A DNA stretch of 64,000 bases from Escherichia phage T4. The position numbers and the translations under genes are program-made. The DNA lies in the sequence record NC_000866.4; one strand, written 5' to 3'. A model generated the notes under the pieces. That model saw only the letters and a list, made by a program, of their open reading frames with translations. It did no database searches and had not been told where the DNA came from. Below are positions 1 through 64,000 of this stretch, piece after piece (position 1 is the first letter of the stretch; every line of letters starts with the position of its first letter).

Positions 1-253
1 GCGTAATTAATCCTTTAAAAGGTCCATCAATAAATTCCATGGTAAAATATGGAATTTTATTCATTAGCCGTGCATTAGGAGCAGTGCACAAAACTCTGCA
101 TCCTTTGAATACGCCTTTTTGTAATTTGTATTGCTTGGGATAAAATTCGCTCAAAATGTTATTTTTTGCCAAAATTTCAAAATGATTCACCAATTTATTT
201 TTAATAGTTTTTGGCGAAAAATAAAGATATTCGAAAAGCTGAGTGTCTGTCAT
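1..253 (-). CDS. hypothetical protein, N-terminal part only (gene runs off the window start)
   Basis: ATG at 253..251 overlaps the stop of the upstream ORF (ATGA); minus-strand frame stays open to position 1; no recognisable motif. Confidence 0.4.
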   Translation of the reverse strand, partial: MTDTQLFEYLYFSPKTIKNKLVNHFEILAKNNILSEFYPKQYKLQKGVFKGCRVLCTAPNARLMNKIPYFTMEFIDGPFKGLIT

Positions 254-912
254 CATTGCATTCCGATTACGAAAAACTGTGGACGAGTAATACCACCAAT
301 GCAACATTTACTATTACAGCAGTAGTGTACGGTGTCAATATGGACACTATAAATCTTATCCATATCAGGAGATTTGACAGGCTCATCAATTATATACAAA
401 ATTCGCGAAAGCTTTAAACCTCTGAACTTGCTTCCTTTATTACCAATAAAACTGCGTACAGAATCAGTAAATAAACGAAAACGTATATCATCATTAGAAT
501 AACGCGAAAATTCCTTTTTGATGTTATTTGCAGAAATTTTAGCATAAGCTGAAGTATTAGAAAGAACAATAACTGTTCCGCCATCATACAACCAATTAGC
601 AGCAAAGTTAGTCACAGCAATTGATTTACCGGATTGACGTCCACCATCTAGTCGAAGTGTACAATACTGTTTAAGTAAGTCTTCAAATGGCGGGATATAT
701 TCGTTTTTACAAATTTCTTCTACTCTAGCATCAGAATGGTGTGTAAAAGCATTCATCAGGGATAGATAAGGACCAGTTAAAAATGTTCTCATTTCTTCTC
801 TATAAGCTCTATAAGTTTGGGCCATTCCGTGGCACATGAATTGTCCATTTCTGTATTTACCCATTACCGCGCTTGGGCTCGACCTTATTACAGGTTGGCG
901 GGAATCCCTCAT
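253..912 (-). CDS. P-loop NTPase-like hypothetical protein
   Basis: 219-aa ORF from the track; Walker-A-like GGRQSGKS; same orientation as and immediately downstream of denV. Confidence 0.55.
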   Translation of the reverse strand: MRDSRQPVIRSSPSAVMGKYRNGQFMCHGMAQTYRAYREEMRTFLTGPYLSLMNAFTHHSDARVEEICKNEYIPPFEDLLKQYCTLRLDGGRQSGKSIAVTNFAANWLYDGGTVIVLSNTSAYAKISANNIKKEFSRYSNDDIRFRLFTDSVRSFIGNKGSKFRGLKLSRILYIIDEPVKSPDMDKIYSVHIDTVHYCCNSKCCIGGITRPQFFVIGMQ

Positions 913-938
913 ATAATCATGAGGTCCAGGTTGTTCCC

Positions 939-1355
939 TTATGCATAAATCGCCTTACCGTAGTATTTGTACCAAGTAGGACGTTGTGCAATTTTTTCAT
1001 CTAAACGAGCTTGTGATATAGCAATAGAAGCTTCATGGGGAATATAATCACCACGGAATTCCTGAGGAATATCACTAATATCCTGGACTGTAGTATCCTT
1101 GATATTAAAACCACGTTTTAAACATTCAGCTATAAGCTCAATTTGACGTTTACGTAAGAACTCGAGCTTATCGTAAAAGAATGTAACATGACCTGCGCCA
1201 AGGATAAAAGTAGGACTGATTTTAAAATCACGAACACGTTTACCGTTAGCAACATGCTTACGAACTGCACCAAAAACACGCGGCAATTCACGATATTCAG
1301 CCATTAAGTGTTGGTCAGCCAATTCAGATACTAAAGTAAGGTTGATACGAGTCAT
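939..1355 (-). CDS. denV: endonuclease V, pyrimidine-dimer DNA glycosylase/AP lyase
   Basis: 138-aa ORF ([28 protein letters not shown]...) matches my recollection of T4 endonuclease V. Confidence 0.95.
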
Positions 1356-1384
1356 TTTAGTGTTCTCCTGTAGTTGATAGGTCT

Positions 1385-1413
1385 ATAGTATCATACCTAC
1401 AGGAGATGTAAAC
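1385..1413 (-). promoter_or_regulatory. early promoter (sigma70-like, -35 GTTTAC, 17-nt spacer, -10 TACTAT) for denV
   Basis: minus-strand GTTTAC at 1413..1408 and TACTAT at 1390..1385; followed by conserved leader CTATCAACTAC and SD AGGAG. Confidence 0.55.
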
Positions 1414-1415
1414 TG

Positions 1416-1718
1416 TTATTTATCTTTAATTGCTTTAGCTGCTTCGATAGCCGCTTGCTGAAGGTCATCCATAGACATGCCGAACTTAGAAGCAAAGTTA
1501 TCAATTTTCTTTTCGACGGCATTCAAAGGCTTGGCCTGTTTACCTTCATTAGCGCCAGGAAGAGCGAGAATACGCTCTCTGTCAATATAAAGGCTTACAA
1601 GTTTCTTACGGTCTTTATCGGGCAAATCATGAAATGAATGGGCCTTTTTATTTACAGCGGCTTCTAATTTACCTGCGCCCACTCGCGCTTCGGCAATAAA
1701 TTCTTGATATGTTTTCAT
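1416..1718 (-). CDS. ipII: internal protein II (packaged head protein)
   Basis: 100-aa ORF starting MKTYQEFIAEA (capsid targeting sequence shared with ipIII); position between denV and ipIII as in T4. Confidence 0.9.
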   Translation of the reverse strand: MKTYQEFIAEARVGAGKLEAAVNKKAHSFHDLPDKDRKKLVSLYIDRERILALPGANEGKQAKPLNAVEKKIDNFASKFGMSMDDLQQAAIEAAKAIKDK

Positions 1719-1769
1719 ATGTTTCCTTTAAATGTAAATATTTTTATTATTCTATCCTAGAATTGTGAT

Positions 1770-1799
1770 AATATATTCACAATTCTAGGAGTTGTAAAC
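1770..1799 (-). promoter_or_regulatory. early promoter upstream of ipII (-35 GTTTAC, -10 TATATT)
   Basis: minus-strand GTTTAC at 1799..1794; -10 overlaps the centre of a 14-bp perfect inverted repeat (1755..1768 / 1777..1790). Confidence 0.45.
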
Positions 1800-1833
1800 T
1801 GCTTTTATTTAAGCGTCCCAAGTATAAGCTTTA

Positions 1834-2415
1834 TTAAGAATTACCACGGGCTGCATTAGCAACGGCGTAAGCGTACTGAATATTAGCGTCTTTAAACTTA
1901 CCTTTAGAGGTATCTATTTCTGCCTTAAAGCCGCCTTTAGTCATAACATCGGCAAATTCTTTACGGAAAGCCATTGCATCAAGACCTTTCCATGATGATT
2001 TATGCTTGGCAAATTCAAGACCTGCGAAGTTGACAGCTTTAGCCAATTTATTATCAATGACCCATTTACCGGCTTTAGGCACAAACTTCGGGCCTTTCTG
2101 TTTAGAGAACAGTTTTAAATTCCAGCGGCGAAGGTCTGCATCAGCTTTAACAAATTCTGAGTCTAAGTTACTAGCAACAACATCTTCAATATGAGCAAAT
2201 TTAAGTCCGTCAACTTCAATATTTAAATCGGTACGCCAGCGAAGTCCTTCCCAAGCGAAGGCTTTAAAGTCGGAAGCCTTTGTAGCTAAGTACCGTTCAA
2301 TAGGAGCTGTTTTAGGGTCAAAGCCGTTTCCTGATCGGTAGGTCCACTCATCTTTGTTAATGCCTTTGGCCTTTACTACAGAAGCTTCGGCAATAAATTC
2401 TTGATATGTTTTCAT
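1834..2415 (-). CDS. ipIII: internal protein III (packaged head protein)
   Basis: 193-aa ORF starting MKTYQEFIAEA; 5' end and RBS lie in a 47-bp perfect repeat shared with ipII. Confidence 0.9.
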   Translation of the reverse strand: MKTYQEFIAEASVVKAKGINKDEWTYRSGNGFDPKTAPIERYLATKASDFKAFAWEGLRWRTDLNIEVDGLKFAHIEDVVASNLDSEFVKADADLRRWNLKLFSKQKGPKFVPKAGKWVIDNKLAKAVNFAGLEFAKHKSSWKGLDAMAFRKEFADVMTKGGFKAEIDTSKGKFKDANIQYAYAVANAARGNS

Positions 2416-2464
2416 ATGTTTCCTTTAAATATTTTAATTAGTAATTGTCTATTCAAGTAATTGT

Positions 2465-2498
2465 GAATATACTATCACAATTCCAAGAGAAAGTAAAC
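2465..2498 (-). promoter_or_regulatory. early promoter upstream of ipIII (-35 GTTTAC)
   Basis: minus-strand GTTTAC at 2498..2493; AT-rich -10 (ATAGTA/TATATT) 17-19 nt downstream; 8-bp inverted repeat AATTGTGA/TCACAATT around the -10. Confidence 0.45.
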
Positions 2499-2502
2499 AG
2501 CT

Positions 2503-3490
<988 letters not shown>

Positions 3491-3651
3491 TCAGTGATAA
3501 AGTTATTTAAATTTTGAGCATATTTCTTTTCATCAAAAATCTTTTGCTGTCTGCGTAACCGCCATGGCATTTCAATGAACATACGCCATATCCCTAGATA
3601 ATACCGCTGCTGTAAAAATATTAACAAGTATAGTTAAAAGAATCCAATCGC

Positions 3652-3960
3652 CTATTCTGTCCATTGGATTTTTATAAAAAAGTAAAATACGAATGATGAT
3701 ATAGGAAGACTAATGATATACCACAGAAGAACCTTCTTATCTGTGAACCAATCAGCATTCGTTAACTTAGCGCGACCATTTTGAATACACACGAATTTAT
3801 CATCTGTTACAGTAAATGGCTTAGCTGCTTGATATCCCATTCTAAACTCCCTAATTAATCGTTTCTTTGTATCTTCGGAACAACCATTCCAATCAACTCT
3901 ATCAACTGGAATGCCATCATCCCCATCATCTAAATCATACCAGCGAGTTTTTAAAATCAT
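3652..3960 (-). CDS. hypothetical early protein with C-terminal hydrophobic segment (T4 e.2 position)
   Basis: 102-aa ORF; C-terminal LLWYIISLPISSFVFYFFI looks like a transmembrane helix. Confidence 0.55.
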   Translation of the reverse strand: MILKTRWYDLDDGDDGIPVDRVDWNGCSEDTKKRLIREFRMGYQAAKPFTVTDDKFVCIQNGRAKLTNADWFTDKKVLLWYIISLPISSFVFYFFIKIQWTE

Positions 3961-4319
3961 TTAATTTTCCTGCAATCAATCACAAACTCTTTCATTGATT
4001 CATTTTCAATATAAGACATGTAGCTATTATATTCTTTTAATTGTATTTTGTAATCCTTTTTTCTTTGCCAATTTATTTTAAAATTATCATAATGAAAATA
4101 TAAAATGATACCAAAGAATGAAAACAATGAAATAATTTTAGTATAACAAAGCTCGCTCCAAACTTCTATTATATCTACTGTACCACTGATTTTTAAAATA
4201 AAACAGTCAATTAATAGTCCAATAAGACTACCTGTAAGAGCTGCAGCCAACGCCACAGCAAAAATTAAAAATGACTCAGAAAACGAATATTTGACTTTAT
4301 TTAGCTTTGGCTTTTGCAT
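3957..4319 (-). CDS. hypothetical small membrane protein (T4 e.3 position)
   Basis: 120-aa ORF with two hydrophobic helices; ATGA overlap with the upstream ORF. Confidence 0.55.
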   Translation of the reverse strand: MQKPKLNKVKYSFSESFLIFAVALAAALTGSLIGLLIDCFILKISGTVDIIEVWSELCYTKIISLFSFFGIILYFHYDNFKINWQRKKDYKIQLKEYNSYMSYIENESMKEFVIDCRKIK

Positions 4320-4714
4320 CGTGATTCCTTAACAAATTTCATAATTTCATTAAATTCATACTCAGCAAGTTTAAGCTGGTGTTCCTTTTTAATCTTTTTG
4401 CACTGGGCTTTCCAATCACGTACGCGTTTACGATAATGTCTTCCTTGATACCAGTATCCTATCCAATTTACGGGTACTAATAAAAATGGAACTACCAATG
4501 GAAGAGTTAGCATTAACATAATTATTACGCCAGAATCAATATCAGTCATAACATCTAAAACACCTCCAATAATCAATAGAATTACAAATGATATAGCTAT
4601 CACAGGACCTATTAATACATCAGTAGAAATTATCTGGCGCTTTAATTCATACTTCAAAGGTTTACTTGGAAGGTATAGTGATGGCTTTGACATATTCTCT
4701 ACATTCCTTAACAA
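4301..4714 (-). CDS. hypothetical small membrane protein (T4 e.4 position)
   Basis: 137-aa ORF with long hydrophobic stretches; start codon uncertain because the annotated start overlaps the upstream ORF by 53 nt. Confidence 0.5.
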   Translation of the reverse strand: MLRNVENMSKPSLYLPSKPLKYELKRQIISTDVLIGPVIAISFVILLIIGGVLDVMTDIDSGVIIMLMLTLPLVVPFLLVPVNWIGYWYQGRHYRKRVRDWKAQCKKIKKEHQLKLAEYEFNEIMKFVKESRCKSQS

Positions 4715-5270
4715 ATTTTTCTAGTAATAAATCACTTTCAAAATTAGGATTTTCCACTAATTTATCAAAAAGATCATCAACAATATTCAAGATATTTCTT
4801 TTACTAAGAATACGTTTATTTTCATGCTTCGTTTCAGAATCAACTATAAGAGTAAAGAAATATTTCTTTCCCTGAAATTTTACCGTAGTATCAATATAAA
4901 ATAAATTTGACTTTTGTAAATTACGTTTAAACCATGCGTCACTTAAACTATAAACACCGAGATAATCAAAATCGTCGTTTAAATAACAAACTGACCATTC
5001 AGGAGAAATGAAATCAGTAAATTCAACATCAAAATCACATGTCAATGAATGAATTGATTCAATACTGTTAATAAGTATTCCAGGACGTATTAAAGACTTT
5101 TTACCTCTGGAAAATCTTCCAGAAAGACTTTCATCAGTTTCATATGAAGAACCCCAATAATAATTACGTCCTTTTGCCATATGTTTAAGAGCATTTAGTA
5201 ATTGGTCTGGAACATCAACGTGTCTTTGGAACTCTTCAAACATTGAATTGAAATCACTTTGCATTTTCAT
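4662..5270 (-). CDS. hypothetical early protein (T4 e.5 position)
   Basis: 202-aa ORF; no motif recognised. Confidence 0.6.
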   Translation of the reverse strand: MKMQSDFNSMFEEFQRHVDVPDQLLNALKHMAKGRNYYWGSSYETDESLSGRFSRGKKSLIRPGILINSIESIHSLTCDFDVEFTDFISPEWSVCYLNDDFDYLGVYSLSDAWFKRNLQKSNLFYIDTTVKFQGKKYFFTLIVDSETKHENKRILSKRNILNIVDDLFDKLVENPNFESDLLLEKFVKECREYVKAITIPSK

Positions 5271-5290
5271 TCCTATTTACTCCAAGTAAT

Positions 5291-5306
5291 AGGGGCCGAA
5301 GCCCCT
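5291..5306 (-). other. GC-rich tetraloop RNA hairpin (AGGGGC-UUCG-GCCCCU on the transcript)
   Basis: perfect 6-bp GC stem with UUCG loop between e.6 and e.5; identical 19-mer recurs at 46166..46184. Confidence 0.5.
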
Positions 5307-5311
5307 TATCA

Positions 5312-5905
5312 TTATTTCAGAGAATTAATATATTCCTGAACATCGGCAGAGGTAGTTTCAACCCCAGAAATATTACCATTAAAGGTTTCAACTCGAGCAA
5401 GAGTATCTTCAATATCAACCTTAGTCAGTGCTGCAATTTCAACTACATCATCAGCAGTACTAATTCCAAGGGCATTTGCTGCACGAGTTTCACGGATATA
5501 TTCCAATTTAACTGCAAGTTCTTGGCGAGCATCATCTAACTCAACTACTTTCTTGGCGATTTCAATTCGCATTTCAGCATAACCATCAGCTTTAGTAGTC
5601 AGCTGTTCAGCTGTTCGACGATATAGCAAGCCGAGTTTAGCATGCATTGTTACATCTTGACCTTCGGAAAGAAGCTTGCGAATTTCACGCTCTTTTGATT
5701 CGGCCTGTTTATTCTTTTCAACAATAAGTTCACGAATACGTTTTTCTTCATTAATAGATTTAACAGAAGCAGTTTTTAGGTCTTTAATTTTATCAAGTAG
5801 TTTTGCTGCTGCAGCAGTATACTGTTCTTCAACAGATAGATTTTTAGCCATTGCAGAACCAAGTTTAGTGCGAATAAACTCAACAATTTTCTTCAGTGTG
5901 TTCAT
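5312..5905 (-). CDS. hypothetical coiled-coil protein (T4 e.6 position)
   Basis: 197-aa ORF rich in K/E/R/A with coiled-coil character; possible PspA/IM30-like fold (speculative). Confidence 0.6.
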
Positions 5906-5934
5906 AGTATTTCCTTAGGTTGGTATAATTAGAT

Positions 5935-5967
5935 AATATAATATCACGTTTCTAATAGATTGTAAAC
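5935..5967 (-). promoter_or_regulatory. early promoter (-35 GTTTAC) upstream of e.6
   Basis: minus-strand GTTTAC at 5967..5962; AT-rich -10 (ATATTA/TATTAT) after a 17-nt spacer. Confidence 0.4.
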
Positions 5968-6303
5968 TTATTCTTCGTCTAGCTCGTCGATAAAGGCGTT
6001 GATGGCCTCGATAATGGCATCATTGATAGCCAATAAAATAAAATCATCGTCAGTACCTTTAGAAGATTCTAAAGCATTGATATATGCTTGGTTGACGAGT
6101 TCCCAAGCCTTTTTAAAATAAGGAGCTTCATCATCAGGACAAATATCCCGCACGCCTTCAAAGATACGTTTGGCATAATCTAACACCCATTGTACAGGCA
6201 TGTTTTGAGAACGTTCGTTAAACTCTTTAAAGTCCTTAGATTCAAAAAGCTCTTCAGGATAATTATTTCTATTACAAAAAGCTTTACTAAAGTTACGTTT
6301 CAT
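5968..6303 (-). CDS. hypothetical acidic protein (T4 e.7 position)
   Basis: 111-aa ORF; no motif recognised. Confidence 0.6.
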   Translation of the reverse strand: MKRNFSKAFCNRNNYPEELFESKDFKEFNERSQNMPVQWVLDYAKRIFEGVRDICPDDEAPYFKKAWELVNQAYINALESSKGTDDDFILLAINDAIIEAINAFIDELDEE

Positions 6304-6324
6304 AATGTTTTCCTCATTTGTATA

Positions 6325-6359
6325 GGCTCATAATATCTCAATCATCAGCCTATGTAAAC
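6325..6359 (-). promoter_or_regulatory. early promoter (-35 GTTTAC) upstream of e.7
   Basis: minus-strand GTTTAC at 6359..6354; 7-bp inverted repeat ATAGGCT/AGCCTAT flanks the -10 region. Confidence 0.4.
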
Positions 6360-6623
6360 TTATTTCATATTATTGAAATATTCTTCTGCGATTTCGTCGT
6401 TATCATGGTAAACTTTAGAAGACAGTTTAACATAACTTTCAGCAGTGAACATGTTAATCACAACCTTTACAGTATACCACTGACCGTCTTCATTACCCAT
6501 TACTGCGTAAGTTTCAAACATCGGATGGTCAGGACCGATAACTTTAATATCATTCACCGTACGACCGAAATCTTCTGAAACACATTTCATAAAGAAGTTG
6601 AAAAGTTCACCGTAATTATCCAT
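6360..6623 (-). CDS. hypothetical protein (T4 e.8 position)
   Basis: start moved to the internal ATG at 6623 (SD GGAGAATAAA upstream) because the longer track ORF (to 6686) would begin upstream of its own promoter. Confidence 0.55.
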   Translation of the reverse strand: MDNYGELFNFFMKCVSEDFGRTVNDIKVIGPDHPMFETYAVMGNEDGQWYTVKVVINMFTAESYVKLSSKVYHDNDEIAEEYFNNMK

Positions 6624-6666
6624 TTTATTCTCCAAGTTATTTTCTGTATCAGTAGTTGATAGTTGT

Positions 6667-6696
6667 ATAGTACCATGGAAGAACAAGGATGTAAAC
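6667..6696 (-). promoter_or_regulatory. early promoter (-35 GTTTAC, -10 TACTAT) upstream of e.8
   Basis: minus-strand GTTTAC at 6696..6691, TACTAT at 6672..6667, conserved CTATCAACTAC leader downstream. Confidence 0.5.
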
Positions 6697-6828
6697 AGTT
6701 TTGTGAAAAAATTTTTAAAAAGTTTTAGGGAATTCTAGGGCGGAGAGGGGCAATTAAAAGATAGGATAATATATTATAAAGGGTATAAACTAAATGATGC
6801 CTAGAGAGGTCTGGAAAGGCTTAGATAC

Positions 6829-6857
6829 CAAAAAGCCCCAACCTTTCGGTCGGGGCT
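6829..6857 (-). terminator. rho-independent terminator ending the tRNA / stable-RNA transcription unit
   Basis: minus-strand transcript forms GCCCCGACC-GAAA-GGUUGGGGC (9-bp stem, GNRA loop) followed by UUUUU. Confidence 0.65.
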
Positions 6858-7172
6858 AACCGTTGCGGCAACCTTGTCGGGGTTCCACCTGCCAAGGCAA
6901 GTGTTTGTACGAAACGCCGGGATTCGAACCCGGTTATTAAGTAGTTGACGCTACTCAATATTTTTAAAAGGCCATATCTCAACCATATCCGAACGTTCCG
7001 TCAAAAACGCTACTCGGCTTACGGCAAAGATATTTCCTCGAATCGATAATTTGGTGCGCCGTTTCTGCTGTGATGTAAGAGGGCATCAATAAACGCAAAG
7101 ATTATTAACGCAATTCCTTACTCAGGGAACCATCAGTCCGACGACTTACCGGTAGCGACCCGGTTTCTCATT
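6858..7172 (-). ncRNA. two small stable tRNA-like RNAs (T4 species 1 / species 2 RNAs, rnaC and rnaD); internal boundary not resolved
   Basis: non-coding ~315-nt interval between tRNA-Arg and the terminator; contains a tRNA-like T-arm (CCGGG-UUCGAAU-CCCGG); matches the position of the T4 stable RNAs. Confidence 0.45.
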
Positions 7173-7247
7173 TGGTATCCCGCCCTGGGATCGAACCAGG
7201 ACCGCAAACTTAGAAGGATCGTATGCTATCCATTACACCAGCGGGAC
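7173..7247 (-). tRNA. tRNA-Arg (anticodon TCT), CCA encoded
   Basis: reverse complement reads GTCCCGC...CCTTCTAAG...GGTTCGATCC...GCGGGATACCA with a paired acceptor stem and canonical T-arm. Confidence 0.85.
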
Positions 7248-7252
7248 GTAAT

Positions 7253-7918
7253 TTAAAATTTCATTTTTCGACCTTTAAACCATCCTTCTGGAATTGGGTC
7301 AGTTTTCTTAATACGTTTAGAAACTTTTTCATCTAATGAATGAATCCACATCATACCGAATTGGGAATTCTTTTCACCTTTCTGGTGATTATTTTTGGCG
7401 TGAGATTCTTTCATTTTATTAATAGTTTCAGGAGTATGATGCTTATTTAGAAATCTGCTATTATTTAAAAATTTTTCCCTGTATTCAGGAGTTGACCACA
7501 AACGTTTAAATACATTTGAACCAATTTTACGATATTTTTCTTGAAGTAAAATATCATTTTCAAAACGTGACTTAAACGATTTAGCTCCTTTTAAGCTAGC
7601 ATCTTTCTTCTGGTTTAGCATTCCAGGAATATTTACATGATCCCATCCACCTTCACCGCCAAGTTTTAAATTATACACATCTGGTCTATTTAAAAACTCT
7701 TCTGTGACAATATTTTTCTCGGCTTCAAGCATAGATTCTTTATCGTCAAAATACTCTAATATTTCTTTAGAAAAATTTTCTATACCATATTTATCTTGGG
7801 CTCTTTTTAATAATTTACCAGAACCCATATATCCATCATCTAAATTTTCGGTAGAATGCACACCAATATAAATTTTATTATTAATTTTATTTGTTATTTT
7901 ATAAGTGTAATAGAACAT
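7253..7918 (-). CDS. segB: GIY-YIG homing endonuclease
   Basis: 221-aa ORF with GIY-YIG motif (KIYIGVHSTENLDDGYMGSG); inserted between tRNA-Ile and tRNA-Arg as in T4. Confidence 0.85.
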   Translation of the reverse strand: MFYYTYKITNKINNKIYIGVHSTENLDDGYMGSGKLLKRAQDKYGIENFSKEILEYFDDKESMLEAEKNIVTEEFLNRPDVYNLKLGGEGGWDHVNIPGMLNQKKDASLKGAKSFKSRFENDILLQEKYRKIGSNVFKRLWSTPEYREKFLNNSRFLNKHHTPETINKMKESHAKNNHQKGEKNSQFGMMWIHSLDEKVSKRIKKTDPIPEGWFKGRKMKF

Positions 7919-7959
7919 AAATATCTCCTATTTCTAAGAGTATTTATGTTCTCAAAATA

Positions 7960-8033
7960 TGACCCAGACCAGATTTGAACTGGTAACCTTTCCCTTATGA
8001 GGGGACTGCTGCTAACCATTGAGCTACAGGGCC
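7960..8033 (-). tRNA. tRNA-Ile (anticodon CAT; would score as Met by anticodon alone)
   Basis: reverse complement GGCCCTGTAGCTCAATGG...CTCATAA...GGTTACCAGTTCAAATCTGGT; last tRNA of the 7-gene subcluster, the position of T4 tRNA-Ile. Confidence 0.8.
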
Positions 8034-8034
8034 T

Positions 8035-8110
8035 TGGTGCTGATTGACGGAATCGAACCGCCGACATCCTCATTACAAGTGAGGTGCTCTACCTACTGAG
8101 CTAAATCAGC
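8035..8110 (-). tRNA. tRNA-Thr (anticodon TGT), CCA encoded
   Basis: reverse complement GCTGATTTAGCTCAGTAGGTAGAGCACCTCACTTGTAATGAGG...GGTTCGATTCC...AATCAGCACCA; fully paired acceptor stem. Confidence 0.9.
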
Positions 8111-8117
8111 AAAATTA

Positions 8118-8204
8118 CGGAGGCGATAGGATTTGAACCTATGAGTCGCCGGAGCGACTGCCGGTTTTCAAGACCGGTGCATTAAACCACTCTGCCACGC
8201 CTCC
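8118..8204 (-). tRNA. tRNA-Ser (anticodon TGA), long variable arm
   Basis: reverse complement GGAGGCGTGGCAGAGTGG...CTTGAAA...GGTTCAAATCC...CGCCTCCG; acceptor stem GGAGGCG/CGCCTCC. Confidence 0.9.
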
Positions 8205-8206
8205 AG

Positions 8207-8280
8207 TCTCCATACAAGGATTTGAACCTTGGACCTCCTGATCCCAAATCAGGCGCTCTACCAAACTGAGCTACACGGAG
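8207..8280 (-). tRNA. tRNA-Pro (anticodon TGG)
   Basis: reverse complement CTCCGTGTAGCTCAGTTTGGTAGAGCGCCTGATTTGGGATCAGG...GGTTCAAATCC; anticodon stem CCTGA/TCAGG. Confidence 0.85.
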
Positions 8281-8290
8281 TAAATTAAAT

Positions 8291-8364
<74 letters not shown>

Positions 8365-8369
8365 AAATT

Positions 8370-8456
8370 TGGTGCGAGAAGTGGGACTCGAACCCACAAG
8401 GAAATCATTCCGCAGCATTTTAAGTGCTGTGCCTTTACCAATTTGACCATTCTCGC
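8370..8456 (-). tRNA. tRNA-Leu (anticodon TAA), long variable arm, CCA encoded
   Basis: reverse complement GCGAGAATGGTCAAATTGGTAAAGGCACAGCACTTAAAATGCTG...GGGTTCGAGTCCC...TTCTCGCACCA. Confidence 0.9.
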
Positions 8457-8457
8457 G

Positions 8458-8530
8458 CTGGGAATAAAGGACTCGAACCTTTGCATCTAGCAGTCAAAGT
8501 GCTATGCCTTACCAACTTGGCTAATTCCCA
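8458..8530 (-). tRNA. tRNA-Gln (anticodon TTG)
   Basis: reverse complement TGGGAATTAGCCAAGTTGGTAAGGCATAGCACTTTGACTGCTA...AGGTTCGAGTCCT...ATTCCCAG. Confidence 0.9.
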
Positions 8531-8594
8531 ATTATTAACAAAGGCTCTCTAACAAGAACCCTTGATGATAGAGGGTATTAATCAGTGCGGTATG

Positions 8595-8625
8595 AGTTAA
8601 TAATAACAAATAATTCTTAAAGCAT
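8595..8625 (-). promoter_or_regulatory. candidate middle promoter (MotA box ATGCTTTA plus AT-rich -10) for the tRNA cluster
   Basis: minus-strand ATGCTTTA at 8625..8618 matches the MotA-box consensus (a/t)(a/t)TGCTT(t/c)A; -10 assignment uncertain. Confidence 0.3.
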
Positions 8626-8627
8626 AT

Positions 8628-8921
8628 TTACCATTTATGATGATACGTATTTACGATACATTCAAGACCCAAAGGATTCTTGAAAATATCATATTCAAGA
8701 GGACCTTTTTCTGTTTCAATAAAGAAATCAAAATTTACTGTATTAAATTTACGGTCTTCCTTTACTAATTTAACTTGAGAAGATGAACGATCAATGTAAA
8801 CCTTTTCAACTTCAAAACACGTTAAAATGCCATAATCATCAATCAAGGCTTTAGCTGCTTCTTGATCATATTTATATCCATTTTCAACGGATGATACTTT
8901 CGCATAAAGAATCATCATCAA
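8628..8921 (-). CDS. hypothetical protein (T4 tRNA.2 position)
   Basis: 97-aa ORF; ATGA overlap with the upstream ORF. Confidence 0.55.
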   Translation of the reverse strand: MMMILYAKVSSVENGYKYDQEAAKALIDDYGILTCFEVEKVYIDRSSSQVKLVKEDRKFNTVNFDFFIETEKGPLEYDIFKNPLGLECIVNTYHHKW

Positions 8922-9328
8922 CCTCTATCAACAATAGCATGAGTATGGGCATTTACGATTTGCCACCAGTCGAAACGATTGGAACCATAATCTGGTTTAT
9001 TTTCATTTTCTTTAATGATATCACGCAGTTTATCTTCTGTTTCAGCATACGCAATTAAATCATCATATCCACCACAAGGATAATAATTATCACCTGCGAA
9101 TAAAAGAAAATTTACCTTAGATGGATTTACGTAATAATGGTCTTTAGGATATTTAGTTCCTCTCCAATCAGTTACTTCAACATAACGGTAAGAAAATCCA
9201 TTTTTACTTTCAATCCAACTCCACGCTTCAAAAGGAGTATTAAAAACTTTATCAGGTATTAAATTACCTTCAAAATGAGAAGGATTTGCATAATCCCCGG
9301 CATAAACATAATATTCGTTAATACTCAT
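8918..9328 (-). CDS. hypothetical protein (T4 tRNA.3 position)
   Basis: 136-aa ORF rich in aromatic residues; no motif recognised. Confidence 0.55.
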   Translation of the reverse strand: MSINEYYVYAGDYANPSHFEGNLIPDKVFNTPFEAWSWIESKNGFSYRYVEVTDWRGTKYPKDHYYVNPSKVNFLLFAGDNYYPCGGYDDLIAYAETEDKLRDIIKENENKPDYGSNRFDWWQIVNAHTHAIVDRG

Positions 9329-9514
9329 TTATTCACCTTTAGAAATTTTATCCATAACGATAGCAATTAAACCAATTAAAAATGCTACTACAAGTGAAAA
9401 CACATTTTCTGCTGTAGTTAATAATCCGCATATAAATCCAACAAACATTGAAAAACTAAAAGCAGAAGCAGAAATTGCAATAGCAACATTTCGAATTAAT
9501 TCACAGCGTTTCAT
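9329..9514 (-). CDS. hypothetical small membrane protein (T4 tRNA.4 position)
   Basis: 61-aa ORF with two hydrophobic helices; SD GAGGAG upstream; directly downstream of an early promoter. Confidence 0.5.
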   Translation of the reverse strand: MKRCELIRNVAIAISASAFSFSMFVGFICGLLTTAENVFSLVVAFLIGLIAIVMDKISKGE

Positions 9515-9542
9515 TTTATTCTCCTCAGTAGTTGATAGGGTA

Positions 9543-9572
9543 ATAGTATCACAGCTAAAACCCTATGTAAAC
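9543..9572 (-). promoter_or_regulatory. early promoter (-35 GTTTAC, 18-nt spacer, -10 TACTAT)
   Basis: minus-strand GTTTAC at 9572..9567, TACTAT at 9548..9543, conserved CTATCAACTAC leader; upstream AACTTTGTGAAA shared with the ipI promoter. Confidence 0.55.
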
Positions 9573-9590
9573 AACTTTGTGAAATATTTA

Positions 9591-9878
9591 TTACAAAAGA
9601 TTTTTAGCAATAATCTTGAGATGTGCCGCAGAAATGTGTTTAGCTTTAAACAACGCAGTTTCTTCAGCAGGAGAGATAACGATTGTAGCACCATCCTTTT
9701 TAGCAGACCACCCATCACCTAGGTAAACAGTACCTTTGATTTCTTCGCCATCAACCAGACTAATCATTGGTTTACCTTCTCGTCCTTTATTTGCTTTAAT
9801 AACTTCAGAAGTAAGAGTAGCTTCGGTAATGGTAGAAACCGGGGTAGTTGTAGAAGTAAATTCTTTAAATGTTTTCAT
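9591..9878 (-). CDS. ipI: internal protein I (packaged anti-restriction protein)
   Basis: 95-aa ORF (MKTFKEFTSTTTPVSTITEATL...) matching T4 IPI as I recall it. Confidence 0.9.
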   Translation of the reverse strand: MKTFKEFTSTTTPVSTITEATLTSEVIKANKGREGKPMISLVDGEEIKGTVYLGDGWSAKKDGATIVISPAEETALFKAKHISAAHLKIIAKNLL

Positions 9879-9909
9879 TTTTATTTTCCTAATTAATTTT
9901 GATGAGGTA

Positions 9910-9939
9910 ATAGTATCACTACCTCATCAGTATGTAAAC
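9910..9939 (-). promoter_or_regulatory. early promoter for ipI (-35 GTTTAC, -10 TACTAT)
   Basis: minus-strand GTTTAC at 9939..9934, TACTAT at 9915..9910; 9-bp inverted repeat GATGAGGTA/TACCTCATC flanks the -10. Confidence 0.55.
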
Positions 9940-9951
9940 AACTTTGTGAAA

Positions 9952-10648
<697 letters not shown>

Positions 10649-10649
<1 letters not shown>

Positions 10650-11374
10650 TATAGTACCTTTAGTGTATTTTTAATTTTAGAAAAAAGTTCTTCAAGAGAA
10701 CCATCGTTTGTAATTACTAAATCGCCATCACGAATTGGCAATCCAGCTTCTGTAATATGTGTATCATTGGATTTTTGACCAGGACGAACTACATGAATTA
10801 CTGTAGCACCCATCGCCCTAGCCGCATCCATTTCATGATCTTGACGGGTATCAGGAACGATATAATAATCATAACCTGAGTTAAATTTATCAAGATAATC
10901 TAAAGCAAATAATTTTACCCAGTACATGCGGTCGAAGTTATTAACAATCAAATCCGTACCTAGGGCTTGCATCAGACGACGGACTGACCATTGATCTTCA
11001 ATATTATTTATAACGTCAGTAATCTTATTAAATGCTACGAAATTAACTGATTCTTTTCCTTCGTCATCAAAAACAAACACACCTTTAATTGGGCTTTTAC
11101 CATTAAGATAACAAAATGCTTGTTCCATAATCGTGATTACTTCTAATTTAGTCAGATTTAAATTAGTCTCACGATCATAGTCAATTCCTTCAAACTCTTT
11201 ACGAGTTAAGCAAGGATAGTCAGTGTTTGCTGCAAATACTCCCCATGCATAAGCCAATGCATCCTTAATAGGACCAGCAAGTTGGTATTTAACTGCAGAA
11301 TAATTGCTCATGATAAAATCAGCAGTAGTATCTTTTCCACTACGCTTTACACCGCTTAAAAAGATTAGTTTCAT
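10649..11374 (-). CDS. 1: deoxynucleoside monophosphate kinase
   Basis: 241 aa from the ATG at 11374 (SD GAGGAG); P-loop GVKRSGKDT; the track ORF extends 13 codons further upstream. Confidence 0.9.
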
Positions 11375-11423
11375 GTGTTTCTCCTCAAATTTAATTAAGA
11401 TTATAACACACAAAACTGAAGCA

Positions 11424-11954
11424 TTAAACTTCTGCTATAATTTTACCATCTTTTTCTACTTGAAAATAGGTGTAAGGAATTGTTGCAGTACATACTAAAG
11501 CCGGGTCTGAATCTTCCGTGTAGCTAAATTCTACTTCAGATAGGTCAGAAACCCAAGGCTTATAAAAATTTATTGACATCACGATTTCAGTTTTGCTATT
11601 ATCTAAGATGTAAAGCGTAATGTACTCAGGACCTGTTTTTTGGGCAGTATTTTCACCTGTAAGATAGTTGCTAGTTCCTAGCATCCATTCATACATTCCT
11701 ATCCACGACTTAAGTTCTTCATCAACTATAAATCTCACAATGAGTGGATCATACTCAAATGTAACACCTGGACGTTGTGCTCGGCCCAGTCCAAACGGCC
11801 CAGTCACGGTATCAGTAACAGGTATTCTAATTCCTGGAATAGGAACTGACTGAGCATTTAAAGTAAAAGCAGATGTAGTATTACTATGTGGTATTGATAC
11901 TACAAAGTTAGTTGTATTTGCTTGGTTAAAAATTTGTTGCAGAGCTTGCGACAT
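11424..11954 (-). CDS. 3: tail completion / tail tube terminator protein gp3
   Basis: 176 aa from the ATG at 11954 (SD GAGGAA); the track ORF extends 27 codons upstream. Confidence 0.8.
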   Translation of the reverse strand: MSQALQQIFNQANTTNFVVSIPHSNTTSAFTLNAQSVPIPGIRIPVTDTVTGPFGLGRAQRPGVTFEYDPLIVRFIVDEELKSWIGMYEWMLGTSNYLTGENTAQKTGPEYITLYILDNSKTEIVMSINFYKPWVSDLSEVEFSYTEDSDPALVCTATIPYTYFQVEKDGKIIAEV

Positions 11955-12060
11955 ATATTCCTCATAATGCTTTATAACTGTTGGTGGTATAATGGGTCTA
12001 AGTCCCTTCCATTCAATTCCATTTAGAACAAACAACAGAAAAGAATGGAAGATAATAGAA

Positions 12061-12885
12061 TTAGATATTTGACCAGACTTTGTTTGCAGAGAAACGTTTT
12101 CCTTTTGAAACGAACTGCTGAAGTGGCATCAACACAACGTTCGCCCAGTCTTTCGGGGCGATTTCAACAAGGCTACCCATAATATTACCAGGTATATATG
12201 CCTTAATCATTTGGTCTGCACCCCTAAATCCTTTCACTTGACTCCAATCAATTTTTAATTTCGTTTTATTAGTAATAGTAGGTGTATTTGCATATTGCTT
12301 TAAAAGCTCTTCTAGGAATTGCTGACGAGCTTTAGGTGGAATATAGTGCAAGTTTAATCCGTACATTAAATTATGCTTACCTAAACCAAGGTAAATTATC
12401 AAAGGAAATTTATCCCAGTAAGGAAGAGTTTCCTTGTGTTTAGCATCATAAGCAAAAGCATATATTCGTCCCGGCTGCGGGCGAACAACTTTATGTCCTT
12501 TTACTTGCTTAATAGTTTCAGCAAACCACTTTCTGGTTTTATTATTAATTGCTGCGCCTTCATTACGAATTTTATCACGCAATGTTTGTCTGAATGAATT
12601 TATCATAAGCAGTTGTCTTTCTTGCTTATTGAGTTTATTCATTGGTTTTGATTCAAGTTTTTGAATCTTTTCAGCCGTTTTAATTCCTGAAGCATATTTT
12701 GACATTGCTGAAGTAAACGTAGAGTATTTGATTCCTCTTTCTTCAGCAAATTGCTTTCCTGTCATTCCTTTTGCTTTGGCCTTTTTATATTCAAGACCTA
12801 TCTGAATCCATTTCTTTTCGTTTAATGATTGCTTAACCTTTGGAACTTGGGGAGTGCTTTCATTAATTATTTGAAAAATAGCCAT
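12061..12885 (-). CDS. 2: DNA end-protector protein gp2
   Basis: 274-aa basic ORF, length and position as T4 gp2. Confidence 0.85.
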
Positions 12886-13337
12886 TATGCCCCCTTAAAG
12901 CCAAGAGCTCGTAATCCATCTTCTGTTAGAATTCTAAATTTTATTCCACGCTTTTCAGCTAAAGATTGTGCTGCTTTCCATTTGTCAGTGTTCACAGACC
13001 AGGTATAAATTTCATTCATAAATCTTTTCTTCGCTGCGGTCGTTAGATGTGCTGGTTTAACTGGTGGTTGTGTTTCTTTTTTAGGTTTTATTTCAATAAA
13101 AAATTCTTGTCCAGAAGAATCTTTCATCCAAATATCCATGAAGTATCTACGTTTTTTCCCTTCTGCATTACAAAAATAAGGAATTACTGCTGTTTCACTA
13201 CCCCATGCAATAATTTCTGGATTTTTATCTAACCATTCAAAAAAGAATTTTTCCCAATTTGATCTATACGTAATTTTTTTAGGGTCACCTCTATACTTTG
13301 ATATATTTTTAGGAACCCATTTTCCAGAATATGCCAT
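12885..13337 (-). CDS. 4: head completion protein gp4
   Basis: 150-aa ORF directly downstream of a minus-strand late promoter. Confidence 0.85.
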
Positions 13338-13348
13338 TGGATTCTCCT

Positions 13349-13356
13349 TATAAATA
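13349..13356 (+). promoter_or_regulatory. late promoter TATAAATA for gene 53
   Basis: exact TATAAATA 29 nt upstream of the gene 53 start codon. Confidence 0.65.
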
Positions 13357-13363
13357 GATAATA

Positions 13364-13371
13364 TATTTATA
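13364..13371 (-). promoter_or_regulatory. late promoter TATAAATA for gene 4 (divergent from the gene 53 promoter)
   Basis: plus-strand TATTTATA = minus-strand TATAAATA, 27 nt upstream of the gene 4 ATG. Confidence 0.65.
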
Positions 13372-13384
13372 AACAGGAGGGCCC

Positions 13385-13975
13385 ATGCTCTTTACATTTT
13401 TTGATCCGATTGAATATGCGGCCAAAACGGTGAATAAAAACGCGCCGACTATTCCTATGACAGATATTTTTAGAAACTATAAAGACTATTTTAAACGCGC
13501 TCTTGCGGGATACCGCTTACGTACTTATTATATTAAAGGTTCACCACGCCCGGAAGAATTAGCAAATGCTATATATGGAAATCCACAGCTGTATTGGGTT
13601 TTATTGATGTGTAATGATAATTATGACCCGTATTATGGATGGATTACTTCGCAAGAAGCTGCTTATCAAGCATCTATACAAAAATACAAAAACGTAGGTG
13701 GAGACCAAATAGTATATCATGTGAATGAGAACGGTGAAAAATTTTATAATTTAATATCATACGATGATAATCCATATGTTTGGTATGATAAAGGCGATAA
13801 AGCTAGAAAATATCCTCAATATGAAGGAGCGCTTGCTGCGGTCGATACGTATGAAGCTGCTGTTCTTGAAAATGAAAAACTTCGTCAAATAAAAATAATA
13901 GCAAAATCAGACATCAATTCATTTATGAACGACCTTATACGTATAATGGAGAAATCTTATGGAAATGATAAGTAA
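13385..13975 (+). CDS. 53: baseplate wedge protein gp53
   Basis: 196-aa ORF at the start of the late baseplate block. Confidence 0.85.
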   Translation: MLFTFFDPIEYAAKTVNKNAPTIPMTDIFRNYKDYFKRALAGYRLRTYYIKGSPRPEELANAIYGNPQLYWVLLMCNDNYDPYYGWITSQEAAYQASIQKYKNVGGDQIVYHVNENGEKFYNLISYDDNPYVWYDKGDKARKYPQYEGALAAVDTYEAAVLENEKLRQIKIIAKSDINSFMNDLIRIMEKSYGNDK

Positions 13976-15686
13976 TAACCTTAATTGGTTTGTCGGTGTT
14001 GTTGAAGATAGAATGGACCCATTAAAATTAGGTCGTGTTCGTGTTCGTGTGGTTGGTCTGCATCCACCTCAAAGAGCACAAGGTGATGTAATGGGTATTC
14101 CAACTGAAAAATTACCATGGATGTCAGTTATTCAACCTATAACTTCTGCAGCAATGTCTGGAATTGGAGGTTCTGTTACTGGACCAGTAGAAGGAACTAG
14201 AGTTTATGGTCATTTTTTAGACAAATGGAAAACTAATGGAATTGTCCTTGGCACGTATGGTGGAATAGTTCGCGAAAAACCGAATAGACTTGAAGGATTT
14301 TCTGACCCAACTGGGCAGTATCCTAGACGTTTAGGAAATGATACTAACGTACTAAACCAAGGTGGAGAAGTAGGATATGATTCGTCTTCTAACGTTATCC
14401 AAGATAGTAACTTAGACACCGCAATAAATCCCGATGATAGACCGCTATCAGAGATTCCGACCGATGATAATCCAAATATGTCAATGGCTGAAATGCTTCG
14501 CCGTGATGAAGGATTAAGATTAAAAGTTTATTGGGATACCGAAGGATATCCGACAATTGGTATTGGTCATCTTATCATGAAGCAGCCAGTTCGTGATATG
14601 GCTCAAATTAATAAAGTTTTATCAAAACAAGTTGGTCGTGAAATTACAGGAAATCCAGGTTCTATTACAATGGAAGAGGCGACGACTTTATTTGAGCGTG
14701 ATTTGGCTGATATGCAACGGGACATTAAATCACATTCTAAAGTAGGACCAGTCTGGCAAGCTGTCAACCGTTCTCGTCAAATGGCGTTAGAAAATATGGC
14801 ATTTCAGATGGGTGTTGGTGGTGTAGCTAAATTTAACACAATGTTAACTGCTATGTTAGCAGGAGATTGGGAAAAAGCGTATAAAGCCGGTCGTGATTCA
14901 TTGTGGTATCAACAAACAAAAGGCCGTGCATCCCGTGTTACCATGATTATTCTTACGGGGAATTTGGAATCATATGGTGTTGAAGTGAAAACCCCAGCTA
15001 GGTCTCTATCAGCAATGGCTGCTACTGTAGCTAAATCTTCTGACCCTGCTGACCCTCCTATTCCAAATGACTCGAGAATTTTATTCAAAGAACCAGTTTC
15101 TTCATATAAAGGTGAATATCCTTATGTGCATACAATGGAAACTGAAAGCGGACATATTCAGGAATTTGATGATACCCCTGGGCAAGAACGATATAGATTA
15201 GTTCATCCAACTGGAACTTATGAAGAAGTATCACCATCAGGAAGAAGAACAAGAAAAACTGTTGATAATTTGTATGATATAACCAATGCTGATGGTAATT
15301 TTTTGGTAGCCGGTGATAAAAAGACTAACGTCGGTGGTTCAGAAATTTATTATAACATGGATAATCGTTTACATCAAATCGATGGAAGCAATACAATATT
15401 TGTACGTGGAGACGAAACGAAAACTGTTGAAGGTAATGGAACTATCCTAGTTAAAGGTAATGTTACTATTATAGTTGAAGGTAATGCTGACATTACAGTT
15501 AAAGGAGATGCTACCACTTTAGTTGAAGGAAATCAAACTAACACAGTAAATGGAAATCTTTCTTGGAAAGTTGCCGGGACAGTTGATTGGGATGTCGGTG
15601 GTGATTGGACAGAAAAAATGGCATCTATGAGTTCTATTTCATCTGGTCAATACACAATTGATGGATCGAGGATTGACATTGGCTAA
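13959..15686 (+). CDS. 5: baseplate central spike with lysozyme domain, gp5
   Basis: 575-aa ORF; internal lysozyme domain (EMLRRDEGLRLKVYWDTEGYPTIGIGHLI) paralogous to e; C-terminal VxGxxxxx beta-helix repeats. Confidence 0.95.
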   Translation: MEMISNNLNWFVGVVEDRMDPLKLGRVRVRVVGLHPPQRAQGDVMGIPTEKLPWMSVIQPITSAAMSGIGGSVTGPVEGTRVYGHFLDKWKTNGIVLGTYGGIVREKPNRLEGFSDPTGQYPRRLGNDTNVLNQGGEVGYDSSSNVIQDSNLDTAINPDDRPLSEIPTDDNPNMSMAEMLRRDEGLRLKVYWDTEGYPTIGIGHLIMKQPVRDMAQINKVLSKQVGREITGNPGSITMEEATTLFERDLADMQRDIKSHSKVGPVWQAVNRSRQMALENMAFQMGVGGVAKFNTMLTAMLAGDWEKAYKAGRDSLWYQQTKGRASRVTMIILTGNLESYGVEVKTPARSLSAMAATVAKSSDPADPPIPNDSRILFKEPVSSYKGEYPYVHTMETESGHIQEFDDTPGQERYRLVHPTGTYEEVSPSGRRTRKTVDNLYDITNADGNFLVAGDKKTNVGGSEIYYNMDNRLHQIDGSNTIFVRGDETKTVEGNGTILVKGNVTIIVEGNADITVKGDATTLVEGNQTNTVNGNLSWKVAGTVDWDVGGDWTEKMASMSSISSGQYTIDGSRIDIG

Positions 15687-15720
15687 TATACTTCCAATGA
15701 GCGCTGATTTAGGAGAATCC

Positions 15721-16215
15721 ATGGAAGGTTCTTCTATCGACGTCACCTTTACCGCTCAATTAGAAACAGGTGAAACGTTAGTATCTATAAATATAACTAG
15801 TTACGAAGAAACTCCTGGGGTTTTAGTAGAAGAAAATCGCTTATATGGAACATATGAATCTGTATTTGGTTTCGGAAATGACGCGTTGAAATATCGTTTA
15901 GGCGATGAATTTAAAACTGCTGCTTCATGGGAAGAACTTCCTACTGATTCTGATACTCAGTTGTATTTGTGGAAAGCTCCTCAAAACCTCCAGAAGACAT
16001 TCACTTACGAAGTAACATTAATATATGACTACCAAGAACAAAGTGAATCTGGGGGTTCTGGCAGTAATTCTAGGTCATCTTCTGATACTACTGAACCGAC
16101 AGATCCTCCTGCTCCAGTAAGAAAAACTCTAGTTAAAAATTATACTAAAACTATAGTTGGAAATTGGAGTCGTTGGGCTAATAAACTGAGAAAATATGCC
16201 TATGCAAGACCATAA
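15721..16215 (+). CDS. hypothetical protein (T4 5.1 position)
   Basis: start chosen at the ATG at 15721 preceded by SD AGGAG; the track ORF (15658, TTG) overlaps the gene 5 end. Confidence 0.55.
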   Translation: MEGSSIDVTFTAQLETGETLVSINITSYEETPGVLVEENRLYGTYESVFGFGNDALKYRLGDEFKTAASWEELPTDSDTQLYLWKAPQNLQKTFTYEVTLIYDYQEQSESGGSGSNSRSSSDTTEPTDPPAPVRKTLVKNYTKTIVGNWSRWANKLRKYAYARP

Positions 16216-16618
16216 ATATTTTTATTTGTATTCAATAACTAATAAAACAACAGAAAAAATTTATGTAGGCGTCCACAAAACTTCAAATTTGGATGATGGG
16301 TATATGGGTTCTGGCGTTGCCATTAAAAATGCCATTAAAAAATATGGCATAGATAATTTTTATAAGCATATTATAAAATTCTTTGAATCTGAAAAAGCTA
16401 TGTATGACGCAGAGGCAGAAATAGTCACAGAGGAATTTGTTAAATCTAAGAAAACTTATAATATGAAACTAGGCGGTATCGGTGGCTTCCCAAAACATAA
16501 CACAGCGGGTGCTAAAAATGGATTTTACGGTAAATCTCATTCGCGTGAAACTAGATTGAAAATTAGCATTAAATCGTCTAGAAAAAGAGGGCCTAGAGGG
16601 CTAGAGGTAAAACTCTGA
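16196..16618 (+). CDS. segC: GIY-YIG homing endonuclease, catalytic N-terminal part
   Basis: 140-aa ORF with GIY-YIG motif (KIYVGVHKTSNLDDGYMGSG) and linker GKSHSRETRLKIS; ends at a TGA after which the homologous sequence continues in another frame. Confidence 0.7.
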   Translation: MPMQDHKYFYLYSITNKTTEKIYVGVHKTSNLDDGYMGSGVAIKNAIKKYGIDNFYKHIIKFFESEKAMYDAEAEIVTEEFVKSKKTYNMKLGGIGGFPKHNTAGAKNGFYGKSHSRETRLKISIKSSRKRGPRGLEVKL

Positions 16619-16620
16619 AG

Positions 16621-16791
16621 ATGTGTGGCGCCAATAACCCAAGGTATGGCAAAATAGCCCCTAATGCTAAATCTGTTATTATCAACGGCGTTTTATATAA
16701 AAGTATTAAAATCGCAGCTAAAGCTCTTAATATAAATTATAGTACCTTAAAGGGGCGAGTTAAAGCGGGGTATTATAAATGTCAGGATTAA
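16621..16791 (+). CDS. small ORF resembling the C-terminal DNA-binding region of a GIY-YIG endonuclease (T4 5.3 position)
   Basis: 56-aa [59 protein letters not shown] in frame 1, starting 3 nt after the stop of the GIY-YIG ORF (frame 2). Confidence 0.4.
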
Positions 16792-17072
16792 GTTATGATA
16801 AGTGTGTTACTGCTGGCCATGAAGCGTGGCCTCCAACAGTTGTGAATGCTACACAAAGTAAAGTATTCACTGGAGGAATTGCTGTTCTCGTAGCAGGCGA
16901 TCCAATTACAGAACATACAGAAATTAAAAAGCCGTATGAAACACATGGCGGAGTGACACAACCTAGAACTTCTAAGGTATATGTCACTGGAAAGAAAGCT
17001 GTTCAAATGGCTGATCCAATATCATGCGGTGATACTGTGGCTCAGGCATCATCTAAAGTATTCATTAAATAG
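16779..17072 (+). CDS. 5.4: PAAR-repeat spike-tip protein gp5.4
   Basis: 97-aa ORF, length and position as T4 gp5.4. Confidence 0.85.
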
Positions 17073-17080
17073 GATTTAAA

Positions 17081-19063
17081 ATGGCAAATACCCCTGTAAA
17101 TTATCAATTAACAAGAACAGCAAATGCTATTCCCGAGATATTCGTCGGGGGTACATTTGCTGAAATAAAACAAAACCTCATTGAATGGCTTAATGGCCAA
17201 AATGAATTTTTGGATTATGATTTTGAAGGCTCAAGATTAAACGTTCTGTGTGACCTTTTAGCTTATAATACATTATACATTCAGCAGTTTGGTAATGCTG
17301 CTGTGTATGAAAGCTTTATGCGTACTGCTAACTTACGAAGTTCAGTTGTTCAAGCTGCACAAGATAACGGATATTTACCTACTTCAAAATCCGCTGCGCA
17401 GACCGAAATTATGTTAACATGCACTGACGCATTGAATAGGAATTACATTACTATTCCTCGCGGAACTCGCTTTTTAGCATATGCAAAAGATACTTCTGTT
17501 AATCCATATAACTTCGTTTCTAGGGAAGACGTTATTGCTATTCGTGATAAAAATAACCAATATTTTCCGCGTTTAAAATTGGCCCAGGGACGTATAGTAA
17601 GAACTGAAATCATTTATGATAAATTAACACCTATTATCATTTATGATAAAAATATTGATAGAAACCAGGTTAAATTATACGTTGATGGAGCGGAATGGAT
17701 TAACTGGACGAGAAAGTCAATGGTTCATGCTGGTTCAACATCAACGATTTACTATATGCGTGAAACTATTGATGGAAACACTGAATTCTATTTTGGTGAA
17801 GGTGAAATTTCTGTTAATGCTTCTGAAGGAGCTTTGACCGCTAATTATATCGGAGGTCTTAAACCTACTCAGAACTCTACGATTGTTATTGAGTACATTA
17901 GTACTAATGGTGCTGACGCGAACGGAGCAGTCGGATTTTCATACGCAGATACATTAACAAATATAACTGTCATCAATATTAATGAAAATCCAAACGATGA
18001 TCCAGATTTTGTTGGGGCAGATGGAGGCGGTGATCCAGAAGATATTGAGCGTATTCGCGAATTGGGTACTATTAAACGCGAAACCCAACAACGATGCGTA
18101 ACTGCGACTGACTATGATACATTCGTTTCAGAGAGATTTGGTTCTATTATTCAAGCTGTTCAGACTTTCACTGATTCTACTAAACCTGGGTATGCATTTA
18201 TTGCTGCTAAACCTAAATCAGGATTGTATTTAACTACCGTACAGCGTGAAGATATTAAAAATTATCTCAAAGACTATAATTTAGCTCCTATTACGCCATC
18301 AATTATTTCTCCTAATTATCTTTTTATTAAGACTAATTTAAAAGTCACATATGCTTTAAATAAACTGCAAGAATCCGAACAGTGGCTTGAAGGTCAAATA
18401 ATTGATAAAATAGATCGCTATTATACCGAAGATGTAGAAATTTTTAACTCGTCTTTCGCTAAATCTAAGATGTTGACATATGTAGATGATGCAGATCATT
18501 CTGTCATTGGTTCATCAGCGACTATTCAAATGGTTCGTGAAGTACAAAACTTCTATAAAACGCCTGAAGCGGGTATTAAATACAATAATCAAATAAAAGA
18601 TCGTTCTATGGAATCTAATACGTTTTCATTTAATTCTGGACGAAAGGTTGTAAATCCTGATACTGGTTTAGAAGAAGATGTATTATATGACGTTCGTATA
18701 GTATCAACAGACCGAGATTCTAAAGGAATTGGTAAAGTTATTATTGGTCCATTTGCTTCTGGCGATGTTACAGAAAATGAAAACATTCAGCCGTATACAG
18801 GCAACGATTTTAACAAATTAGCAAATTCTGATGGACGCGACAAATACTATGTTATCGGTGAAATAAATTATCCAGCTGATGTGATTTATTGGAATATCGC
18901 TAAAATTAATTTAACATCTGAAAAATTTGAAGTTCAGACCATTGAATTATATTCTGACCCAACCGATGATGTTATCTTTACTCGCGATGGTTCACTGATT
19001 GTATTTGAAAATGACTTACGTCCACAATACTTAACTATCGATTTGGAGCCTATATCACAATGA
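17081..19063 (+). CDS. 6: baseplate wedge protein gp6
   Basis: 660-aa ORF, length and order as T4. Confidence 0.9.
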   Translation: MANTPVNYQLTRTANAIPEIFVGGTFAEIKQNLIEWLNGQNEFLDYDFEGSRLNVLCDLLAYNTLYIQQFGNAAVYESFMRTANLRSSVVQAAQDNGYLPTSKSAAQTEIMLTCTDALNRNYITIPRGTRFLAYAKDTSVNPYNFVSREDVIAIRDKNNQYFPRLKLAQGRIVRTEIIYDKLTPIIIYDKNIDRNQVKLYVDGAEWINWTRKSMVHAGSTSTIYYMRETIDGNTEFYFGEGEISVNASEGALTANYIGGLKPTQNSTIVIEYISTNGADANGAVGFSYADTLTNITVININENPNDDPDFVGADGGGDPEDIERIRELGTIKRETQQRCVTATDYDTFVSERFGSIIQAVQTFTDSTKPGYAFIAAKPKSGLYLTTVQREDIKNYLKDYNLAPITPSIISPNYLFIKTNLKVTYALNKLQESEQWLEGQIIDKIDRYYTEDVEIFNSSFAKSKMLTYVDDADHSVIGSSATIQMVREVQNFYKTPEAGIKYNNQIKDRSMESNTFSFNSGRKVVNPDTGLEEDVLYDVRIVSTDRDSKGIGKVIIGPFASGDVTENENIQPYTGNDFNKLANSDGRDKYYVIGEINYPADVIYWNIAKINLTSEKFEVQTIELYSDPTDDVIFTRDGSLIVFENDLRPQYLTIDLEPISQ

Positions 19064-22000
19064 CAGTAAAAGCACCTTCAGTCACTAGTCTCAGAATTTC
19101 CAAGTTATCCGCAAATCAGGTGCAAGTACGCTGGGATGACGTTGGTGCTAATTTCTACTATTTTGTAGAAATCGCTGAGACAAAAACAAACTCGGGGGAA
19201 AATCTCCCGAGTAATCAATATCGTTGGATTAATTTAGGATATACAGCAAATAATAGTTTCTTTTTTGATGATGCTGATCCATTAACAACATACATTATTA
19301 GAGTAGCCACAGCTGCGCAAGATTTTGAGCAGTCTGATTGGATTTATACCGAAGAGTTTGAAACTTTTGCTACAAATGCTTATACATTTCAAAACATGAT
19401 TGAAATGCAATTAGCCAATAAATTCATTCAGGAAAAATTTACTCTTAATAATTCTGATTATGTTAATTTTAATAATGATACTATAATGGCTGCATTGATG
19501 AATGAATCATTCCAATTCAGCCCATCGTATGTTGATGTTTCATCAATAAGTAATTTTATTATTGGTGAAAATGAGTATCATGAAATACAAGGTTCTATTC
19601 AGCAAGTATGTAAGGATATTAACCGAGTTTATTTGATGGAATCAGAAGGAATTCTATATCTTTTTGAGCGCTATCAACCTGTAGTTAAAGTATCCAATGA
19701 TAAAGGACAAACCTGGAAAGCTGTAAAGCTCTTCAATGACCGTGTAGGATATCCTTTATCTAAGACAGTATATTACCAATCTGCGAACACAACATACGTT
19801 CTAGGATACGACAAGATTTTCTATGGCCGCAAATCTACTGATGTTAGATGGTCAGCCGATGATGTCAGATTTAGTTCTCAGGATATAACATTTGCTAAAC
19901 TTGGCGACCAATTACATCTAGGATTTGATGTAGAAATTTTTGCCACTTACGCGACTTTACCAGCGAATGTATACCGCATTGCAGAAGCTATTACTTGCAC
20001 CGATGATTACATTTACGTTGTCGCCAGAGACAAAGTTAGATACATAAAAACGAGTAATGCACTTATAGATTTTGATCCATTATCTCCAACATATTCGGAA
20101 AGACTTTTTGAACCTGATACCATGACTATAACCGGAAATCCTAAAGCAGTATGCTATAAAATGGATTCTATCTGTGATAAAGTTTTTGCTCTTATTATTG
20201 GTGAAGTTGAAACATTAAATGCTAATCCTAGAACATCAAAAATAATTGATTCCGCTGATAAAGGAATATATGTTTTAAATCATGACGAAAAAACATGGAA
20301 AAGAGTTTTTGGTAATACCGAAGAAGAAAGAAGACGTATTCAACCCGGATATGCGAATATGTCAACTGACGGTAAATTAGTTTCTCTGTCTTCGAGTAAT
20401 TTTAAATTTTTAAGTGATAATGTTGTTAATGACCCTGAAACTGCAGCAAAATATCAGTTAATTGGCGCTGTTAAATATGAATTTCCTCGTGAATGGTTAG
20501 CTGATAAGCATTATCATATGATGGCATTTATAGCGGATGAAACATCTGATTGGGAGACTTTTACTCCTCAACCAATGAAATACTACGCAGAACCATTCTT
20601 TAACTGGTCTAAAAAATCTAACACACGTTGTTGGATAAACAACTCTGATAGAGCTGTGGTAGTTTATGCTGATTTAAAATACACTAAAGTTATAGAAAAT
20701 ATTCCGGAAACATCACCAGATAGATTAGTTCATGAATACTGGGATGATGGTGATTGCACTATAGTAATGCCAAATGTCAAATTCACTGGATTTAAAAAAT
20801 ACGCATCAGGAATGCTTTTCTATAAAGCCTCCGGTGAAATAATTTCTTACTATGATTTTAACTATCGTGTGAGAGATACAGTAGAAATTATTTGGAAGCC
20901 AACTGAAGTATTTTTAAAAGCATTTTTACAAAACCAAGAGCATGAGACTCCTTGGTCACCAGAAGAAGAGCGTGGATTAGCTGACCCTGATTTAAGACCA
21001 TTAATTGGCACAATGATGCCTGATTCTTATTTGTTACAGGATTCGAATTTTGAGGCATTTTGCGAAGCATATATTCAGTATCTTTCTGATGGATATGGAA
21101 CTCAATACAATAATTTACGAAATTTAATTCGTAACCAATATCCACGAGAAGAGCACGCATGGGAATATTTGTGGTCAGAGATATATAAAAGAAACATTTA
21201 TTTAAATGCTGATAAACGCGATGCTGTTGCGAGATTCTTTGAATCACGTAGCTATGATTTTTATTCTACTAAAGGAATTGAAGCATCATACAAGTTTCTT
21301 TTTAAAGTTCTTTATAATGAAGAAGTTGAAATTGAAATTGAATCTGGGGCTGGTACTGAATATGATATAATCGTTCAATCTGATTCTTTGACTGAAGATT
21401 TAGTAGGACAAACGATTTATACGGCAACAGGAAGATGTAATGTTACTTATATAGAAAGAAGCTATTCTAATGGTAAATTGCAATGGACCGTAACTATTCA
21501 TAATCTTTTGGGACGATTAATTGCTGGTCAAGAAGTTAAAGCAGAAAGACTCCCTAGTTTTGAAGGCGAAATTATTCGTGGGGTTAAAGGAAAGGATTTG
21601 CTTCAAAACAATATAGACTATATTAATAGAAGTAGATCATACTATGTAATGAAAATTAAATCCAATTTACCTTCTTCCCGCTGGAAATCTGACGTTATTC
21701 GTTTTGTTCATCCAGTAGGATTTGGATTTATAGCAATTACCCTTTTAACAATGTTTATTAATGTTGGTTTAACTCTTAAACATACAGAGACTATAATTAA
21801 TAAATACAAAAACTATAAATGGGATTCTGGATTGCCTACTGAATATGCCGACAGAATAGCTAAATTAACTCCAACCGGTGAAATTGAGCATGATTCAGTA
21901 ACAGGCGAAGCAATTTATGAGCCTGGCCCAATGGCTGGTGTAAAATATCCTCTTCCTGATGACTATAATGCTGAAAATAATAATTCAATATTTCAAGGTC

Positions 22001-22158
22001 AATTGCCGTCTGAACGACGTAAATTAATGAGTCCTTTATTTGATGCATCTGGAACAACATTTGCGCAATTTAGAGATTTAGTTAATAAACGTCTAAAAGA
22101 TAATATAGGAAATCCAAGAGACCCTGAAAATCCAACACAGGTTAAAATAGATGAATGA
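19060..22158 (+). CDS. 7: baseplate wedge protein gp7
   Basis: 1032-aa ORF, ATGA-coupled to gene 6. Confidence 0.9.
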   Translation: MTVKAPSVTSLRISKLSANQVQVRWDDVGANFYYFVEIAETKTNSGENLPSNQYRWINLGYTANNSFFFDDADPLTTYIIRVATAAQDFEQSDWIYTEEFETFATNAYTFQNMIEMQLANKFIQEKFTLNNSDYVNFNNDTIMAALMNESFQFSPSYVDVSSISNFIIGENEYHEIQGSIQQVCKDINRVYLMESEGILYLFERYQPVVKVSNDKGQTWKAVKLFNDRVGYPLSKTVYYQSANTTYVLGYDKIFYGRKSTDVRWSADDVRFSSQDITFAKLGDQLHLGFDVEIFATYATLPANVYRIAEAITCTDDYIYVVARDKVRYIKTSNALIDFDPLSPTYSERLFEPDTMTITGNPKAVCYKMDSICDKVFALIIGEVETLNANPRTSKIIDSADKGIYVLNHDEKTWKRVFGNTEEERRRIQPGYANMSTDGKLVSLSSSNFKFLSDNVVNDPETAAKYQLIGAVKYEFPREWLADKHYHMMAFIADETSDWETFTPQPMKYYAEPFFNWSKKSNTRCWINNSDRAVVVYADLKYTKVIENIPETSPDRLVHEYWDDGDCTIVMPNVKFTGFKKYASGMLFYKASGEIISYYDFNYRVRDTVEIIWKPTEVFLKAFLQNQEHETPWSPEEERGLADPDLRPLIGTMMPDSYLLQDSNFEAFCEAYIQYLSDGYGTQYNNLRNLIRNQYPREEHAWEYLWSEIYKRNIYLNADKRDAVARFFESRSYDFYSTKGIEASYKFLFKVLYNEEVEIEIESGAGTEYDIIVQSDSLTEDLVGQTIYTATGRCNVTYIERSYSNGKLQWTVTIHNLLGRLIAGQEVKAERLPSFEGEIIRGVKGKDLLQNNIDYINRSRSYYVMKIKSNLPSSRWKSDVIRFVHPVGFGFIAITLLTMFINVGLTLKHTETIINKYKNYKWDSGLPTEYADRIAKLTPTGEIEHDSVTGEAIYEPGPMAGVKYPLPDDYNAENNNSIFQGQLPSERRKLMSPLFDASGTTFAQFRDLVNKRLKDNIGNPRDPENPTQVKIDE

Positions 22159-23155
22159 TTCAAGTGTTATCTATCGTGCGATAGTTACTTCAAAATTTAG
22201 AACAGAAAAAATGTTGAATTTTTATAATTCAATTGGAAGTGGTCCGGATAAAAACACTATCTTTATCACATTTGGAAGATCAGAACCGTGGTCATCAAAT
22301 GAAAATGAGGTGGGCTTTGCCCCACCTTATCCAACCGATTCTGTATTAGGCGTAACTGACATGTGGACGCATATGATGGGAACAGTAAAAGTTCTTCCAT
22401 CAATGCTTGATGCTGTTATTCCTCGCAGAGATTGGGGAGATACTAGATATCCGGATCCATACACATTTAGAATTAACGATATTGTAGTGTGTAACTCAGC
22501 TCCTTACAACGCTACTGAATCAGGCGCTGGTTGGTTAGTGTATCGTTGTTTAGATGTTCCTGATACCGGAATGTGTTCAATAGCATCTTTAACTGATAAA
22601 GATGAATGCCTTAAGTTAGGTGGAAAATGGACTCCTTCTGCTAGGTCAATGACTCCGCCTGAAGGTCGAGGAGATGCTGAAGGAACAATTGAACCCGGAG
22701 ACGGGTATGTGTGGGAATATCTATTTGAGATTCCGCCTGATGTATCTATAAATAGATGCACGAATGAATATATCGTGGTTCCTTGGCCTGAGGAATTAAA
22801 AGAAGACCCGACTAGATGGGGATATGAAGATAATCTCACTTGGCAACAAGATGATTTTGGATTAATTTACCGTGTTAAGGCAAATACTATCCGTTTTAAA
22901 GCATATTTAGATTCAGTTTATTTTCCTGAAGCTGCATTACCAGGAAATAAAGGATTTAGACAAATATCAATAATCACGAATCCTCTTGAAGCTAAAGCTC
23001 ATCCAAATGACCCAAACGTTAAAGCTGAAAAGGATTATTATGACCCAGAAGATTTAATGAGGCATTCGGGTGAAATGATTTATATGGAAAATAGGCCACC
23101 TATTATTATGGCAATGGATCAAACAGAAGAAATCAATATTCTGTTTACATTTTAA
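22151..23155 (+). CDS. 8: baseplate wedge protein gp8
   Basis: 334-aa ORF overlapping the gene 7 end. Confidence 0.9.
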   Translation: MNDSSVIYRAIVTSKFRTEKMLNFYNSIGSGPDKNTIFITFGRSEPWSSNENEVGFAPPYPTDSVLGVTDMWTHMMGTVKVLPSMLDAVIPRRDWGDTRYPDPYTFRINDIVVCNSAPYNATESGAGWLVYRCLDVPDTGMCSIASLTDKDECLKLGGKWTPSARSMTPPEGRGDAEGTIEPGDGYVWEYLFEIPPDVSINRCTNEYIVVPWPEELKEDPTRWGYEDNLTWQQDDFGLIYRVKANTIRFKAYLDSVYFPEAALPGNKGFRQISIITNPLEAKAHPNDPNVKAEKDYYDPEDLMRHSGEMIYMENRPPIIMAMDQTEEINILFTF

Positions 23156-23160
23156 ATTAA

Positions 23161-23185
23161 GGGAGCCCATGGGCTCCCTTTTTCT
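23161..23185 (+). terminator. rho-independent terminator after gene 8
   Basis: GGGAGCCCATGGGCTCCC perfect hairpin followed by TTTTT. Confidence 0.7.
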
Positions 23186-23186
23186 T

Positions 23187-23194
23187 TATAAATA
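23187..23194 (+). promoter_or_regulatory. late promoter TATAAATA for gene 9
   Basis: exact TATAAATA 25 nt upstream of the gene 9 start. Confidence 0.65.
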
Positions 23195-23218
23195 CTATAA
23201 ACTCATAAGGAAACCGCT

Positions 23219-24085
23219 ATGTTCATTCAAGAACCAAAGAAATTGATTGATACCGGCGAAATTGGTAACGCTTCTACTGGTGATATCTTATTCGACGGTG
23301 GTAATAAAATTAATAGTGATTTTAACGCAATTTATAATGCGTTTGGCGATCAGCGTAAAATGGCAGTAGCAAATGGCACTGGAGCAGATGGTCAAATTAT
23401 CCATGCTACTGGATATTATCAAAAACACTCTATTACAGAGTACGCAACTCCAGTGAAAGTTGGCACTAGACATGATATTGATACCTCTACTGTAGGTGTT
23501 AAAGTTATCATTGAAAGAGGCGAACTCGGCGATTGTGTTGAATTCATTAACTCTAATGGATCAATATCAGTTACTAATCCTTTGACAATTCAAGCTATTG
23601 ATTCAATTAAAGGTGTTTCAGGTAATTTAGTAGTAACTAGCCCATATAGTAAAGTTACTTTACGCTGTATTTCATCTGATAATTCTACGTCGGTTTGGAA
23701 TTATTCTATTGAAAGTATGTTTGGACAAAAGGAATCACCAGCTGAAGGTACATGGAATATTTCTACATCTGGATCAGTTGACATTCCATTATTTCATCGT
23801 ACTGAATACAATATGGCTAAATTGCTAGTTACGTGCCAATCGGTAGATGGAAGAAAAATTAAAACAGCAGAAATAAATATTCTTGTGGATACTGTTAATT
23901 CAGAGGTAATTTCTTCTGAATATGCTGTCATGCGAGTTGGGAATGAAACCGAAGAAGACGAAATCGCTAATATTGCATTTAGTATTAAAGAAAATTATGT
24001 AACGGCGACTATAAGTTCTTCAACTGTCGGTATGAGAGCAGCAGTTAAAGTTATCGCTACGCAGAAAATCGGGGTGGCTCAATAA
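23219..24085 (+). CDS. 9: baseplate protein gp9 (long tail fibre socket)
   Basis: 288-aa ORF. Confidence 0.9.
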   Translation: MFIQEPKKLIDTGEIGNASTGDILFDGGNKINSDFNAIYNAFGDQRKMAVANGTGADGQIIHATGYYQKHSITEYATPVKVGTRHDIDTSTVGVKVIIERGELGDCVEFINSNGSISVTNPLTIQAIDSIKGVSGNLVVTSPYSKVTLRCISSDNSTSVWNYSIESMFGQKESPAEGTWNISTSGSVDIPLFHRTEYNMAKLLVTCQSVDGRKIKTAEINILVDTVNSEVISSEYAVMRVGNETEEDEIANIAFSIKENYVTATISSSTVGMRAAVKVIATQKIGVAQ

Positions 24086-25893
24086 TGAAACAAAATATTA
24101 ATATCGGTAATGTTGTAGATGATGGTACCGGTGACTACCTGCGTAAAGGTGGTATAAAAATAAATGAAAACTTTGATGAGCTTTATTATGAACTCGGTGA
24201 TGGTGATGTTCCATATTCAGCCGGTGCCTGGAAAACTTATAATGCTTCATCAGGACAAACATTAACAGCAGAATGGGGAAAATCATACGCTATTAATACA
24301 TCTTCTGGAAGAGTGACTATAAATCTTCCAAAGGGTACAGTTAATGATTACAACAAGGTAATTAGAGCTAGAGACGTATTTGCTACATGGAACGTCAACC
24401 CAGTTACACTAGTAGCTGCTTCCGGCGATACGATTAAAGGGTCTGCAGTACCAGTTGAAATTAATGTTCGATTCAGCGATTTAGAACTAGTGTATTGTGC
24501 CCCAGGACGTTGGGAATATGTCAAAAATAAACAAATTGACAAAATTACCAGTTCAGACATTAGTAATGTAGCTCGCAAAGAATTTTTAGTTGAAGTTCAA
24601 GGACAAACAGACTTTTTAGATGTTTTCCGTGGAACTAGTTATAATGTAAATAACATCAGAGTAAAACATCGTGGTAACGAATTGTATTACGGCGATGTGT
24701 TTAGCGAAAACAGCGATTTTGGCTCTCCAGGCGAAAATGAAGGAGAACTGGTTCCTCTTGATGGATTTAACATTCGATTAAGACAGCCTTGTAATATTGG
24801 TGACACTGTTCAAATTGAAACATTTATGGATGGTGTATCACAGTGGAGAAGTTCATATACAAGACGTCAAATTAGATTGTTAGATTCAAAATTAACGTCA
24901 AAAACTTCTTTAGAAGGAAGCATTTACGTTACTGATTTATCAACAATGAAATCAATTCCATTTTCTGCTTTTGGATTAATTCCAGGAGAACCTATTAATC
25001 CTAACTCTCTTGAGGTTCGTTTTAACGGGATTTTACAGGAATTGGCTGGCACAGTTGGAATGCCATTATTTCATTGTGTTGGTGCCGATTCAGACGATGA
25101 AGTAGAATGCTCTGTTTTAGGTGGAACTTGGGAACAATCTCATACCGATTATTCAGTTGAAACTGATGAAAACGGCATACCAGAAATTTTACATTTCGAT
25201 AGCGTATTTGAGCATGGTGACATTATCAATATCACCTGGTTTAATAATGATTTGGGTACATTATTAACAAAAGATGAGATTATTGATGAAACTGATAATC
25301 TCTATGTATCGCAAGGACCTGGAGTAGATATTTCTGGTGATGTAAATTTAACAGACTTCGATAAAATTGGTTGGCCAAATGTAGAAGCAGTTCAATCTTA
25401 TCAACGCGCATTTAATGCTGTTTCAAATATCTTTGATACGATTTATCCTATTGGAACTATATATGAAAACGCTGTTAATCCAAATAACCCTGTTACATAT
25501 ATGGGATTCGGCTCATGGAAATTATTTGGGCAAGGAAAAGTTTTAGTTGGATGGAATGAAGATATTTCGGACCCTAACTTTGCTCTAAATAACAACGATT
25601 TAGATTCGGGTGGAAATCCTTCACATACCGCAGGTGGAACAGGTGGTTCTACTTCTGTTACATTGGAAAATGCTAATCTTCCTGCAACTGAAACAGATGA
25701 AGAAGTTCTAATAGTTGATGAAAATGGATCAGTCATTGTTGGTGGGTGTCAATACGATCCAGATGAATCCGGTCCAATTTACACTAAATACCGTGAAGCT
25801 AAAGCATCTACTAACTCTACTCACACTCCGCCAACATCAATAACTAACATTCAACCATATATTACAGTTTATCGTTGGATAAGGATTGCATAA
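24085..25893 (+). CDS. 10: baseplate wedge protein gp10
   Basis: 602-aa ORF, coupled to gene 9. Confidence 0.9.
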
Positions 25894-26552
25894 TGAGTTT
25901 ACTTAATAATAAAGCGGGAGTTATTTCCCGCTTAGCCGATTTTCTTGGTTTTAGACCTAAAACTGGCGACATTGATGTAATGAATCGTCAATCAGTCGGG
26001 TCAGTGACAATATCTCAATTAGCGAAAGGATTTTATGAACCAAACATAGAATCAGCTATTAATGACGTTCATAATTTTTCTATAAAAGACGTTGGCACAA
26101 TTATTACTAATAAAACTGGTGTTTCTCCTGAGGGTGTTTCTCAAACTGATTATTGGGCATTTTCTGGAACTGTAACAGACGATTCTCTTCCTCCGGGTTC
26201 TCCTATTACGGTATTAGTATTTGGTCTTCCAGTTTCAGCAACAACTGGAATGACGGCAATTGAGTTTGTTGCAAAAGTTCGCGTTGCACTACAAGAAGCT
26301 ATTGCGTCATTTACTGCTATCAATTCATATAAAGACCATCCAACTGATGGTAGTAAATTAGAAGTTACTTATTTAGATAATCAAAAACATGTATTAAGCA
26401 CATATTCTACATATGGAATAACTATTTCCCAAGAAATTATATCTGAGTCTAAGCCTGGCTATGGTACATGGAATTTATTGGGCGCACAAACTGTAACTTT
26501 AGATAATCAGCAGACTCCTACAGTATTTTATCATTTTGAGAGAACAGCATGA
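25893..26552 (+). CDS. 11: baseplate wedge protein gp11 (short tail fibre attachment)
   Basis: 219 aa from the ATG at 25893 (TAATG overlap with the gene 10 stop); the track ORF starts 6 codons upstream. Confidence 0.9.
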
Positions 26553-28132
26553 GTAATAATACATATCAACACGTTTCTAATGAATCTCGTTATGTAAAAT
26601 TTGATCCTACCGATACGAATTTTCCACCGGAGATTACTGATGTTCACGCTGCTATAGCAGCCATTTCTCCTGCTGGAGTAAATGGAGTTCCTGATGCATC
26701 GTCAACAACAAAGGGAATTCTATTTATTCCCACTGAACAGGAAGTTATAGATGGAACTAATAATACCAAAGCAGTTACACCAGCAACGTTGGCAACAAGA
26801 TTATCTTATCCAAATGCAACTGAAACTGTTTACGGATTAACAAGATATTCAACCAATGATGAAGCCATTGCCGGAGTTAATAATGAATCTTCTATAACTC
26901 CAGCTAAATTTACTGTCGCCCTTAATAATGCGTTTGAAACGCGAGTTTCAACTGAATCCTCAAATGGTGTTATTAAAATTTCATCTCTACCGCAAGCATT
27001 AGCTGGTGCAGATGATACTACTGCAATGACTCCATTAAAAACACAGCAGTTAGCTATTAAATTAATTGCGCAAATTGCTCCTTCTGAAACCACAGCTACC
27101 GAATCGGACCAAGGTGTTGTTCAATTAGCAACAGTAGCGCAGGTTCGTCAGGGAACTTTAAGAGAAGGCTATGCAATTTCTCCTTATACGTTTATGAATT
27201 CATCTTCTACTGAAGAATATAAAGGCGTAATTAAATTAGGAACACAATCAGAAGTTAACTCGAATAATGCTTCTGTTGCGGTTACTGGCGCAACTCTTAA
27301 TGGTCGTGGTTCTACGACGTCAATGAGAGGCGTAGTTAAATTAACTACAACCGCCGGTTCACAGAGTGGAGGCGATGCTTCATCAGCCTTAGCTTGGAAT
27401 GCTGACGTTATCCAGCAAAGAGGTGGTCAAATTATCTATGGAACACTCCGCATTGAAGACACATTTACAATAGCTAATGGTGGAGCAAATATTACGGGTA
27501 CCGTCAGAATGACTGGCGGTTATATTCAAGGTAACCGCATCGTAACACAAAATGAAATTGATAGAACTATTCCTGTCGGAGCTATTATGATGTGGGCCGC
27601 TGATAGTCTTCCTAGTGATGCTTGGCGCTTCTGCCATGGTGGAACTGTTTCAGCGTCAGATTGTCCATTATATGCTTCTAGAATTGGAACAAGATATGGC
27701 GGAAACCCATCAAATCCTGGATTGCCTGACATGCGTGGTCTTTTTGTTCGTGGTTCTGGTCGTGGTTCTCACTTAACAAATCCAAATGTTAATGGTAATG
27801 ACCAATTTGGTAAACCTAGATTAGGTGTAGGTTGTACCGGTGGATATGTTGGTGAAGTACAGATACAACAGATGTCTTATCATAAACATGCTGGTGGATT
27901 TGGTGAGCATGATGATCTGGGGGCATTCGGTAATACCCGTAGATCAAATTTTGTTGGTACACGTAAAGGACTTGACTGGGATAACCGTTCATACTTCACC
28001 AATGACGGATATGAAATTGACCCAGAATCACAACGAAATTCCAAATATACATTAAATCGTCCTGAATTAATTGGAAATGAAACACGTCCATGGAACATTT
28101 CTTTAAACTACATAATTAAGGTAAAAGAATGA
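26549..28132 (+). CDS. 12: short tail fibre gp12
   Basis: 527-aa ORF, coupled to gene 11. Confidence 0.9.
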
Positions 28133-29592
28133 CAGATATTGTACTGAATGACTTACCATTCGTTGACGGCCCTCCTGCAGAGGGCCAGAGCCGCATTTCC
28201 TGGATTAAAAACGGCGAAGAAATATTAGGAGCTGACACACAGTATGGAAGTGAAGGCTCAATGAATAGACCTACGGTTTCTGTACTAAGAAATGTTGAAG
28301 TTCTTGATAAAAACATTGGAATACTTAAAACATCTTTAGAAACCGCAAATAGTGATATTAAAACAATTCAGGGCATCTTAGATGTATCTGGTGATATTGA
28401 AGCTTTGGCCCAAATAGGTATCAATAAAAAGGATATTTCTGACCTCAAAACGCTAACCAGTGAACACACAGAAATATTAAATGGAACTAATAATACGGTT
28501 GACAGTATTCTTGCCGATATTGGTCCATTTAACGCCGAGGCCAACTCTGTATACAGAACGATCAGAAATGATTTACTGTGGATAAAGCGTGAACTTGGAC
28601 AATACACTGGTCAAGATATTAATGGTCTTCCTGTTGTAGGAAATCCTAGTAGTGGAATGAAGCATCGCATTATTAATAATACTGATGTCATCACTTCGCA
28701 GGGAATACGTTTAAGCGAATTAGAAACAAAATTTATTGAATCTGATGTAGGTTCTTTGACCATTGAAGTTGGTAATCTTCGTGAAGAGCTTGGACCGAAA
28801 CCACCATCATTTTCACAGAACGTTTATAGTCGTTTAAATGAAATTGACACTAAACAGACAACAGTTGAGTCTGACATTAGTGCTATTAAGACCTCAATAG
28901 GATATCCAGGAAATAATTCGATTATCACGAGTGTTAATACAAACACTGATAATATTGCATCTATTAATTTAGAGCTAAATCAAAGTGGAGGTATTAAACA
29001 GCGTTTAACCGTTATTGAAACTTCCATTGGTTCAGATGATATTCCTTCGAGTATTAAAGGTCAAATCAAAGATAATACAACTTCAATCGAATCTCTAAAT
29101 GGAATCGTCGGTGAAAACACTTCATCTGGCTTAAGAGCGAATGTTTCATGGTTAAACCAAATTGTTGGAACTGATTCTAGCGGTGGACAACCTTCTCCTC
29201 CTGGGTCTCTTTTAAACCGAGTTTCTACAATTGAAACTTCTGTTTCAGGCTTGAATAACGCTGTTCAAAACCTACAAGTAGAGATTGGTAATAACAGCGC
29301 AGGAATTAAAGGGCAAGTTGTAGCGTTAAATACTTTAGTAAATGGAACTAATCCAAACGGTTCAACTGTTGAAGAGCGCGGATTAACCAATTCAATAAAA
29401 GCTAACGAAACTAACATTGCATCAGTTACACAAGAAGTGAATACAGCTAAAGGCAATATATCTTCTTTACAAGGTGATGTTCAAGCTCTCCAAGAAGCCG
29501 GTTATATTCCTGAAGCTCCAAGAGATGGGCAAGCTTACGTTCGTAAAGATGGCGAATGGGTATTCCTTTCTACCTTTTTATCACCAGCATAA
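28129..29592 (+). CDS. wac: fibritin (whisker antigen control)
   Basis: 487-aa ORF with long segmented coiled-coil and C-terminal [27 protein letters not shown] foldon. Confidence 0.95.
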
Positions 29593-29595
29593 CAT

Positions 29596-29611
29596 GGGGC
29601 CGCAAGGCCCC
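29596..29611 (+). other. GC-rich GNRA-tetraloop hairpin after wac
   Basis: GGGGCC-GCAA-GGCCCC immediately after the wac stop; no U-tract, so more likely an RNA-stability or processing element than a strong terminator. Confidence 0.45.
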
Positions 29612-29623
29612 AAAGGATTTTAA

Positions 29624-31325
<1,702 letters not shown>

Positions 31326-31366
31326 TAAATATTATAAACTAATTAAAGCCCGGATTAGGAGAAGTC

Positions 31367-34507
<3,141 letters not shown>

Positions 34508-34535
34508 TATTAAAGCATATTAAAGAGGATTAAAA

Positions 34536-36515
34536 ATGACTTTATTATCTCCGGGCATTGAGCTCAAAGAAACTACGGTTCAAAGCACCGTAGTTAATAA
34601 CTCTACTGGTACAGCAGCTTTGGCCGGTAAATTCCAGTGGGGTCCTGCTTTTCAGATTAAACAGGTTACAAATGAAGTAGATTTAGTTAATACTTTTGGT
34701 CAACCAACCGCTGAAACTGCTGACTATTTTATGTCTGCGATGAATTTCTTGCAGTACGGAAATGACTTACGAGTAGTTCGTGCTGTTGATAGAGATACCG
34801 CTAAAAACTCATCGCCAATTGCTGGTAATATTGATTACACAATTTCTACCCCAGGTAGTAACTATGCGGTTGGAGATAAAATCACGGTCAAATATGTTTC
34901 AGATGATATTGAAACTGAAGGTAAAATTACTGAAGTAGACGCAGATGGAAAAATTAAGAAAATTAATATTCCTACTGGCAAAAATTACGCTAAAGCGAAA
35001 GAAGTCGGTGAATATCCAACACTAGGTTCTAACTGGACTGCGGAAATTTCTTCATCTTCCTCTGGTTTAGCTGCAGTAATAACTCTTGGAAAAATTATTA
35101 CTGATTCTGGTATTTTATTAGCTGAAATTGAAAATGCTGAAGCTGCTATGACAGCGGTTGACTTTCAAGCAAATCTTAAAAAATATGGAATTCCAGGAGT
35201 AGTAGCGCTTTATCCAGGCGAATTAGGCGATAAAATTGAAATTGAAATCGTATCTAAAGCTGACTATGCAAAAGGAGCTTCTGCATTACTCCCAATTTAT
35301 CCAGGTGGTGGTACTCGTGCATCTACTGCTAAAGCAGTGTTTGGATATGGACCGCAAACTGATTCACAGTACGCTATTATAGTTCGTCGTAATGATGCTA
35401 TTGTTCAAAGCGTTGTTCTTTCAACTAAGCGTGGTGAAAAAGATATTTACGATAGTAACATCTATATCGATGACTTTTTCGCAAAAGGTGGTTCAGAATA
35501 TATTTTTGCAACTGCACAAAACTGGCCAGAAGGCTTCTCTGGAATTTTAACTCTGTCTGGTGGATTATCATCAAATGCTGAAGTAACAGCAGGAGATTTG
35601 ATGGAAGCTTGGGACTTCTTTGCTGACCGTGAATCTGTTGACGTTCAACTGTTTATTGCAGGTTCTTGTGCCGGTGAATCTTTAGAAACAGCATCTACTG
35701 TCCAAAAACACGTCGTTTCAATTGGGGATGCTCGCCAAGATTGCTTAGTATTGTGCTCTCCTCCGCGTGAAACTGTAGTTGGAATTCCTGTAACCCGTGC
35801 TGTTGATAACCTAGTCAATTGGAGAACTGCGGCAGGTTCATACACTGATAATAACTTTAATATCAGTTCAACCTATGCAGCAATTGATGGTAACCATAAG
35901 TATCAGTATGACAAATATAATGATGTGAATCGTTGGGTTCCATTAGCAGCTGATATTGCTGGTTTATGCGCAAGAACTGATAACGTATCTCAGACTTGGA
36001 TGTCTCCAGCTGGTTATAATCGTGGTCAGATTCTTAACGTTATTAAACTTGCTATTGAAACTCGCCAGGCTCAGCGCGACCGTTTATACCAAGAAGCTAT
36101 CAACCCGGTAACCGGTACAGGTGGTGATGGTTACGTATTGTATGGTGATAAAACAGCTACTTCTGTTCCTTCTCCATTTGATCGTATTAACGTTCGTCGT
36201 CTGTTTAATATGTTGAAAACGAATATCGGACGTAGTTCAAAATATCGTTTGTTCGAATTAAACAACGCGTTTACTCGTTCATCATTCCGCACAGAAACTG
36301 CCCAGTACTTACAAGGGAATAAAGCTCTCGGTGGAATTTATGAATATCGTGTAGTTTGCGATACAACAAATAACACTCCGTCAGTAATTGATAGAAATGA
36401 GTTTGTTGCAACATTCTACATCCAACCGGCTAGAAGCATTAACTACATTACCTTAAACTTCGTAGCAACTGCTACTGGTGCAGATTTCGATGAGTTAACT
36501 GGTCTTGCTGGTTAA
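34536..36515 (+). CDS. 18: tail sheath protein gp18
   Basis: 659-aa ORF. Confidence 0.95.
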   Translation: MTLLSPGIELKETTVQSTVVNNSTGTAALAGKFQWGPAFQIKQVTNEVDLVNTFGQPTAETADYFMSAMNFLQYGNDLRVVRAVDRDTAKNSSPIAGNIDYTISTPGSNYAVGDKITVKYVSDDIETEGKITEVDADGKIKKINIPTGKNYAKAKEVGEYPTLGSNWTAEISSSSSGLAAVITLGKIITDSGILLAEIENAEAAMTAVDFQANLKKYGIPGVVALYPGELGDKIEIEIVSKADYAKGASALLPIYPGGGTRASTAKAVFGYGPQTDSQYAIIVRRNDAIVQSVVLSTKRGEKDIYDSNIYIDDFFAKGGSEYIFATAQNWPEGFSGILTLSGGLSSNAEVTAGDLMEAWDFFADRESVDVQLFIAGSCAGESLETASTVQKHVVSIGDARQDCLVLCSPPRETVVGIPVTRAVDNLVNWRTAAGSYTDNNFNISSTYAAIDGNHKYQYDKYNDVNRWVPLAADIAGLCARTDNVSQTWMSPAGYNRGQILNVIKLAIETRQAQRDRLYQEAINPVTGTGGDGYVLYGDKTATSVPSPFDRINVRRLFNMLKTNIGRSSKYRLFELNNAFTRSSFRTETAQYLQGNKALGGIYEYRVVCDTTNNTPSVIDRNEFVATFYIQPARSINYITLNFVATATGADFDELTGLAG

Positions 36516-36531
36516 TACGGTGCATTCTAAA

Positions 36532-36549
36532 GGCCTGTTTCGGCAGGCC
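36532..36549 (+). other. RNA hairpin after gene 18
   Basis: GGCCTG-TTTCGG-CAGGCC (6-bp GC stem) directly upstream of a late promoter. Confidence 0.4.
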
Positions 36550-36550
36550 A

Positions 36551-36558
36551 TATAAATA
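36551..36558 (+). promoter_or_regulatory. late promoter TATAAATA (distal, gene 19)
   Basis: exact TATAAATA. Confidence 0.55.
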
Positions 36559-36609
36559 CACTATATCCTTAATTCTTTAATTCTATATGCCCTAGGTTAA
36601 ACATAGGGA

Positions 36610-36617
36610 TATAAATA
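36610..36617 (+). promoter_or_regulatory. late promoter TATAAATA (proximal, gene 19)
   Basis: exact TATAAATA 15 nt upstream of the gene 19 ATG. Confidence 0.6.
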
Positions 36618-36631
36618 CTACAGAGGCTAAT

Positions 36632-37123
36632 ATGTTTGTAGATGATGTAACACGAGCGTTTGAATCTGGTGATTTTGCTCGACCTAACTTATTCCAAGTA
36701 GAAATTTCTTATCTTGGACAAAATTTTACGTTCCAATGTAAAGCTACTGCTCTACCAGCTGGTATTGTAGAAAAAATTCCAGTCGGATTTATGAACCGTA
36801 AAATTAACGTAGCAGGCGATCGTACATTCGATGACTGGACTGTTACAGTAATGAACGATGAAGCTCATGATGCTCGTCAGAAGTTCGTTGATTGGCAAAG
36901 CATTGCTGCGGGGCAAGGAAACGAAATTACTGGTGGAAAACCTGCAGAGTATAAAAAGAGCGCTATCGTTCGTCAATATGCTCGTGACGCTAAAACAGTA
37001 ACAAAAGAAATTGAAATTAAAGGTCTGTGGCCTACTAACGTGGGTGAACTTCAATTAGATTGGGATTCAAACAATGAAATCCAAACTTTTGAAGTAACTC
37101 TTGCTCTCGATTATTGGGAATAA
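36632..37123 (+). CDS. 19: tail tube protein gp19
   Basis: 163-aa ORF. Confidence 0.95.
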   Translation: MFVDDVTRAFESGDFARPNLFQVEISYLGQNFTFQCKATALPAGIVEKIPVGFMNRKINVAGDRTFDDWTVTVMNDEAHDARQKFVDWQSIAAGQGNEITGGKPAEYKKSAIVRQYARDAKTVTKEIEIKGLWPTNVGELQLDWDSNNEIQTFEVTLALDYWE

Positions 37124-37130
37124 AATGAAT

Positions 37131-37144
37131 GGGGAGAAATCCCC
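37131..37144 (+). other. GNRA-tetraloop hairpin after gene 19
   Basis: GGGGA-GAAA-TCCCC. Confidence 0.4.
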
Positions 37145-37155
37145 ATCCTGCTTAA

Positions 37156-38780
<1,625 letters not shown>

Positions 38781-38781
<1 letters not shown>

Positions 38782-39023
38782 TGGAAGGTTTAATTGAAGC
38801 TATTAAATCAAACGACCTCGTAGCCGCTCGTAAATTATTTGCTGAAGCCATGGCTGCAAGAACGATTGATTTAATTAAAGAAGAAAAAATCGCTATCGCT
38901 CGCAATTTCTTAATCGAAGGTGAAGAACCTGAAGACGAGGATGAAGATGAAGATGACGAAGATAGTGATGATAAAGACGACAAAAAAGACGAAGACTCTG
39001 ACGAAGACGAGGATGATGAATAA
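38781..39023 (+). CDS. 67: prohead core protein gp67
   Basis: 80-aa ORF with an extremely acidic C-terminal tail ([32 protein letters not shown]). Confidence 0.8.
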
Positions 39024-39448
39024 TGCTTCTGATCCCTGAAACTCATGAATTAGTTCTCGAGAATGTCGAAGCACTTATTCCTGAAGCACAGGGTCGCTTT
39101 GACGAATTGTCTTCTGCTTTAAATAAAGACGATATAAATACAATTGTCGAGAATATGCTTGATGATGAAACTGATTTAGCGGTTGCATTAGCTTCTATTA
39201 ATGAAAATATGCCGTTAAATGAATTCATCGTTAAACATGTTTCTGCCCGTGGTGAAATTACTCGCACTAAAGACCGCAAAACGCGTGAACGAAATGCATT
39301 TCAAACCACTGGGCTGTCTAAAGCAAAACGTAGACAAATTGCTCGTAAAGCTACCAAAACGAAGATTGCCAATCCAGCAGGTCAATCTCGTGCTCAGCGT
39401 AAGCGTAAAAAAGCTCTTAAACGCCGTAAAGCATTAGGATTAAGCTAA
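39023..39448 (+). CDS. 68: prohead core protein gp68
   Basis: 141-aa ORF with basic C-terminus, coupled to 67 and 21. Confidence 0.8.
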
Positions 39449-40086
39449 TGAATGAACCCCAATTACTAATTGAAACTTGGGGTCAACCTGGCGAAATTAT
39501 TGATGGCGTACCAATGCTTGAATCTCATGATGGAAAAGACTTAGGTTTAAAACCGGGTTTATACATCGAAGGAATATTCATGCAAGCGGAAGTCGTCAAT
39601 AGAAATAAACGTCTTTATCCAAAACGTATATTAGAAAAAGCGGTAAAAGACTATATTAATGAGCAAGTTTTAACTAAACAAGCTCTCGGAGAATTAAATC
39701 ATCCTCCACGCGCTAATGTTGACCCGATGCAAGCCGCTATCATTATAGAAGATATGTGGTGGAAAGGAAATGACGTATACGGACGAGCTCGTGTTATTGA
39801 AGGTGACCATGGTCCTGGAGATAAATTAGCAGCTAATATTCGTGCCGGATGGATTCCAGGAGTTTCTTCTCGTGGATTAGGTTCATTGACTGACACAAAT
39901 GAAGGTTATCGTATCGTAAACGAAGGATTCAAATTAACTGTAGGTGTTGATGCAGTATGGGGTCCAAGTGCTCCAGATGCATGGGTAACTCCTAAGGAAA
40001 TTACCGAATCACAGACGGCGGAAGCCGATACAAGTGCCGATGACGCCTATATGGCTCTCGCAGAGGCCATGAAAAAAGCGTTATAA
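39448..40086 (+). CDS. 21: prohead core protease gp21
   Basis: 212-aa ORF. Confidence 0.9.
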   Translation: MNEPQLLIETWGQPGEIIDGVPMLESHDGKDLGLKPGLYIEGIFMQAEVVNRNKRLYPKRILEKAVKDYINEQVLTKQALGELNHPPRANVDPMQAAIIIEDMWWKGNDVYGRARVIEGDHGPGDKLAANIRAGWIPGVSSRGLGSLTDTNEGYRIVNEGFKLTVGVDAVWGPSAPDAWVTPKEITESQTAEADTSADDAYMALAEAMKKAL

Positions 40087-40089
40087 ATA
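40082..40089 (+). promoter_or_regulatory. late promoter TATAAATA for gene 22
   Basis: exact TATAAATA overlapping the gene 21 stop, 28 nt upstream of the gene 22 ATG. Confidence 0.65.
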
Positions 40090-40116
40090 TTATTATCTAA
40101 ACAACAGGACTACAAA

Positions 40117-40926
40117 ATGCTTAAAGAACAACTGATTGCCGAAGCGCAGAAAATTGATGCTTCCGTTGCTCTTGATAGTATTTTCGAATCAGTTAATATT
40201 TCTCCGGAAGCAAAAGAAACTTTCGGCACTGTATTCGAAGCTACCGTCAAGCAGCACGCCGTTAAATTAGCTGAATCTCATATCGCTAAAATTGCTGAAA
40301 AAGCAGAAGAAGAAGTAGAAAAAAATAAAGAAGAAGCCGAAGAAAAAGCTGAGAAGAAAATCGCTGAGCAAGCTTCTAAATTCATTGACCATCTTGCAAA
40401 AGAATGGCTCGCTGAAAATAAATTAGCAGTTGATAAAGGCATCAAAGCCGAACTGTTTGAATCCATGCTTGGTGGATTAAAAGAGCTCTTTGTTGAACAC
40501 AACGTTGTTGTTCCAGAAGAATCAGTTGATGTTGTAGCTGAAATGGAAGAAGAGCTGCAAGAACATAAAGAAGAATCGCCTCGTCTGTTCGAAGAACTGA
40601 ATATGCGCGACGCATATATCAATTATGTGCAGCGTGAAGTGGCATTGAGCGAAAGTACTAAAGATCTGACTGAGTCTCAAAAAGAAAAAGTCTCTGCTCT
40701 GGTCGAAGGTATGGATTATTCAGATGCATTCTCAAGTAAATTGAGTGCAATCGTAGAAATGGTGAAGAAATCTAATAAAGATGAAAGCACTATTACTGAG
40801 AGTATAAATACTCCTGATACTGAAGCAGCCGGACTGAATTTCGTCACTGAAGCTGTAGAAGATAAAGCTGCACAGGGTGCAGAAGATATTGTAAGTGTAT
40901 ATGCGAAAGTCGCATCTCGTTTCTAA
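40117..40926 (+). CDS. 22: prohead core scaffold protein gp22
   Basis: 269-aa acidic coiled-coil ORF. Confidence 0.9.
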   Translation: MLKEQLIAEAQKIDASVALDSIFESVNISPEAKETFGTVFEATVKQHAVKLAESHIAKIAEKAEEEVEKNKEEAEEKAEKKIAEQASKFIDHLAKEWLAENKLAVDKGIKAELFESMLGGLKELFVEHNVVVPEESVDVVAEMEEELQEHKEESPRLFEELNMRDAYINYVQREVALSESTKDLTESQKEKVSALVEGMDYSDAFSSKLSAIVEMVKKSNKDESTITESINTPDTEAAGLNFVTEAVEDKAAQGAEDIVSVYAKVASRF

Positions 40927-40944
40927 TTTTAAAGGTTAACACAA

Positions 40945-42510
40945 ATGACTATCAAAACTAAAGCTGAACTTTTGAACAAATGGAAGCCATTACTGGAAGG
41001 TGAAGGTTTACCGGAAATTGCTAATAGCAAACAAGCGATTATCGCTAAAATCTTTGAAAACCAGGAAAAAGATTTCCAGACAGCTCCGGAATATAAAGAC
41101 GAAAAAATTGCTCAGGCATTCGGTTCTTTCTTAACAGAAGCTGAAATCGGTGGTGACCACGGTTACAATGCTACCAACATCGCTGCAGGTCAGACTTCTG
41201 GCGCAGTAACTCAGATTGGCCCAGCTGTTATGGGTATGGTACGTCGTGCTATTCCTAACCTGATTGCTTTCGATATTTGTGGTGTTCAGCCGATGAACAG
41301 CCCGACTGGCCAGGTATTCGCACTGCGCGCAGTATATGGTAAAGACCCAGTGGCTGCCGGTGCTAAAGAAGCATTCCACCCAATGTATGGTCCAGATGCA
41401 ATGTTCTCTGGTCAGGGTGCTGCTAAGAAATTCCCAGCTCTGGCTGCTAGCACACAAACCACAGTAGGTGATATCTATACTCACTTCTTCCAGGAAACTG
41501 GTACTGTATATCTGCAAGCTTCTGTTCAAGTAACAATCGATGCTGGTGCGACTGATGCTGCTAAATTAGATGCTGAAATTAAGAAACAAATGGAAGCTGG
41601 TGCACTGGTAGAAATCGCTGAAGGTATGGCTACTTCTATCGCTGAACTCCAGGAAGGTTTCAATGGTTCTACCGATAACCCATGGAATGAAATGGGCTTC
41701 CGTATCGATAAGCAAGTTATCGAAGCTAAATCTCGTCAGCTGAAAGCTGCTTACTCTATTGAATTAGCACAAGACCTCCGCGCTGTTCACGGTATGGATG
41801 CTGATGCTGAACTGTCTGGTATTCTGGCTACAGAAATTATGCTGGAAATCAACCGTGAAGTTGTTGATTGGATTAACTACTCAGCTCAGGTTGGTAAATC
41901 TGGTATGACCCTGACTCCGGGTTCTAAAGCTGGTGTATTTGACTTCCAGGACCCAATTGATATTCGTGGTGCTCGCTGGGCGGGTGAATCCTTTAAAGCT
42001 CTGTTGTTCCAGATTGACAAAGAAGCAGTTGAAATTGCTCGTCAGACCGGTCGTGGTGAAGGTAACTTCATTATCGCTTCCCGTAACGTAGTTAACGTTT
42101 TGGCTTCAGTTGATACCGGCATTTCTTATGCTGCACAGGGTCTGGCTACCGGCTTTAGCACTGATACTACCAAGTCAGTATTTGCTGGTGTTCTGGGTGG
42201 TAAATACCGCGTATATATCGACCAGTATGCTAAACAGGATTATTTCACTGTAGGTTATAAAGGTCCGAACGAAATGGATGCTGGTATTTACTATGCTCCA
42301 TATGTAGCTCTGACTCCGCTGCGTGGTTCCGATCCGAAGAACTTCCAACCGGTAATGGGATTCAAAACTCGTTACGGTATCGGTATCAACCCATTTGCAG
42401 AATCCGCTGCTCAGGCTCCGGCTTCTCGCATCCAGAGCGGTATGCCTTCTATTCTGAATAGCCTTGGTAAAAACGCTTACTTTAGACGTGTATATGTTAA
42501 AGGTATCTAA
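40945..42510 (+). CDS. 23: major capsid protein gp23
   Basis: 521-aa ORF; high GC and codon bias typical of a highly expressed gene. Confidence 0.97.
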   Translation: MTIKTKAELLNKWKPLLEGEGLPEIANSKQAIIAKIFENQEKDFQTAPEYKDEKIAQAFGSFLTEAEIGGDHGYNATNIAAGQTSGAVTQIGPAVMGMVRRAIPNLIAFDICGVQPMNSPTGQVFALRAVYGKDPVAAGAKEAFHPMYGPDAMFSGQGAAKKFPALAASTQTTVGDIYTHFFQETGTVYLQASVQVTIDAGATDAAKLDAEIKKQMEAGALVEIAEGMATSIAELQEGFNGSTDNPWNEMGFRIDKQVIEAKSRQLKAAYSIELAQDLRAVHGMDADAELSGILATEIMLEINREVVDWINYSAQVGKSGMTLTPGSKAGVFDFQDPIDIRGARWAGESFKALLFQIDKEAVEIARQTGRGEGNFIIASRNVVNVLASVDTGISYAAQGLATGFSTDTTKSVFAGVLGGKYRVYIDQYAKQDYFTVGYKGPNEMDAGIYYAPYVALTPLRGSDPKNFQPVMGFKTRYGIGINPFAESAAQAPASRIQSGMPSILNSLGKNAYFRRVYVKGI

Positions 42511-42536
42511 TCTCTAACGATAGAAACACAATTTTA

Positions 42537-42560
42537 GGGAACCTTCGGGTTCCCTTTTTT
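42537..42560 (+). terminator. rho-independent terminator after gene 23
   Basis: GGGAACCTTCGGGTTCCC perfect hairpin followed by TTTTTT. Confidence 0.75.
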
Positions 42561-43235
42561 CTATTTTATACGATAGCAATCAGGCATATCATCCGCATTT
42601 ATCCAATTGCGAATAGTTTTAGGACTAACTTTAAAATGCTCCGCTGCGTAATCAGGATTATCAAATTTAACGCCCTTTATACATATTGGAATAAATTTTT
42701 TAATACCACCAAGTTTTTCAGAAATAGCTTTACGATGTGAAATCGATATAGGTTTGTTTTTTCGTGGATGAACATGTGTTTTATAATATTCATTGCGCCC
42801 TTTAACTCGCTTCGCAATAGTTTCATCAGATTGCTTAACGCCTGTTTTTGCCTTTGATATTTTTCGTTTAGCTTCCACAGTCATTCCTTCTTTTGTTCGT
42901 ATTGATAACATATTACGATATGAAGGATCTTGCAAATGAACTATAACTGGATTTCCTCTGCCACCAATAGCAGCATTATAGGTATCAGTTCTCATAACGA
43001 ATTCCTCATTAACTAGTAAAGCTTCCATTTTATACATCTCCTCAGATGAGGAGAAAGAATAAAGAATTTCTTTTTTAAAGTTATGAATACCATATTTTTT
43101 GATGGATTTTTTGATGTTTACGCCAGAACCCATATAACCATCGTTTTCGTCAAGAGTAGCATGAGCTCCGATGTAAATTTTTCCATTGATGATATTAGTA
43201 ATTTGATATATTAAATATTTCATTTTAAACATCAC
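42561..43235 (-). CDS. segD: GIY-YIG homing endonuclease
   Basis: 224-aa ORF with GIY-YIG motif (KIYIGAHATLDENDGYMGSG) between genes 23 and 24. Confidence 0.8.
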   Translation of the reverse strand: MMFKMKYLIYQITNIINGKIYIGAHATLDENDGYMGSGVNIKKSIKKYGIHNFKKEILYSFSSSEEMYKMEALLVNEEFVMRTDTYNAAIGGRGNPVIVHLQDPSYRNMLSIRTKEGMTVEAKRKISKAKTGVKQSDETIAKRVKGRNEYYKTHVHPRKNKPISISHRKAISEKLGGIKKFIPICIKGVKFDNPDYAAEHFKVSPKTIRNWINADDMPDCYRIK

Positions 43236-43287
43236 TCCGTTTGTATATGATTATAATATCATATTACTTTGGTCTTGTAAATAACTT

Positions 43288-43295
43288 TATAAATA
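43288..43295 (+). promoter_or_regulatory. late promoter TATAAATA for gene 24
   Basis: exact TATAAATA 28 nt upstream of the gene 24 ATG. Confidence 0.65.
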
Positions 43296-43322
43296 GTATT
43301 ATATTTCAACAAGGAAAATACA

Positions 43323-44606
43323 ATGGCTAAAATCAACGAACTTCTGCGCGAATCAACCACAACGAATAGCAACTCAATCGGTCGCCCAAATCTCGTTGCT
43401 TTGACTCGCGCTACCACTAAATTAATATATTCTGACATTGTAGCAACGCAAAGAACTAATCAACCTGTTGCTGCTTTTTATGGTATCAAATACCTTAACC
43501 CAGACAACGAATTTACATTTAAAACTGGTGCTACTTACGCTGGCGAAGCTGGATATGTAGACCGAGAACAAATCACAGAATTAACAGAAGAGTCTAAATT
43601 AACTCTCAATAAAGGCGATTTATTCAAATATAATAATATCGTTTATAAAGTATTAGAAGATACTCCATTTGCTACTATCGAAGAAAGTGATTTAGAATTA
43701 GCTCTTCAGATTGCAATCGTTCTTTTAAAGGTTCGTCTATTTTCTGACGCAGCGTCAACAAGCAAATTTGAAAGCTCTGATAGTGAAATTGCGGATGCTA
43801 GATTCCAGATTAATAAATGGCAAACTGCAGTTAAATCTCGTAAACTTAAAACTGGCATCACAGTTGAATTAGCGCAAGATTTAGAAGCAAATGGATTCGA
43901 TGCTCCTAATTTCTTGGAAGATTTGCTTGCAACTGAAATGGCAGATGAAATCAATAAAGACATTCTGCAGTCTTTGATTACAGTGTCAAAACGCTATAAA
44001 GTTACAGGAATTACTGATAGTGGATTCATCGATTTGAGTTATGCATCTGCTCCTGAAGCTGGTCGTTCATTATACCGAATGGTATGTGAAATGGTTTCGC
44101 ATATCCAAAAAGAATCAACTTATACAGCAACGTTCTGTGTTGCTTCAGCTCGTGCCGCTGCGATTCTTGCTGCATCAGGCTGGTTAAAACATAAACCAGA
44201 AGATGACAAATATCTTTCACAAAATGCCTACGGGTTCTTAGCTAATGGTTTACCGCTTTATTGCGATACTAACAGCCCATTAGATTATGTAATCGTTGGC
44301 GTAGTAGAAAATATCGGTGAAAAAGAAATTGTTGGATCAATTTTCTATGCTCCGTATACAGAAGGTCTCGACTTAGATGACCCTGAACATGTAGGTGCAT
44401 TTAAAGTTGTTGTTGATCCAGAAAGCTTACAACCATCTATCGGTTTATTAGTTAGATATGCTTTATCAGCAAATCCTTATACTGTAGCAAAAGATGAAAA
44501 AGAAGCAAGAATAATTGACGGTGGAGACATGGATAAAATGGCAGGTCGTTCAGATTTGTCTGTTTTATTAGGTGTTAAGCTACCAAAAATTATCATTGAT
44601 GAATAA
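43323..44606 (+). CDS. 24: capsid vertex protein gp24
   Basis: 427-aa ORF, paralogous in architecture to gp23. Confidence 0.9.
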   Translation: MAKINELLRESTTTNSNSIGRPNLVALTRATTKLIYSDIVATQRTNQPVAAFYGIKYLNPDNEFTFKTGATYAGEAGYVDREQITELTEESKLTLNKGDLFKYNNIVYKVLEDTPFATIEESDLELALQIAIVLLKVRLFSDAASTSKFESSDSEIADARFQINKWQTAVKSRKLKTGITVELAQDLEANGFDAPNFLEDLLATEMADEINKDILQSLITVSKRYKVTGITDSGFIDLSYASAPEAGRSLYRMVCEMVSHIQKESTYTATFCVASARAAAILAASGWLKHKPEDDKYLSQNAYGFLANGLPLYCDTNSPLDYVIVGVVENIGEKEIVGSIFYAPYTEGLDLDDPEHVGAFKVVVDPESLQPSIGLLVRYALSANPYTVAKDEKEARIIDGGDMDKMAGRSDLSVLLGVKLPKIIIDE

Positions 44607-44613
44607 AACAAAG

Positions 44614-44634
44614 GGACCTTTCGGTCCCTTTTTA
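44614..44634. terminator. terminator hairpin between convergent genes 24 and rnlB
   Basis: GGGACCTTTCGGTCCC followed by TTTTT on the plus strand; the same hairpin lies just past the rnlB stop on the minus strand. Confidence 0.7.
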
Positions 44635-44635
44635 T

Positions 44636-45640
44636 TTAACTTACCAACTCAATCCAAGCTGGACGAAGTACATCTTGTACCATTTTAACTAATTCCTTTT
44701 TAATCAAAGAAGGATTATCTGCTTGAGTTAGAGTAATACCTTCACGAGAAGTTTCTTCCAAAATATCTTGAACAGTTAGCCCCATCACCTTTCCAAAATC
44801 CTTTGGACCAATTTCGCCAATTTTAGAAATAACGTTATTTACGCGGTTCAGTGTAACGTAACAAGCTAAAATTCCCACCAATTTGTTATCAGCTTCTGAT
44901 AGCTCAACTTTAGCTTTAATAGGCTTATCAGACTTTTTCTTTTCACTAAATTTAGAGTTCTTGCATTTAATCGCTACACGATTTCCATTACGAAGCCAAG
45001 AAGGATAACAAGGTTTCAATACATATCCTTCAGCAGTAAATACTTCGCCTTTTGCTTCGGCATTCCAAACGCATTTATTTGCATCAACTAATCCAGCATG
45101 GTCTACTGTAAAATTATAATCTTGGACGACAGAATCTAAATCATTTGGCAATTTAATAAGCTCTTCAAATTTACCGCGACCTAAAAGTGGAGCCATTTTA
45201 AATTTAAATGTATTACAGAATGATTCCATCATATAATCATCTACATAAGTCACATCACCGCTTTCTGTAGTAACAATAATGTCAAATACATAAAAATCTT
45301 TATCACAATAATCAACATTCTTCTGAATGCCAGGTCCAGCGAATTCGCCAAAGACTTGATAAGATACAACCGCTGAGGTTTCCATAATATCTTGTACAGC
45401 TTTAATGGAATCAGCATAATTCTTCAAAATAATTTCATACCCAAAGAAATCTTCAGCAGGAAGAATCGGTCCAGTGCGTTTAGCGCAAGTCACTTTATCA
45501 CGCTCAATAATCAATGAGAAATTTGTGCCGTGAATCTTTTCACGAGCTACCCACTCCCCACCAGTCAATCCCAAGCTATAAAGTTTTTCAATAAATTTAG
45601 AGTTGTAATGATTTTCAAGACTGCTATACTTTTTAAACAT
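44636..45640 (-). CDS. rnlB: RNA ligase 2
   Basis: 334-aa ORF with nucleotidyltransferase motif I KIHGTN. Confidence 0.85.
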
Positions 45641-45649
45641 AATTAATCC

Positions 45650-45928
45650 TCAAAATGTAATTTCTAACCAATCACCATCACGCTGATCACTATTGACTTT
45701 AAAGCTGAATCCTTCTTTTCTCAGCCAATCACCAATTTCTTCTGTAATCAATTTATCACGAGCAATACAATAATAATTAAAATGTGTTTTACCTTGTTCA
45801 GCTGCTTTATTAGCAAGTTCTGAAAAATCTTTAATAAAACACTCTAGCTTAAACTGTTTACTTTTTAATGCTTTTTCGCGTAATTGATTAGCAAAAGATT
45901 CATTTTCATAAAGATCATACTGTTCCAT
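45650..45928 (-). CDS. hypothetical protein (T4 24.2 position)
   Basis: 92-aa ORF. Confidence 0.55.
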   Translation of the reverse strand: MEQYDLYENESFANQLREKALKSKQFKLECFIKDFSELANKAAEQGKTHFNYYCIARDKLITEEIGDWLRKEGFSFKVNSDQRDGDWLEITF

Positions 45929-46097
45929 TTTTCACCTTTTTATTGATATGTCTTTTTCTATAGACAACTTTTTCTCGAGCCCATAATACAGCCACTTCTT
46001 TTGCCTGTAAGTTTAATTCACGAGCAATTTCAATGAATGACTTTCCAGACTCATGAAGAGTAAACACCACAACCTCAGTTCTCATAATCAATCTCAT
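45915..46097 (-). CDS. hypothetical small protein with helix-turn-helix-like segment (T4 24.3 position)
   Basis: 60-aa ORF; SGKSFIEIARELNLQAKEV resembles an HTH. Confidence 0.45.
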   Translation of the reverse strand: MRLIMRTEVVVFTLHESGKSFIEIARELNLQAKEVAVLWAREKVVYRKRHINKKVKNGTV

Positions 46098-46165
46098 GTT
46101 ATCGAGTTGGTGCCATTATATACATCATTTTCTGATTGTGTTTTGTGTGCTTTCAAAATGAAGAA

Positions 46166-46181
46166 AGGGGCCGAAGCCCCT
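46166..46181 (-). other. GC-rich UUCG-tetraloop hairpin after hoc
   Basis: AGGGGC-CGAA-GCCCCT (plus strand); identical to the element at 5291..5306. Confidence 0.5.
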
Positions 46182-46186
46182 TATGA

Positions 46187-47317
46187 TTATGGATAGGTAT
46201 AGATGATACCAGTTTCTAAAGCAGTTTTATGAATGATGTATCCATTACGCGATTCTTGGACATCAACTTCTGGATAGTCTTTCATCATCTTCTGGAGAGT
46301 GTAACGATGCAGGTAATATTTACTATCTGGGTCGTCAGTTTTCCAATCTTTACCTTCTTCGGTCATTTTTTGGATTTCATCCATAACCCACCAACCGCAC
46401 CAGATGTAAGCTGAGCTACGGTGTGGAAGAGGATGAACATAAGGTAATTCACCTTCTGGTTCTGGAGCAACTTTAGCCGTGACTGTTACATTACCAGTTT
46501 TGGTAACGGTTACAGGGTTATAATCTGCAGCAGTAACAGTTGCAGTAACTTCAATAGTTTGACTTCCAACAGATGAGGTATCGACAGTATATACGTTAGT
46601 TGACCCTTCTACAGGAGAAGAATCTTTCTTCCATGAGTAAGTAATTTGTGCTTCTTCTGGAGCACCCGTAACATTAGCCGTAAATGTAGCCGAAGCATCT
46701 TGCTGAACATTAATAGAAGGAGGAGTCAATGTAACCTGTGGATTCATTGTCTTCTTATTAACCGTTAATGATACTTCATTAGAAGTAACGCTTAGTGCAT
46801 CATAATCTGTCGCGGTTACTTGGGCTACGCATTTAATTCTTTTTACTCCACTTGTAGTTGGAGTATAGCTAAATGTAGAGTTAGTTTCTCCACCAACTTG
46901 TGAATCATCTACATACCACTGATACGTAGCAGATGCTCCATCAGGTTGAGAAGCTAAGGCAGCAGTAAATTGAACTGGGGTTCCAATCACTCCAGCCGCA
47001 GGACTAGCAGGAGTTACGGCTAAGGTAGTCGTCTGTGTCTTATTTTTAACTGTGATAGTTGTTGTCGCTTCAGCCGTTTCCGGGCCTCCTTCAGAAAGTG
47101 TATTTGTTGCAACTACTTTAATAGTCTTTTGACCGGCAGGTCCTTTTAGTACATAACTAAAAGTTGCTTCAGCTCCATCTTGTGGAACATTATCTACGCT
47201 CCAAGCATATGTAATAGTTCCGCCTCCAGTTTGACCACTGGGTGTAGCAGTAAACTGCTTAGTTTCATCAATAACCCCTGTAGGTGTTTTAGGAGTTATA
47301 TCAACTGTAAAAGTCAT
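46187..47317 (-). CDS. hoc: highly immunogenic outer capsid protein
   Basis: 376-aa ORF with three tandem ~90-aa Ig-like repeats (each containing FTA...TYxW...G) and a distinct C-terminal domain. Confidence 0.85.
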   Translation of the reverse strand: MTFTVDITPKTPTGVIDETKQFTATPSGQTGGGTITYAWSVDNVPQDGAEATFSYVLKGPAGQKTIKVVATNTLSEGGPETAEATTTITVKNKTQTTTLAVTPASPAAGVIGTPVQFTAALASQPDGASATYQWYVDDSQVGGETNSTFSYTPTTSGVKRIKCVAQVTATDYDALSVTSNEVSLTVNKKTMNPQVTLTPPSINVQQDASATFTANVTGAPEEAQITYSWKKDSSPVEGSTNVYTVDTSSVGSQTIEVTATVTAADYNPVTVTKTGNVTVTAKVAPEPEGELPYVHPLPHRSSAYIWCGWWVMDEIQKMTEEGKDWKTDDPDSKYYLHRYTLQKMMKDYPEVDVQESRNGYIIHKTALETGIIYTYP

Positions 47318-47326
47318 AAGTTATCC

Positions 47327-48007
47327 TTATTTTAATGTTACGAAAGAAGAGTTGCGTGTTTCACGAATTAAAACTGATCCATCGCGATTAATGTAATAAA
47401 TTAAGCTAAATAAAGTTTGGTGTGCTGACGCATGTTCAAAACTAGTTGGGTGAGATTTCCAATCAGGAGTTTCAGCAATCCATTGATAAATCCACCAAGG
47501 AACAGTACAGAATCCTAGATTTTTTCCAATCAGTTGAAGATTCGGACTAAAGTTTTCCGGAAGAGTAAATACAGACGGCTTTTCAGATTCAATAATCTCA
47601 GCTACAGCCTGTTCGAATTTTTCTTCAACAAAAGGAGTATCTTCAATCAAAACATCGGTATTTTCAGGAATTTTATCCGTTTCTACTACTTCAATTTTAA
47701 TGTCAGATTTAATCGGAGAATCAATCAGAAGTGCTGCTTCTGGATTGACTTCTTCATCGTCATATTTTAATCCCTCTGCGGCATCAGCAGCATCAATTAA
47801 GTCTTTAATAGATAACCCATCAGTCTCTGGCATAGGTTCACTAGCGAGCTTCTGGAGGGCTTCTTCAATATCAACAACGATATTATCAAAAGATTTATTC
47901 TTTTTGACCTTTATACCAAACTGTTCAGCATATTCAGCTAATTTAGCTTTAGCTTCTTTGTTATCATCAAGAGCCTTCAGCTCTGCAATATAATCTTTAT
48001 CTATCAT
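47327..48007 (-). CDS. inh: inhibitor of prohead protease
   Basis: 226-aa acidic ORF between hoc and segE; assignment by position and length. Confidence 0.7.
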   Translation of the reverse strand: MIDKDYIAELKALDDNKEAKAKLAEYAEQFGIKVKKNKSFDNIVVDIEEALQKLASEPMPETDGLSIKDLIDAADAAEGLKYDDEEVNPEAALLIDSPIKSDIKIEVVETDKIPENTDVLIEDTPFVEEKFEQAVAEIIESEKPSVFTLPENFSPNLQLIGKNLGFCTVPWWIYQWIAETPDWKSHPTSFEHASAHQTLFSLIYYINRDGSVLIRETRNSSFVTLK

Positions 48008-48020
48008 AATATTTCCTCAG

Positions 48021-48028
48021 TATAAATA
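48021..48028 (+). promoter_or_regulatory. late promoter TATAAATA upstream of segE
   Basis: exact TATAAATA 29 nt upstream of the segE ATG. Confidence 0.5.
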
Positions 48029-48056
48029 TAGATATATTTATTACTCGGAAAATAGT

Positions 48057-48674
48057 ATGTACCACTTTGTATATGAAACAACAAATCTAATAAATGGTAA
48101 AAAGTATATAGGAAAGCACTCTACTGATGACTTGAATGATGGTTACCTTGGTTCCGGTAAGGCAATTCAGCAGGCTATAAAGAAATATGGTGAAAACAAT
48201 TTCTCTAGAACAATACTAAAAGAGTTTAAAACTTCCGAAGAAGCGTACATGTATGAAGAAGAAATTATAACTCCTGAACTAATAAAAAGCAAAAATTATT
48301 ATAATATGAAACCTGGTGGAATTGGTGGAATTGTTATGACTACAGATGTTATAGCAAAGATGAAAGAATCTTCCGCTAAAAGATTTGAAAACTCACCGGG
48401 CACGGTATTAGGTAAAACTTGTTATACTAATGGAACTAAAAATATTTTTATTAAACCTGGAGAACTTGTTCCAGAAGGATTTGTAAAAGGGATGGTTCAT
48501 CCTAATAGAAAGTCCAGAAAAGGATGTAAAGTCAAACCGACTACCACAGGAACTTTTTGGGTCAATAATGGCGCAATAAATAAATTAATACAACCAGACG
48601 GTATTATTCCCGACGGATTTATTAAAGGTCGTCTCATGAAAAGAGATTCTAAAGGCAAATTTAGTAAGGCATAA
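48057..48674 (+). CDS. segE: GIY-YIG homing endonuclease
   Basis: 205-aa ORF with GIY-YIG motif (KKYIGKHSTDDLNDGYLGSG). Confidence 0.85.
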   Translation: MYHFVYETTNLINGKKYIGKHSTDDLNDGYLGSGKAIQQAIKKYGENNFSRTILKEFKTSEEAYMYEEEIITPELIKSKNYYNMKPGGIGGIVMTTDVIAKMKESSAKRFENSPGTVLGKTCYTNGTKNIFIKPGELVPEGFVKGMVHPNRKSRKGCKVKPTTTGTFWVNNGAINKLIQPDGIIPDGFIKGRLMKRDSKGKFSKA

Positions 48675-48676
48675 TT

Positions 48677-50440
48677 ATGGATATTAAAGTACATTTTCAC
48701 GACTTCAGTCATGTACGCATCGATTGTGAAGAGAGCACGTTCCACGAATTAAGAGATTTCTTTTCGTTTGAGGCCGATGGATATAGATTTAATCCTCGCT
48801 TCAGATATGGCAACTGGGATGGACGAATCCGTCTTTTAGATTATAATCGTCTTCTTCCATTCGGCTTAGTCGGGCAAATTAAAAAATTCTGTGATAATTT
48901 TGGCTATAAAGCCTGGATTGACCCACAAATTAACGAAAAAGAAGAATTATCAAGAAAAGATTTTGATGAATGGCTTTCTAAATTAGAAATCTATTCAGGA
49001 AATAAAAGAATTGAACCGCACTGGTATCAAAAAGATGCAGTGTTCGAAGGATTAGTTAATCGTCGTAGAATTCTTAATCTTCCAACATCTGCAGGTAAAT
49101 CTTTAATTCAAGCTTTGCTTGCGCGATATTATTTGGAAAATTATGAAGGTAAAATTCTTATCATTGTTCCAACAACTGCTCTGACAACTCAGATGGCTGA
49201 TGACTTCGTCGACTATCGTTTATTCAGCCATGCAATGATAAAGAAAATTGGTGGCGGAGCATCAAAAGATGATAAATATAAAAATGATGCACCAGTCGTT
49301 GTTGGTACATGGCAAACTGTAGTAAAACAACCGAAAGAATGGTTCTCACAGTTTGGAATGATGATGAATGATGAATGCCATCTTGCTACAGGAAAAAGTA
49401 TTTCATCTATCATATCAGGTTTAAATAACTGCATGTTCAAATTCGGTTTGTCTGGTTCATTACGTGATGGCAAAGCCAATATCATGCAGTATGTTGGAAT
49501 GTTTGGTGAAATATTTAAACCAGTAACGACTTCTAAATTAATGGAAGATGGACAAGTAACTGAGCTAAAAATTAATAGTATTTTTCTTCGCTATCCCGAT
49601 GAGTTCACTACTAAATTAAAGGGAAAAACTTACCAAGAAGAAATAAAAATTATTACTGGGCTTAGTAAAAGAAATAAATGGATCGCTAAATTAGCTATTA
49701 AGCTTGCGCAAAAAGATGAAAACGCTTTTGTCATGTTTAAACATGTATCGCATGGTAAAGCTATTTTCGATTTAATTAAAAATGAATACGATAAAGTTTA
49801 TTACGTATCAGGGGAAGTTGATACCGAAACCCGCAATATAATGAAAACCTTAGCTGAAAATGGTAAAGGAATAATTATAGTAGCTAGTTATGGTGTATTT
49901 TCTACTGGTATTTCAGTTAAAAATCTGCATCACGTTGTTTTAGCGCACGGTGTTAAATCAAAAATCATTGTATTACAAACAATCGGTCGTGTATTACGTA
50001 AGCATGGTTCTAAGACAATAGCAACAGTCTGGGACCTCATAGATAGCGCAGGCGTCAAGCCAAAATCTGCTAATACGAAAAAGAAATATGTTCATTTGAA
50101 CTATCTTTTAAAACACGGCATTGATCGTATTCAGCGCTACGCAGATGAAAAATTTAATTACGTAATGAAAACAGTTAATTTAATAAGCTTCGGCCCTTTG
50201 GAGAAAAAGATGTTACTAGAATTTAAACAATTTCTTTATGAAGCTTCTATTGATGAATTTATGGGTAAAATTGCCTCTTGTCAAACATTAGAAGGTTTAG
50301 AAGAACTTGAAGCTTATTATAAGAAAAGAGTCAAAGAAACTGAATTAAAAGATACTGATGACATCTCTGTGAGAGATGCTTTGGCAGGAAAAAGAGCTGA
50401 ATTAGAAGATTCAGACGATGAAGTAGAAGAAAGCTTTTAA
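48677..50440 (+). CDS. uvsW: SF2 DNA helicase (recombination and repair)
   Basis: 587-aa ORF; Walker A PTSAGKS, DExH box DECH; continuous through the region once annotated as a separate small downstream ORF. Confidence 0.9.
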   Translation: MDIKVHFHDFSHVRIDCEESTFHELRDFFSFEADGYRFNPRFRYGNWDGRIRLLDYNRLLPFGLVGQIKKFCDNFGYKAWIDPQINEKEELSRKDFDEWLSKLEIYSGNKRIEPHWYQKDAVFEGLVNRRRILNLPTSAGKSLIQALLARYYLENYEGKILIIVPTTALTTQMADDFVDYRLFSHAMIKKIGGGASKDDKYKNDAPVVVGTWQTVVKQPKEWFSQFGMMMNDECHLATGKSISSIISGLNNCMFKFGLSGSLRDGKANIMQYVGMFGEIFKPVTTSKLMEDGQVTELKINSIFLRYPDEFTTKLKGKTYQEEIKIITGLSKRNKWIAKLAIKLAQKDENAFVMFKHVSHGKAIFDLIKNEYDKVYYVSGEVDTETRNIMKTLAENGKGIIIVASYGVFSTGISVKNLHHVVLAHGVKSKIIVLQTIGRVLRKHGSKTIATVWDLIDSAGVKPKSANTKKKYVHLNYLLKHGIDRIQRYADEKFNYVMKTVNLISFGPLEKKMLLEFKQFLYEASIDEFMGKIASCQTLEGLEELEAYYKKRVKETELKDTDDISVRDALAGKRAELEDSDDEVEESF

Positions 50441-50495
50441 ATTAAAAAAGGCCCAACCAAAAAGGAAGGGCCAAAACTATAGACTAAAGGTCACA

Positions 50496-50663
50496 CTATA
50501 GCAAAAGTTGTGTTTCATTTAATTGTTCTTCCGAACTTTCTGAAACTGGTAGTTCTTTAATGTAATTATAGCAAGGCCCAGGATGTACAGGACCTTTGTC
50601 TGTTTCAACAACCAATGCAGAATCGATTGGAGTTTTACAGACAACACAAATCTTATCTGACAT
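50496..50663 (-). CDS. small Cys-containing protein, possible zinc ribbon (T4 uvsY.-2 position)
   Basis: 55-aa ORF MSDKICVVCKTPIDSALVVETDKGPVHPGPCYNY... below the track length cut-off; CxxC plus a third Cys. Confidence 0.4.
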   Translation of the reverse strand: MSDKICVVCKTPIDSALVVETDKGPVHPGPCYNYIKELPVSESSEEQLNETQLLL

Positions 50664-50689
50664 GATTGTCTCCTCTGAATTATATCTAT

Positions 50690-50914
50690 TTATACAACTC
50701 TCATATGCATATCAATGCCCATATCTTTAGAATAAAAATATTCATCAAGATATCCGGCAAATTTTCCTTTAATATAAAGGACATCTTCACCACACGGGTG
50801 GTCGGCCAGGATACGAATATCCTGACGCTTAAGATTATGCTTTTTCATTAAGAATTGAATTTCCGTTTCAAATTCTTCTTCATAATTAAAAGCATCATCA
50901 ATGCTATATCTCAT
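50690..50914 (-). CDS. hypothetical protein (T4 uvsY.-1 position)
   Basis: 74-aa ORF, ATGA-coupled to uvsY. Confidence 0.55.
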   Translation of the reverse strand: MRYSIDDAFNYEEEFETEIQFLMKKHNLKRQDIRILADHPCGEDVLYIKGKFAGYLDEYFYSKDMGIDMHMRVV

Positions 50915-51327
50915 TATTTTCCAGCCTCAAATGCTCGCATGTCTTGAATATGCTTAATAGCAAATCCACGTGATTTAATAGCATCAAGAGCTCCGCTACA
51001 GAAATCTAATAAAATCCCCCAATACTGCAACGAGGTATCAACCTTTAAAACATCCTTATCCGCTGATAGAACTGTCTTCATTTCTGATTTCTCGTAACGA
51101 TCCATACTAAATTCATCACCATCTCCTCGTCCCGAGTAGTAGTCTAATCTAGCTTTAAGAGCAACTTTTTTCTGTGCTTCAATTCTAAGCATTTCCTTTT
51201 TAATACTTGAATGCTTATTAAGCCATTTACTATATAACATCACATTATTAGCTGCTTCATACTGTAATTTAGTCGAATCTATAAACACATCTTTCTTCAA
51301 TTCTTCTTGAAGATCTTCTAATCTCAT
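50914..51327 (-). CDS. uvsY: recombination mediator protein UvsY
   Basis: 137-aa ORF. Confidence 0.85.
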   Translation of the reverse strand: MRLEDLQEELKKDVFIDSTKLQYEAANNVMLYSKWLNKHSSIKKEMLRIEAQKKVALKARLDYYSGRGDGDEFSMDRYEKSEMKTVLSADKDVLKVDTSLQYWGILLDFCSGALDAIKSRGFAIKHIQDMRAFEAGK

Positions 51328-51377
51328 ATTGTTCTCTATTCAATTGTTATTGGTTGTTATTGGATGGACTTAGATTC

Positions 51378-51404
51378 ATTATACCACGTTTTAACGTGAA
51401 GCAT
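51378..51404 (-). promoter_or_regulatory. middle promoter for uvsY (MotA box ATGCTTCA, 13-nt spacer, -10 TATAAT)
   Basis: minus strand reads AATGCTTCACGTTAAAACGTGGTATAAT; MotA box overlaps the gene 25 stop. Confidence 0.5.
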
Positions 51405-51802
51405 TATACTCTATTACTGGAAGCCAGCTGCAGTTTTATCTGCTCAATATCATCAGGATTATCGATGACCGAAAAGCGTATTTCTACTATCAGAGTATAA
51501 TCGTCATAAACGGGTATCACATTAACTGCTAATTTATCAATACGTGGCTCATAGTTTCTTACTGCGCTTTCGATATTGCGTTCAACCGTGTCAGCAGTAA
51601 GAGGAGTCATATTTTCAAAAAGCTGGTCTGATAAATCACATCCAAATTCAGGGTCAAACGGTCTTGAACCTTTTCTTGTTGTAATAATTCCCAAAAGACT
51701 GTTTTTAATTGACCTTAATCCAAGCGATCTGGAAACGTCTTTGTTCCAATCCATTTTCATTTCCGGGTCAATATCAGAATAAAGCTTATTAATATTTGCC
51801 AT
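51404..51802 (-). CDS. 25: baseplate wedge protein gp25
   Basis: 132-aa ORF. Confidence 0.9.
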   Translation of the reverse strand: MANINKLYSDIDPEMKMDWNKDVSRSLGLRSIKNSLLGIITTRKGSRPFDPEFGCDLSDQLFENMTPLTADTVERNIESAVRNYEPRIDKLAVNVIPVYDDYTLIVEIRFSVIDNPDDIEQIKLQLASSNRV

Positions 51803-52428
51803 TATAGTAACTCAAAGAACTCTTTGAGGCCTCTTATTACGTGAGCATGGGTTTTTCCACACTCTGGACACTTAATTGGAACAGCCAAATAAACGGTAGG
51901 CTTTAAAAGCATATCTTTTATAGCTACAATATCTGACTCTGTGATGATAGAATATAAATCTTCTAGTTCCTTTTCATTTAAGTCTTCAACTGGAATGCTT
52001 TCCCCGTTAGCATGAATCGTTTCTATACATGATACTATCATGTGGGCTATATTTTTATCATCAAAAATTTTAGGGTATCGGAATTTAATTTTAATGTCAC
52101 CTAGTGTATACCAGAGGTCTTCTGGTGCATCTATTTGTGTATGTAATAGATTTATATGGGTTGGTATTTCAGTTCCACAGGTGCACTTCCAGGAGTTTTC
52201 GTGATTAACTTCACCGAGAGAATGTGCCCATAAATGAATCAACAATAGTTCTGATTCTTGGCGGTTTAAATCTTTTGCATTTGTGCAGTCTTTGATTAGC
52301 TTTTTAACAATTACTTCTACGGAACCATTATTTTTGGCAGTAATAAGTTCTAGATATTCTTTAAGCGTGAATGCGCGACAATTGATTATTTTAGAACCAA
52401 CTCTCACATCAAATTTGTATTCATACAT
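51802..52428 (-). CDS. 26: baseplate hub protein gp26
   Basis: 208-aa ORF, ATGA-coupled to gene 25. Confidence 0.85.
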
Positions 52429-52449
52429 ATTTAGCTCCTTTATTTATCA

Positions 52450-52457
52450 TATTTATA
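52450..52457 (-). promoter_or_regulatory. late promoter TATAAATA for gene 26
   Basis: plus-strand TATTTATA = minus-strand TATAAATA; overlaps the divergent gene 51 promoter by 4 bp. Confidence 0.6.
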
Positions 52458-52461
52458 AATA
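52454..52461 (+). promoter_or_regulatory. late promoter TATAAATA for gene 51
   Basis: exact TATAAATA 18 nt upstream of the gene 51 ATG. Confidence 0.6.
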
Positions 52462-52478
52462 GAATAAAAGGAGCATCT

Positions 52479-53228
52479 ATGGCAAACATTATTCGTTGTA
52501 AATTACCAGATGGTGTTCATCGTTTTAAACCATTTACGGTAGAAGATTATCGAGATTTTTTGTTAGTTCGAAACGATATAGAACATCGGTCACCACAAGA
52601 ACAAAAGCAAATAATTACTGATTTAATTGATGATTATTTTGGAGACTATCCGAAGACTTGGCAACCATTTATATTTTTGCAGGTATTTGTAGGGTCAATA
52701 GGTAAAACTAAAAGTACGGTCACATTTATATGTCCAAAATGTAAAAAAGAAAAGACAGTTCCATTTGAAATATATCAAAAAGAATTAAAGGACCTTGTTT
52801 TTGATGTAGCTAATGTTAAAATTAAATTAAAGTTTCCTTCTGAGTTTTATGAAAATAAAGCAAAGATGATTACTGAAAATATTCATTCTGTTCAAGTAGA
52901 TGAAATATGGTATGATTGGAAGGAAATTAGCGAGTCCAGTCAAATAGAACTAGTTGACGCCATCGAGATAGAAACATTAGAAAAAATTCTCGATGCAATG
53001 AATCCTATTAATTTAACTCTACACATGTCATGCTGTAATAAGTACATTAAAAAATACACTGATATAGTAGACGTGTTTAAGCTATTAGTTAACCCAGATG
53101 AGATATTTACTTTTTATCAAATTAATCACACACTCGTAAAAAGTAATTATAGCTTAAATTCAATAAGTAAAATGATTCCTGCCGAGCGCGGATTCGTATT
53201 AAAACTGATTGAGAAGGATAAACAATAA
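52479..53228 (+). CDS. 51: baseplate hub assembly protein gp51
   Basis: 249-aa ORF. Confidence 0.85.
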
Positions 53229-54403
53229 TGAGTATGTTGCAACGCCCCGGATATCCAAATCTCAGCGTTAAATTATTTGATAGCTACGACGCTTGGAGTA
53301 ATAATAGATTTGTTGAATTAGCTGCTACTATTACCACATTAACTATGCGGGATTCTCTTTATGGCCGAAATGAAGGAATGCTGCAGTTTTATGATTCTAA
53401 AAACATCCATACAAAAATGGATGGAAATGAAATAATTCAGATTTCTGTAGCTAATGCAAATGATATTAATAATGTTAAAACACGAATTTATGGATGTAAG
53501 CATTTTTCCGTGTCAGTAGATTCAAAAGGTGATAACATCATTGCTATTGAATTGGGAACTATTCATTCTATAGAAAATCTTAAATTTGGTAGACCATTTT
53601 TCCCTGATGCAGGTGAATCTATAAAAGAAATGCTTGGTGTCATTTATCAGGATCGCACATTATTAACTCCAGCAATAAATGCTATAAATGCTTATGTTCC
53701 TGATATTCCATGGACTAGCACATTTGAAAACTATTTGTCATATGTAAGAGAAGTTGCTCTAGCTGTAGGAAGCGACAAATTTGTATTTGTATGGCAAGAC
53801 ATCATGGGCGTTAACATGATGGACTATGATATGATGATAAATCAAGAACCATATCCAATGATTGTCGGTGAGCCATCTTTAATAGGTCAATTCATCCAAG
53901 AATTAAAATATCCATTAGCATATGATTTCGTTTGGTTGACTAAATCGAATCCTCACAAACGTGACCCAATGAAAAACGCTACTATCTATGCGCATTCATT
54001 TTTAGATTCTTCAATACCAATGATTACTACAGGAAAGGGTGAAAACTCTATTGTGGTGTCAAGGTCAGGTGCTTATTCTGAAATGACTTATAGGAATGGA
54101 TATGAAGAAGCTATTCGTCTTCAAACTATGGCACAATATGACGGCTATGCTAAATGTTCTACTATCGGTAATTTTAACTTGACTCCTGGTGTTAAAATTA
54201 TTTTTAATGATAGTAAAAACCAATTTAAAACAGAATTTTACGTTGATGAAGTTATCCATGAATTATCCAATAATAATTCAGTAACTCATCTATATATGTT
54301 CACTAATGCAACGAAACTGGAAACAATAGACCCAGTTAAGGTTAAAAATGAATTTAAATCTGATACTACCACTGAAGAAAGTAGTTCTTCCAATAAGCAA
54401 TAA
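53228..54403 (+). CDS. 27: baseplate hub protein gp27
   Basis: 391-aa ORF. Confidence 0.9.
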
Positions 54404-54881
54404 AGAAGTTTCTATTCCTAAAATGGGTCTTAAACATTATAACATTTTAAAAGATGTTAAAGGTCCTGATGAAAATTTAAAACTTCTCATTGATTCTATT
54501 TGTCCGAATTTATCACCGGCAGAAGTTGATTTCGTTTCTATTCATTTATTGGAATTTAATGGAAAGATTAAATCTCGTAAAGAAATAGATGGTTATACTT
54601 ATGACATTAATGATGTTTATGTATGCCAAAGATTGGAATTTCAATACCAAGGAAATACATTTTATTTTAGACCTCCTGGAAAATTTGAACAATTTTTAAC
54701 GGTGAGCGATATGTTATCTAAATGCTTACTTAGGGTCAACGATGAAGTTAAAGAAATTAATTTTCTTGAGATGCCAGCATTCGTTTTAAAATGGGCAAAT
54801 GATATTTTTACAACTTTAGCAATTCCTGGCCCTAATGGTCCAATAACTGGAATTGGCAATATTATTGGATTATTTGAATGA
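54348..54881 (+). CDS. 28: baseplate hub distal protein gp28
   Basis: 177-aa ORF overlapping the gene 27 end by 56 nt; SD AAGG. Confidence 0.8.
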
Positions 54882-56650
54882 AAAAGCCACAAGAAATGCA
54901 AACGATGCGTAGAAAAGTTATTTCAGATAATAAACCAACACAGGAAGCGGCTAAATCCGCTTCTAATACTTTATCTGGGCTTAATGACATATCTACGAAA
55001 TTGGATGATGCTCAAGCTGCTTCTGAATTAATAGCTCAAACTGTCGAAGAAAAATCGAATGAAATAATTGGAGCAATTGACAATGTAGAAAGCGCAGTGA
55101 GTGATACATCTGCCGGTTCTGAGTTAATTGCTGAAACTGTCGAAATTGGCAACAATATTAATAAAGAAATCGGTGAATCGCTCGGAAGCAAATTAGATAA
55201 ATTAACAAGTTTACTAGAGCAAAAAATCCAGACAGCTGGAATTCAACAGACTGGAACTAGTTTAGCTACGGTTGAAAGCGCTATTCCTGTTAAAGTCGTT
55301 GAGGATGATACTGCTGAATCTGTGGGTCCTTTATTACCAGCTCCTGAAGCAGTTAATAATGATCCTGACGCTGATTTTTTCCCTACCCCTCAGCCAGTTG
55401 AGCCAAAGCAAGAATCACCAGAAGAAAAACAGAAAAAAGAAGCATTTAACTTAAAATTATCTCAAGCTTTAGATAAATTAACGAAGACTGTTGATTTTGG
55501 ATTTAAAAAATCCATTTCAATTACTGATAAAATATCAAGCATGCTATTTAAGTACACCGTCAGTGCTGCTATTGAAGCTGCTAAAATGACTGCAATGATA
55601 TTGGCTGTTGTTGTTGGAATAGACCTTTTGATGATTCACTTTAAATACTGGTCAGATAAATTTTCAAAAGCCTGGGATTTGTTTAGTACAGACTTTACCA
55701 AATTCTCTAGCGAAACCGGAACTTGGGGTCCTTTATTACAGAGCATCTTTGATTCTATTGATAAAATTAAACAACTTTGGGAAGCGGGAGATTGGGGTGG
55801 ATTGACAGTAGCTATTGTTGAAGGGCTTGGAAAGGTTCTTTTTAATTTAGGTGAACTTATTCAATTAGGTATGGCTAAATTATCTGCAGCAATTCTTCGA
55901 GTCATTCCTGGTATGAAGGATACTGCTGATGAAGTAGAAGGAAGAGCATTAGAAAATTTCCAAAATTCTACTGGAGCATCTCTCAATAAAGAAGACCAAG
56001 AAAAAGTAGCAAATTATCAAGATAAACGAATGAATGGAGACCTTGGCCCAATAGCAGAAGGACTAGACAAAATCTCTAACTGGAAAACTCGTGCATCTAA
56101 CTGGATTCGTGGTGTAGATAATAAAGAAGCGCTGACTACCGACGAAGAGCGTGCGGCAGAAGAAGAAAAATTAAAGCAACTTTCACCGGAAGAAAGAAAA
56201 AATGCTTTAATGAAGGCTAATGAAGCTCGTGCTGCGATGATTCGTTTTGAAAAATATGCCGATTCAGCTGATATGAGTAAAGACTCAACGGTTAAATCAG
56301 TTGAAGCTGCCTATGAAGACCTTAAAAAACGGATGGATGACCCGGATTTAAATAATTCACCGGCAGTTAAAAAAGAACTTGCTGCTAGATTTTCTAAAAT
56401 TGATGCTACTTATCAAGAGCTCAAGAAAAATCAGCCTAATGCCAAACCTGAAACTTCTGCTAAATCACCAGAAGCGAAACAAGTCCAGGTGATTGAAAAG
56501 AACAAAGCACAGCAAGCTCCTGTTCAACAAGCATCTCCTTCGATCAATAATACTAATAATGTTATTAAGAAAAATACTGTCGTTCATAATATGACACCTG
56601 TAACGAGCACGACTGCTCCTGGTGTATTTGATGCGACTGGAGTTAATTAA
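54878..56650 (+). CDS. 29: tail tape measure / baseplate hub protein gp29
   Basis: 590-aa ORF. Confidence 0.9.
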   Translation: MKKPQEMQTMRRKVISDNKPTQEAAKSASNTLSGLNDISTKLDDAQAASELIAQTVEEKSNEIIGAIDNVESAVSDTSAGSELIAETVEIGNNINKEIGESLGSKLDKLTSLLEQKIQTAGIQQTGTSLATVESAIPVKVVEDDTAESVGPLLPAPEAVNNDPDADFFPTPQPVEPKQESPEEKQKKEAFNLKLSQALDKLTKTVDFGFKKSISITDKISSMLFKYTVSAAIEAAKMTAMILAVVVGIDLLMIHFKYWSDKFSKAWDLFSTDFTKFSSETGTWGPLLQSIFDSIDKIKQLWEAGDWGGLTVAIVEGLGKVLFNLGELIQLGMAKLSAAILRVIPGMKDTADEVEGRALENFQNSTGASLNKEDQEKVANYQDKRMNGDLGPIAEGLDKISNWKTRASNWIRGVDNKEALTTDEERAAEEEKLKQLSPEERKNALMKANEARAAMIRFEKYADSADMSKDSTVKSVEAAYEDLKKRMDDPDLNNSPAVKKELAARFSKIDATYQELKKNQPNAKPETSAKSPEAKQVQVIEKNKAQQAPVQQASPSINNTNNVIKKNTVVHNMTPVTSTTAPGVFDATGVN

Positions 56651-56658
56651 GGAATAAT

Positions 56659-57753
56659 ATGGCAATTGTTAAAGAAATAACTGCTGATTTAATTAAAAAG
56701 TCCGGTGAGAAAATTTCAGCCGGACAGAGTACTAAATCAGAAGTAGGAACTAAAACATACACAGCCCAGTTTCCAACTGGGCGTGCTAGTGGTAATGACA
56801 CTACAGAGGACTTCCAGGTAACAGATCTATATAAGAATGGATTATTATTTACTGCATACAATATGTCATCTAGGGATTCTGGAAGTCTTAGATCGATGAG
56901 ATCTAACTACTCTTCTTCATCTTCGAGTATTTTACGTACAGCTAGAAACACTATTAGTAGTACAGTATCAAAACTATCAAATGGATTAATATCAAATAAT
57001 AATTCAGGAACAATAAGTAAATCTCCTATCGCAAACATTCTTTTACCGAGATCTAAATCTGATGTTGATACATCATCACATAGATTTAATGATGTTCAAG
57101 AAAGCCTTATCAGTAGAGGCGGAGGTACTGCTACTGGTGTGCTAAGTAATATTGCTTCAACCGCAGTATTTGGGGCACTGGAAAGTATAACACAAGGTAT
57201 AATGGCTGATAATAATGAACAGATTTATACGACAGCCAGAAGTATGTATGGTGGTGCTGAAAATAGAACTAAAGTGTTTACATGGGATTTGACTCCACGT
57301 TCAACAGAAGATTTAATGGCTATTATTAATATCTATCAATATTTTAACTATTTTTCTTATGGTGAAACGGGTAAATCTCAATATGCTGCTGAAATAAAGG
57401 GGTATTTAGATGATTGGTATCGTTCTACGTTAATTGAACCTTTATCTCCGGAAGACGCAGCTAAAAATAAAACACTATTTGAGAAAATGACATCGAGTTT
57501 AACTAACGTTCTAGTAGTTTCAAACCCGACAGTTTGGATGGTGAAAAACTTTGGCGCAACATCTAAGTTTGATGGAAAAACGGAAATATTTGGTCCATGT
57601 CAAATACAGAGCATTAGATTTGATAAAACACCTAATGGTAACTTTAACGGATTAGCTATTGCTCCAAACCTCCCTAGTACATTTACTCTCGAGATTACTA
57701 TGAGAGAAATTATCACGTTAAACCGTGCTTCTTTATATGCGGGGACTTTTTAA
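56659..57753 (+). CDS. 48: baseplate-tail tube junction protein gp48
   Basis: 364-aa ORF. Confidence 0.9.
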   Translation: MAIVKEITADLIKKSGEKISAGQSTKSEVGTKTYTAQFPTGRASGNDTTEDFQVTDLYKNGLLFTAYNMSSRDSGSLRSMRSNYSSSSSSILRTARNTISSTVSKLSNGLISNNNSGTISKSPIANILLPRSKSDVDTSSHRFNDVQESLISRGGGTATGVLSNIASTAVFGALESITQGIMADNNEQIYTTARSMYGGAENRTKVFTWDLTPRSTEDLMAIINIYQYFNYFSYGETGKSQYAAEIKGYLDDWYRSTLIEPLSPEDAAKNKTLFEKMTSSLTNVLVVSNPTVWMVKNFGATSKFDGKTEIFGPCQIQSIRFDKTPNGNFNGLAIAPNLPSTFTLEITMREIITLNRASLYAGTF

Positions 57754-58715
57754 TGTATTCTTTAGAGGAATTTAATAATCAAGCAATAAACGCAGATTTC
57801 CAACGTAATAATATGTTTAGCTGCGTTTTTGCGACAACTCCATCAACTAAAAGCTCTTCGTTGATAAGTTCAATTAGCAACTTTTCTTATAATAACTTGG
57901 GCCTAAATTCAGATTGGTTAGGATTAACTCAAGGTGATATTAATCAGGGAATTACCACGCTAATTACAGCTGGCACACAAAAACTGATAAGAAAATCAGG
58001 AGTCAGTAAATATCTTATTGGTGCCATGAGTCAACGTACAGTTCAAAGTTTATTAGGCTCATTTACAGTTGGTACATATTTAATTGACTTCTTTAACATG
58101 GCATATAACTCATCTGGATTGATGATATACTCTGTAAAAATGCCAGAGAATAGATTATCCTATGAAACTGACTGGAACTATAATTCTCCTAATATTCGTA
58201 TAACCGGAAGAGAATTAGACCCTTTGGTTATTTCATTTAGAATGGATTCAGAAGCTTGTAACTATCGTGCAATGCAAGACTGGGTTAACTCCGTTCAAGA
58301 CCCAGTAACTGGACTGCGTGCTTTGCCACAAGATGTCGAGGCAGATATTCAGGTTAATCTTCATTCTCGCAATGGATTACCTCATACTGCGGTGATGTTC
58401 ACGATGCATTCAATATCAGTGAGCGCTCCTGAGTTATCATATGATGGAGATAACCAAATAACTACATTTGATGTTACTTTTGCGTACAGAGTGATGCAGG
58501 CTGGAGCAGTTGATAGGCAACGTGCGCTTGAATGGCTTGAATCTGCTGCTATAAATGGTATTCAAAGCGTTCTCGGAAATAGTGGAGGTGTTACTGGACT
58601 ATCTAATTCGCTTTCACGACTTAGTAGATTAGGGGGAACTGCAGGAAGCATTTCAAACATTAATACTATGACAGGAATTGTCAATTCGCAGAGTAAAATA
58701 TTAGGAGCAATATAA
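57753..58715 (+). CDS. 54: baseplate-tail tube initiator gp54
   Basis: 320-aa ORF, coupled to gene 48. Confidence 0.9.
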   Translation: MYSLEEFNNQAINADFQRNNMFSCVFATTPSTKSSSLISSISNFSYNNLGLNSDWLGLTQGDINQGITTLITAGTQKLIRKSGVSKYLIGAMSQRTVQSLLGSFTVGTYLIDFFNMAYNSSGLMIYSVKMPENRLSYETDWNYNSPNIRITGRELDPLVISFRMDSEACNYRAMQDWVNSVQDPVTGLRALPQDVEADIQVNLHSRNGLPHTAVMFTMHSISVSAPELSYDGDNQITTFDVTFAYRVMQAGAVDRQRALEWLESAAINGIQSVLGNSGGVTGLSNSLSRLSRLGGTAGSISNINTMTGIVNSQSKILGAI

Positions 58716-58721
58716 CAATGG

Positions 58722-58740
58722 GGACCGAAAGGTCCATATT
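58722..58740. terminator. terminator-like hairpin between convergent genes 54 and alt.-3
   Basis: GGACC-GAAA-GGTCC followed by ATATTTTTATTT. Confidence 0.45.
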
Positions 58741-58741
58741 T

Positions 58742-59032
58742 TTATTTACGGAATGAAATGAAAGCAGCAACTGAAGCAACTAAACTGTCTTCAATATAAA
58801 CTTCAATTTTTACAGGAGCTTCTGACTCAAATTTACCTGTTACTACACCCTGAAAAATACTTTCAGTCTGTTCTGGCTTTGAAAAATTTTCAGAAGGAAA
58901 AATTCCGAACTTTTTATCTGTTCCAAAAATTTTGATAAATTCATCGTAAACCGCTTCGTTAAAAGCATTATCAGCAGGAATAACGCCTTCAACTACAAGT
59001 TCTTGACCTAAAAAGCGTAAAGAAGATTTCAT
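58742..59032 (-). CDS. hypothetical protein (T4 alt.-3 position)
   Basis: 96-aa ORF downstream of an early promoter. Confidence 0.55.
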   Translation of the reverse strand: MKSSLRFLGQELVVEGVIPADNAFNEAVYDEFIKIFGTDKKFGIFPSENFSKPEQTESIFQGVVTGKFESEAPVKIEVYIEDSLVASVAAFISFRK

Positions 59033-59057
59033 TTTGTGTTCCTCATGTTATGTTAGT

Positions 59058-59093
59058 AAGACTACTATAACACAACACGAGGGACTTGTAAAC
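59058..59093 (-). promoter_or_regulatory. early promoter (-35 GTTTAC, -10 TATAGT) upstream of alt.-3
   Basis: minus-strand GTTTAC at 59093..59088 with TATAGT after an 18-nt spacer. Confidence 0.45.
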
Positions 59094-59450
59094 TACATTT
59101 TGAACTTTTTAGTACGCGTAATAGGCATGCGTCGATTTTATACTGTTTCATTGTTTGAAGAGCAGTATCAAAAACAGCATTAATGACACCAATTGGATTT
59201 CCACCCAAGTTTTTAAGCTTAACTAATGATAGTTTCTCATTAACACCTATCATTACGATATGCATCATTTTATCGCCTGGTTTAACGTTTTATTTGTATC
59301 ACCGCCAGAGGTGTATGTACAAAATCTAAATCCAGGAAGTACACTTTCTTCACCGGCTTGAATAGCAAAAATTTGTGGTATTTTATGCTTAGGATTTAAT
59401 GTAACAACCGGCGCCGAAGCGCCGTCAAATAATTCTGTAATAAGTTCCAT
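59065..59450 (-). pseudogene. frameshifted partial duplicate of the alt 5' region (two ORFs of 61 and 67 aa; T4 alt.-1 and alt.-2 positions)
   Basis: ORF 59265..59450 aligns to Alt residues 1-55 and ORF 59065..59268 to Alt residues ~64-130; one nucleotide missing relative to alt between 59268 and 59300 shifts the frame; 28-bp identity with the alt 5' end. Confidence 0.6.
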
Positions 59451-59453
59451 GAT

Positions 59454-61502
59454 TTATCCTTGAACGAACTTGTAAGGCATGTTTGCAATATCTATGCAAG
59501 ACGCAATAATTCCAAGAGATGATTCTACTTTCTGTTTAACATTTGATGAAACAAATGATGCAAAGTCAACTCTATCTTCTATATCACCTGTCATTGTAAC
59601 CAATTCACCAGTTTCCATTAAATGGTCTCCGTCATAGATTACCGATTCGGTGAGTTCTTCTGTGGTCATAACTTCAGCTTGAATAAGCTTGTTGTTAGTT
59701 TTAACTGTTCCATCATTGTAAGATGCATCGGTTATTTTATTAACTTTGACCATTAATCCACGTGGCAAAATGACTTCCATTTCATTTGAAGGCGCTAAAC
59801 TTCCACCGGGTAAAACAACATTGACCTTATCAGCCCCAGTAATAACCCATCCAATTCCAACTAAATTATCGCTAGAATTTACAAGTCCTTCATCAGTTTT
59901 ATCAATAGAAACGCTTAAACGCTTTTCGTCTGGTAAAACACCTATAGATGAATCAGTCATCCAAGTACCAAAAATATTTGGATATAATGATGTTGACACA
60001 AAGTTTCTAAAATAAAAAACTCGATTTTTTACCATTGCTTCGTATATTGAAGGTAACATTCGTTGTGAACGATACAAAGTAATACCTTTTGGTAATCGTT
60101 CACCATTTTTAAAGGCTGAATCTAAATTATCAATAGCTTTTTCTATGTCAGATGCTGTCAAAATACTTGTACGCTCATCTGGATTATATAATCCCAAAAG
60201 AGCATTATTTATGTCTACATATCCTGAACCTACGTATTCACGAATTCCGCGTTTTTGCGCTGGTGTGTATTTAGATGAATCTTTATTTTCGACTATAGGA
60301 TGTAATGACCATCCAGCGGTAAGAGCATATCCACGTAATTCTCTTCGAATAATCTTTGTTTTTATTGCATTCCAAGAATTTTGTACTAACTCATTTGCAG
60401 CATCTTGGTTTAAATGCGAATGTTTGTTAATATTTCTTTCAAACCAAGCACCCTTATATTTTTCTAAAGTATCATCGACGATAGAAGCAATAGTTTCTAA
60501 GGTTTTTATTGAAGTAATAGATTCTTTTCGTAATCTTTCTAAAGCTTTATTTTTTATTTCTGCGTTAATAATGGATTCTTTATCTTCAGGAATTATAGAA
60601 GCTTCTCTGAATGCCATCCCAGCTGTAACACTGCTAAGAGCATTCTCTAGTGCAAATCCTGAAGTAGAAATTACCGTTAATTCATTAGAATCAGAAATTA
60701 AAGGCGCGTCCGCTGGTTTATTTAATTCGGCCGCTGAAGCCTCAAATTTTTGAAACATTGGTGTTTCAAATCTAGAAGATTCCAATGACTGACTTTGCGC
60801 AATTGCTCTACGGGAAATTTTAACTTTAACGATTACAGCTTGGTCAGAACGTTTATCATTTTCTTGCGCAATAGATGCTGCAATTGCCTCATTTTTAGTT
60901 ACTTGAGCCCCAGTATCTTTATTGATATAAACATCACCGACCTTCGATTCAACTTTAGTAAAGAGCTCGGTACTAATTTCCGGAACTCCTGGAATGTCTT
61001 CTAGTGATACATTTTTGCGATGTATAAGAATATATGCATACTTTTTATCGTAATCCCAGAGTTCCTTAAGAAGGACGTATCTACCACCTGAACGACTACG
61101 GATAAGTCTATCAGCAATAACTTGAATTTGTCGAGCTTGGCCAGCAGTTTTAGACTTAAGAATACGGAGCATACAGGCATCAATTTTATACTGGCGCATT
61201 GTTTGCATTGCAACAGTAAAAACTGAATTGATATAATTAATTGGGCTTGGACCAAGACCTTTTAATTTAGCAATTGAACCTTTAGCAGTTAATGTAAAAG
61301 GAACAATATGCATCATTTTATCGCCCATCTTTAAATCACGATTAGTATCACCTCCAGATGTATAGGTACATAAACGAAAGCCTGGTTGTTCAATTGCATC
61401 ATCAACATGAACTGAAAAAATTTGCGGTATTTTCTTCTTTGGATATAAGTTTGTAATTGGAAGAGTAGTATCTTCGTCAAATAATTCTGTAATAAGTTCC
61501 AT
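59454..61502 (-). CDS. alt: ADP-ribosyltransferase Alt (packaged, modifies host RNA polymerase)
   Basis: large ORF (683 codons from the first of two adjacent ATGs at 61505; 682 aa from the second); ADP-ribosyltransferase-like R / STS / ExE elements (YRSQR, FVSTSL, EMEV); N-terminus MELITELF resembles a capsid targeting sequence. Confidence 0.9.
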   Translation of the reverse strand: MELITELFDEDTTLPITNLYPKKKIPQIFSVHVDDAIEQPGFRLCTYTSGGDTNRDLKMGDKMMHIVPFTLTAKGSIAKLKGLGPSPINYINSVFTVAMQTMRQYKIDACMLRILKSKTAGQARQIQVIADRLIRSRSGGRYVLLKELWDYDKKYAYILIHRKNVSLEDIPGVPEISTELFTKVESKVGDVYINKDTGAQVTKNEAIAASIAQENDKRSDQAVIVKVKISRRAIAQSQSLESSRFETPMFQKFEASAAELNKPADAPLISDSNELTVISTSGFALENALSSVTAGMAFREASIIPEDKESIINAEIKNKALERLRKESITSIKTLETIASIVDDTLEKYKGAWFERNINKHSHLNQDAANELVQNSWNAIKTKIIRRELRGYALTAGWSLHPIVENKDSSKYTPAQKRGIREYVGSGYVDINNALLGLYNPDERTSILTASDIEKAIDNLDSAFKNGERLPKGITLYRSQRMLPSIYEAMVKNRVFYFRNFVSTSLYPNIFGTWMTDSSIGVLPDEKRLSVSIDKTDEGLVNSSDNLVGIGWVITGADKVNVVLPGGSLAPSNEMEVILPRGLMVKVNKITDASYNDGTVKTNNKLIQAEVMTTEELTESVIYDGDHLMETGELVTMTGDIEDRVDFASFVSSNVKQKVESSLGIIASCIDIANMPYKFVQG

Positions 61503-61530
61503 CATATCCTCTCTAGTGTTTATTCTATTC

Positions 61531-61538
61531 TATTTATA
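61531..61538 (-). promoter_or_regulatory. late promoter TATAAATA for alt
   Basis: plus-strand TATTTATA = minus-strand TATAAATA 29 nt upstream of the alt start. Confidence 0.6.
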
Positions 61539-61543
61539 AAATT

Positions 61544-61561
61544 AAAGGCCCGAAGGCCTTT
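61544..61561 (-). other. UUCG-tetraloop hairpin upstream of the alt late promoter
   Basis: AAAGGCC-CGAA-GGCCTTT (7-bp stem) immediately after the stop of the upstream small ORF. Confidence 0.45.
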
Positions 61562-61748
61562 AATAATCTATTGGTAAGAGAGTACGATATATTTCAAACT
61601 TTGGACCTTTTTCATAAGCATCAAATGTTTCTGTGAATTTATTATAAGCATATGCATCTATAAATTCAATCATGATTTGTGATACAGAAGTAGAAACATC
61701 TCCACCTTCTTTTTGAGCCACGACAATTGTTTCTAAGTAAGCTTTCAT
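61560..61748 (-). CDS. hypothetical small protein between gene 30 and alt
   Basis: 62-aa ORF, ATGA-coupled to gene 30. Confidence 0.5.
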   Translation of the reverse strand: MKAYLETIVVAQKEGGDVSTSVSQIMIEFIDAYAYNKFTETFDAYEKGPKFEIYRTLLPIDY

Positions 61749-63208
61749 AGACCAGTTACCTCATGAAAATCACCAAATACATCTTCGAATGTATTAGCTT
61801 TAGTTTTATCTTCACGTAAACGAATCGCAATCGGAAGAAATAATTTAACGTAATCAGTGCGGCCATCAGATTTTAACCAACCGTTGCATTCGCACTCTAG
61901 AATTTTTCCAATATAATAATTTTGGTTTTCCATAATGCGAGTACGGTCAAGTTCATGCGATTTTACACCGGCTTTATCTTTTAAGCCTGAACCAGCATTT
62001 ACCTTAATTTTTCCACACTCTGACTCAAGAATAAATCCACCCGCTTTAGTAGGGTCTTTACGGTGAGGATAAATTCCTACAATTTTTAAATCAACATCAA
62101 TTACTTCTTTAAATTTATAAAGATTTTTTGAACGAGCATTTTCCCATAATCCATCGATATTTTTGAGAATAATACCTTCAAGACCTTGGTCAATATACTT
62201 TTTATAAATTACCTTAGCTTCATCTAGGTTATTTACTACCTGGTTTTCAATTAAAATTACTTTATCATATCCAGATGTCATTTGTTCTAGTTTAGAAAAA
62301 CGTACATCATATTTCAAACGAAATGCAGGAAGACTGTATATTTCTACCAACGGGACATAATCCCAGACCTGAAACTTCATGCATTGTGCTTCTTTTTCAG
62401 AAATGGTTCCCTTTAAAGATTTATTGGCGATTCCATTAGAAGCAGTACGTGATTCAGCTACTTCGGCGAATTCTTTAGCTTTACTGTTTTCAGGATAAGC
62501 ATCAAAAAGAAAATCTAGGCCTTCTGGCTCCTTTTTAACTTGCTCATGGTATACCAATTCGCCATCAATCAACACACCTTCTGGATGAATCTGGCGGGCT
62601 TCAGCGGTCATTTTAATTAACTCTTCCTTAAGAAGATCTAATCCTAGATATTCATTACCAGCTCGTGATAAAAGACGAACATCATCTAATTCATCACCTC
62701 TAACTTCAGCAAAACACCGAGCTCCATCAGCTTTTAACTGAGCAAAGGCTGGAAATTTGATATTCTTATTAATGCCTTTTTCATCATAAGAACTTGCGAG
62801 CATTTGAGGTTGTTCAGGAATTAAACCTGGCCAAACTTTGTTTGCAATAGATACTGAAGCACCACATTCAAGGTCTCGCATCATCACTCGACGCAAAACT
62901 TCAACATCATCTTTTTTACCATCGGTGATATATCCAGTTAATTCCTCAATTGCTGCATTTCCAGTCAATTTCCGAGTAGCTAATGTGAATTCAATGAAGT
63001 CAAGCATATCGGTAAGAGTCAACATTCCAAAACTCTGGGTAGCAATACCAGGTTTAGGCCATTTCTTGATATAATACTGTAACCCACGAGAATAAGTCAG
63101 ACGATATACTCGTTTAAGCAATTCATTATCTTTATTCTTTTCAAGAATTGCTTGCTTCTGTTTAGTTGAACCAATAGATGCTATTTCGTTCAGAATTTTA
63201 AGAATCAT
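61745..63208 (-). CDS. 30: ATP-dependent DNA ligase
   Basis: 487-aa ORF with adenylation motif KADGARC (KxDG). Confidence 0.95.
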   Translation of the reverse strand: MILKILNEIASIGSTKQKQAILEKNKDNELLKRVYRLTYSRGLQYYIKKWPKPGIATQSFGMLTLTDMLDFIEFTLATRKLTGNAAIEELTGYITDGKKDDVEVLRRVMMRDLECGASVSIANKVWPGLIPEQPQMLASSYDEKGINKNIKFPAFAQLKADGARCFAEVRGDELDDVRLLSRAGNEYLGLDLLKEELIKMTAEARQIHPEGVLIDGELVYHEQVKKEPEGLDFLFDAYPENSKAKEFAEVAESRTASNGIANKSLKGTISEKEAQCMKFQVWDYVPLVEIYSLPAFRLKYDVRFSKLEQMTSGYDKVILIENQVVNNLDEAKVIYKKYIDQGLEGIILKNIDGLWENARSKNLYKFKEVIDVDLKIVGIYPHRKDPTKAGGFILESECGKIKVNAGSGLKDKAGVKSHELDRTRIMENQNYYIGKILECECNGWLKSDGRTDYVKLFLPIAIRLREDKTKANTFEDVFGDFHEVTGL

Positions 63209-63474
63209 TGTTCATCCTTTAGAGTTTGGTTTACAGCTCTATTATAAATCAATTCATCATTAAGCTCAGTCAAAGACCTGTGGTACGTGGTTCTAACTTT
63301 ATTTCCTTGCATCCAGTGCTTGATATAAATGAAACCTTGCTCTACACATTTTTTAAAAATTCGTTCGTCTTTTTGAGCTCGGAATTCTGGATTGCATCTA
63401 AAAAATTGATTTACGTGACCGTAATCACGTGTAGTATTACCTTCATTTTCATAAATAGTGTGAACAACAAACAT
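63205..63474 (-). CDS. hypothetical protein (T4 30.1 position)
   Basis: 89-aa ORF coupled to gene 30. Confidence 0.55.
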   Translation of the reverse strand: MFVVHTIYENEGNTTRDYGHVNQFFRCNPEFRAQKDERIFKKCVEQGFIYIKHWMQGNKVRTTYHRSLTELNDELIYNRAVNQTLKDEQ

Positions 63475-63977
63475 TAGAATGCTCCTTGGAAAATATTATC
63501 ACCACAAGTAGGTCTATTATACAAATACTCTATACCGCCGGGCTTAATATAGTTCCATGTCTGAAACGGATGCGTCTGATATGGATGATATGGATTATAA
63601 GGATTAAATCCAGGAGTTCTCCAGGTAGTGTTCCAAGGAAAAGAATCGTTTTTAATCATCTTTTCAATTACATCTTTTATAGCTTTTTCACTATCAAAAC
63701 TTTCTTTATTTTCCTTTGGTGAAAAAAGCTTATTCTCTACATCGTTCCATGTATAAACTCGCTGAGCAGTTTTTGGAATATTGTCACGCTCTCCTCGAGC
63801 CATCCAATACACAGGAACACGTAATATTTCACTCGCGTGATCGCAGTGGTGAGCGAGATCGTCAATATAACAAATTACGTTATATTTCTCTTTTGCTTTT
63901 TTGAACAACTCTTCTTTTGAAGAATCATGACTACACATCAGTACTTCTGAGAAAGCACCAGGAAAAAGAGCATTCAA
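63474..63977 (-). CDS. hypothetical protein (T4 30.2 position)
   Basis: 167-aa ORF. Confidence 0.55.
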   Translation of the reverse strand: MNALFPGAFSEVLMCSHDSSKEELFKKAKEKYNVICYIDDLAHHCDHASEILRVPVYWMARGERDNIPKTAQRVYTWNDVENKLFSPKENKESFDSEKAIKDVIEKMIKNDSFPWNTTWRTPGFNPYNPYHPYQTHPFQTWNYIKPGGIEYLYNRPTCGDNIFQGAF

Positions 63978-64000
63978 ATTAAATTGACGATTTAATAGAG

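Follow-up and report, generated by a model that had tools for sequence, protein, structure and literature searches.

The hoc gene of bacteriophage T4 encodes three homologous Ig-like domains and a capsid anchor, and its middle domain varies in copy number among relatives

The DNA analysed was a stretch of 64,000 nucleotides from Escherichia phage T4 (NC_000866.4), referred to below as the window. A single minus-strand open reading frame (ORF) corresponds exactly to the whole interval from 46187 to 47317 of the window, where a sequence-only reading had named the gene hoc and described three tandem Ig-like repeats in its product. The gene and the signals immediately adjacent to it were as follows.

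46187..47317, minus strand: hoc coding sequence, 376 codons and a TAA stop at 46187..46189, from the ORF list
47324..47328, minus strand: Shine-Dalgarno-like AAGGA, 6 nt upstream of the hoc ATG and overlapping the TAA stop of inh, read from the sequence
46165..46182, minus strand: intrinsic-terminator-like hairpin AAGGGGC-UUCG-GCCCCUU followed by UCUUCAUUUU, starting 5 nt past the hoc stop, from a terminator scan

The name given to the gene was borne out by DNA and protein comparisons. The DNA was 100% identical over all 1131 nt to ten T4 records (T4, RB55 and RB59) and 99.9% identical to two further records, and all 376 residues of the protein were those of the Hoc chains in PDB entries 5vf3 (chain Z), 8t1x, 8t9r, 9mkb and 9mof. 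The full-length protein matched PHROG 1149, 'Hoc-like head decoration', with an E value of 1.4e-124, the neighbours (uvsW, segE, inh, hoc, 24.3, 24.2, rnlB, gp24) were those of T4, and the order uvsW-segE-inh-hoc-24.2-rnlB-gp24 agreed with the annotated T4 record. Since DNA and protein identity, PHROG class and neighbours all match T4, the interval is hoc of T4 or of a strain that is laboratory-identical at this locus. No difference was noted from T4 Hoc, the highly immunogenic outer capsid protein (5vf3_Z, 8t1x, 8t9r), so that the two are the same gene, and nothing was found that contradicted this identification. A position directly 3' of inh in the late head-gene region was shared by hoc of T4, PG7, PSTCR6, fHyAci03, Gravdalen, UGKSEcP1 and pJBK. 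Two antisense ORFs inside hoc, at 46229..46414 (+) and 47180..47335 (+), were rejected as spurious, being enclosed wholly by a gene whose function is established.

On the hoc strand, 9 nt separate the stop of inh, which ends at 47327, from the ATG of hoc, which begins at 47317. A search of the minus strand from 47318 to 50686 revealed no exact late-promoter box (TATAAATA) upstream of hoc and inh, and a match at 7 of 8 positions (AATAAATA) was noted about 30 nt upstream of the inh ATG. Because the exact box is absent upstream on this strand, hoc is likely to be co-transcribed with inh. The hairpin 3' of hoc, with its UUCG tetraloop and U-rich tail, gave a predicted RNA folding energy of -12.6 kcal/mol (z -2.5) and is likely to act as an intrinsic terminator or as an RNA-stabilising hairpin. 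UUCG-type hairpins of this kind are common in T4.

Other features of the neighbourhood were also noted. The 60-aa ORF at 45915..46097 (-) is T4 24.3, which is unannotated in T4 record MT984581.1 and the counterparts of which in relatives carry Pfam DUF2774. Between uvsW and inh, T4 and phage BW-1 both have the gene for the GIY-YIG homing endonuclease SegE, which in the window occupies 48057..48674 (+) and has an exact TATAAATA box in front of it at 48021..48028 (+). No such gene is present between uvsW and inh in UGKSEcP1, in pJBK or in the ERZ27280760 contig.

Within hoc, the following domains and units were delimited.

47033..47317, minus strand: Ig-like repeat 1, aa 1-95, distal tip of the fibre, from the motif period and Smith-Waterman comparison with repeats 2 and 3 (z 12-13)
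46748..47032, minus strand: Ig-like repeat 2, aa 96-190, Pfam PKD, strands within aa 99-187
46463..46747, minus strand: Ig-like repeat 3, aa 191-285, Pfam I-set, strands within aa 194-280
46190..46462, minus strand: C-terminal capsid-binding domain, aa 286-376, unrelated to the repeats, PHROG 21694
46751..47038, minus strand: middle-repeat cassette of 288 nt (repeat 2 reframed), aa 94-189, present in one, two or three tandem copies in relatives

It is virtually certain that hoc of T4 encodes three homologous Ig-like domains and a capsid anchor and that the copy number of its middle cassette changes in relatives. The domain layout, the repeats and the capsid anchor are already known from the literature; the ladder of cassette copy numbers described below is a modest descriptive addition.

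The repeated organisation of the protein was evident from two short motifs, each with an exact period of 95 residues. The tripeptide FTA occurs in Hoc three times only, at residues 22, 117 and 212, as does TY.W, at residues 36, 131 and 226; the gap from FTA to TY is 11 residues, and in each repeat a Gly follows the Trp of TY.W by 8-9 residues. The pattern FTA...TY.W...G that had been reported thus recurs in all three repeats, its spacing as then written being schematic only, and the repeats earlier put at about 90 residues number three as stated but have a unit of 95. A self-blastp of whole Hoc returned the diagonal alone, and unit-against-unit Smith-Waterman alignment with shuffled controls was used instead. 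Pairwise scores of the 95-aa units were 111-114 as compared with 33-35 ± 6.3 in the shuffles (z 12.2-12.9), and none of 2000 composition-preserving shuffles reached the observed score, so that the self-alignment proposed as a check of the repeats came out clearly in their favour. When each unit was aligned with the C-terminal 91 residues, scores were at the level of the shuffles (z -0.3 to 0.6). A scan of all in-frame offsets placed 285 nt at the top both for amino acids (22.6% identity against a background of 9.0%, z 5.3) and for DNA (42.1% against 31.6%, z 4.6).

Similarity between the repeats of T4 itself is low: ungapped identity is only 18-26% at the protein level, and in-register nucleotide identity is 36-42%. 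Self-blastn of hoc revealed no DNA repeat with a period of about 285 nt, and Tandem Repeats Finder reported no array of that period in the T4 gene. The longest exact DNA match between repeats was 9 nt in register and 10 nt at any offset, which is no longer than the matches in codon-shuffled controls (mean 10.3, maximum 14). The nucleotide self-comparison of 46187..47317 that had been suggested alongside the protein one therefore shows no repeat, and a dot-plot of it would be blank.

The fold of the repeats was assessed by profile search and by structure prediction. Scanned alone, repeat 2 matched Pfam PKD (PF00801) with 27.2 bits against a gathering threshold of 23.5, with repeats 1 and 3 below it, and repeat 3 matched Pfam I-set (PF07679) with 26.5 bits against a threshold of 23.7, with repeats 1 and 2 below it; no Ig or PKD match was found for repeat 1 when scanned alone against Pfam. 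Because the three repeats are homologous to one another, the split between PKD and I-set means borderline matches, not different origins, and because repeat 1 is without a Pfam match while repeats 2 and 3 fall in different families, the repeats cannot be placed securely in any one Ig subfamily. An AlphaFold2 model from the single sequence contained three separate all-beta domains, with strands within aa 4-91, 99-187 and 194-280 and pLDDT mostly 75-94 (about 80-88 in repeat 1 and about 90-94 in repeat 3). The best match of this model in a Foldseek search of the PDB was 3shs, the Ig domains of RB49 Hoc (E 3.9e-11), with multi-Ig chains such as those of Fc-gamma-RI and NCAM Ig1-3 ranking next; phmmer against the PDB at E <= 0.01 did not retrieve 3shs, which was recovered by fold comparison. 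The description of the repeats as Ig-like was thereby upheld, by the two Pfam matches above cut-off and by RB49 Hoc as best structural match, although the profile search proposed for them succeeded for repeats 2 and 3 and left repeat 1 unmatched. The Trp of TY.W is kept in all three repeats, and the Cys pair of a classical immunoglobulin domain was not found in any of them, repeats 1 and 3 being without Cys and repeat 2 having one (KCVAQV). No intradomain disulfide is possible, and 'Ig-like fold' is therefore used here in preference to 'immunoglobulin domain'.

RB49 Hoc resembles T4 Hoc in having three Ig-like domains followed by a capsid-binding domain and differs from it in sequence, identity being only about 16% in the structural alignment and about 22% according to PMC10385173; a hidden Markov model (HMM) of the T4 repeats clearly recognises the first RB49-type repeat only. 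The RB49-like phage G2494 has a 404-aa Hoc homologue, likewise located after inh. Decoration proteins of other phages, namely pb10 of T5 and those of N4 and Sf14, also display Ig-like domains from hexamer centres and are dispensable, like Hoc, whereas their capsid anchors are different and are not homologous to the C-terminal domain of Hoc. T5 pb10 (5lxk), which has a single Ig-like domain as opposed to the three of T4 Hoc, gave a weak sequence match to T4 repeat 3 (E 0.007).

That the C-terminal domain is unlike the repeats, as the sequence-only reading had proposed, was confirmed by its shuffle-level alignment scores, by its own PHROG and by a distinct fold in cryo-EM; its binding to the capsid, then a presumption, is experimentally established for this exact protein (PMC10385173). 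Residues 312-376 matched PHROG 21694, also 'Hoc-like head decoration', with an E value of 6.4e-42. According to Fokine et al. (2023, PMC10385173), Hoc consists of four domains, three Ig-like and one C-terminal, the last of which genetics had shown to bind the capsid. In the cryo-EM structure this domain is a four-stranded sheet under a three-helix bundle, located off-centre on the gp23* hexamer, with one Hoc per hexamer and 155 per head (PMC10385173), and density at hexamer centres persisting after deletion of hoc is excluded by published work on the identical sequence. Hoc is a monomeric fibre of four domains, of which the unrelated 91-residue alpha/beta domain anchors one molecule to the centre of every gp23* hexamer once the capsid has expanded, so that a head carries up to 155 copies.

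The C-terminal domain was not folded by the single-sequence model (pLDDT below 50). It is the most conserved part of Hoc: across 73 homologues with a length of 376 aa, identity to T4 averaged 98% for this domain and 84%, 90% and 87% for repeats 1, 2 and 3, respectively. A tblastn search of phage genomes with the domain matched 1384 phage records. A protein-homologue search with the domain alone yielded only 11 short fragments, unusable as a survey of length, and the full-length protein was used as query for that purpose.

Hoc joins the head once the capsid has expanded, and laboratory growth does not require it (PMC3012670). The Ig-like domains project about 180 Angstrom from the head, and according to the literature they make weak, multivalent contacts with glycans of mucins and bacterial surfaces. 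With the D246N change in repeat 3, the affinity of Hoc for fucosylated glycans is altered and persistence in a gut-on-a-chip is improved (PMC9271167), and a MUC2-binding pocket has been placed in domain 1 of the 87.8% identical Hoc of phiPNJ-6 (PMC11150434). Binding of the exposed domains to bacterial surfaces has also been proposed (PMC10385173), as has pH-dependent clustering and dispersion of virions. The literature is divided on whether Hoc serves in adherence to mucus, in binding to bacterial surfaces or in pH-dependent clustering, and the sequence alone does not discriminate between these functions. The 'bacteriophage adherence to mucus' model rests on Hoc, which is also the standard antigen-display scaffold on T4 nanoparticle vaccines.

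Differences in the number of Ig-like domains were noted among close relatives of T4. Hoc lengths in the best 120 homologue clusters fell into classes of 376-378 aa (81 clusters), 468-472 aa (30) and 567-570 aa (9), which contain three, four and five FTA...Y.W anchors, respectively, spaced 95/96/96/95. The extra material was always one or two more copies of the middle repeat as an exact unit of 96 aa (288 nt) running from TQTTTLAVTP to SLTVNKK. Thus, pJBK, BF15 and moskry (472 aa) and UGKSEcP1 (568 aa) carry at the same gene position as T4 hoc two or three tandem middle cassettes as opposed to the one in T4. Tandem Repeats Finder reported a period of 288 with 2.1 copies for phage pJBK and 3.1 copies for phage UGKSEcP1, at 76-78% matches, and in phage moskry the repeat within the 1419-nt hoc was annotated explicitly by the depositor. 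Between cassette copies inside one gene, DNA identity was 73-79% and the exact tracts shared in register measured 15-26 nt; the highest amino acid identity between copies of one protein was 85%. Repeat 1, and repeat 3 with the C-terminal portion, were 83-91% identical in nucleotides to T4 in the four- and five-repeat relatives.

With the T4 288-nt cassette as query, 890 places were matched in 615 phage records. Of 60 records sampled with an even spread, 34 had one copy, 24 had two and 2 had three, i.e., about 43% had two or more. Roughly four in ten sequenced close relatives therefore have a Hoc with one or two extra middle domains, and fibres of three, four or five Ig-like domains are tolerated in nature on essentially one anchor. 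It has been stated in general terms that Hoc domains vary in number and arrangement among T4-like phages (PMC10385173, PMC11150434), and no explicit description of four- or five-domain Hoc in the close relatives of T4 was found in the searchable literature. The natural variation in length bears on the engineering of longer display arms and on comparisons of mucus binding between therapeutic T4-like phages.

The cassettes belong to three subtypes, A, B and C, at about 85% amino acid identity, and T4 hoc has a single B. The arrays seen were B (55), A (27), A-B (22), A-B-C (4), A-C (3), A-B-A (2), A-A-C (2), A-A (2), B-C (1) and C (1). Among single-cassette proteins, subtype A or B was almost unlinked from the flanking domains, as the following mean identities indicate.

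Repeat 1: 87.7% within subtype, 85.9% between subtypes
Repeat 2 (cassette): 91.5% within, 83.7% between
Repeat 3: 95.4% within, 93.9% between
C-terminal domain: 98.6% within, 98.6% between

In the wider family, the repeats of homologues occupying the inh-hoc position were tallied by means of an HMM of the T4 repeats, with the following results.

One repeat: Erwinia phage Gravdalen (179 aa) and Aeromonas phage avDM1 (180 aa)
Two repeats: Klebsiella phage Roth78 (280 aa)
Three repeats: Providencia PSTCR6, Acinetobacter fHyAci03 and Klebsiella PMBT1

Up to ten Ig-like domains have been reported in Hoc proteins (PMC10385173), and the Ig-like part of Hoc is modular in the wider family. T4 repeat 1 was nearest to repeat 1 of Roth78 and PG7 (51-52%) and T4 repeat 3 to repeat 3 of PG7 (60%). 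Since each is closest to the repeat at the same position in other genera, the triplication predates these genera. The three 95-residue Ig-like domains stem from ancient tandem duplication.

Affinities of another kind were noted in Roth78 hoc (4440..5282 of that locus). Its repeat 1 is 86% identical to repeat 1 of PG7 and its repeat 2 is closest (51%) to repeat 1 of PSTCR6, not to the repeat at the same position in T4 or PG7, which suggests domain shuffling between genera.

Whether the number of repeats can change by recombination between them, as the sequence-only reading had supposed for such decoration proteins, was considered separately for T4 and for its relatives, and the answer differs. 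The variation in relatives fits the supposition and is confined to the middle copies, which are 73-79% identical; the repeats of T4 itself are too diverged. Within T4 hoc, in-register nucleotide identity is 36-42% and the longest exact tract in register is 9 nt, as compared with a 288-nt period and copy numbers of one, two and three for the middle cassette of the relatives. Because no shared DNA tract is longer than 9-10 nt, recombination among the three resident repeats of T4 does not appear plausible. Relatives with four or five repeats have, in their first cassette, exact matches of 43-46 nt to the T4 cassette that are out of register, so that a mixed infection could change the repeat number of T4. 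Copy number (one to three) has changed repeatedly, most probably by in-register unequal homologous recombination between cassettes, which would take place during replication or mixed infection; T4 has the one-cassette state. Comparative patterns argue strongly for this mechanism because the unit length is exact, the copies are tandem and in phase, several array orders exist and the cassette is decoupled from its flanks. With only 73-79% DNA identity between the copies of one gene, no very recent duplication was caught.

Before this reading is taken further, the reality of the repeats and of their extra copies has to be considered. That the apparent repeats reflect merely the composition of Thr/Val/Ala-rich beta-strand sequence, with no true internal homology, would agree with the abundance of T, V, A and S in the region, with the self-blastp that returned its diagonal only and with the lack of a repeat at the DNA level. 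The shuffles, however, preserve composition and yet all 2000 were exceeded by the observed Smith-Waterman scores (z 12-13), two motifs share the exact 95-aa period with 285 nt as top in-frame offset, the structure model has three separate beta-sandwich domains with boundaries matching that period and the HMM from the three T4 units recovers the same units in distant Hoc proteins. Shuffles, model and HMM matches together ruled out a compositional origin, to which we attach practically no weight. An equally negligible probability is given to the view that the 472- and 568-aa forms are artefacts of assembly or annotation and that every close relative has in truth three repeats. Genes with tandem repeats are well known to be mis-assembled from short reads, but the copies concerned differ at 21-27% of nucleotides and cannot be collapsed or expanded by an assembler; moreover, the longer forms recur in numerous complete genomes and metagenomes of independent origin (clusters with 167, 72, 68 and 58 members) and in about 43% of the spread sample of phage records, with all reading frames intact and with the repeat annotated in moskry. 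Copy divergence, cluster sizes and the 60-record census ruled out this origin of the longer Hoc.

A more serious competitor, in our judgement unlikely though far from negligible, is that differences in repeat number arise mainly by gain or loss of whole foreign domains, through illegitimate recombination or horizontal exchange of modules, rather than by homologous recombination within one gene. Repeats do look shuffled between genera, as for repeat 2 of Roth78 with its closest match (51%) in repeat 1 of PSTCR6; some middle cassettes are very divergent (33-56% to their neighbours in P0049 and P0052), some phages have an N-terminal capsid-binding domain or a fusion to a lipase-family (GDSL) domain, and the repeats of T4 itself are without DNA homology to each other. 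Among close relatives, however, the extra units are all of the repeat-2 type, exactly 288 nt long, in register and in tandem, and are 73-79% identical in nucleotides to their neighbours, a constancy of type, length and phase that foreign insertions would be unlikely to hold. Homologous exchange and module acquisition probably both operate, at different evolutionary distances.

A possible trace of gene conversion was noted in T4 itself. Of the 19 informative sites in the T4 cassette, 16 are of subtype B and the remaining three form one cluster of subtype A, a patch of 6 nt at cassette positions 244-249 with CTAAGC (Leu-Ser) where B has AAGGAA or similar (Lys-Glu), so that T4 encodes ALSV where subtype B has AKEV. 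This patch is suggestive of a short gene-conversion tract from another subtype and is too short for proof. The length polymorphism of the middle domain is itself a plain observation. A wider interpretation, which we put forward tentatively and with somewhat less than even confidence, is that the middle Ig-like domain is a recombination-driven length polymorphism in which the 288-nt cassette, with its three subtypes, is repeatedly gained, lost and reshuffled through unequal exchange in mixed infections, tuning reach or ligands, with T4 Hoc as the shortest allele. If so, cassette number may tune the reach of the fibre from the capsid or the ligands that it presents.

Unusual arrangements of hoc were noted in three other phages. 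In the Citrobacter phage IME-CF2 (4977..5480 of the locus), the capsid-binding domain is N-terminal in a 167-aa protein and is followed by an apparent Ig-like tail. In PMBT1, a stand-alone capsid-binding domain of 91 aa (5236..5511) comes right after the 353-aa three-repeat Hoc, which is annotated 'tail protein'. In the Enterobacter phage PG7 (NC_023561.1; 4157..5279 of the locus), hoc is represented by two overlapping coding sequences, one of 146 aa with repeat 1 and the first half of repeat 2 and one of 233 aa with the second half of repeat 2, repeat 3 and the C-terminal domain. The 233-aa product has been described as a Hoc with one Ig domain (PMC10385173); from its reading frames, PG7 hoc looks like a three-repeat gene broken by a one-base frameshift near ...CCAGCTAAAACAATT..., either a pseudogene or a sequencing error.

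What the first reader, a model, noticed from the sequence alone, without database searches (positions are those of the whole stretch)
59065..59450. Partial tandem duplicate of the alt 5' end, inactivated by a one-base frameshift
Immediately downstream of alt there are two short overlapping ORFs that together reproduce the first ~130 residues of Alt (MELITELFD...IPQIF...PGFRxCTYTSGGDTN, then MMHIV...LQTMxQYKIDACxLRxLKS). Aligning the nucleotides shows the copy is one base shorter than alt between the DTN codons and the conserved GATAAAATGATGCAT, which puts the second half in another frame. A 28-bp stretch (CGTCAAATAATTCTGTAATAAGTTCCAT, 59423..59450 and 61475..61502) is identical between copy and original. 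The copy keeps the putative capsid-targeting N-terminus but has no late promoter of its own that I can see, so it may be a decaying duplicate or a source of a small packaged peptide.
Basis: seen in the sequence. Interest (0 to 1): 0.6.

Follow-up and report, generated by a model that had tools for sequence, protein, structure and literature searches.

The report
Remnant of lost second alt gene
The two small ORFs downstream of phage T4's alt gene (the annotated ORFs alt.-1 and alt.-2) are what is left of a second, full-length Alt-like ADP-ribosyltransferase gene that most T4 relatives still carry; T4 lost it through a 1.7-kb deletion plus a one-base slip, so this is an ordinary, already recognised pseudogene.

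Summary
The window is phage T4 (window coordinate + 64000 = reference coordinate). ORFs 59265-59450 and 59065-59268 (minus strand) are T4 alt.-1 and alt.-2. Together they match the first 116-117 residues of Alt (61% aa, 68% nt), with an exact 28-bp repeat and a one-base frame break.

The interpretation needs correcting. This is not a partial duplication made in T4. In RB27, T2, RB32, RB68 and about 400 of roughly 500 related phage records, the same position holds an intact 2058-nt (685-aa) Alt-like gene. That gene has an ADP-ribosyltransferase domain, R/STS/ExE motifs and dN/dS of about 0.05. T4 is 95-96% identical to its first 348 nt.

T4 differs in two ways:
- a 1,699-bp deletion between two 9-bp direct repeats (CTAAAAAGT; junction 59104-59112);
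- an A5-to-A4 slip (59288-59291).

Other phages with the same deletion carry further independent lesions, including a stop at codon 6 in 45 records and extra one-base deletions. This fits neutral decay. A published T4 proteome did not detect either peptide, although the RNA is present. Nolan et al. 2006 already called alt.-1/alt.-2 paralogous duplications of alt.

Verdict: real, explained, already known, low interest.

The parts
59454..61505 (-). alt, the virion-packaged Alt ADP-ribosyltransferase (functional gene; reference for the comparison)
   Evidence: ORF. PF03496 ADPrib_exo_Tox at E = 6e-36, residues 375-615. Annotated as Alt-like RNA polymerase ADP-ribosyltransferase in T4 record OZ209023.
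61531..61538 (-). TATAAATA late-promoter motif upstream of alt. It is the only such motif on this strand between 59000 and 61600, so the remnant would be co-transcribed with alt.
   Evidence: No terminator-like site on the minus strand between alt and the remnant.
59104..59450 (-). Pseudogene remnant: the first 347 nt (ancestrally 348 nt, codons 1-116) of the second Alt-like gene, called 'alt.-2' in RB-phage annotation
   Evidence: 95.5% identical to RB27 NC_025448 gene RB27_193 nt 1-348. The repaired translation hits PHROG 802 positions 2-119 at E = 8e-50.
59265..59450 (-). ORF alt.-1 (61 aa): ancestral codons 1-54, then 7 out-of-frame codons up to TGA
   Evidence: T4 reference coordinates 123265-123450.
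59065..59268 (-). ORF alt.-2 (67 aa): ancestral codons 62-116, then 11 codons read out of frame through the old 3' end, stop codon and alt.-3 promoter. Its ATG overlaps the alt.-1 TGA (ATGA).
   Evidence: T4 reference coordinates 123065-123268.
59423..59450 (-). 28-bp stretch identical to alt 61475-61502 (codons 1-9, MELITELFD, plus the first base of codon 10)
   Evidence: All 8 degenerate codons are identical, against 53% for same-amino-acid codons elsewhere; P about 0.006.
59288..59291 (-). Frameshift site: an A4 run where all intact orthologues have A5 (AATAAAAACG to AATAAAACG)
   Evidence: The A5 run is invariant in 5 intact orthologues. The A4 allele is in at least 63 phage records.
59104..59112 (-). 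Deletion junction: the single surviving copy of the 9-bp direct repeat CTAAAAAGT. In the intact gene the repeat sits at nt 340-348 and 2039-2047, so 1,699 bp were lost.
   Evidence: Overlapping BLAST segments. Repeat positions in RB27, T2 and RB68. The same junction is present in all 7 deletion carriers aligned.
59093..59103 (-). Last 8 nt plus the TAG stop of the ancestral gene (...TTC AAA ATG TAG), now out of frame
59064..59092 (-). Early-type sigma-70 promoter (TTTACA, 17-nt spacer, TG-extended TATAGT) for alt.-3. It is not part of the pseudogene, but ORF alt.-2 reads through it.
   Evidence: The matching position is annotated 'promoter' in phage Lutter. alt.-3 RNA and protein are both classed as early.
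58742..59032 (-). alt.-3 (96 aa, DUF5498), the conserved neighbour downstream of the paralogue in both deleted and intact genomes

Best explanation
Window 59065-59450 is a pseudogene. It is the 5' stump of a second, full-length Alt-like ADP-ribosyltransferase gene, a tandem paralogue of alt labelled 'alt.-2' in RB-phage annotations, that was ancestral to T4-like (Tequatrovirus) phages.

In the lineage leading to T4, recombination or replication slippage between two 9-bp direct repeats (CTAAAAAGT) deleted 1,699 bp. This is inferred from the sequence. The deletion removed codons 117 onward, including the entire catalytic domain, and left 8 nt plus the stop codon of the old 3' end. A one-base loss in an A5 run (A5 to A4) then split the surviving 116 codons into the two annotated ORFs alt.-1 and alt.-2.

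The stump is still transcribed because it sits 3 nt behind alt, with no terminator in between. It is not maintained as coding sequence and most likely has no function.

Shown: the intact orthologue, the two lesions, the shared junction and the extra independent lesions in relatives. Inferred: the slippage or illegitimate-recombination mechanism, the order of events, and the lack of function.
For: 1. Identity and synteny.
- The window is T4 (99.5-100% to T4 records).
- RB27 has a 685-aa Alt-like gene between alt and alt.-3 at the same place. So do T2, P8, ZN18 and RB68.

2. T4 against RB27.
- One segment of 418 nt is 95.5% identical. It runs from the alt 3' end to CTAAAAAGT and has a single 1-nt gap in the A-run.
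- A second segment of 415 nt is 96.1% identical. It starts at a second CTAAAAAGT, 1,699 bp further along in RB27, and runs into alt.-3.
- The two segments overlap by exactly the 9-bp repeat.

3. Frequencies.
- 402 of 496 matching phage records hold at least 80% of the intact gene.
- 92 of 498 hold the T4-type contiguous junction.

4. The intact gene is functional-looking.
- PF03496 at E = 6e-20.
- Arg (LYR), STS and ExE motifs are retained.
- Five orthologues have no indels and dN/dS of 0.04-0.05.

5. Decay among deletion carriers.
- SG1 keeps A5 but has GAA-to-TAA at codon 6.
- CE1, ACG-C40, SP21535 and ESh30 carry both the frameshift and that stop.
- CE1 has an extra -1 in a T5 run, and F25 an extra -1 at the junction.
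- The codon-6 stop allele is in 45 records, and annotators mostly call no gene there.

6. Expression. Alt.-1 and Alt.-2 proteins were not detected although the transcripts were (Wolfram-Schauerte 2022, Table S2).

7. Literature. Nolan et al. 2006 (PMC1524935) list T4 alt.-1 and alt.-2 as paralogous duplications of alt.
Against: - Alt.-1 has a good ribosome-binding site (AAGGA, 7 nt before its ATG). It lies 3 nt after the alt stop, its RNA is present, and in T4 itself the 61-codon ORF is open, so some translation cannot be excluded.
- Small proteins are easily missed in shotgun proteomics, so 'not detected' is weak evidence.
- The repaired T4 stump still shows a low dN/dS against intact orthologues (0.04-0.06). 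This is expected if inactivation is recent, and it means relaxed selection is not visible in substitutions alone.
- The order of events is not cleanly resolved. Frameshift and codon-6 stop occur in three combinations among carriers, which needs recombination or recurrent slippage.
- Record counts include GenBank/RefSeq duplicates and near-identical laboratory T4 stocks.
Confidence: 0.93

Rival explanations
1. One reading: T4 duplicated only the first ~390 bp of its own alt gene in tandem, and a single-base frameshift then inactivated that partial copy.
For: The copy lies directly after alt, starts with a 28-bp exact repeat of the alt start, and aligns with the alt 5' end with a 1-nt gap.
Against: - The copy is only about 68% nt and 61% aa identical to T4 alt, but 95-96% identical to the 5' end of an intact 2058-nt gene in RB27, T2 and others.
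- Sequence right after the homology break matches the 3' end and stop codon of that intact gene.
- The breakpoints are a 9-bp direct repeat within the intact gene.
Confidence: 0.02
2. The stump is functional in T4. Alt.-1, and perhaps Alt.-2 by ATGA-coupled re-initiation, is translated from the alt late transcript. It keeps the Alt N-terminal segment (MELITE...) and is either packaged into heads as a small peptide or modulates Alt incorporation.
For: - AAGGA Shine-Dalgarno sequence and a 3-nt spacing to the alt stop.
- No intervening terminator.
- Transcript detected.
- The N-terminal 9 codons are identical to alt at the nucleotide level.
- MELITE fits the I/L-x-E motif cut by the T4 prohead protease. 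This comes from my own knowledge and was not tested here.
Against: - A stop at codon 6 in 45 related records, plus other lineage-specific frameshifts, in phages that share the deletion.
- SG1 lacks the frameshift, so the two-ORF layout is not conserved.
- Neither protein was detected in a time-resolved T4 proteome.
- The conserved N-terminus is explained by its role in the intact paralogue.
Confidence: 0.04
3. The frame break is a sequencing error or a programmed ribosomal frameshift site, so the two ORFs are really read as one 127-aa protein.
For: The break lies in a homopolymer run, a typical place for both sequencing errors and slippage.
Against: - The identical A4 allele is found in at least 63 records, including more than 10 separately deposited T4 records and RB55/RB59.
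- The sequence ACA AAT AAA ACG is not an X XXY YYZ slippery heptamer, and A4 is too short for efficient transcriptional slippage (read from the sequence plus general knowledge).
- Even if the two ORFs were fused, the product would lack the whole ART domain.
Confidence: 0.01

Closest known systems
T4 ORFs alt.-1 (P39495, 6.6 kDa) and alt.-2 (P39494, 7.4 kDa) as annotated in the T4 genome and discussed by Nolan et al. 2006 (PMC1524935)
   Same: They are the same object. The coordinates match (123265-123450 and 123065-123268 equal the window coordinates + 64000). Nolan et al. already describe them as paralogous duplications of the adjacent alt gene.
   Different: I found no paper in the searched library that spells out the 1,699-bp deletion between 9-bp repeats, the A5-to-A4 slip, or the spread of further lesions among relatives.
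Intact 'alt.-2' Alt-like ADP-ribosyltransferase of RB27 (YP_009102398), RB32, RB68, T2 and most Tequatrovirus phages
   Same: It is orthologous, at the same position between alt and alt.-3, and 95-96% nt identical over the first 348 nt.
   Different: It is full length (685 aa), with a PF03496 domain and R/STS/ExE motifs, under purifying selection. T4 keeps only codons 1-116, and those are frameshifted.
T4 Alt (gpAlt), the packaged and injected ADP-ribosyltransferase of the R-S-E clade (Iyer et al. 2017, PMC5512222)
   Same: The ancestral gene is a tandem paralogue of alt. The N-terminal ~245 aa are highly similar and the catalytic motifs are shared.
   Different: Overall identity is 45%. The middle region and parts of the ART domain are strongly diverged, which suggests different targets (inference). 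The T4 remnant has no catalytic domain.
Classical T4 mutational mechanisms: deletions between short direct repeats and Streisinger-type frameshifts in homopolymer runs (rII and lysozyme work; cited from my own knowledge)
   Same: The deletion end points are a perfect 9-bp direct repeat with one copy retained. The frameshift is the loss of one A from an A5 run.
   Different: These lesions are natural and fixed, and are shared by about 90 database records. They are not laboratory-selected mutants.
Other partial or full alt duplications in T4-like phages: RB49ORF183c, 44RRORF188c (partial) and 44RRORF187c (full-length) (Nolan et al. 2006)
   Same: The same pattern of tandem alt paralogues that are gained and then degraded next to alt.
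   Different: They are in different genera. Their sequences were not examined here.

Membership tests
Alt-like ADP-ribosyltransferase (PHROG 802 / Pfam PF03496, R-S-E ART clade) | Homology to the Alt-type N-terminal region | tested here: met
   Alt.-1 hits PHROG 802 positions 2-60 (E = 4e-18). Alt.-2 hits positions 64-120 (E = 8e-20). The repaired 116-aa translation hits positions 2-119 (E = 8e-50).
Alt-like ADP-ribosyltransferase (PHROG 802 / Pfam PF03496, R-S-E ART clade) | ADP-ribosyltransferase catalytic domain (PF03496) | tested here: not met
   Neither T4 ORF has a Pfam hit, whereas T4 Alt (E = 6e-36) and the RB27 orthologue (E = 6e-20) both have one. The domain lies inside the 1,699-bp deletion.
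Alt-like ADP-ribosyltransferase (PHROG 802 / Pfam PF03496, R-S-E ART clade) | Catalytic Arg / Ser-Thr-Ser / Glu-x-Glu residues (clade definition per Iyer et al. 2017) | tested here: not met
   LYR, FVSTSL and E-A-E-VILPRG are present in the RB27 paralogue and in Alt. The T4 remnant ends at residue 116, so none of them is present.
Alt-like ADP-ribosyltransferase (PHROG 802 / Pfam PF03496, R-S-E ART clade) | Uninterrupted reading frame of about 680 codons | tested here: not met
   The A5-to-A4 frameshift at 59288-59291 and the deletion junction at 59104-59112 interrupt it.
Unitary pseudogene (degraded orthologue of a gene intact in relatives) | Intact orthologue at the syntenic position in close relatives | tested here: met
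   RB27, T2, P8, ZN18 and RB68 were examined. 402 of 496 records hold at least 80% of the gene.
Unitary pseudogene (degraded orthologue of a gene intact in relatives) | Disabling lesions relative to the intact gene | tested here: met
   A 1,699-bp deletion plus a 1-nt deletion.
Unitary pseudogene (degraded orthologue of a gene intact in relatives) | No purifying selection on the remaining ORFs (independent extra lesions in lineages sharing the primary lesion) | tested here: met
   Among carriers of the same junction there is a codon-6 TAA in 45 records, plus extra -1 deletions in CE1 and F25, and A5 retained in SG1. Substitution-based dN/dS is uninformative because it still reflects the pre-inactivation history.
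Unitary pseudogene (degraded orthologue of a gene intact in relatives) | No protein product | tested here: inconclusive
   The proteins were not detected and the RNA was detected in one published T4 time course (Table S2 of PMC9697503). Small proteins are easily missed.
Programmed -1 ribosomal frameshift site | Slippery heptamer X XXY YYZ in the zero frame at the frame junction | tested here: not met
   The zero-frame sequence is ACA AAT AAA ACG TTA, which has no such heptamer.
Programmed -1 ribosomal frameshift site | Conservation of the two-frame arrangement among relatives | tested here: not met
   Intact orthologues are in one frame with A5. SG1 has the deletion without the frameshift, and others add upstream stops.
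T4 head-packaged proteins processed by the prohead protease (capsid-targeted internal proteins) | N-terminal targeting and cleavage segment that directs incorporation into the prohead core | not testable with these tools
   Alt.-1 keeps MELITELFD, identical to Alt. I found no experimental definition of Alt's targeting signal in the papers read. The I-x-E cleavage motif is recalled from my own knowledge.

The most novel reading that the evidence does not exclude
In T4 the open 61-codon Alt.-1 ORF may still be translated by coupling to alt. Because it keeps the Alt N-terminal segment, it could be incorporated into proheads, or compete with Alt for incorporation, as a small processed peptide. That would make it a pseudogene stump with a residual or emerging function.

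A separate point does not concern the T4 sequence itself. About 80% of Tequatrovirus records, including T2, encode an uncharacterised fourth Alt-like ADP-ribosyltransferase. T4, the model from which the 'three ARTs' picture derives, has lost it.
Probability: 0.05. Interest if true: 0.35.

Novelty: already known. Interest (0 to 1): 0.15.

Why it matters
For T4 itself it matters little. Two 'hypothetical protein' ORFs (alt.-1 and alt.-2) should be read as one pseudogene, and the tail of ORF alt.-2 is really the alt.-3 early promoter.

The comparison also raises a second point. T4 is the reference for phage ADP-ribosylation biology (Alt, ModA, ModB), but it is in the minority here. Most of its close relatives, including T2, carry a second Alt-like gene that:
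- is under strong purifying selection (dN/dS about 0.05),
- keeps the catalytic motifs,
- has a diverged middle region.

Its targets are unstudied as far as I could find. The locus is also a natural example of two classical T4 mutational mechanisms: deletion between short direct repeats and slippage in an A-run.

Tried and rejected
- Reference T4 records NC_000866 and AF158101 are not in the phage collection. I used OZ209023 and the T4 coordinates in a paper supplement instead.
- Miller et al. 2003 (PMC150520) and Koch et al. 1995 (PMC6134386) are not held. What those papers say about alt.-1/alt.-2 or Alt processing could not be checked.
- A literature search for 'Alt-like / Tequatrovirus / paralog' found nothing. 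A search for ModA/ModB/Alt/paralog found only the T4 reviews that state 'three' ARTs. I therefore found no published study of the intact second Alt.
- The head-assembly reviews I read gave no definition of an Alt capsid-targeting signal.
- A PDB sequence search with the intact paralogue gave no hit at E <= 0.001.
- Programmed frameshifting and sequencing error were considered and rejected (see rival explanations).
- dN/dS on the 348-nt stump is not informative about relaxed selection. It is 0.04-0.06, dominated by changes that predate inactivation. I relied on disabling lesions instead.
- Several fetched loci did not reach the scripting sandbox. I worked around this by passing their sequences through alignments.
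- Folding of the 76-nt region around the start of the remnant was not significant overall (z = -1.2). The local UUCG hairpin is nevertheless clear.

Full report
**What the window is**

The region is bacteriophage T4. An 821-nt query around the finding is 99.5% identical to T4 record OZ209023, and a 291-nt core is 100% identical to more than a dozen T4 records. Window coordinate + 64000 equals the T4 reference coordinate, because a published table places alt.-2 at 123065-123268 and alt.-1 at 123265-123450.

The local gene order on the minus strand is:
- gene 30 (ligase), 61745-63208
- alt.1, 61560-61748
- alt, 59454-61505
- alt.-1, 59265-59450
- alt.-2, 59065-59268
- alt.-3, 58742-59032

After alt.-3 come a bidirectional terminator and genes 54 and 48 on the plus strand.

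**Checking the observation**

- The two overlapping ORFs exist.
- The 28-bp string occurs exactly twice, at the stated coordinates, with none expected by chance.
- The alignment with the alt 5' end shows one missing base right after the D-T-N codons, followed by the shared GGCGATAAAATGATGCATAT.
- With that base restored, the 116-codon translation is 61% identical (71/117) to Alt residues 1-117, and the DNA is about 68% identical.
- Against the PHROG Alt family profile, Alt.-1 covers positions 2-60 and Alt.-2 covers positions 64-120. The repaired product covers 2-119 at E = 8e-50.

Two corrections apply.
- Homology spans about 116-117 residues, not about 130. It stops abruptly at 59104, and identity to alt beyond that point is 15/70, which is random.
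- The last 11 codons of ORF alt.-2 are not Alt-like coding sequence.

**What it really is**

Relatives decide the question. Most of the roughly 500 matching phage records matched my query in two separate pieces that split at one point.

In RB27 the space between alt and alt.-3 holds an intact 2058-nt gene. T2, P8, ZN18 and RB68 have the same gene. In all, 402 of 496 records hold at least 80% of it.

A direct BLAST of T4 against RB27 gives two segments.
- The first runs from the alt 3' end to CTAAAAAGT. It is 95.5% identical, and its only gap is one A missing from an A-run.
- The second starts at another CTAAAAAGT and runs into alt.-3 at 96.1% identity.
- The two segments overlap by exactly that 9-mer.

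In the intact gene the 9-mer lies at nt 340-348 and 2039-2047 in RB27, T2 and RB68. T4 has therefore lost 1,699 bp between two direct repeats and kept one repeat copy (window 59104-59112). It retains the last 8 nt plus the TAG stop of the old gene (59093-59103).

The frameshift is AATAAAAACG to AATAAAACG, giving an A4 run at 59288-59291. The A5 run is invariant in the five intact orthologues examined.

So the remnant is not a partial duplicate of T4's own alt. It is the stump of an old, complete paralogue. It is 95-96% identical to that paralogue but only about 68% identical to alt.

**The gene that was lost**

The intact paralogue is 45% identical to T4 Alt overall. Its first ~245 residues are very similar to Alt, and its middle is diverged. 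It has a PF03496 ADP-ribosyltransferase domain (E = 6e-20) and keeps the Arg (LYR), STS and ExE motifs of the R-S-E ART clade (clade definition from PMC5512222). Five orthologues have no indels and pairwise dN/dS of 0.04-0.05. It is therefore a maintained and presumably active gene in most relatives, and the T4 state is derived.

**Is the stump under selection?**

Ninety-two of 498 matching records carry the T4-type junction. All seven that I aligned share exactly the same junction, which points to a single deletion event that has spread.

The stump differs among these carriers.
- SG1 keeps A5 (no frameshift) but has GAA-to-TAA at codon 6.
- CE1, ACG-C40, SP21535 and ESh30 carry both the frameshift and that stop.
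- CE1 has lost a further base in a T5 run.
- F25 has lost a base at the junction.

Allele-specific 41-mers find the codon-6 stop in 45 records, and almost all of those records annotate no gene there. The A4 frameshift is in at least 63 records. Counts include GenBank/RefSeq duplicates.

Independent disabling lesions layered on a shared deletion are the signature of neutral decay. They argue strongly against a conserved small protein.

The repaired T4 stump still shows a low dN/dS against intact genes (0.04-0.06). This only says that inactivation is recent relative to the divergence of these phages.

The three observed combinations of frameshift and stop (T4 with frameshift only, ACG-C40 with both, SG1 with stop only) require recombination or recurrent slippage. 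The order of the secondary events is therefore not fully resolved, although both came after the deletion.

**Expression**

The only TATAAATA late-promoter motif on this strand near here is the alt promoter at 61531-61538, and no terminator-like site separates alt from the stump.

The stump has a good AAGGA ribosome-binding site, starts 3 nt after the alt stop, and its two ORFs overlap in an ATGA. In the time-resolved T4 transcriptome and proteome of Wolfram-Schauerte et al. 2022 (PMC9697503, Table S2), alt.-1 and alt.-2 transcripts are detected (class 'middle') while the proteins are marked NA, meaning not detected. The neighbour alt.-3 is early in both RNA and protein. This is weak negative evidence, because small proteins are easily missed, but it agrees with the comparative result.

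**Mechanism**

The following is my inference. A deletion with a perfect short direct repeat at both ends and one copy retained is the classic product of replication slippage or illegitimate recombination. Loss of one base from a homopolymer run is the classic Streisinger slip. Both mechanisms were originally worked out in T4 (rII, lysozyme). That attribution comes from my own knowledge and was not checked in the library.

**Comparison with what is known**

The similarity is already published. Nolan et al. 2006 state that 'T4 ORFs alt.-1 alt.-2' are paralogous duplications of the adjacent alt. They also note partial and full alt duplicates in RB49 and 44RR. The RB-phage GenBank records label the intact gene 'alt.-2'.

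I did not find the exact deletion and slip reconstruction, or any study of the intact second Alt, in the searchable library. T4 reviews speak of three ARTs: Alt, ModA and ModB.

I therefore file the finding as already known. It belongs to the Alt family by descent, but it fails every functional criterion: no ART domain, no catalytic residues and no intact frame.

**Rivals**

- A partial duplication made in T4 is refuted by the orthologue comparison.
- A sequencing error is refuted by the identical allele in many independent T4 resequencings.
- Programmed frameshifting is not supported. There is no slippery heptamer, the arrangement is not conserved, and a fused product would lack the enzyme domain anyway.
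- A residual function for Alt.-1 as a packaged peptide cannot be strictly excluded in T4 itself, where the ORF is open. I give it about 4-5%.

**Verdict**

It is a decaying copy, but of a full-length paralogue truncated by a 1.7-kb deletion, with the frameshift as a secondary lesion. Already known; low interest (0.15).

The comparison also shows that T4, the model phage, lacks a fourth Alt-like ADP-ribosyltransferase. T2 and about 80% of its close relatives keep that gene under strong purifying selection.

Noticed in passing
window 59409-59424 (-): A perfect C(UUCG)G tetraloop hairpin (CGGCGC-UUCG-GCGCCG) sits at codons 9-14 of the remnant, about 30 nt after the alt stop. It is invariant in five intact alt.-2 orthologues. 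alt has a weaker GAAGA...TCTTC palindrome at the equivalent place. It could stabilise the alt mRNA 3' end or modulate translation of the paralogue; neither was tested.
   Followed up: partly
window 59423-59450 and 61475-61502; A4 alignment columns 1-59: The 28-nt identity between alt and the remnant covers 8 degenerate codons, all identical, against 53% for same-amino-acid codons elsewhere (P about 0.006). The first 59 nt are invariant among five orthologues whose dS elsewhere is 0.1-0.29. This suggests nucleotide-level constraint at the 5' end or a short gene-conversion tract.
   Followed up: partly
window 59064-59092 (-), with the ancestral stop TAG at 59093-59095: An early-type sigma-70 promoter (TTTACA, 17-nt spacer, TG-extended TATAGT) lies directly after the old stop codon. 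The C-terminal 'SLQVPRVVL' of ORF alt.-2 is just this promoter read as codons. It fits alt.-3 being early in both RNA and protein and is annotated as a promoter in phage Lutter.
   Followed up: partly
window 59454-61505 (-) compared with RB27 alt (L003:3098-5191): T4 Alt and RB27 Alt are only 72% identical. The N-terminal ~245 aa and C-terminal ~100 aa are nearly identical, while the middle, including much of the ART domain, is strongly diverged. alt itself looks mosaic or diversifying among close relatives.
   Followed up: no
loci L004-L009 (deletion carriers SG1, F25, CE1, ACG-C40, SP21535, ESh30), alignment A2: Among phages sharing the deletion, the frameshift and the codon-6 stop occur in three combinations: T4 has the frameshift only, ACG-C40 has both, and SG1 has the stop only. 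With the ancestral state this makes a four-gamete pattern, implying recombination between phages or recurrent or reverting slippage in the A-run.
   Followed up: partly
window 58722-58735 (both strands): A GGACC-NNNN-GGTCC hairpin between the convergent alt.-3 and gene 54 looks like a bidirectional terminator. It is annotated as a terminator in phages e11/2 and Lutter. RB27 has a 2-nt longer stem and a different loop.
   Followed up: no
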